33,075 nt of DNA, from NCBI GenBank assembly GCA_052055015.1, contig JBQJIT010000003.1, one strand, 5' to 3'. Under the pieces are notes generated by a model. It was not told the origin of the DNA. It saw nothing but the letters and a program-made list of their open reading frames with translations, and made no database searches. Made by a program: the position numbers and the translations under genes. Source of the DNA: Malassezia furfur (taxonomy: Eukaryota). Positions 1 through 33,075 of the stretch are shown here, piece after piece (the stretch's first letter is position 1; every line of letters starts with the position of its first letter).

Positions 1-600
1 AGCGAAATGCCTTGGCCAGCTTGGCGTAGTTCAGGTCTGTATCGATGCCACAAAGTACAGCTGCGACGCTGTCATCCATAGCTCCGGGTTCGAGCAGGGG
101 GGCAAAGTCGGTGCCCTCGATCTTGACCTGCTCCTTGGGATCCTGCGTCAGTATTGGGACGTACCGTTCCGCCAATGTGCTGAATGCCGACGGCATCAAG
201 TTCGTCCTCCAGTCCGGCCATGCCGACCACGTACACTTTGCGGTCCGAGGGAAACTTTAGCACTTCCTTCAGATACAGAGCGGACGCCGACGCTGAGGAG
301 AATACCTCGTTCTCGGAGGCCTGGATCCCGAGGTCCTTGAATCGCTTGAGCAAGGTTGCCCGGCTCTTGCTTGCGTTGTTCGTTACGAACAGCACACGCT
401 TGTTGCGCTTGCGAAGTTTCTCGAGCACTGAAACAACGCCAGGCAGTGCCTCAGTACCGAACCAGAGCACACCATCACAGTCTGTGTCAGACTGGAAACC
501 TACCGAATAGAAAGTTGTCGTAGCGGTCGACGAGATCCTTGTAATCCGAGGGCTCTTCAAGGTGGCGGTAGGTCCCCCGGGGTACGGTATGCTCAGTCAT
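1..600 (-). CDS. PHO13: HAD-IIA p-nitrophenylphosphatase/phosphoglycolate phosphatase (Pho13-like); 3' end runs off the window. Exons 600-504, 481-165, 142-<1
   Basis: Removing two 22-nt GT..CTGAC..CAG introns (503-482, 164-143) gives MTEHTVP...DRYDNFLFDCDGVLW (HAD motif I), FVTNNASKSR and VLCGIDTDLNYAKLAKA. Confidence 0.9.
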
Positions 601-643
601 GGTGGTGGGGATGTATGCGCGCACGGGTCACCTACCCGGGAGG

Positions 644-1408
644 CTACAATTCGCTCTCGTCGTCTACGGCAATGATGGTATCTTGAGGCTGCGCCTTGTT
701 CACTGGTCGCTGCGGCACCCACCCCATCCCTTGTGAACCAGAGTCACCGCCGTCGCGCATGCGCTGACGCGCCAGGGAGCCCTCTTCCTCAAAGTCAAGG
801 TCGAGGTTGAAGTCGTGAGCGTCGCTCAGATCGATCGCAGTGACGCGTGAGGCGACATTGTAGCCGCTGCGCCGGATGACGCTCAGTAGCCGCGTGCATT
901 GCACAATGTTACGCACGATCAGTAGCACACTGTCCAGTAGTTCTTCGCCGCGACCTGGGCGCTGCGCATACGGGGAGCATCCATGACCCAAGAGCATCAC
1001 CACGAGCGTCAGCACACACAATGCGACGAGGCACAAGTCAAGGATGTTGAATGTCGATTTCCAGAAATGTTTTCCAAACGCGACGAAACGGATTGACACT
1101 TCAGCGACCAAAGCAAGGTTGACGATCAGTTCGAGCACGTAAAACGTGGGGCCTGGGCAGGTGAACAGGAGTGAAAGAACCACGGTGACTAGCGAGAGAG
1201 AGGCCATGGTCGCGTAGAGGTATAAGTAGGTGGTCGAGTGCACGAAGCGGTTAGCAAGGCCCTTGAGAATTTCTTCACGCGACAGGGTGTAGCCTTGTCC
1301 GTTGGGCGTGGGCAGGGCAAATGCGGGCGCAAGGACATCGATTCCGAACGTGTCGTTGCGCGCAGCGTCACCCGTTTCGTGACCGGGAGCGAGTTGCGCC
1401 GAGGCCAT
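644..1408 (-). CDS. Ion_trans/voltage-sensor-like 4-TM membrane protein (254 aa)
   Basis: First in-frame ATG at 1408 (gcaccATGg; the ORF-track start at 1573 is TTG). Four hydrophobic segments with AEVSIRF (S2-like), FWKSTFNILDL (S3-like) and an Arg-containing S4-like helix; no pore domain follows. Confidence 0.65.
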   Translation of the reverse strand: MASAQLAPGHETGDAARNDTFGIDVLAPAFALPTPNGQGYTLSREEILKGLANRFVHSTTYLYLYATMASLSLVTVVLSLLFTCPGPTFYVLELIVNLALVAEVSIRFVAFGKHFWKSTFNILDLCLVALCVLTLVVMLLGHGCSPYAQRPGRGEELLDSVLLIVRNIVQCTRLLSVIRRSGYNVASRVTAIDLSDAHDFNLDLDFEEEGSLARQRMRDGGDSGSQGMGWVPQRPVNKAQPQDTIIAVDDESEL

Positions 1409-1923
1409 GGTGCGGTACGGCGAGTGAACTGCTGGATTGACGTGGTGTTGGTAGGCGCTGGTACTAGCAAGGCTTGGTTTTACCGATCCATCCGATCCTG
1501 GGGACCGCGGCGCTGCAAAGACGGCCGGGCGAGCGGCGCGTGATCGGTGCGTGTAAATGGTGGGCAGAGGCAAGATGCATGCGCTACCGACATCCGTCTA
1601 GATGGCTACCTGCGTGGCAACAGCGCAGGGCCCTTGAAAGATACTATAGTGCTACAATTGTCCACCAGCTGCCCCACACGTCGTGCGCGCGACGCGTTGG
1701 GGCCGCTGTGCCACCGTGGCAGGGGTCATGGTGTCACGTGGCGGTACCCCCCCTCCTCGATTGGCTGCAGGGTCCGGCAGTGCGCGCCTACCAGGCCTCC
1801 CGGCATTCCGCGCGTGGCAACTCCGCAGACAAGGGATCCGACGCTTGCTCTTGCCCGTGTTGCAATACGACTCGTGCGGACTGATATTGACCTGTGTCGA
1901 TTCAGGAGAAGTATCGAGCCGCC

Positions 1924-3245
1924 ATGGATCTACGCGTGGGCGGAAAGTACGTATCTATCGTGTCTGTGAAGAGCCATACTGACACACGGCCGCCACTTGT
2001 GGCGCCCGCAACAGGGTATGCACCACATCGTCGACTCCGTATAACTAACCACAGTACCGAATCGGTAAAAAGATCGGCTCAGGGTCGTTCGGCGACATCT
2101 ACCTGGGCGTCAACATTATCAGCGGCGAAGAGGTCGCGATTAAACTGGAATCGGTGAAAGCCAAGCACCCCCAGCTCGAGTATGAGGCCAAGGTGTACAA
2201 GACGCTCGCTGGCGGCGTCGGCGTGCCGTTTGTCAGGTGGTTTGGGCAGGAGTGCGACTATAATGCGATGGTCATCGACCTGCTGGGTCCATCGCTCGAG
2301 GATCTGTTCAACTTCTGCAACCGGCGCTTCTCGCTCAAGACGGTACTGCTGCTGGCCGACCAGATGATCTCGCGGGTGGAATACATCCATTCGCGCAACT
2401 TCATTCACCGCGACATCAAGCCGGACAACTTCCTGATGGGCATCGGCAAGCGGGGCAATCAGGTAAACGTGATCGACTTTGGTCTCGCCAAAAAGTACCG
2501 CGACCCGAAGACGCATCTGCACATTCCTTACCGCGAAAACAAAAACCTGACGGGCACAGCGCGCTACACGTCGATCAACACACACCTGGGTGTCGAGCAG
2601 TCGCGCCGCGATGACCTCGAGTCGCTCGGGTACGTGCTGATGTACTTCCTGCGGGGCTCGTTGCCCTGGCAGGGACTCAAAGCCGCCACCAAGAAGCAAA
2701 AGTACGAGCGGATCATGGAAAAGAAAATGATGACCTCGACCGAGACGCTGTGCCGCGGCTTCCCTACGGAGATGGCCATATACCTCAACTGCTGCCGCTC
2801 GCTCCGGTTCGACGACCGGCCAGACTACAGCTACCTGCGCAAGCTCTTCCGCGATCTGTTTGTGCGAGAGGGATACCAGTATGACTACGTGTACGACTGG
2901 AGCATCCAGCCACGCGAGCGCGTCGAGCACCCGTCGGCGGGACTGCCTCCGCCCGGGCCTAGCCAGCAGGACACAACGCAGGCCCAGGCCGGCAAGCCGT
3001 CGAGCGCCGCTCAGCAGCTGCCACGGCGCAAGGTGCTTCCCGCCGAGTACGCCGAGCCCACGTCGAGCCGTGCCACGGCCGCGCCGGAATACGCGCGGGG
3101 CTCTGTGCCCGCCGTGATCGGCTCGGAGCGCATGGCCGCCCCTGAGTCGCCGGTCGTGGCCGGTGCGTCGGGCATGGTGGGCAACAACGCGGGACATGTG
3201 TACATGGCGCAGCAGCCGCGTATGGACGAGGCCGGATGGCACTAG
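1924..3245 (+). CDS. HRR25: Casein kinase I (Hrr25/Hhp1 type). Exons 1924-1946, 2015 (1 nt), 2055-3245
   Basis: Spliced N-terminus [28 protein letters not shown]1 motifs [38 protein letters not shown]. Confidence 0.93.
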
Positions 3246-3328
3246 GGGAACGCATGTCGCGAGGAGGAGAGGCACGGTTGCGGTTCTATAGTTTTTTTTT
3301 GCGTCATTAGAAGGCCAGATGTGACACA

Positions 3329-5026
3329 CTAGCTGTGCCGTTCCTCATCGTCGGGAATCGTGGTGCGTTTGGCGTCCGGCATGGGCAGCCGCTTGTTCTC
3401 AATAAACAGGCCGCACAGCAACGCCAAAGCATCGCACACAAACACAAACACAAACACGTTGTGCATCGCATAGGTGTACGACTCAATCGCCGCACCTTGA
3501 AACTCCGCGGGGAGTGTATCCAGCGACGTCGCCTGGTGTCGGATGCGTGCAATCAGCTCGTCGGCTTCAGGGCCCACGATGCGCCAGCGCAGCGCCTTGA
3601 GTAGCGACACCTGCATGATCCCGCCCGTCATGGCCACACCGAGCACCTGGCCGTTCGAGCGGAAAAAGTAGCTCATCCCGGTCGACACGCCAATCGCGTG
3701 CTTTTCGACGCTGTTGATCAGCGCTAGCAGCGTCGTGGTCAACACCCCCGCCTGGCTAAAATACAAAAAGGTGTTGATCACGAACGGCGACACCAGCGGC
3801 GGGTGGTCACCAAAAAGCGTCGAGCGCCAAATCGCAACCGTCGCAACGACAAGGCACGCCACGGTGTACCAATAGTAATAGCCCGTCTTCCGCATGTAGA
3901 ATCCGGAGAACAGACTGCCGGCACTTAGCGCCATGCTGGCTGGAATCATGCGCGCACCAATCACCGAGGGCGGCAGTTTGCCAACCACTTGGAAAAAGAG
4001 CGGAAAGTTGAAGTTGTAGCCAAAGCTGGCAATGCTCAGCCAAAAATTGGTCCATAGTGAAGACCACCCAGACCGCAGCGCAAGTACGTCGAGTGAGATG
4101 AGCGGCACACGCGCCACATAACGCTCCACCACATAGAAGCCGATGATCGACAGTACGGCCACGACGCCGCTCGTGATGACGCGCACATCATCAAAGGGTA
4201 CATCCTTGACACTCACTAGATCCATCGCATACAGCACCGACAGGGGCGCCATGGTCACGACGCTCAGTCCGAGCAGGTCAATGTCCTGCAGACGGCGCCA
4301 CACCGTCCGCTCGTCATCCCCGTGTGGCACCGTGTCGTCCAGAAGAGTGAGCAGCGCAAGGAACGCAACACAGATGATGGGTACCTGGAAGTAGAACGCG
4401 GCACGCCAGCCAAGCGCATCGTTGAAGAATCCACCGATCGGACCACCAATCGCAATTCCAAGACCAAACACAATGTTCGTCAAGCCCTGGTATACGCCGC
4501 GCGAGTGCAGGGGCACAAGGTGGCTCACAATGACACTGCCTACCGTGTTCAGACCCCCACCGCCCATGCCGGCGATGGTGCGCGCGAGCAAGAACTCAGA
4601 CATGGAACGTGCCATACCACATCCCAAAGTGCCTGTCGCAAACAGAATCAGCGCTGTGGATAGCGAGCGTTTGCCGCCGATGATGTCACACAAGCGACCG
4701 TACACCGGCGCTGTGCAGCATGCTGTCAGTAGATATGTGGACCCAATCCAGGCCGCCTTCTCTGAAGCACGGAAGTCGGAAGAAATGTTCCCAAGCAGTA
4801 TCGACACAATGGTCATGTCCAAACTCACGATCAGAGTGATGCACCAGAGCGCCATGCACGTTGTGATAATTACGAAGAACGGTCGCTCTGGCGGATCATG
4901 GTTTCGATCCAGATCCTCACTCCGAGGGTGGTCGTAGAATGCAGAATCTGAGATGATCCGGGGCGCTCCTGCGCCTGCCACCTGTGTGCCACCGAGCAGC
5001 GGCGTACGCTCATCCGCCCGAGTCAT
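3329..5026 (-). CDS. MFS DHA2-type transporter, vacuolar basic amino acid transporter (Vba)-like
   Basis: About 14 hydrophobic segments; WIGSTYLL, PVYGRLCDIIG, ARTIAGMGGGG. Likely start MTRADERTPLL at 5026 carries an acidic dileucine sorting motif; the upstream extension would overlap the UTP11 start. Confidence 0.85.
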   Translation of the reverse strand: MTRADERTPLLGGTQVAGAGAPRIISDSAFYDHPRSEDLDRNHDPPERPFFVIITTCMALWCITLIVSLDMTIVSILLGNISSDFRASEKAAWIGSTYLLTACCTAPVYGRLCDIIGGKRSLSTALILFATGTLGCGMARSMSEFLLARTIAGMGGGGLNTVGSVIVSHLVPLHSRGVYQGLTNIVFGLGIAIGGPIGGFFNDALGWRAAFYFQVPIICVAFLALLTLLDDTVPHGDDERTVWRRLQDIDLLGLSVVTMAPLSVLYAMDLVSVKDVPFDDVRVITSGVVAVLSIIGFYVVERYVARVPLISLDVLALRSGWSSLWTNFWLSIASFGYNFNFPLFFQVVGKLPPSVIGARMIPASMALSAGSLFSGFYMRKTGYYYWYTVACLVVATVAIWRSTLFGDHPPLVSPFVINTFLYFSQAGVLTTTLLALINSVEKHAIGVSTGMSYFFRSNGQVLGVAMTGGIMQVSLLKALRWRIVGPEADELIARIRHQATSLDTLPAEFQGAAIESYTYAMHNVFVFVFVCDALALLCGLFIENKRLPMPDAKRTTIPDDEERHS

Positions 5027-5144
5027 CGTGGAGCGCACAGCATTTCGCATGCACGCAGTCTTATCAACTCCACTTTGTGGAGAAGCGCTCGTTGCATCAC
5101 GTGGTCGCCACTTTTTTTGGCGCCCCCTCCCACCACCGCACGCC

Positions 5145-6070
5145 ATGGCGCTCCGAAACTACGTCCAGCGCCGTAACCATAAGGAGCGCAGCCAACCAGA
5201 GCACCGAAAACGGCTGGGTCTCCTTGAGAAACACAAAGACTATGTCGAGCGTGCGCGTGCCCACCACGTCAAGCGCGACAAGCTCAAACGGCTTCGCGAG
5301 AAAGCGGCAAACAAGAACGAGGATGAGTTCTACACGGGGATGATCGGTACCAAGACCGAAGGCGGCGTGCATGTCGCATCGCGTGGAAACAAGGCGCTTC
5401 CGAACGATGTTGTTGCATTGCTCAAGACGCAGGACGCGGGCTACCTTCGCAAGCAGCTCGTCACCGAACGGAAACGCATTGCCGCGCTCGTCGAACAGCT
5501 TGCACCGCGCGTTCCTGGGATGCGCACCGAGTGGTTGGAGCGGAAGCCCGAGTTTGTCTCGACGTTGCGCCGCGCCAAGCTTCTCGGCGACGCGTCGGCG
5601 CCGGGGTCGAAACCTGGCAAAGCTAACACACGCGTGCAGGGCTTTGGCCAAAAGACGGTCTGGGTGGACGATGTGGACGAATGTATGTACACACGACTGA
5701 CCCAGTAAAACCTACAGCCAAAGCGCACCAAAAGACCAAGGCGCCTGCTGAGCCGCCCACGGCCGTGGAGAAGACGGGCGAACGGCAGCTGGGCATTCTG
5801 ATCCGCGAATTGGCCACGCGTCAGCGTCGGCTGGATGCGCTCACAGAAGCCTCGCAAAAGCTCGATACGGTACGCTCGTTGATGACGACGCGCGGCTCCC
5901 ACGCGGTACCCAAGAAGGTGGCGCGTGAGCTAAAGGAAGCCGTGTCCAAGGACGGCGCTCGAATTACCCCTAATGGTCTGGTCGTTGAGCCCTCACGGGA
6001 CGACGACGAGGACCCAAATGCTACGCGAACGAAGAAACAATACAAATGGTCCAACGAGCGAAAGAAGTGA
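5145..6070 (+). CDS. UTP11: U3 snoRNA-associated protein Utp11. Exons 5145-5682, 5706-6070
   Basis: RRNHKERSQPEHRKRLGLLEKHKDYVERA, NEDEFY, LLKTQDAGY and C-terminal YKWSNERKK; 23-nt intron 5683-5705 (GTATGT..CTGACCCAG) joins the two ORF frames. Confidence 0.93.
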
Positions 6071-6074
6071 GCGC

Positions 6075-6926
6075 TCAATGGATCAGTGGCGCGGCTTCTT
6101 CGTCAGACGAACGCACAGGAATTGCACTCCGCTGCGCCTGGTACGCCGCCGCCACAGCGCGGAGAACAGCGATAAAGGAGATCATGAAAAAGACACTGTA
6201 CATTAGTAGTATTACGCACAATGCCGACCAATGAATAAACTTGGAGCTGCGCTGCTCGTCAAAGATGGCCAGCAGGCCCAGAGAGATGACGGAGGCGCCG
6301 GCAATGTCGCCGTTCCCGTAAAATACGTAGCCGGCCGCGGTGCTTTCGAGGAAAAAGAGGGTGATAAACACCAAAATCTTGGTTACAATCCCTGCCTTGT
6401 GCGTGTTGGCATCCGTTCCGAACACAGTAAAGGCCGCGACGAAAAACACCACGACGATGAAGCCGTGGTACAGCGAAAAAGGCAGATGCACAAGGTAACG
6501 GTCCATCCAGTTCTCCGGCTCGGGACCCGTGCGCAGCGAGCCGTACAAGTAACTCACCATACCAGCCACGAGGCACAGAACGAGAAAGGCGAGAAAATTA
6601 AGCAGACGCGATCCCTGCAGCGAGAACAGGGTGGTGTACAGCGAATTGAGCACAAATAGCGCCGGAAAGCGCCACCCAAGCTGTTCTGTTACCGCCTTGC
6701 CGCCACGCGGCGTGAACTGATAGACGAGCAAACCCAGGAAAAGGAAATTGATCAACGACCACACACCAAAGAGCCATTGGGCCGGCGTCAAATAGGTCTG
6801 CACCGGTTTACCTAGCCGTACACTGTCCCCGCCGAGCCCTGCATACAGGTTGGATGAGGTAAAGAAGAGGTAGCTAAGGATATTGCACGCCTTGAGCCAG
6901 CCGCTGTTCGGAGCTGAATTCGACAT
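6075..6926 (-). CDS. Multi-pass membrane protein of unknown function (TspO/MBR-like N-terminal motif); probable 24-nt intron 6219-6196
   Basis: 283-aa ORF with about 8 hydrophobic segments, TYLTPAQWLFGVWSLI motif and C-terminal acidic dileucine-like EEAAPLI. Confidence 0.7.
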   Translation of the reverse strand: MSNSAPNSGWLKACNILSYLFFTSSNLYAGLGGDSVRLGKPVQTYLTPAQWLFGVWSLINFLFLGLLVYQFTPRGGKAVTEQLGWRFPALFVLNSLYTTLFSLQGSRLLNFLAFLVLCLVAGMVSYLYGSLRTGPEPENWMDRYLVHLPFSLYHGFIVVVFFVAAFTVFGTDANTHKAGIVTKILVFITLFFLESTAAGYVFYGNGDIAGASVISLGLLAIFDEQRSSKFIHWSALCVILLMYSVFFMISFIAVLRAVAAAYQAQRSAIPVRSSDEEAAPLIH

Positions 6927-6990
6927 CGCTTCTGTGGCAACGCGAGGCGAGGCAAAATTAAGCGGGGAAATAAGGCGTCGTTTAGGTCGC

Positions 6991-7764
6991 CTACGTAGGG
7001 ACCAGATGGCAGCTAGGTGAGCATTTTGCTAGACTTACCCAAGCATTCCGCGCCCCCCCCAGGAAGATGAGGGCGTTAGGGTAAGTGTAAGGTACAGTTT
7101 TCGCCCGTCGTCAGCGACGCGCTCAACGCCTACCGGGATGCTGACGCCGTCGCGCACTTGGCTCGCAAGTTGCGAAAAGTGCGCCGACGTAACATGCTGC
7201 AGGTCGCCAAATGCGGTCAGTGTATCACCAGCTTTGAGACCCGCAGCCGCAGCGGGGCTCTCTGGACTGACGGAACGTACCGCGATAGGGCGCGGCTGCA
7301 CGACAGGTGTGTCTGCGTGACGGGTATCGTCGTCGGTAGAAACGGACGCTGCTGTGGGTGCATCCACGGCCATTGGTGCACGGGTGGTCTGTGCAGCACT
7401 AGTAGTGCGCACAACGTTGCCGGTGGCGGGTGCTGGGTCGGTGCGGTGCTTCTGACCGAGTGCGCACTCGAGCAATGTCTTGAGCTGTGCATCGATTTTT
7501 TGGCGGTCGTTCGTGAGCATACGAATCTGTTGCCGTGCAGTGCGAATCGCAGCGATGTCAAGGCCCGGTAAAGGGAACCCGTCAGCGTCGACGAGGGGCG
7601 ACGTCATCGTCACGTTGCGCTAGTTTAGCTCAAATGAGTGCGTACCGAATCCAATAGCGCATTTTGGGCGGACTGGGTTAACGAGGTGTACGTACAAGCT
7701 CGGCATCGATCCGCTTCCGCTGCTCGGCGAGCCGCAGCGCATCCGCGCGTGCTTGGACGTCCAT
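6991..7764 (-). CDS. NAS2: 26S proteasome assembly chaperone Nas2/PSMD9 (coiled coil plus PDZ). Exons 7764-7696, 7672-7646, 7619-7039, 7012-6991
   Basis: SPLVDADGFP..DIAAIRTAR, PDZ VSPESPAAAAGLKAGD, spliced C-terminus WGGRGMLGCHLVPT*; introns of 23, 26 and 26 nt. Confidence 0.9.
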
Positions 7765-7984
7765 AAGGCTCACGACGCGTGGGAACAGGTGGAGGTGTGA
7801 GGGCCCTGCAGGTGCCCACGCGCCTGGCAGGAACGAAATTTCCGGGTAAAGTTAAAGCACCGGTGCGGCAGTGGATCCGAGCAACGTGTCCTTTCTTACC
7901 TTGATAAGCTCAGGTCCGCGAATTTTCTCCGTATACCAAGACCAGGTGCAGGCACTGTGGTAGCACGACGAACAGCCCTCCAGG

Positions 7985-10188
7985 ATGCTCTCGACGCTCT
8001 TCCAGCCTTGCGAAATCAAGGTCAACTTCATCCAGAACGTCGTCTTCCTCCGGCCGCCCCAGAATCCGAGCGGCGATCATGATCACCGCACGCACGAGCT
8101 TCCGCCGTTATCGAACGACGAGCTTGTGCGTGGAATCATCCACCTCTATGTTCCGGTACGTGTATATGCTCACCCCAGTCGGCCCGACACATCGATGGCA
8201 TCCGCGTGCAGCTCAAAGTGACGCAGTCGATCGCGGTGCTCGACTCGTCGTTCAACTACGTGCCGACCACTTGGGAGAACTCGACGCTGATGGAGCGCAC
8301 GCTCGAAATTGGCGTTCCGATGCGCCTCTCGAAGCTGAATCCTTATCGGGAGGCGTCGCAGAGTGTCACCCGGCCGCGTAGTCCGTCGACGCACTACGGC
8401 GGCGGTGGACGTCACCCCGAGCTTCCGCGCTACGAGCTTGGCCGGAACGAGGGTAGGCAACATGAGTCTGGCGGCGTGTTTAAAAACATGGTGCGCGGCG
8501 TGTCGCGCGGGCGCGCGCCGTTCCGGGGCGAACACTCCCCGTCGGCGTCCGAGTCGCCGCGTCCGCAATCGCGCGGGCGCTCGGGGTTGTTTTCTCGGGA
8601 CCCCAGTGTGACGCATTCGCGCAACCGATCACCGACGCCCAACGAGCGCGATTCCGGACACGGATCGGATACGGTGCTGTCGCCCGTGCGCACTGACGCA
8701 CGGGGCACGCCCATCTCCGAGGATGACTTTAATCGGATTAACTTGGCGCTCGAGGAGCACGGCTCGCGTGGGCGTACGCTGCCCTTAGGGGGGCAAGAGG
8801 TCTCGACGCGCGACCACTCGGAGCGCAGCCAGAGCCGCTCGATGCACCGTCGCGGCGACTCGCGCGCGCGTACGCCGAGTGTGCAGCGCAGCTACTCGCC
8901 CGAGGATGAGATGCGTGGGCGCTCCAAGATGAAAGCGGTGGATACCGTGGTGCACGACCAGAACGAGGATGGGCTTGAGCTGAGTAAGGGCGTGCACGCG
9001 TTCGAGTTTGCCTTCATCATCCCAGCCGACGCGCCGCCGTACGACCGCAGCCCATTTGGCAAGATCAAATACCTCGTCAAGGTCACGGCGCTGGGCGCCG
9101 GGCGCGCCAAAAGCAACGTCGAGGAGTGGAAAGAGTTCTTCCCGATGGTGAACCCCGCGCCGGACGGGGGCATGACGCCGCTCATCGTGCTGTACAACAA
9201 CGTGCACTCGACGGTCGGCATGCTGTCAATCGCATGCACGTCGAACAACATCTCGGTCGGTGGACTGTTCAACATTGACGTACACAGCCCGTCACCGCCG
9301 GTCGACCTGATCGTGTACATGGTGCGCGTGTCGCTGCACACCACGATCGAGCTGCACACCAAGCGCAAAGGCAAGCAGTATGTCCCGGTGCAGAAACGCA
9401 AGCTCTTTGAGCAGGGCCACGTCGCGGGGCAGGACCAGGCGATGAGCGAGAATGCCGACCGCCTGCCGGGCTACGTGCGCTACGCGGGCACGGACCATGC
9501 ATGGACCGTGCAGGGTGTCGCGCGCATCCCCGACGACAACGCCATCCGTCCTAGCACGATCCCCGGCACGCGTTCCGCGCTGCGCTTCCACCATGTGCTT
9601 GTCGTGGAAGTCGTGCACAGCCGCGACGACCCGTCGGTGCCCGACTGCCTGAGCCCGGAGGGGAAGCGTAAGCTCAAGGTGTTTACCCTGCGGCAAAACA
9701 TCTTGATTCCCTCATGCTGCTGCGCATTGGACGCCGTAACCCTCCCGGCGTACACGCCCAAGGAAACCGACGAGGAGCACCCCCCGGCACTCAACCACGG
9801 CTTCACGGGCTGGGACCAGATCGTGCGTGCCAACCAGGACCGCGGCGAGTCACACGACATGTGCGTGTGTGGCATGAGCTTGGCGGACCTCTCGCGTGCC
9901 GAGCGCGCCATGCTCCCGCCGCCGGACCCATCCGAGCTGCTGCTCGACCGCGTGCGGCACAACGGCAAGGTCGGCGAACTGCCCTCGGCGGAATACTCGC
10001 CTAGCGACGCGCTGCCAAACGGCGGCACGCACAGCGAGCGTGCGTCGTGGGCGCCGCCGCCGCACATGGGCACGCCCGGCCTCTCGTCGTCGCGGCAGCT
10101 GGGCAGCGGGCACTCGAGCGGCGGCAGGAGCCCCAGTCCGCTGCCGCCGCCGCTCGACTTACCCCCCGCGTATACTCGGAACGAGTAG
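7985..10188 (+). CDS. Alpha-arrestin (ART)-like Rsp5 adaptor. Exons 7985-8155, 8179-10188
   Basis: Arrestin-N features (VRGIIHLYVPSARHIDGIRVQL; KGVHAFEFAFIIPADAPPYDRSPFGKIKYLVKVT), PY motifs LPAY and PPAY; 23-nt intron 8156-8178. Confidence 0.75.
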
Positions 10189-10219
10189 GTGTACATATGG
10201 GTGCTAGTTACCAAAAACG

Positions 10220-11377
10220 TCACTCCGACATGTTCACGACGCAGCGGATGCATTCGCCGTCCTTCATGTACTCGAGACCCTTGTTCACGTCCGAGAGCGA
10301 CACCTTGTGCGTGACGTAGTCGTCGATCGGGAACGTGCCCTCCACGTAGCGCTCCACCAAGCCGGGCAGCTGCGTGCGGCCCTTGACGCCGCCGAACGCC
10401 GAGCCCTGCCACTTGCGGCCCGTGACCAGCTGGAAGGGGCGGGTAGAGATCTCTTCGCCAGCCGCCGCAACGCCGATCACCGTCGACACACCCCAGCCCT
10501 TGTGGCACGCCTCCAGCGCCGTGCGCATCACCGCGACGTTACCCGTGCAGTCAAAGGTGAAGTCCAGACCGCCGTCGGTCATCTCCACGAGCTTCGCCAC
10601 CACCGGGTCGCTCTTACCATCTCCCTTGAGGTCCTTGGGGTTGACAAAGTCGGTGGCGCCAAACTTCTTCGCCCATGCATCCTTAGCGGGGTTGAGATCG
10701 ATGGCGATGATGCGCGACGCGCCGCGCTCTTTGGCGCCGCGGATCACGGCCAGGCCTACACAGCCCACACCGAACACGGCGACCGTCGAGTCCTGCTCGA
10801 CCTTGGCGGTGTACACCGCCGCGCCGTAGCCCGTCGTCACACCACAGCCCAGCAGGCAGGTGCGGTCCATCGGCGCCTTGGCGTCGACGGCCACGAGCGA
10901 GTACTGCGACACCACCGTGTACTGGCTCAGGCTCGACGTGCCCATAAAGTGGAAGAGCTCCTGGCCCGTACGGGCGGAGGTGAAGCGCTTCGTGCCGTCA
11001 GGCATCACGCCCTGGCCCTGTGTCGCGCGCACAGCCTGGCACAGGTTCGTCTTGCCCGACTTGCAGAACTTGCACTTGCGGCACTCGGCCGTGTACAGCA
11101 GCACCACATGGTCGCCCGGCTTCACCGAGTCGACGCCCTCGCCGATCGACTCGACCACACCCGCACCCTCGTGGCCGAGGATCGCGGGGAACTGGCCCTC
11201 GGGGTCCTTACCCGAAAGCGTGTAGACGTCCGTGTGGCACAGACCGTTGTACAGAATGTGCACACGCACTTCGCCAGCACGCGGCGCAGCCACATTCACG
11301 TCTTCGACGCTGAGCGGCTTCCCAGCCTCCCACGCAATGGCGGCCTTGCAAGTGATCGTCTTTCCTTCCGTCGACAT
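10220..11377 (-). CDS. SFA1: S-(hydroxymethyl)glutathione dehydrogenase / class III alcohol dehydrogenase
   Basis: [73 protein letters not shown]. Confidence 0.95.
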
Positions 11378-11448
11378 GATAGTGAGTCGCGTGCCCACCC
11401 GCACGCTCGGTTCCCGAGATCACGTGGACTTCCGACGCTCGAGCCACC

Positions 11449-13320
11449 ATGGTACCCCGGTATTACGTAGGCGTGGACGTCGGCACCGGATCGGCCCGCG
11501 CCGCGCTGGTTCAGGAAGGCGGACAGGTCATTGCGCAGGTCGCCAAACCTATTACTACATGGCGCTACGAAAGTGACAGCCGCTTGTACGAGCAGTCCGC
11601 GGCACAAATTTGGTCGGCAATCGCCGCCTGCATCCGCCAGGTCGTGCAGGACGCCCACATCGCGCCCGAGCAAGTGCACGGTCTCGGTTTCGATGCAACG
11701 TGCAGTCTCGTTGTCACAGATGCGCAGGGAAAACCGATCAGCGTCACTCCGCCCGCAGAACGCAGCGCGAACCCGGACGAAGACGTGTCGGAGCGCAACG
11801 TGATCCTCTGGGCCGACCATCGCGCGGAGGACGAAGCGCGCGATATCAATGCAACCAAACACAAGGTACTTGACTACGTCGGTGGCACGATGTCGCTTGA
11901 AATGGAGATGCCCAAGACCCTCTGGCTCAAGCGGCACCTCGACGCGGCGACGTTTGACCAGTGCCGGTTCTTTGACCTGCCCGATTACCTGACGTGCCGG
12001 GCCACGGGTGCACCAGCCCGGTCCAACTGCAGCCTCGTGTGCAAGTGTGGTTATATTCCCCCGGGTGTCGCGGGCAGCGAGCTCGGATGGCAGCCCGACT
12101 TCCTCGAGAAGATCGGCCTGGGATCGCTCGCCGGAACAGACAACGACTATGTCGCGCTGGGCGGTGTCCCTGGGAAGAATGGACTTGTGCTCACCGCCGG
12201 CATGCCAGTTGGTAGTGGGCTGTCGGAGCAAGCTGCAAGCGAGTTGGGGCTGCTGCCGCATACGCCGGTCGCCTCGGCGCTGATCGATGCATACGCAGGT
12301 TGGGTCGGCACCGTCGCCGCAGGGAGCGACGAGACGCCATGCACGAATGCCACGCTCCAGGACGCAGGCGCGCGCCTCGTTGCAATTGCAGGAACCAGTA
12401 CGTGCTACTGTGTGCAGAGCGCCGACGGCATTCGCGTCGATGGAGTTTGGGGGCCCTACAAGAATGCCGTGTTCCCCAACCTCTGGATGAACGAGGGTGG
12501 GCAGAGCTCGACGGGCCAGCTGATCGACTATGTGCTCGAGACACACCCGGCGTATGCTGCGCTGAAGTCGGACGCCAAGTCAGCCAACCGCTCCATCTAC
12601 GACTTGCTGCAGGACTCGCTCGAGAAGCAGATGCAGGCGCTCGACCTCCCGGTCACCTCGCCAGCCTCATTTGTGTATCTGGTGAAGCATATGCACATGT
12701 ACCCCGACTTCTATGGAAACCGTTCGCCGCTTGCCGATCCCTCGCTGCGTGGTATGATTAGCGGCCTCACGCTCGATCGTTCGCGCAACGACGTCGCACG
12801 GCGCTACGTGCTTACGCTCGAGGCCATCGCGCTGCAGACACGCCACATTGTTGACGAGATGAACAAGGCGGGTCACAAGATCGACGCCATCTATCTGTCA
12901 GGTGGCGGGCAAGCTCGCAACCTGGTGTATGCGCAGCTGATTGCGGATGCGTGCAACATCCGCGTTCAAGTCCCTTCGGAAGCGTCGGAAAGCGTAGTGA
13001 CGGGCTCCGCGGTCCTGGGCCAGCTAGCCGCGGAAATCACGTCCGAGTGCCGCGGCGCTGACCGAGTCACCGAACCCGTGCTCGGCTCACAACAAGACGC
13101 GCAGACGCTCGGTGAAAAGTATGCCGAGCGCCTCTGGCAGATTATGGCACGTTCTACAAAACCCGGCCACGTTGTGCAGCCGACAAGCGACGGCGGCAAA
13201 ATTCAGGCATTGCTCGCGGCCAAGTACAAAGTACGTCTATCCACACTCACTCAGATCTTCCACGAATGCATCGATCTACAGCGCCGCTGGGCACGCGAGG
13301 TAGACACGGCCCTCGCTTAG
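11449..13320 (+). CDS. FGGY-family carbohydrate kinase (D-ribulokinase/Ydr109c-like); probable 24-nt intron 13231-13254
   Basis: GVDVGTGSARA, GFDATCSL, ILWADHRA, MSLEMEMPK, NEGGQSSTGQL, PDFYGNRSPLAD. Confidence 0.9.
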   Translation: MVPRYYVGVDVGTGSARAALVQEGGQVIAQVAKPITTWRYESDSRLYEQSAAQIWSAIAACIRQVVQDAHIAPEQVHGLGFDATCSLVVTDAQGKPISVTPPAERSANPDEDVSERNVILWADHRAEDEARDINATKHKVLDYVGGTMSLEMEMPKTLWLKRHLDAATFDQCRFFDLPDYLTCRATGAPARSNCSLVCKCGYIPPGVAGSELGWQPDFLEKIGLGSLAGTDNDYVALGGVPGKNGLVLTAGMPVGSGLSEQAASELGLLPHTPVASALIDAYAGWVGTVAAGSDETPCTNATLQDAGARLVAIAGTSTCYCVQSADGIRVDGVWGPYKNAVFPNLWMNEGGQSSTGQLIDYVLETHPAYAALKSDAKSANRSIYDLLQDSLEKQMQALDLPVTSPASFVYLVKHMHMYPDFYGNRSPLADPSLRGMISGLTLDRSRNDVARRYVLTLEAIALQTRHIVDEMNKAGHKIDAIYLSGGGQARNLVYAQLIADACNIRVQVPSEASESVVTGSAVLGQLAAEITSECRGADRVTEPVLGSQQDAQTLGEKYAERLWQIMARSTKPGHVVQPTSDGGKIQALLAAKYKVRLSTLTQIFHECIDLQRRWAREVDTALA

Positions 13321-14819
13321 TCGGCCAAGGTACCAGCACGCCGCGGCTCCAGCCGCGCGGCCCGCGCGTCCTGAAGGATACGGTAGCGCTTGCCGCGCCA
13401 GGTGACTGTCGAGCCCGCCATGGCCCAGAGCCAGATGGGGAAGGCGAGCAGTTCGCGCATGCACCATGCGGGAAAGAAGTACCGGCGCTCGGCGTCGGGC
13501 AGCGGATGGCCGCCTTGTAGCGATAGCAGCACCTGGGTATCGACGTAATACCACGCCGCGAGGTGCAGCCCATAAAATAGGCCAAACAAGATCCAGTAGC
13601 TGCGGCCTTGCTGGGCACCCAGCAGCGGCACCAGCACCCACGAATACACACCAAACCAGCCGAGCACGCCTGCAACCAGGCTCTCGGTCAATGGCTCCAC
13701 ATACGTCGCTGCGGGCACCATGTGTCGCCGCACGCGGATCCAGCGCATACGCCGCTTGGCGTACTCGGGTATCGTCTGAATATCGCCCACGGCGACGTGC
13801 GCCACGTTGCCAGGTGAAATGCTGTGTGCGAGGGACAAAGGCGGGCGCCAAAGACTCAGTGCCAGCATGTTGTCTTCGGCGAGGTAGATCCCAAACCGCG
13901 CCAGCGGCCGAGACTGGGTCAATAACGCCTCCTCGCGCGGCGCCATGTCCAACACAAAGGCGCCTTGACCATCACTGGGCGTGTCAAACGCGCGACTGCC
14001 CTCGGCGTCGTCATCGTAATCAAAGAATGCATCAGGGACTTTGGCCAGGTCGCTCTTGCGGTACATATTGCTCTTGCCCATAACACAGCTGTCAATCGCA
14101 ACGGCATTAATGGCCAGGTACATTTTGGCGTGCGTCGTGCTGAGGAACGCACGCTCGATGTGGGAACCCCAGGTGTTGGCGGGAAGCACGCCCAAGGGGA
14201 CATGGTGCACCATCCCAATGCGGTCCCCATGCGGCTTGCGGTGCAGAAAGGAAGGAGGGGGCCCCTTGGGTCGCATCATGAGCGTGTCAACCGCTCGGCT
14301 CATGGCCTGAGGGCCTAGCCATACTTGGCTGTCGACCACCCAGAGGATATCATAGCGCGCCTCAGCGTACGGTCGCACAAGATTGTTGATTTTGGGGTTT
14401 ACACCGGCATCTTCAACCGCGCCAACAATGATCTGGCTAGAGATGTGGGGGTAACGTGCAACGACTTGGCGCGCAACCGGCAAGGCCTGGTCTTCCTCCG
14501 ACATCACGCTTAGCAAGACTTCAAAGCGATCCCGAGGGTATTCCTGTTCAAAAATGGAACACAGGTTGGTGAACAAATTGCAGTCAAGCCCGGCTAGGGG
14601 GCGCAGGACCGAAACGCCCGGCGCCTCGCTTTGTACGTCGCGTGCGAATGCCTCGGTTTCTTCGCGCGGCGGAATGGACGACAATGGCGATCGCGGGTAG
14701 GAATTACCAAAGTTTTGATGAGCAACGCGCCATCCGAGTAGACACACTGTCCAGATGGCGACATACCACCCAATCCCTGCGGCGCCAAGCGCCGTAATGA
14801 CTACGTCCCACAACCCCAT
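13317..14819 (-). CDS. HSX11: Ceramide glucosyltransferase (glucosylceramide synthase, GT21); start uncertain (14819 preferred; 14888 and 14912 also in frame)
   Basis: N-terminal TM, PGVSVLRPL.GLD, GVNPKINNL, CVMGKSNMYR, LAEDNML, RRMRWIRVR (RxxRW), EPLTES. Confidence 0.9.
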   Translation of the reverse strand: MGLWDVVITALGAAGIGWYVAIWTVCLLGWRVAHQNFGNSYPRSPLSSIPPREETEAFARDVQSEAPGVSVLRPLAGLDCNLFTNLCSIFEQEYPRDRFEVLLSVMSEEDQALPVARQVVARYPHISSQIIVGAVEDAGVNPKINNLVRPYAEARYDILWVVDSQVWLGPQAMSRAVDTLMMRPKGPPPSFLHRKPHGDRIGMVHHVPLGVLPANTWGSHIERAFLSTTHAKMYLAINAVAIDSCVMGKSNMYRKSDLAKVPDAFFDYDDDAEGSRAFDTPSDGQGAFVLDMAPREEALLTQSRPLARFGIYLAEDNMLALSLWRPPLSLAHSISPGNVAHVAVGDIQTIPEYAKRRMRWIRVRRHMVPAATYVEPLTESLVAGVLGWFGVYSWVLVPLLGAQQGRSYWILFGLFYGLHLAAWYYVDTQVLLSLQGGHPLPDAERRYFFPAWCMRELLAFPIWLWAMAGSTVTWRGKRYRILQDARAARLEPRRAGTLAD

Positions 14820-14886
14820 GTACAGAGGGGTGAGATGTGGAGGAAGGACGCGAATGGGCCAATCTGGTGAATTTCCGCCTACAGCC

Positions 14887-16027
14887 ATGGTGATCAGCGC
14901 TCGAGGGGCCATTCAGGCCCGTCTAGGCGTACGTTGGGACACTCGTCGGAGCTTTGCAACAACGGTACTACTGGCACATGAGAACCCTCTTGTATGTTTC
15001 TTTGGTAACACAGGGCCTACCACGCAACAACCAGCGCATTCCTCCAACTATGCCCCGTCGTGGAAGTGGGGTGCCTTCCAAACGGCCCATCCCCAATGTA
15101 AAGAAAGTCATTGCAGTTTCGAGCGGAAAGGGCGGTGTGGGAAAAAGTACTGTTGCGGTCAACTTGGCCCTGGGGCTTGCCGCCACCTCATCCGAAGTGC
15201 TTGGTCGTCGCGCGCGTGTTGGTCTGCTCGATTTGGACATCTATGGACCAAGTATTCCGAAATTAATGCATCTCGAAGACATGGGCGAGCCAGAGCTCAC
15301 AAAACGTACGTGGTCACTTAATGGCAGAAGGCGCACTTATTCCCATGACCAACTATTCCGTCCCTTGCATGTCGATGGGCTTCCTCCTGCCCCCGGCCAC
15401 CTCTGGCTCCAATGCGGACACGCCCGTTGTCTGGCGCGGCTTGATGGTGATGAAGGCAGTGCAACAACTCTTGTTCGACGTTGACTGGCGTGCAGGAGTG
15501 ACACCAGACACCGACGCTTCTGACACGGGGCTTCCAGGGCTCGATGTGCTCGTCGTTGACATGCCTCCAGGCACGGGCGATGTGGCCCTGAGCCTCAGTC
15601 AGCTCGTCATGGTGGACGGCGCAGTGATTGTCAGCACTCCACAAGATGTGGCTCTCATCGATGCGAGAAAGGGGATTACAATGTTCCAGAAAGTGAATGT
15701 CCCTGTACGTCTATGAACTCATTCCAGATTCTGGGCCTCGTACTCAATATGTCGCACTTCTTGGCACCGGATACAGGCGTTACCTACCCAATTTTTGGAT
15801 CCAGTGAAAAGTTTGATGCATTGGCAGACCGACTACAAACGCCAGTCTTGGGACGAGTTCCTTTGGAGATGCACGTAAGCCAAGGTGGGGATAGGGGGTT
15901 ACCGGAAGTGATTCGCCCAAAATCCTCCACCGAGGTCCCCGATCCAGCACGCACTGGCCAAGCCGTGTTGAAGGAAATGGCCCGCCTAACGTGGAAACAG
16001 CTTGCAATAGTTGATGCAGCCGAATAG
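14887..16027 (+). CDS. IND1: Mitochondrial Mrp/NBP35-family P-loop ATPase (Ind1/NUBPL-like). Exons 14887-14991, 15014-15305, 15328-15704, 15728-16027
   Basis: Spliced Arg-rich presequence then [59 protein letters not shown]; introns of 22, 22 and 23 nt. Confidence 0.87.
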
Positions 16028-16128
16028 CTTGTACTTCCGCAATGCCATGATCACAGCCCTAGTTTATCTCGAAACCCATCAATTATCCCCTAACTGGTTG
16101 GATGCAACTCAACTAACTCATAACATGA

Positions 16129-18171
16129 TTAAATGTGGTTGTTCCCCATGGTTTGCATAGGGTATTGGTCCTTTGCGACGTATTCACCCGTGATAGGCGG
16201 AGCCGCACCTGCAGGCGTCTCGTAGGTAGGCAGAGTCTTTTCGCTCTGGCTGACAGGGACGCCGTCACCATTGAACTCACGGTCTTCCGCACGCTCAATA
16301 GCACGCTCGTACGTGTCATCCTTCGACATGGCCCACGGGCTCTTCTCGGGCAGCTCATCGCTGACAACGTTCTGCGAGCGCGAAAGCACGTAGTCCTTGA
16401 GGAAAAGCGAGAGGATGAAAACCACACCGGAGAATACAATACCGGCCCAAAGACCACGCGCAGCAGCGTCATTCCAGGCACGGATCTGCGTTTGCACCAC
16501 CGGAGTATTACGGTCAGAACCCGTACCGTAGTTAGTGTAAAGTTGCAGCGACTCTTGCATAGCCTGCGTGTAGTCAATACCGCGGTATTCCATCAGCTTC
16601 TTGGGGAACTGATCGTTGAGGATAGCAGTAAAGATAGTGGTACCAATGGATTGGCCAATCGACTGGAAGAGCATGACGACCGCCGTCACCATGGCAACAT
16701 CTTGGTGGCGCACGGTTACTTGCGACGAAATGGTAATAACATCACCAACCATACCACCGCCCATACCAAGGAGAATTTGGGGCCAAACTGCTTGGACCAT
16801 AGTTGTACCATCATGGCGGTAACGGATCATCAAGCCATATGCAATCAGACGAATTCCAGCGCCGCACACAGTAAGATACTTGTACCGGCGAGTGTAGAAA
16901 ATGATCGCGCCCGCAATAACACCGAAAATGGTGAGGGAGAGCGAGTCCGTGTAAGTGAAGTAGTTAGTCTTGTCCTCGCCCTGAGGAAGATTCAGACCAA
17001 TCGAGCGCCAGAAGAAGAGCATCTGGAAAGAAATGTTGAACGACATGAAGTCGAAAAATGCAATCAAGATTGCGAGGACAACGCTCGAGTTCAACCACCG
17101 TTGGCGAATGAATGGACGGGGTGAGATGTAGTACTCATAGAGGGGGACCACAAGAATTAAAACACCACCGACAGTAAGAAGAGCAATGACCCAGTCTGTG
17201 CTCCACCCGATTGTACCACCACGACTCAAAGCCAGAAGCAGGAAGATGAAGCCAGCAAGGATCAGGATCATCCCGCCAATGTCCGCATCCAAAAGGAACT
17301 GCTTGAATCCATACCAGAACCCGTGACGAAGGTAAGGATGGACAGGTACCAGTCCACTGCGCTTCGCCTTACGTTCCAGATAGTAAAGAATTGTCATGAT
17401 GGGCGCCATAGTGACGGGAATAAGGATACAGAACATGCCGAAACCCCAACGCCAGTGCGAAGTCTCGACCTGAGTCGTAGTGATTGCCGCGGAAATCTTG
17501 GGCGCGGTCGCAAAAGTGATGAAAAACGGCATGGTCACAAAGGCAATACCGAAGGCCCTCATGCGCGCCGACAAAAAGTCGGCCAAAATGATCCAAATGA
17601 CGATGAGCAGCCCAGAGTTGCCCACTGCCTGCAAGGCAATACCTGCCGTCTGTGTGTTATTGTTTTGGCCGACCGCCAGAATCAGATAGCCCAAAACATA
17701 GAAGAAAAGTGTCACACAAGCGGCAAAAAAGCGTCCATAGATATCAGCGAGTTTACCAACCGCGAGTTTGGCAACACCAGATACAACACCTTGAATCGCC
17801 ACCGCAGTGAAGTAGCTAGGCGATCCAGTTGGTCGGACAGTTGCCATGACCCATTGAAGGTATGTCAAAGTGGTCAGGTTATCTATCGAATAAACGTAAT
17901 AGACAATGAAGAGGGCCACCATCATGAAATACCAGGTCTTGCCTGTCAGAGCGTAAGTAGCCTGTGCAATGGCCACGCCAACTTGCTTCGCATCATCGTC
18001 GTTCTTGAGATCAGCGTCCACATCTTGGGCAACCTCATCAGCGTCGGGTAGCTTCGCTACGGGCTTGTCATCCACAACGGGGCCAGTGGACTGGCCAGGC
18101 TTTTCAAACTCCGGAGGATAAACCTTCCAGAGATGACTGACAAACTCCTTGACCTTCTCTCCCATCGGCAT
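16129..18171 (-). CDS. Siderophore-iron transporter (SIT/ARN family, MFS)
   Basis: 680-aa intronless ORF with about 14 TM segments; KLADIYGR, WRWGFGMF.IL.P, RRYKYL, QILLGMGGG, SQVTVRHQDVAMVTA are SIT-family-like motifs. Confidence 0.85.
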   Translation of the reverse strand: MPMGEKVKEFVSHLWKVYPPEFEKPGQSTGPVVDDKPVAKLPDADEVAQDVDADLKNDDDAKQVGVAIAQATYALTGKTWYFMMVALFIVYYVYSIDNLTTLTYLQWVMATVRPTGSPSYFTAVAIQGVVSGVAKLAVGKLADIYGRFFAACVTLFFYVLGYLILAVGQNNNTQTAGIALQAVGNSGLLIVIWIILADFLSARMRAFGIAFVTMPFFITFATAPKISAAITTTQVETSHWRWGFGMFCILIPVTMAPIMTILYYLERKAKRSGLVPVHPYLRHGFWYGFKQFLLDADIGGMILILAGFIFLLLALSRGGTIGWSTDWVIALLTVGGVLILVVPLYEYYISPRPFIRQRWLNSSVVLAILIAFFDFMSFNISFQMLFFWRSIGLNLPQGEDKTNYFTYTDSLSLTIFGVIAGAIIFYTRRYKYLTVCGAGIRLIAYGLMIRYRHDGTTMVQAVWPQILLGMGGGMVGDVITISSQVTVRHQDVAMVTAVVMLFQSIGQSIGTTIFTAILNDQFPKKLMEYRGIDYTQAMQESLQLYTNYGTGSDRNTPVVQTQIRAWNDAAARGLWAGIVFSGVVFILSLFLKDYVLSRSQNVVSDELPEKSPWAMSKDDTYERAIERAEDREFNGDGVPVSQSEKTLPTYETPAGAAPPITGEYVAKDQYPMQTMGNNHI

Positions 18172-18217
18172 CTTGAAACGAAGAGGTAGGCTAATTTGCT
18201 AACCTGTTTCCTCTCGC

Positions 18218-18223
18218 TTTATA
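18218..18223 (-). promoter_or_regulatory. Candidate TATA box (TATAAA) of the siderophore transporter
   Basis: TATAAA on the minus strand about 47 nt upstream of ATG 18171. Confidence 0.45.
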
Positions 18224-18383
18224 TGTATGAGCCGCTGTATCTGATTACTGCACCCAATTCTCGCTTGCCAAAATAGCTTTAGCGTAGCTGCAAAAAAATT
18301 ACGGCATTGGGCTGTACGACACCGTATATGCATAATTCACCAAACAAGCAACATCATGCATAATTTTTTTGGAGAAGCCCGAC

Positions 18384-19100
18384 GCTGATTGGTCTAATGA
18401 TATTATCAGCACAGATCAGTGCTTGGCAGAAACGCCCCGAGAAGATCGCTGCGATCCTGCCAATAAGAGAATCTTCTCCACCCATGCGCAGATCGACGGC
18501 GCCTGCTTGCGGAATTGTCCGCAAGGGGTCTGTACCCCTTGGAGGGGTTCATCAGCATCACGCGATCATCGGCTAGACGAAATGAACCCCGGGCGGAGCA
18601 AACATATTGTCCAACCATATGTCGTACATCAGCTTCATGGTTAAAAGGCCCATCCCTATGTAAATAGGACAGCACATGTTGTAGTCTTAATGCTCCTGGA
18701 ATCCAAGTCAATCATTACGTAATCCTCAGGGTTTGCTTCGGATTGTTTCTTAGTAATTGTTCATTGTTTTTACGCATCCTACGCATCGGAAAAGCTGAGT
18801 TCTGGTCAGCGTGCCCAGATGTTGAGAAGTGACGGTTGATGTACGATGACGTCCTTTCTGGCACACGTGACCACAGGCTTCGCCCGGGCGCACTTGGACC
18901 TTAGGTTCTTTGGGGATCCCTTAGCTAAGCCAATTAAGTTGCCTTTGAGCCCCGTTCCTCTTACCTAAAATGCTTCTTTTTGAGCCAGGGAAAGGAATGC
19001 TGATTGGCTCAGCATTAGGATATGCCTGTGCCGCATCACAGTGGAGAATGTCTCCACACTGAAGGGTTTGGCACTACAACAGTGCCGGCTGATTGGCTCA
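18384..19100. promoter_or_regulatory. Cluster of CCAAT boxes and Yap/Pap1-type bZIP sites in a divergent promoter
   Basis: GCTGATTGG at 18384, 18999 and 19088; ATTACGTAAT at 18714-18723; TTAGTAA at 18750-18756. Confidence 0.5.
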
Positions 19101-19234
19101 TGCAAGCTACCCTTGGCGCTGCTTATGCGCAAGCTCAGCCCCACAATGGTGGAGCGAACGGCCTGGTCGCGTTTTAAGCCGGAGTCGCGTAGAGGCAGGC
19201 GGAAACGCCGGTTGTTTTCTTCGCTAAGACTGCC

Positions 19235-21110
19235 ATGGATTCGTATACCGGCGCCACAGCCCAGGATCCTGTAACCAGGGACCCGAAGGTCAAAGAGACG
19301 GAGTCGTCGCCCGCATTCTATGAACAGAAAGTAGTGGCCCCTGGGCAAGATGCCTATGATTACGACCCGAATGAGCAAGTGTCGTTCCTCGGTCTTCGCG
19401 GCGTGAAGCTCAACATTATGATTGCTATCTGTGCTGGTGTCGGTTTTGTGCTTTTTGGTTATGATCAAGGTGTTATGGGCAGTCTCTTGACGTTGCCCCC
19501 TTTCCGCTACGCATTCCCCCAAATCGACAACATTACCCCTGATCCCGGCGCAGACCCTCGGCTGCGCGGCGACCCTAGCAACTCTACGCTTCAAGGTGCT
19601 ACTATTGGTATTTACGAGATTGGCTGTTTTGCCGGTTCCGTTACCTGCATTCTGTGGGGAAACATCCTTGGTCGTCGCCGGATGATCTGGATTGGCAGTC
19701 TGTACGTGGTTCAACCAGGAAATGCTTACCTCCAGTTTGATGATGGTTGGCGCTATTATTCAAGTGTGTGCCGGTGAGCCCGACTCGGACAAAGGCGCTT
19801 TGGCCATGCTGTGGATCGGCCGTATCATTGCAGGCATTGGTAACGGCCAACACACGTCGACTGTATGTAACTCAAACTGTCTTGACTGACCACAGATCCC
19901 TATGTGGCAATCCGAATGCTCTCCGCCGCACAATCGTGGCATGCTCATCATGATTGAGGGCTCCCTGATTAGCTTTGGCATCATGATTTCTTACTGGGTT
20001 GACTTTGCCTTGTACTGGGCATGGAGGTCGGACCCCGGCAACCCACACGAAAGTGCTTCGTGGCAGGTGCCGATTGCATTCCAAATTGTCCTGATTCTGC
20101 CCACGTTCTTGACCATTTGGATGCCTGAGAGTCCGCGTTGGCTTATGCTGCGCGGTCAGCAGAAGGAGGCCCGTCGTGTGCTCTCGGCCTTGGATGATGT
20201 TCCGCTCGGAGACCCTTCGATTGACGCCCACATTGCGGAAATCAAGCACAGTCTTGCGCTCTCGCAATCGTCGAAGGCCACGGACATGTTCAAGCAGGGC
20301 AAAAACCACAACTTCCACCGTGTCGCGCTTGCGTTTGTCATTCAAATGTTCCAGCAAATCAGTGGTATCAACCTGATCACGTACTATGCCGGCACGATCT
20401 TTGAGAACAGTATTGGCCTGAAGCCCGTTGAGTCACGTATCCTTGCTGCCTGCAACGGTACCGAGTACTTTATGGCTTCCATTATTGCCATCTTCACCAT
20501 TGAGCGCATTGGTCGCCGCAAGTTGATGATTTGGTGCGCTTTGGGTATGGCGGGCACCATGGCTATCCTTTGTGGTCTTCTCAGCCATGCTGCGCTCGAT
20601 ATGCCAACTCCAGACTACGACCCTAGTGCAGCGCGGAACAAGGGGCCTGCGATCGCTGCGTGTGTCTTCCTCTTTATCTTCAACTCCTTCTTTGCGATCG
20701 GTTGGCTGGGTATGACGTGGCTTTACCCCGCCGAGTGCACGCCGCTGAGTATTCGTGCCCAGGCAAACGGTGTCTCGACGAGTGCCAACTGGCTCTTCAA
20801 CTTCATGGTGGTCATGATTACCCCTGTCGCATTTGCAAACATCCACAACTACACATACCTGATCTTTGCGGTCATCAACCTTCTCATGGCTCCTGCTTCC
20901 TGGTGGATCTTCCCCGAGACGGCTGGCCGCAGTCTCGAGGAGATGGATGACATCTTTGCGCGCTCGAGTGTTTGGAACCCGTACGATGCAGTGCGTATCG
21001 AGAAGCAGACGCCGCGTCGCTACGACAAGTACGGCAACATGAAGGAGGTGCTGATCTCGGAGACGGAGCAGCTCGAGCCGGTGGAGCGCTTCAGTGCGGA
21101 CTATCATTAA
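19235..21110 (+). CDS. Sugar porter family transporter, Stl1-like (glycerol/polyol:H+ symporter). Exons 19235-19701, 19736-19862, 19896-21110
   Basis: LFGYDQGVM, YEIGCF.G, LGRRR, GRIIAGIGNG, T|IPMWQSEC..HNRG.LI.IEG, PESPRWL, QQISGINLITYY, PETAGRSLEEMD; introns of 34 and 33 nt. Confidence 0.9.
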
Positions 21111-21323
21111 ACAACTACCATGGGGCATGTCATGCAACCATGGACCATGTAATACTGGCTAGACGTTAGAAATGGTATTCAACGGTGTGCTTTCACAGTC
21201 TCGCGCCCGGGCGGAGATTGGTCTGAAGTTGCTCTCGCACGAGCCGTCATCGGCCGAGTGGTGGAGGGCGACCCCACGATGCGCTTCTTCCGGCCGGTGC
21301 ATTTGTAACACGTAGTGTCGACG

Positions 21324-22025
21324 ATGTCCAATCCGTGGCGCGATACCAAGGGATTCTCATTCCACTCAATATGTATCCAGGTAAAGGACATTGAAGAGAG
21401 TGTCATGTTCTATCAGGAGGTGTTCGGTACGTTTGCGCGCCCTGACTCAGGAATGGACATGGTGCGCGAAATGAGCGTTGGGTAGGTTGTTGGGGCGCTT
21501 ACGCAGCGATATCAGCAAAGTCTGGCTGCGGTTCCCTGCCAACAAGGATTCGCCGCTGTTTGGTCATGCACATTCGCTCATTGAACTTGTGCAGCGCAAG
21601 TGCGTCGTGACAAGCTCACGCAGGGGCACCGACACCGATGCCAACTTTCAGACGCGCGCGACGGGCGGTGTACGTTTCGCATGGCTAACGTACGCAGGGT
21701 TTCCACCACTTGTGCTTCAGTGTGCCTGACATCTTCAAAGCCAAGCGTCGCTTCGAGTCGCTTGGCGTAGAGACGGTCGATATCGGCTCGGCCAAAAAGT
21801 GCGCGCGCGATGCTGACGTGCAGCGACATCATCGTCATCCACGACCCCGATCATTACCCCATCCAACTCATTAGCCAGGACTTTGATATTCACGAGGAAC
21901 TCGAAAAGGCATGCCGCCAAGTTGTGATGGAGGGTGCCGAGCAGGCCATTCAGGACCTCCGCTTGGACAACAACCCTATCACGCTTGAGGAGGCAGGCAT
22001 CAAAGTCGCATCTCAGGCTCAATAG
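21324..22025 (+). CDS. Glyoxalase I-like VOC-fold protein, 191 aa. Exons 21324-21426, 21451-21481, 21507-21599, 21624-21669, 21698-21798, 21824-22025
   Basis: Five GT-AG introns of 24, 25, 24, 28 and 25 nt give one 576-nt frame: FHSICIQVKDIEESVMFYQEVFGM...LIELVQRKGTDTD...GFHHLCFSVPDI...FESLGV...IHDPDHYPIQLI. Confidence 0.8.
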
Positions 22026-22191
22026 AATCTTTGTACAACACCACCGCAGTCTGCATATTACATCGCATTTCCGAACACAAACCGGTCCAGCCTAAGTGCC
22101 TGCCACCACTATATCACAAGAACGAAGAAAAAGGAAAAAAAAGGGCAAACGAGCGAAGCGCCAAGACGGCATCACAGGCACCTCGGCGCGG

Positions 22192-23814
22192 CTACTCTGC
22201 CTGTCCGTCGCGCGATTCCTTGCCCAGGGACATGTGCGGCGGCGCGGGGCGTATCGGCTGGTTTACAGGCACAGGGGGTCGAGGAGGCGCTGGTGGCGTC
22301 GCTTGTGGCGGCGGCGGCATGCTCGACCCCAGCAGCGCCGAGAGTCCCTCGGGCCGCGCGGTGATGAGCCGCTTGAGCCACTCGTTCTCGGTGCGCAGGC
22401 GTTCATTAATTTGTTTCAGCTCGCCCACCTGCGCCTCGAGCTCGCGTGCGGTCATCTCGAGCGCGGCCTCGCGCTGCTTCTTCTTGACGCGGAAACGCGC
22501 ACTGGCCGCGGTATTGCGCCGCCGCTTGTCCTCCTCGATGGCCAAACGGTTCGCCTCGGCGTCCGCCTCGGGGTTGCCCGTGTTGACGAGCTTGAGCCGC
22601 TCCGTTGCATTGGTCCCACGCCCGTTCCGCCGGTCTTCCTTGTTTGCGTCGTTGTTTGCGTCGTGTGGCTCGTCTTCGGACTCGGCCGCCCGCTCCGCTT
22701 TGCCCGAGCCGCTGCGCCCGTGCGACGACGAGGAGCTGCGCTTGCTGCCGGCCACTTGCTTGCGTGTATCGCCAGGAGGACTGAACGTAAACTCACTCGA
22801 CGGCGGCGTGGGTTGCGAGGGCCGCGTGAGCCGGCTGCTCTCGCCGAGCGACAGCGAGGAACTGCTCGACTGTGCGCTACTGCCCGGCAACGGCGACGGG
22901 GCGCGCAGCAGTTGGTAGGGATCCACGGGCGGCGCGGGCGCATGCGGCGTACTGTATCCGCTGCTGGGCTGGGCCCGTGCACTCGTTGGGACCGGCGCAT
23001 TCCATGTCGAAGGACCCGGCACCGAGGGTGCCGGGGGCGCCGACGCTAGCGCCGCGGGACCCTGCGCCATGTGCGGGAGATTTTGAAGCACGCCAGGGTT
23101 CTTGGACAAGAGGTACTGCAGCGCGAGCGTCGAGGTCAGGTCCCACGTCGTATCCGACGCGGGCGCAGGCGCCGGTGCCGGTGCTGCAGCAGCGTCGGGC
23201 CGCTCAGCAGGCGCACTGCTCCGATCCGCCGACGTCGCACGCCAGGCGTTGGTGTCGTGTGGCCCCAGCGCCGCGTGCGGCTGTGCATGCGCAAACGCGC
23301 GCCCTGGCGAGGCAGTATGCAGTAGATCGTTGGCAAAAGGGGCGCCCGTGCCAAACGCGGCCTGCGCGGGCGTCTCGCCGGCGGGGGCGCCAGGCAGCGA
23401 GGCGCCGCTGGGCGATAAACGGTTCTCGCGATCGAGTTCGCGGTTCTTGTCGCGCGCCGCGTTGGAGTGTGCGCCAGAGGCAGCGAGGAAGCGCTGCATG
23501 CGCTTTTCGTCGTCGTCGCGGTGCGCCTGCCCGTCGTTTTTGGGCGGCTCCTTTTCCTCGTCCCCGATGAGCGCATGGCCCATCGGCCCGTCGAAATTGA
23601 AGCTCGCATTGGTCCAGAGCGAGAGCTGGTTCGCGAAGTTGGTCATCGTGTCCTCCGCATTCTCCGGGCTCGCCGATGGCAGCAGGTTCAGCCCTGCGAG
23701 CAGGGGATTCGTGTCGCCTGCCGCGGCGGCCTCCACGTTCTCGGTCCCGCTCGACTCCTGGAACTGGTTGAGGCCCAGGATGAACGAGATCGAGTTATGA
23801 TCTTCGGTGGCCAT
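22192..23814 (-). CDS. bZIP transcription factor, MetR/Cys-3/Zip1-like (sulfur regulator family)
   Basis: Basic region AIEEDKRRRNTAASARFRVKKKQREAALE followed by a leucine zipper ending LRTENEWLKRLI. Confidence 0.82.
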   Translation of the reverse strand: MATEDHNSISFILGLNQFQESSGTENVEAAAAGDTNPLLAGLNLLPSASPENAEDTMTNFANQLSLWTNASFNFDGPMGHALIGDEEKEPPKNDGQAHRDDDEKRMQRFLAASGAHSNAARDKNRELDRENRLSPSGASLPGAPAGETPAQAAFGTGAPFANDLLHTASPGRAFAHAQPHAALGPHDTNAWRATSADRSSAPAERPDAAAAPAPAPAPASDTTWDLTSTLALQYLLSKNPGVLQNLPHMAQGPAALASAPPAPSVPGPSTWNAPVPTSARAQPSSGYSTPHAPAPPVDPYQLLRAPSPLPGSSAQSSSSSLSLGESSRLTRPSQPTPPSSEFTFSPPGDTRKQVAGSKRSSSSSHGRSGSGKAERAAESEDEPHDANNDANKEDRRNGRGTNATERLKLVNTGNPEADAEANRLAIEEDKRRRNTAASARFRVKKKQREAALEMTARELEAQVGELKQINERLRTENEWLKRLITARPEGLSALLGSSMPPPPQATPPAPPRPPVPVNQPIRPAPPHMSLGKESRDGQAE

Positions 23815-24161
23815 TTTTGGTCACGCACGAGTGCACGGCACGCGATCCTTGTTGGGCGTGAAGAAGATGCAGAACGTGCACGCGCACAACGGAGCCAGGA
23901 GTCGTCTGCCACGCTGACGCGAGAAACCAACGTCGCGCACGCCACCGCACGTTCTCCCGGCCGAGAACGGCGGTGGCTCGGCACGGCCGGGGTGTTGGCG
24001 AATTATGTTGCCAGGGCCTGCGAGGGCGTGTTGGCACAGGCGCGCGCACTGCCTCCGCGGCGCCCCGGCAGCACGGTGGGCGGGCGACGCGCCGCCGTGT
24101 TTCGTCGCTGTGTCGTTACCTGCACGGGACGCCTGCGCGCGGACGTCGGTGCTTGGACAGG

Positions 24162-26987
24162 ATGTCGGTCAAGAAGGATGAGGAGGCGGGCATCGTCTCG
24201 TTCCGCCAGGACAAGACGGCCGTGATCCAGGAGGCGCGCGCCTTCCACGACTCCAACATTAGCCCGCGGAAGTGCCGGATCCTGCTCACCAAGATTCTGT
24301 ACCTCTTGTACACCGGGGAGAAATTCTCGCAGCAGGAGGCGACGGCACTCTTCTTTGGGGCGACCAAGCTCTTCCAGAACAAGGATGCGGCGCTCCGCCA
24401 GATGGTGTATCTGGTGATCAAGGAGCTCGCTCCGTACGCGGACGACGTGATTATGGTCACGGCGTCCATCATGAAGGACATGCAGCCCAACACCGAGGTC
24501 GTGTACCGTCCGAATGCGATTCGTGCGCTGACACGCGTCGTCGACCCGAGCATGGTGCAGGGCCTCGAGCGTTACCTCAAGTCGGCGATCGTCGACCGGA
24601 ATCCGTCGGTGGCTTGCGCCGCGATCGTCTCGTCGTACCACCTGTTTACCAGCGCGCGCGACGTGGTGCGCCGCTGGAGCAACGAGGTGTCTGAGGCCAT
24701 CAACATGCGCCCGGCCATCTCGACGGGCGGCAGCGGCGGCTTTGGCGGCCTGGGCCGCGGCGGGCTGACGCTGCGCTTCGGCGGCGACAGCAACGCCAGC
24801 GCCGTGGAGCCTGCGAGCGTGCCGAGCATGAGCTACATTGTGCAGTACCACGCGCTCGGTCTGCTGTACCTTGCGCGGCAGAGCGACAAAATCGCCGTCA
24901 CCAAGCTCATCCAGCAGCTGGGCGGTGGGAAAGGTGCGCAGAGCACGACGCTGCGCAATCCGTTTGCGCTGTGTATGCTTGTGCGCTACACGGCCAAGAT
25001 CGCCGAAGAAGACCCCAACATGCGCGCGCCGCTCGTCGAGCTCCTGGAGGGCTGGCTGCGCCACAAGAGCGACATGGTCAACTACGAGGCGGCTCGTGCA
25101 CTGTGCTCGCTGACCGGCGTCGCGGTCGAAGCGCAGTCGCGCGCCATTGCGGTGCTGCAAATGTTCCTCTCGTCGCCGCGCGCGACGCTCAAGTTCGCCG
25201 CCGTGCGCACGCTCGCCGAGCTGGCACAGACGCGCCCCGCCGCGGTGCAGGCATGCAACGTCGACATGGAGAACTTGATCACCGACTCGAACCGCGGCGT
25301 GGCGACGTACGCGATCGCGACGCTGCTTAAGACGGGCAACGAATCGTCGGTTGACCGCCTGATCAAACAGATCAGCGGCTTCATGTCCGAGATCAGCGAC
25401 GAGTTCAAGATCATCGTCGTGGATGCAATCCGCAGCCTGTCGCTCAAGTTCCCCATGAAGCAGTCGGCCATGCTCGGCTTCCTTGCCGGTGTGTTGCGCG
25501 ACGAGGGCGGCTACGAGTTTAAGCGTTCCGTGGTCGAGGCCATCTTCGCCATGGCCAAGTTCGTCCAGGGCAGCAAGGAGGCGGCGCTCGGCCACTTGTG
25601 CGAGTTCATCGAGGACTGCGAGTTCACCAAGCTCAACGTGCGCATCCTGCATCTGCTCGGCCTCGAGGGCCCCGAGATGCCCGAGCCGCACAAGTACATC
25701 CGCTTCATCTACAACCGCGTCATCCTCGAGAACGCCATTGTGCGCGCCGCAGCGGTCAACAGCCTGGCCAAATTTGGCGCACGCAACGCCCAGCTCACGA
25801 CGCGCATTCGCGTCCTGCTCCGGCGGTGCCTCGAGGACGTCGACGACGAGGTGCGCGACCGTGCGGCGCTCGCACTGCGCCTGCTCGAGGCCAACGCGCT
25901 CAACGAGCAGCTCGTGCAAAACACGGCGGTGCCGGACCTCGCAGCACTTGAGCAGAGCCTGGAGGCGTACATCAGCACGTCAGCGGCGTCGGGCACGCCG
26001 TTTGACTACGCCAGTGTGCCGCTCATCACGCGGGAACAGGCGGCGCAGACCGCGTACGAGGTCCGCGCGCAGACCGCCGCAGCTGCGTCGTTCGGCGTGC
26101 GCGAAGACGCCGCACCGGTGGCCGACGGCTTGACGAACGGCACCGAGACCGTTGCGGGCGCCGACCCACGCGCGGCGTATGCGCACGAGCTGCAGCAGAT
26201 CGGCGAGTTTGCGTCGTACGGCCCGCTGCTCACGTCGTCGCCTGCCCAGGCGCCCGCGCCGCTCACTGAGAGCGAGACCGAGTACGTGGTGACCGCGGTG
26301 AAGCACGTCTTCTCGAAGCACATTGTGCTGCAGTACAACATTACCAACACGCTTGCCGAGATCGTGCTTGAAGACGTCGTTATGGTCGTTGGCGGCCTCC
26401 AGGAGGCGGGTCTCGAAGAAGAGTTCATCCTGCCCGTTGCACAGCTGTCGTCCGCCTCGCCGAGCGGCACGGTGTATGTCTCGCTGAAGCGCGACGTCGC
26501 GCTGCCGTTCCCAGTCGCGACGCTGAGCAACACGCTGCGCTTTGTCTCGAAGGAGGTCGATCCCACGAGCGGCGAGCCGGAGCCGGAGGGGTACCAAGAC
26601 GAATACCAGACCGAGGAGCTCGAGCTGGGCGTGTCGGACTACATCCAGCCCACCGACGTCAACTTTGCCGCCGTCTGGGACGAGCTCGAGCCGGACGCGA
26701 GCGCCACCGAGACGTTCGCACTTACGGCGCTCGAGAGCCTGGATGCGTCGTGTGCGACGCTCGTCGAAATTCTCGGGATGCAGCCGCTTGGTGGCACCGA
26801 GACGCCCGCCAACCCGAGCGTGCACACCATGCTGCTCGCAGGCCGCGTCGCGCGCACCACCGGCATGGAGACCGTGCTGGCGCGCGTGCGCATGATGTAC
26901 CAGCCGTCGGAGGGCGTGACTATGGAACTGAACGTGCGCGCGCCGAGCGACGAAGCGTGCCAGTTTGTACTGTCGGCCATTGCGTAG
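24162..26987 (+). CDS. SEC21: Coatomer subunit gamma
   Basis: MSVKKDEE start; ISPRKCRILLTK, LFFGATKLFQ, LCEFIEDCEF, YIRFIYNRVILEN, LTESETEYVV, GYQDEY. Confidence 0.95.
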   Translation: MSVKKDEEAGIVSFRQDKTAVIQEARAFHDSNISPRKCRILLTKILYLLYTGEKFSQQEATALFFGATKLFQNKDAALRQMVYLVIKELAPYADDVIMVTASIMKDMQPNTEVVYRPNAIRALTRVVDPSMVQGLERYLKSAIVDRNPSVACAAIVSSYHLFTSARDVVRRWSNEVSEAINMRPAISTGGSGGFGGLGRGGLTLRFGGDSNASAVEPASVPSMSYIVQYHALGLLYLARQSDKIAVTKLIQQLGGGKGAQSTTLRNPFALCMLVRYTAKIAEEDPNMRAPLVELLEGWLRHKSDMVNYEAARALCSLTGVAVEAQSRAIAVLQMFLSSPRATLKFAAVRTLAELAQTRPAAVQACNVDMENLITDSNRGVATYAIATLLKTGNESSVDRLIKQISGFMSEISDEFKIIVVDAIRSLSLKFPMKQSAMLGFLAGVLRDEGGYEFKRSVVEAIFAMAKFVQGSKEAALGHLCEFIEDCEFTKLNVRILHLLGLEGPEMPEPHKYIRFIYNRVILENAIVRAAAVNSLAKFGARNAQLTTRIRVLLRRCLEDVDDEVRDRAALALRLLEANALNEQLVQNTAVPDLAALEQSLEAYISTSAASGTPFDYASVPLITREQAAQTAYEVRAQTAAAASFGVREDAAPVADGLTNGTETVAGADPRAAYAHELQQIGEFASYGPLLTSSPAQAPAPLTESETEYVVTAVKHVFSKHIVLQYNITNTLAEIVLEDVVMVVGGLQEAGLEEEFILPVAQLSSASPSGTVYVSLKRDVALPFPVATLSNTLRFVSKEVDPTSGEPEPEGYQDEYQTEELELGVSDYIQPTDVNFAAVWDELEPDASATETFALTALESLDASCATLVEILGMQPLGGTETPANPSVHTMLLAGRVARTTGMETVLARVRMMYQPSEGVTMELNVRAPSDEACQFVLSAIA

Positions 26988-27188
26988 ATGTGGTAGCCAC
27001 ACCCACGGGGAAAAAGAACCATCGGAGCAAAACGTCAAAGCGTTGGGTTTTTATGGTCTCTGTCTGCAAGCAGGGTGGCATACAAGGAACCCCGACAGAG
27101 GGTCGCACATTGCGCGTCGATGACGTAGCAACGGATATACATCTGCCTCTGGCAGCGAGCACAAGAGGAAGAGGGAGTGTGCGCAAAC

Positions 27189-27522
27189 TTAACGCAGGCG
27201 GCTAAACGGTCAGCGATGCGCAACACATACCGAGCCTCACGCTCCGACTCGAGCAGAGCAAGGATATCGTTCTCGCGGACGGGGCCCTTGACGTTGCGGA
27301 TAATGCTGCGCGAGGTGTCGTCCATGAACTCAACGCGGCACTGGATCACACCACCGCGCGAGCCGGTGCGGCCGAGGACCTTGATAACCTGGCGAGTTAG
27401 CATCATTCTCGCACAAAACGCGGCGCGGACGGTACAGCCAGCATCAGCTCGCCATACCTATCGCGCGCCCCGAGCATACGTACGCGCGCAAGCTTGACGG
27501 GGACCTTGGCAGAAGACTCCAT
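27189..27522 (-). CDS. RPS28: 40S ribosomal protein S28 (eS28), 69 aa. Exons 27522-27484, 27388-27231, 27201-27189
   Basis: Spliced [69 protein letters not shown]; introns of 95 and 29 nt. Confidence 0.95.
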
Positions 27523-27683
27523 ACTGTGTCGTCAATGGATGAGGACAAGCGCGAGGGCGGCGCGGACCTCCTAGTTTTTCGGGAAATTCTCACCCTCGCG
27601 CGTGCCCCATACAGTTCTAGGAAATGTCACGTGAGAATTGGGCCACGTGGTGCCACGCCGCCCCCGCACGGATCGCGGACGCC

Positions 27684-29152
27684 ATGGGGTCGGACGCGGC
27701 GCCGGACAGCGCGCTGCACGCACAAGCGGTGCGCTTCCTGACGACACTGCGCTCGCATGCATCCCCAGAAGATGCAGAGAAGCCACTCTCTGTCACAGAC
27801 GACCAGCGCGAGTTTCTCCGTGGCAAGGGCATGAGCGACGAGCAGATCGAGCGCGCCCGACACGACGCCGAGCGGCCGGAGAACCTGCAGCTCACGGATG
27901 CCTACATGGCGATGCAGCACCATGAGCACGACATTGACGCATTGTACGATCGTGCCAAACGCGCGTTTGACGAGCCAATTGACCGCGTGGCACCGCCGGC
28001 CCAGGCAGTGGCAGAGCCGCCGCCGGTGCCCCCCGCATCGTACCCTAGCTCCCCGCTCGCGCTCTATTCCGTTGGCCAGGCTCCCCCACGCGATGCCAAC
28101 GAAGTGCTGTCAAACTATGCGGCGACGCTGATGAAGCCGCGCTACGACGTGCTCATCAACTTCTTCCGAGTGCTGCAAAGGGTCCTGATGCTCGGCGGTA
28201 TTCTGTCCACGGCCGGTGTCATGTTGTACCGCCGCTACGTGCTGCCACGCCTCTCGGAGATGATTGATGCTCGTACCAACCTCGTCCACCTGCAGCTCGA
28301 GCAGTTTGGCAGGTTGGCCGAACTTGTGACCGGCTTGCGGGCGAACCGCGTAGGTGCGCTGCTCCCGCCACGATACGAGCCGACGTGGATCGAGGTGCCA
28401 GCCGAGGCTGCATCCGAGACCAAGGCAGAGGGCGAGAATACAGAAACCGCGCCCGCAGAGGTCCCCGATGCGGAAAAGGCGTCTGCGGCCTCCGCGGCGG
28501 CGTCGGAGACGCCATCCAACAAGGTCGACGAGTCAGCTGAGGCGCCGGAAAGCGAGGCCCTTGACGCCGAGGACGCCGATGTTGAACCGGCAGAGCCTGT
28601 CAAAAAACTGGCGCCGATCGATGTCACTGCACCGCTCCGCAACGCACTCGATACGCTGCAGCACACGCTGCGCCTTGCCGCGCGTGCCCAATGCGGCGAG
28701 CGCCGTGCGCCGCTCGCGAGCGTGTCGGACGATCTGGAAGCGGATGACGACGGGCTGATCGACCTGGGTGCGCCCGAGTCGGTGTCGTCGCACGAAAGCG
28801 AGGCAAACAGCCCAATCCCGCCTGTGGCGCCGACGCGCGCGATGCGGTCGCTGAACGGCACGATGGAGTCGTTCCGCAACGACGTCCGTGCGCGGCTGCT
28901 CGAGGAAGAGGACGCGCTGAGTGCCGTGGGCAGCCGATTTAGTGCGTTTGGCCTGGGGCAGGCGCGTGCCGCCACCACGCCGCAGCCCGCCGCCGAGATG
29001 CAGCAGATCAAGGCCGAGATTCGCAGTTTGAAAGGCTTGATGCTGAGTCGGTACGTGTTGGATGTTCTTACCCCAGCCGCAATTTCCCCTCGTACATGCA
29101 CGCCTCGCGTGTCACGCCTTCGTTTAGCTCGTATACGTCGACGAGCACATAG
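27684..29152 (+). CDS. Peroxin with Pex14-like N-terminal domain (Pex14/17, Pex33-like). Exons 27684-29050, 29077-29152
   Basis: AVRFL...REFLRGKGMSDEQIERA (Pex14_N-like), one TM, and C-terminal IKAEIRSLKGLMLSR|RNFP after removing the 26-nt intron 29051-29076. Confidence 0.7.
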
Positions 29153-29605
29153 CACCCTAGATACCCTCTCCACCCCGGCCAACCCCCCTGCCCTCTGGAC
29201 GCCGCGCCGCGCCGCTCCACCCTCGGCACGCCCGGTCCCAGCTGACTAACCATGGTTGCGAGCGTGCATGCAGGCGCGGTGCCAAGCGACCTAGTAGGTG
29301 CCCGATTAGCGTGTCCGGCACACACGAGCCACGCTGCGAGCGTGATTTGTGCAATGAATGGTTGGGAATTGTAGTTGCCGCAACGCGCGGAGGAAAATCA
29401 AAAGAGCCGCCCGCGGCCGCGCAATCCGTGCCAGGGTCCGTGTGGCTGTAAGCAGGAACCACGGTGCTCGGAAGGGGCAATTTTGCGAAACCCCTCCGTC
29501 CCCCCGGTGCCGTTTAGGAGCGTGTCTGGCTCCGCTCCCCTTGCATTCCCGAGGGCCGTTTGAGAGCGTGGTGGGTGTGTGTGCGACCTCCCGCCCAGTG
29601 TCCCC

Positions 29606-32600
29606 ATGACCACGCCGCTGCCTACGAGCAGCGCGCACGATGCGCCACGGCCCGACGACCAGTCGATGGACGTCGATACGAGCCGCGAGTCGCTTCCCAC
29701 GCCCACCCCGATGCCTCCTGCGGCGTATACCAAACCCACGGTGCCCCCGCCTGCCGATCTGGCGCACGATACCTCATACCCCCCGCCGGCGGCCGCCGAG
29801 GCCCGTGTGCACGAAACGCCCTCGAGTGACGACTACAACGCTGAGCACGCGGCCTGGCGCAACCGATCACAGCCGGCCATGTCGATCTCGAGCATACTCA
29901 ACCAGCACAGCTCGGTGAGCCCCGGCGCAGAGGCGCGCGACGCCCCGACGCCGTCGCCCGCCGATGCCTGGGCGGCGCAGCGCTCTTCGCCAGCCGACGA
30001 GCCGCTTTTTACCACGACGGATGCGCCTACCTATGTCCCGCCGCCGCTGCCGCGCACATCGCGCGCGCCGCTGTCGTCTGCCGGTGTGCTGCCACGCGTG
30101 CCGAATGGCGTGGCACACGGCGTGTCGCGAACCATGCCGCCGAGCGCAACAATGGCGCGCACGCCGAGCGCCGACGTCGCGTTGGCCGACGAACCCGTGT
30201 GGGACAGCGATTTGTCTGCCGACGACAACGCGCAGGTGTGGCCCGCACCGCTCGCTGCGTACATGAGCGAGCGCCTGGCGCACCAGAAGCGCGTCGAGGC
30301 CTCGTGGGACGCGCTGGGCGCCGAGCAGCGGCGAAATACGATGCGCCGCCTGTGTCATACCTACGAGACGCAGTACCATGCGCGGCAGAAGCGTCCGCCG
30401 TCGCGGGCGCCGAAGCGAAGCAGCAGCGGTGCGCGGCGCGACGACGAGGACGACATTGATCTCGAGCTGCTCGATACGCTTGCAGACCGCCCGCGCCGGC
30501 ACGAGGCATCGTCGCCTGCGCCGGACGTGGATGCGCTCGAGGCCGAGATCGGCGGCGCGGCCAGCGACACGAACCGCTCCGTGTCGGTCGCGAGCGACGA
30601 GGAAACCGAGCTGAAGCCGCCGCCGCAGCTGATCGACCCCGAGACGGGCGAGGTGCGCGGTACGATCCCAATCGGTGAGCGACGCGAAGCGTTGCTAAAC
30701 GAGGCGCACCAGCGCGTCTGGGCGCTGATTGCCAAGCGCGACATCCCCAAGGTGTACCGCACGGTAATGGCAAGCTACACCAACAAGGCCATGTACTGGC
30801 GGCGCCTGTCGAGCGTGGTGCAGCGCGAGGCCAAGCGCGGCGCGGCTCGCAACAACAAGTCGAGCAAGGATATCCAACTGCGCTCGCGCAAGGTGATGCG
30901 TGAGCTGCTGCTTTACTGGAAGCGCAACGAGCGCGAGGAGCGCGACCTGCGCAAAAAGGCGGAGAAAGAGGCCCTCGAAAAAGCCAAGAAGGAGGAGGAG
31001 ATGCGCGAGGCGAAGCGCCAGGCGCGCAAGCTCAACTTCCTCATCACGCAGACGGAGCTGTACAGCCACTTCGTGGGCAACAAGCTCAAGACGTCCGAGG
31101 CCGAGGAGTCGGAAGACACGGCAAGCGCCGCGCCGAGCGCCGCGCCGATGCAGGTCGATGCGCCCGAGGTGAATGGGAACGAGGCGCTGCACGAGATCGA
31201 CTTTGACGACGAGGACGAGTCGAACATGCGTGCGCATGCGGCGCGCAACGCCAACGAAGCGGTGCGTGCGGCGCGCGACAAGGCGCAGGCCTTTGATGCG
31301 GCCGTTGCCGACGAGCGACGCAAGGCAGAAGAGGCGCAGCGTGCCAAAGACCCCACGCAGACGTTCGACTCGGACGATCTCAACTTCCTCAACCCCTCGT
31401 CGATGGGCGTCACCGAGGTGCGACAGCCCAAGATGCTTACGTGCACGCTGAAGCCGTACCAGATCAAGGGGTTGAGCTGGCTTGCCAACTTGTACGAGCA
31501 GGGCATCAATGGCATCCTCGCGGACGAGATGGGTCTTGGCAAGACGGTGCAGAGCATTGCGCTGATGGCCTACCTCGCGGAGGTGCACGACATCTGGGGT
31601 CCCTTTTTGGTGATTGCGCCCGCCTCGACGCTGCACAACTGGCAGCAAGAGATCACCAAGTTTGTGCCGGCACTCAAAGCGTTGCCGTACTGGGGCAACG
31701 TCAAGGACCGTGCGGTGCTGCGCAAGTTTTGGAACCGCAAGCAAATCTCGTACGACCGCAATGCGCCTTTCCACGTGCTCGTCACGAGCTACCAGCTGGT
31801 GGTGTCGGACGAGAAGTACTTCCAGCGGCTCAAGTGGCAGTACATGGTGCTGGACGAGGCACAGGCGATCAAGTCCTCGTCGAGCAACCGGTGGAAGACA
31901 CTGCTTGGATTCAACTGCCGCAACCGCCTGCTGCTCACCGGCACGCCCGTGCAAAACTCGATGCAGGAGCTCTGGGCGCTGCTTCACTTTATCATGCCCA
32001 GCCTGTTCGACTCGCACGACGAGTTCAGCGAGTGGTTCTCCAAGGACATTGAGAACCACGCCGAGAACAAGGGCACGCTCAACGAGCACCAGCTGCGCCG
32101 CCTGCACATGATCCTCAAGCCGTTCATGCTGCGCCGCATCAAGAAGAACGTGCAGAACGAGCTGGGCGACAAGATCGAGATCGACTTGTACTGCGACATG
32201 AGCGCGCGCCAGAAGCTTCTGTACAAGAACCTGCGCTCGCACGTGTCCGTCGCCGAGCTCGTCGACAAGGCGACCAGCACCAACGACGAATCCGGCTTGA
32301 AGAGCCTGATGAACCTGGTCATGCAGTTCCGCAAGGTGTGCAACCACCCGGAGCTGTTTGAGCGTGCCGACGTGCGGGCGCCGTTCGTGTGCGGCACGTT
32401 CGCCAACACCCCGTCGTTCCTGCGCGAGGGCGACATGTCGTGGTGCCCCGACTCGTCGCGCTCGCTGCTCGACGTGCACGTCCCGCAGCGTCTCGTGCAA
32501 GAGGGACTTGTGCGTGTCCCGAGCGCGTCGAATCGTGCCGGATTCGACTCGCATTACCTCGACTCGCTGCTCAACATCTGGCGCACGCCGCACCTGGTCG

Positions 32601-33075
32601 CAGCCAGCAAGCAGCGCGACAATGCGTTTGCCTTTTTGCCGCTGCTCCACATGACGCCCGCTGACGCCGAGCGCGCCTTCCACGGCGACGCACTCGAGCA
32701 GCTCTTGCACGTCGCGGCGCACGACCGCGAACGCCGCGCCGACGAGCGCTACGTGTTTGACGACGAGCTCGCCGCCCGCGCGCACCGGCCGCGGGGCGCC
32801 ATACGCCGACACGTACCGTACGCGACAGAGCGGCCGACGCCCGACCTCGTGCCGCTGGGGTGCATTGCGGAGCACTGTTTGAACGAGCGGCTGGGTGACA
32901 GCACGCTGCGCGTCGCGATTCCCGCTGCGGTGGCGCCACGTATCCGGCTGCATGCCAACTACCGGCCGTTTGTCGAGCGCGAAGAGCGCCTGGTGCACGA
33001 CGTGGGCATGGAGCAGGCGCTGTTTGGCCTTCCGCCCGTCGCGCGCGAGGACCCGCGCGCGGTGGCGGCGATGCA
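29606..33075 (+). CDS. INO80: INO80 chromatin-remodelling ATPase; 3' end runs off the window, so absent from the ORF track
   Basis: DBINO motif REAKRQARKLNFLITQTELYSHF; SNF2 motifs GINGILADEMGLGKT, LDEAQAIKS, LLTGTPVQN, LVMQFRKVCNHPELFER, in frame with ATG 29606. Confidence 0.93.
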   Translation, partial: MTTPLPTSSAHDAPRPDDQSMDVDTSRESLPTPTPMPPAAYTKPTVPPPADLAHDTSYPPPAAAEARVHETPSSDDYNAEHAAWRNRSQPAMSISSILNQHSSVSPGAEARDAPTPSPADAWAAQRSSPADEPLFTTTDAPTYVPPPLPRTSRAPLSSAGVLPRVPNGVAHGVSRTMPPSATMARTPSADVALADEPVWDSDLSADDNAQVWPAPLAAYMSERLAHQKRVEASWDALGAEQRRNTMRRLCHTYETQYHARQKRPPSRAPKRSSSGARRDDEDDIDLELLDTLADRPRRHEASSPAPDVDALEAEIGGAASDTNRSVSVASDEETELKPPPQLIDPETGEVRGTIPIGERREALLNEAHQRVWALIAKRDIPKVYRTVMASYTNKAMYWRRLSSVVQREAKRGAARNNKSSKDIQLRSRKVMRELLLYWKRNEREERDLRKKAEKEALEKAKKEEEMREAKRQARKLNFLITQTELYSHFVGNKLKTSEAEESEDTASAAPSAAPMQVDAPEVNGNEALHEIDFDDEDESNMRAHAARNANEAVRAARDKAQAFDAAVADERRKAEEAQRAKDPTQTFDSDDLNFLNPSSMGVTEVRQPKMLTCTLKPYQIKGLSWLANLYEQGINGILADEMGLGKTVQSIALMAYLAEVHDIWGPFLVIAPASTLHNWQQEITKFVPALKALPYWGNVKDRAVLRKFWNRKQISYDRNAPFHVLVTSYQLVVSDEKYFQRLKWQYMVLDEAQAIKSSSSNRWKTLLGFNCRNRLLLTGTPVQNSMQELWALLHFIMPSLFDSHDEFSEWFSKDIENHAENKGTLNEHQLRRLHMILKPFMLRRIKKNVQNELGDKIEIDLYCDMSARQKLLYKNLRSHVSVAELVDKATSTNDESGLKSLMNLVMQFRKVCNHPELFERADVRAPFVCGTFANTPSFLREGDMSWCPDSSRSLLDVHVPQRLVQEGLVRVPSASNRAGFDSHYLDSLLNIWRTPHLVAASKQRDNAFAFLPLLHMTPADAERAFHGDALEQLLHVAAHDRERRADERYVFDDELAARAHRPRGAIRRHVPYATERPTPDLVPLGCIAEHCLNERLGDSTLRVAIPAAVAPRIRLHANYRPFVEREERLVHDVGMEQALFGLPPVAREDPRAVAAM

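Follow-up and report, generated by a model that had tools for sequence, protein, structure and literature searches.

A probable one-nucleotide exon between two tiny introns in a casein kinase I gene of a Malassezia-like yeast

In the 33,075-nt stretch of DNA analysed here as a whole (hereafter, the window), the reading frame of a casein kinase I (CK1) gene very probably depends on a single G, at position 2015, that lies between two tiny introns (Table 1). We consider, with high confidence, that this layout is best explained by a real one-nucleotide exon. In the genomic sequence, each intron comes with a canonical donor, a branch motif, and an acceptor of its own. The layout had been proposed in an earlier note on this DNA, and its coordinates and motifs (the ATG at 1924, the end of exon 1 at 1946, CTGAC at 1979-1983, CTAAC at 2045-2049, and the others) were all found as given when checked by script. 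Translation agreed that the join AA + G + TAC leads into the canonical start of CK1, with a product of 404 aa, and also that the frame is lost otherwise, as the products without the G and with full retention were 41 and 77 aa long, respectively, and both ended at the TGA at 2155-2157. The central claim, i.e., that two complete GT-AG introns abut a one-nucleotide exon that restores the frame, was supported by a transcript-like protein (P0001), three related contigs, an enumeration of splice models, and chance controls.

Table 1. Features of the casein kinase I gene and of other parts of the window (+ and -, strand)
Feature	Position	Strand	Description	Basis or remark
Exon 1, coding part	1924-1946	+	23 nt; ATG in GCCGCCATGG context; MDLRVGG plus AA of a Lys codon; ends GGAAA, phase 2	script-checked
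Intron 1	1947-2014	+	68 nt; donor GTACGT 1947-1952; branch TACTGAC 1977-1983 (branch A 1982); acceptor CAG 2012-2014	
Candidate hairpin	1987-2008	+	between branch site and acceptor of intron 1; GC-rich; -12 kcal/mol	z = -1.52
Putative one-nucleotide exon	2015	+	G; third base of the Lys codon AA+G	
Intron 2	2016-2054	+	39 nt; donor GTATGC 2016-2021; branch AACTAAC 2043-2049 (branch A 2048); acceptor CAG 2052-2054	
Exon 2	2055-3245	+	begins TAC; 396 codons and stop TAG 3243-3245; without further intron	open frame 2049..3245
Open reading frame with weak Ion_trans match	644-1597	-	upstream of the kinase gene	
MFS transporter open reading frame	3329-5158	-	609 codons	converges on the kinase gene
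Candidate intron splitting a Utp11 gene	5683-5705 or 5683-5717	+	23 or 35 nt; GTATGTACACACGACTGACCCAG...	
Intron in a sugar transporter gene	19863-19895	+	33 nt; GTATGT...GACTGACCACAG; CTRAC-CACAG ending as in intron 2	Pfam profile continuity

The gene itself is identified, by its predicted product, as a casein kinase I of the Hrr25/CK1-delta type from a Malassezia-like basidiomycete yeast, with the kinase domain, the identity to orthologues, the N-terminal strand, and the glycine loop of this family all present. The product of exon 2 matched the Pfam family Pkinase (E 6.6e-28), and its top named relatives were the kinases of Malassezia yamatoensis (91% identity) and of M. caprae and M. vespertilionis (Hrr25p; 83%). 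Names among the protein-search matches included Hrr25p, hhp1, and casein kinase I.

The protein P0001, whose only source is Logan run assemblies, is 404 aa long and aligned with the entire exon 2 query (100%) at 99% identity. Its start and its length are exactly those of the product of the micro-exon model. The cluster that it represents contains 11 members and 5 contigs, the longest of which is 1705 nt. Since the open reading frame of P0001 is uninterrupted on a contig of at most 1705 nt, this contig must be free of the 108 nt that separate exons 1 and 2 in the window, which suggests that P0001 was assembled from spliced RNA. Four residues differ between P0001 and the protein of the window, so that P0001 comes from a relative or from another strain, most likely the same strain or a sister strain. 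Its residues 1-60 are 100% identical to the annotated CK1 of Rhodotorula toruloides and of several other basidiomycetes.

Related genomic loci were collected by scanning metagenome contigs with exon 2, which gave 555 pattern matches. Relatives are encoded by 508 of these, and the analysis continued with the best 80. Among these best 80 of 508, the motif LRVGxx[YF]R.G was contiguous and had a single aromatic residue in 76 loci, had two aromatic residues in none, and was absent from one. The remaining three loci (L001, L002, and L003, on genomic contigs of 21.7, 277, and 283 kb, respectively) were 81-84% identical to the window at the nucleotide level within the initial 870 nt of exon 2, and each showed a 23-nt exon 1 ending GGAAA and the layout AAA/GTACGT..CTRAC..CAG/G/GTATGT..CTRAC..CAG/TAC, with one CTRAY motif per intron. 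The lengths of introns 1 and 2 were 67 and 45 nt in L001 and 52 and 54 nt in both L002 and L003, compared to 68 and 39 nt in the window. In all three loci, the micro-exon model yields the same N-terminus, and omission of the G leads to a frameshift and an early stop. The earlier note had named the conservation of CAG-G-GT in CK1 orthologues as a check on its proposal, and this core was indeed kept in 3/3 of the related loci that have introns here among the best 80.

The intron bodies around this core were 46-67% identical between lineages (global alignment). When the window and the three related loci were aligned with MAFFT, the G of L002 and L003 fell into another column than the G of the window, and because the micro-exon of these two loci was thus misplaced, the four were compared by parsing their architecture. 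L002 and L003, whose exons 2 are 96% identical, had diverged at 8 of the 75 intron positions free of constraint, and at none of the 32 positions of the donors, branch sites, acceptors, and micro-exon. What is conserved, as read from these four sequences, is an architecture and not an alignable position or sequence block.

For the chance controls, the interior of the intervening sequence was subjected to mononucleotide shuffling (20000 trials each), and the layout was defined as YAG-N-GTRNGY plus a CTRAY motif in each half. The full layout appeared in 1 of 20000 shuffles for the window and in 4, 3, and 0 of 20000 for the related loci. Both strands of the 33-kb window together contain 4 YAG-N-GTRNGY sites, and the one at 2015 is the only site of these 4 that has a donor and a branch motif upstream, a branch motif and an acceptor downstream, and open frames on both sides. 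The layout at 2015 exceeds chance expectation.

Alternative splice models were enumerated at 1927-2080, where 22 GT/GC donors and 6 AG acceptors make up 61 candidate introns of at least 15 nt, and every one- and two-intron combination of these was tested. Gene predictors find some model for this region because the frame is kept by many of these combinations. The canonical N-terminus was produced by just two of the enumerated models, i.e., the pair of introns 1947-2014 and 2016-2054 and a model in which G1972 is the one-nucleotide exon. The latter was rejected, as its GCCATA donor is poor and its 25-nt first intron is without a branch motif. Across all one- and two-intron GT/GC-AG models, sound splice signals and the canonical N-terminus came together in the G2015 model only.

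One of the in-frame combinations pairs the weaker donor GTATCT (1951) with the acceptor at 2054, so that a single canonical intron (1951-2054) would yield a 405-aa kinase with an extra Tyr (GGKYYRIG) and the CAG-G-GTATGC of the window would be a product of chance. Such an intron has GT-AG borders and keeps the frame, and an equivalent of the 1951 donor (GTATTT or GTATTC, 4 bases 3' of GTACGT) is present in L001-L003; with this option available in the window and in all three related loci, the reading frame alone is insufficient against it. We nevertheless consider a single intron from 1951 very unlikely, as P0001 is a 404-aa protein with just one Tyr there, and the two aromatic residues that it would place at the site occur in 0/80 of the related loci, against one aromatic residue in 76/80 (best 80 of 508). 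Moreover, donors of the 1951 type are without a G at +5, whereas all supported introns in the window have one, and a single intron leaves unaccounted for both the CAG-G-GTATG with its second branch motif in three diverged lineages and how seldom shuffles produced the layout.

A second alternative removes the micro-exon altogether while leaving the product unchanged. The sequence AGTAC occurs at 1946-1950 and again at 2053-2057, and owing to this repeat at both ends, one 107-nt intron with non-canonical borders (GT..CA at 1947-2053, TA..AG at 1948-2054, or GT..AC at 1951-2057) would give an mRNA and a protein identical to those of the micro-exon model, so that P0001 is unable to separate the two. 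The possible border pairs of a 107-nt intron are GT..CA, TA..AG, GT..AC, AC..GT, CG..TA, and AG..AC, and to our knowledge none of them is a recognised spliceosomal class. A U12-type (AT-AC) intron or another recognised non-canonical single intron was accordingly rejected, with none of the 107-nt border pairs matching such a class. We assign this alternative only the slightest probability, as it leaves unaccounted for the internal acceptor-G-donor and the two branch motifs that are kept in L001-L003, the absence of substitutions between L002 and L003 at the signal positions, and the scarcity of the layout among shuffled sequences.

With G2015 as an exon, each of the two short U2-type GT-AG introns would be recognised independently by intron definition, since introns 1 and 2 are each complete and thus each definable on its own, and the removal of both would create Lys-Tyr and with it the N-terminus that is universal in CK1. 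The intron 1 acceptor shares 6-7 bases with the donor of intron 2, so that the two splicing events are most likely sequential. In all four sequences, removal of intron 1 changes the context of the second donor from AGG/GTATGC to AAG/GTATGC, and this better context, together with the order of transcription, would favour removal of the upstream intron first. Within intron 1, the first AG 3' of the branch motif is the AG of the CAG at 2012-2014, i.e., of the predicted acceptor, which fits a scanning second step. The bases shared by acceptor and donor make this gene a natural test of an intron-defining spliceosome that faces two abutting introns, including the order of their removal.

Inclusion of the micro-exon would probably be constitutive. 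If donor 1 were instead paired with branch site 2, 108 nt would be removed, the G would be skipped, the message would be frameshifted, and translation would end at the stop at 2155-2157. The earlier note had suggested a possible on/off or NMD switch. Conceivably, most splicing could take this non-productive course (1947-2054 out, G skipped), with the productive form minor or conditional, so that the site would act as a dosage or on/off valve via nonsense-mediated decay. Donor 1, branch site 2, and acceptor 2 do form a canonical 108-nt intron, and the G-less product is frameshifted, with the stop at 2155-2157 in the window and early stops in L001-L003. However, CK1 of this type is essential in yeasts studied, the only transcript-like product seen (P0001) is the productive form, and in a genome of mostly tiny introns, donor 1 would more likely pair with the branch site closer to it; we regard such a valve as extremely unlikely and constitutive inclusion as the more plausible course.

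Introns as small as these two are normal in this lineage, on the basis of the 33-nt intron in the sugar transporter gene of the window and of the curated annotation of M. sympodialis, for which a mean intron size of 30 bp and RNA-seq support for 99% of 5350 introns are tabulated (PMC5389616, Table 2). A scan of the window for strong donor/branch/acceptor triplets that bridge open frames returned 46 candidates. As the DNA is rich in GC, many of these are spurious; two, those in the sugar transporter gene and in the Utp11 gene (Table 1), were checked against Pfam. In the sugar transporter gene, the upstream piece ends with positions 80-119 of the Sugar_tr profile and the downstream piece starts with positions 123-452. 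Intron 2 of the kinase gene is typical, with 39 nt and a branch A 6 nt from the end of the acceptor. Intron 1 has a branch-to-acceptor distance of 32 nt, compared to 5-12 nt in the other small introns examined. The candidate hairpin between its branch site and acceptor (Table 1) could reduce the effective distance, but it was not significant, as 16/200 shuffles folded at least as well. A separate candidate intron of 28 nt at 21670-21697 (+; GTACGT...GGCTAAC...CAG) is followed by G-GTTTCC and thus forms another AG-G-GT; its second donor is poor, and the sole family match there is a weak one to Glyoxalase_4 (E 0.0064).

The earlier note had called one-nucleotide exons very rare; this part of its claim stands, with the qualification that they are no longer unprecedented, fungi included, according to the accessible texts of two reports (PMC12940212, PMC12230235). 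One such exon has been proven in APC11 of Arabidopsis thaliana, where substitutions in it reappeared in the cDNA (Guo and Liu 2015, PMC4674806). As described in the accessible part of that paper, APC11 resembles G2015 in having one exonic nucleotide between GT-AG introns that is essential for the frame, and in being mis-annotated in the database. It differs in that the base is an A located 333 nt into an annotated 422-nt intron and has been proven experimentally, whereas the Malassezia case is a predicted exon, a G flanked by introns of 68 and 39 nt in a fungus whose introns are ultra-short.

A one-nucleotide exon with SRA read support was reported in 2026 for the CYP621A P450 genes of Fusarium, and it is presented by its authors as the second example and the first from fungi (PMC12940212). 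From what the accessible text of that report gives, CYP621A shares with G2015 a fungal origin, the AG-G-GT core (AGGGT), an inference from phase incompatibility and orthologue conservation, and wrong models in databases. It concerns a rarely expressed P450 of ascomycetes, in which the exon supplies the second base of a Gly codon, with SRA reads behind it, whereas the Malassezia case concerns a housekeeping kinase of a basidiomycete yeast and the third base of a Lys codon, with RNA support that is inferred via P0001. Furthermore, a long-read annotation of Coprinopsis cinerea includes 13 one-nucleotide exons in 13 genes (PMC12230235); these are, in the accessible text, likewise internal 1-nt exons of a basidiomycete whose omission breaks the frame, and they differ from the present case in belonging to an organism whose introns are of ordinary size for fungi. 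In the main texts of the open-access literature (supplements apart), we found no earlier report of a one-nucleotide exon in Malassezia or in CK1.

Recursive splicing at zero-nucleotide ratchet points (AG/GT), which PMC5587772 also mentions, has been described for long introns of Drosophila. The layout at G2015 shares with it an acceptor that abuts a donor, removal in two steps, and an upstream exon that completes the context of the second donor, and differs from it in keeping one nucleotide, in the tiny size of the introns, and in a second donor that is complete before the first step. Zero-nucleotide recursive splicing as such was rejected as a reading of the site, as one G that the frame requires stands between CAG and GTATGC. 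Stwintrons (spliceosomal twin introns) and the one-nucleotide intron shift model (Fekete et al. 2017, PMC5587772), as far as the accessible text of that paper describes them, are also fungal, involve intron definition and two consecutive splicing reactions, and concern positions 1 nt apart. In a stwintron, however, the external intron has one of its splice signals split by an internal intron, while the two Malassezia introns are complete and mutually independent. Under this definition, taken from the same text, a stwintron reading was likewise rejected, with the splice signals of both introns uninterrupted.

An origin of introns 1 and 2 by tandem duplication was also considered and rejected, as their bodies were no more alike than shuffles in any of the four sequences (of 2000 shuffles each, 1474, 352, 1659, and 1838 reached as good a score). 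In another Malassezia-like lineage, the open reading frames P0030 and P0031, from genomic contigs, contain 7 in-frame residues (VRSELTQ) between GGK and YRIG, and at the protein level the codons of this insert would fit one phase-0 intron of 21 nt (GT.CG....CT.AC.CAG) where the other sequences have the micro-exon layout. The last residues of the model P0023 from M. vespertilionis, again seen as protein, would agree with one phase-2 intron. These protein read-throughs are the only hints towards a speculative reading, in which the introns described here fill both of two neighbouring positions, in phases 2 and 0 and separated by 1 nt, which are apparently filled singly in related yeasts, and the micro-exon is a living intermediate of a one-nucleotide intron shift that does not take the stwintron route. 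We consider such a history unlikely; if it were true, the micro-exon would have been retained because imprecise loss of either intron destroys an essential kinase.

The micro-exon also appears to have left its mark on gene annotation. Only 2 of the 24 relatives fetched (cluster representatives) had the canonical N-terminus, namely P0001 and a model from Ustilago loliicola. As the earlier note had anticipated, gene predictors usually missed this exon; among the cluster representatives, the named Malassezia models (M. yamatoensis, M. caprae, M. vespertilionis, Malassezia sp. CBS 17886, and M. cuniculi) had the canonical N-terminus in 0/5 cases. The faulty models start within an intron, skip half of exon 1, or translate part of an intron, and in 5/5 of the named Malassezia models fetched, the wrong N-terminus garbles the first beta strand, which precedes the glycine loop. 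The M. yamatoensis protein P0006 has an annotated start of MRTNRQ followed by YRIG, which, at the protein level, fits translation from the ATG inside a GTATGC donor; if it does start there, intron 2 would be about 20 nt long in this species.

A blind spot for AG-N-GT probably affects other genes in the compact genomes of Malassezia as well. If real, G2015 adds to a very short list of one-nucleotide exons, in a housekeeping and normally essential kinase, and in the genus that dominates the fungi of human skin. The layout is kept in at least three Malassezia-like lineages, lies in a genome of ultra-short introns, and is mis-annotated systematically.

Apart from the neighbouring genes listed in Table 1, two further open reading frames lie at or near the kinase gene, one antisense to it (2079..3344) and one upstream (1468..1884). 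Neither had a Pfam match, and both were taken as GC-driven noise. The G+C content of the window was 0.49-0.55 at 16001-21000, compared to 0.58-0.68 elsewhere.
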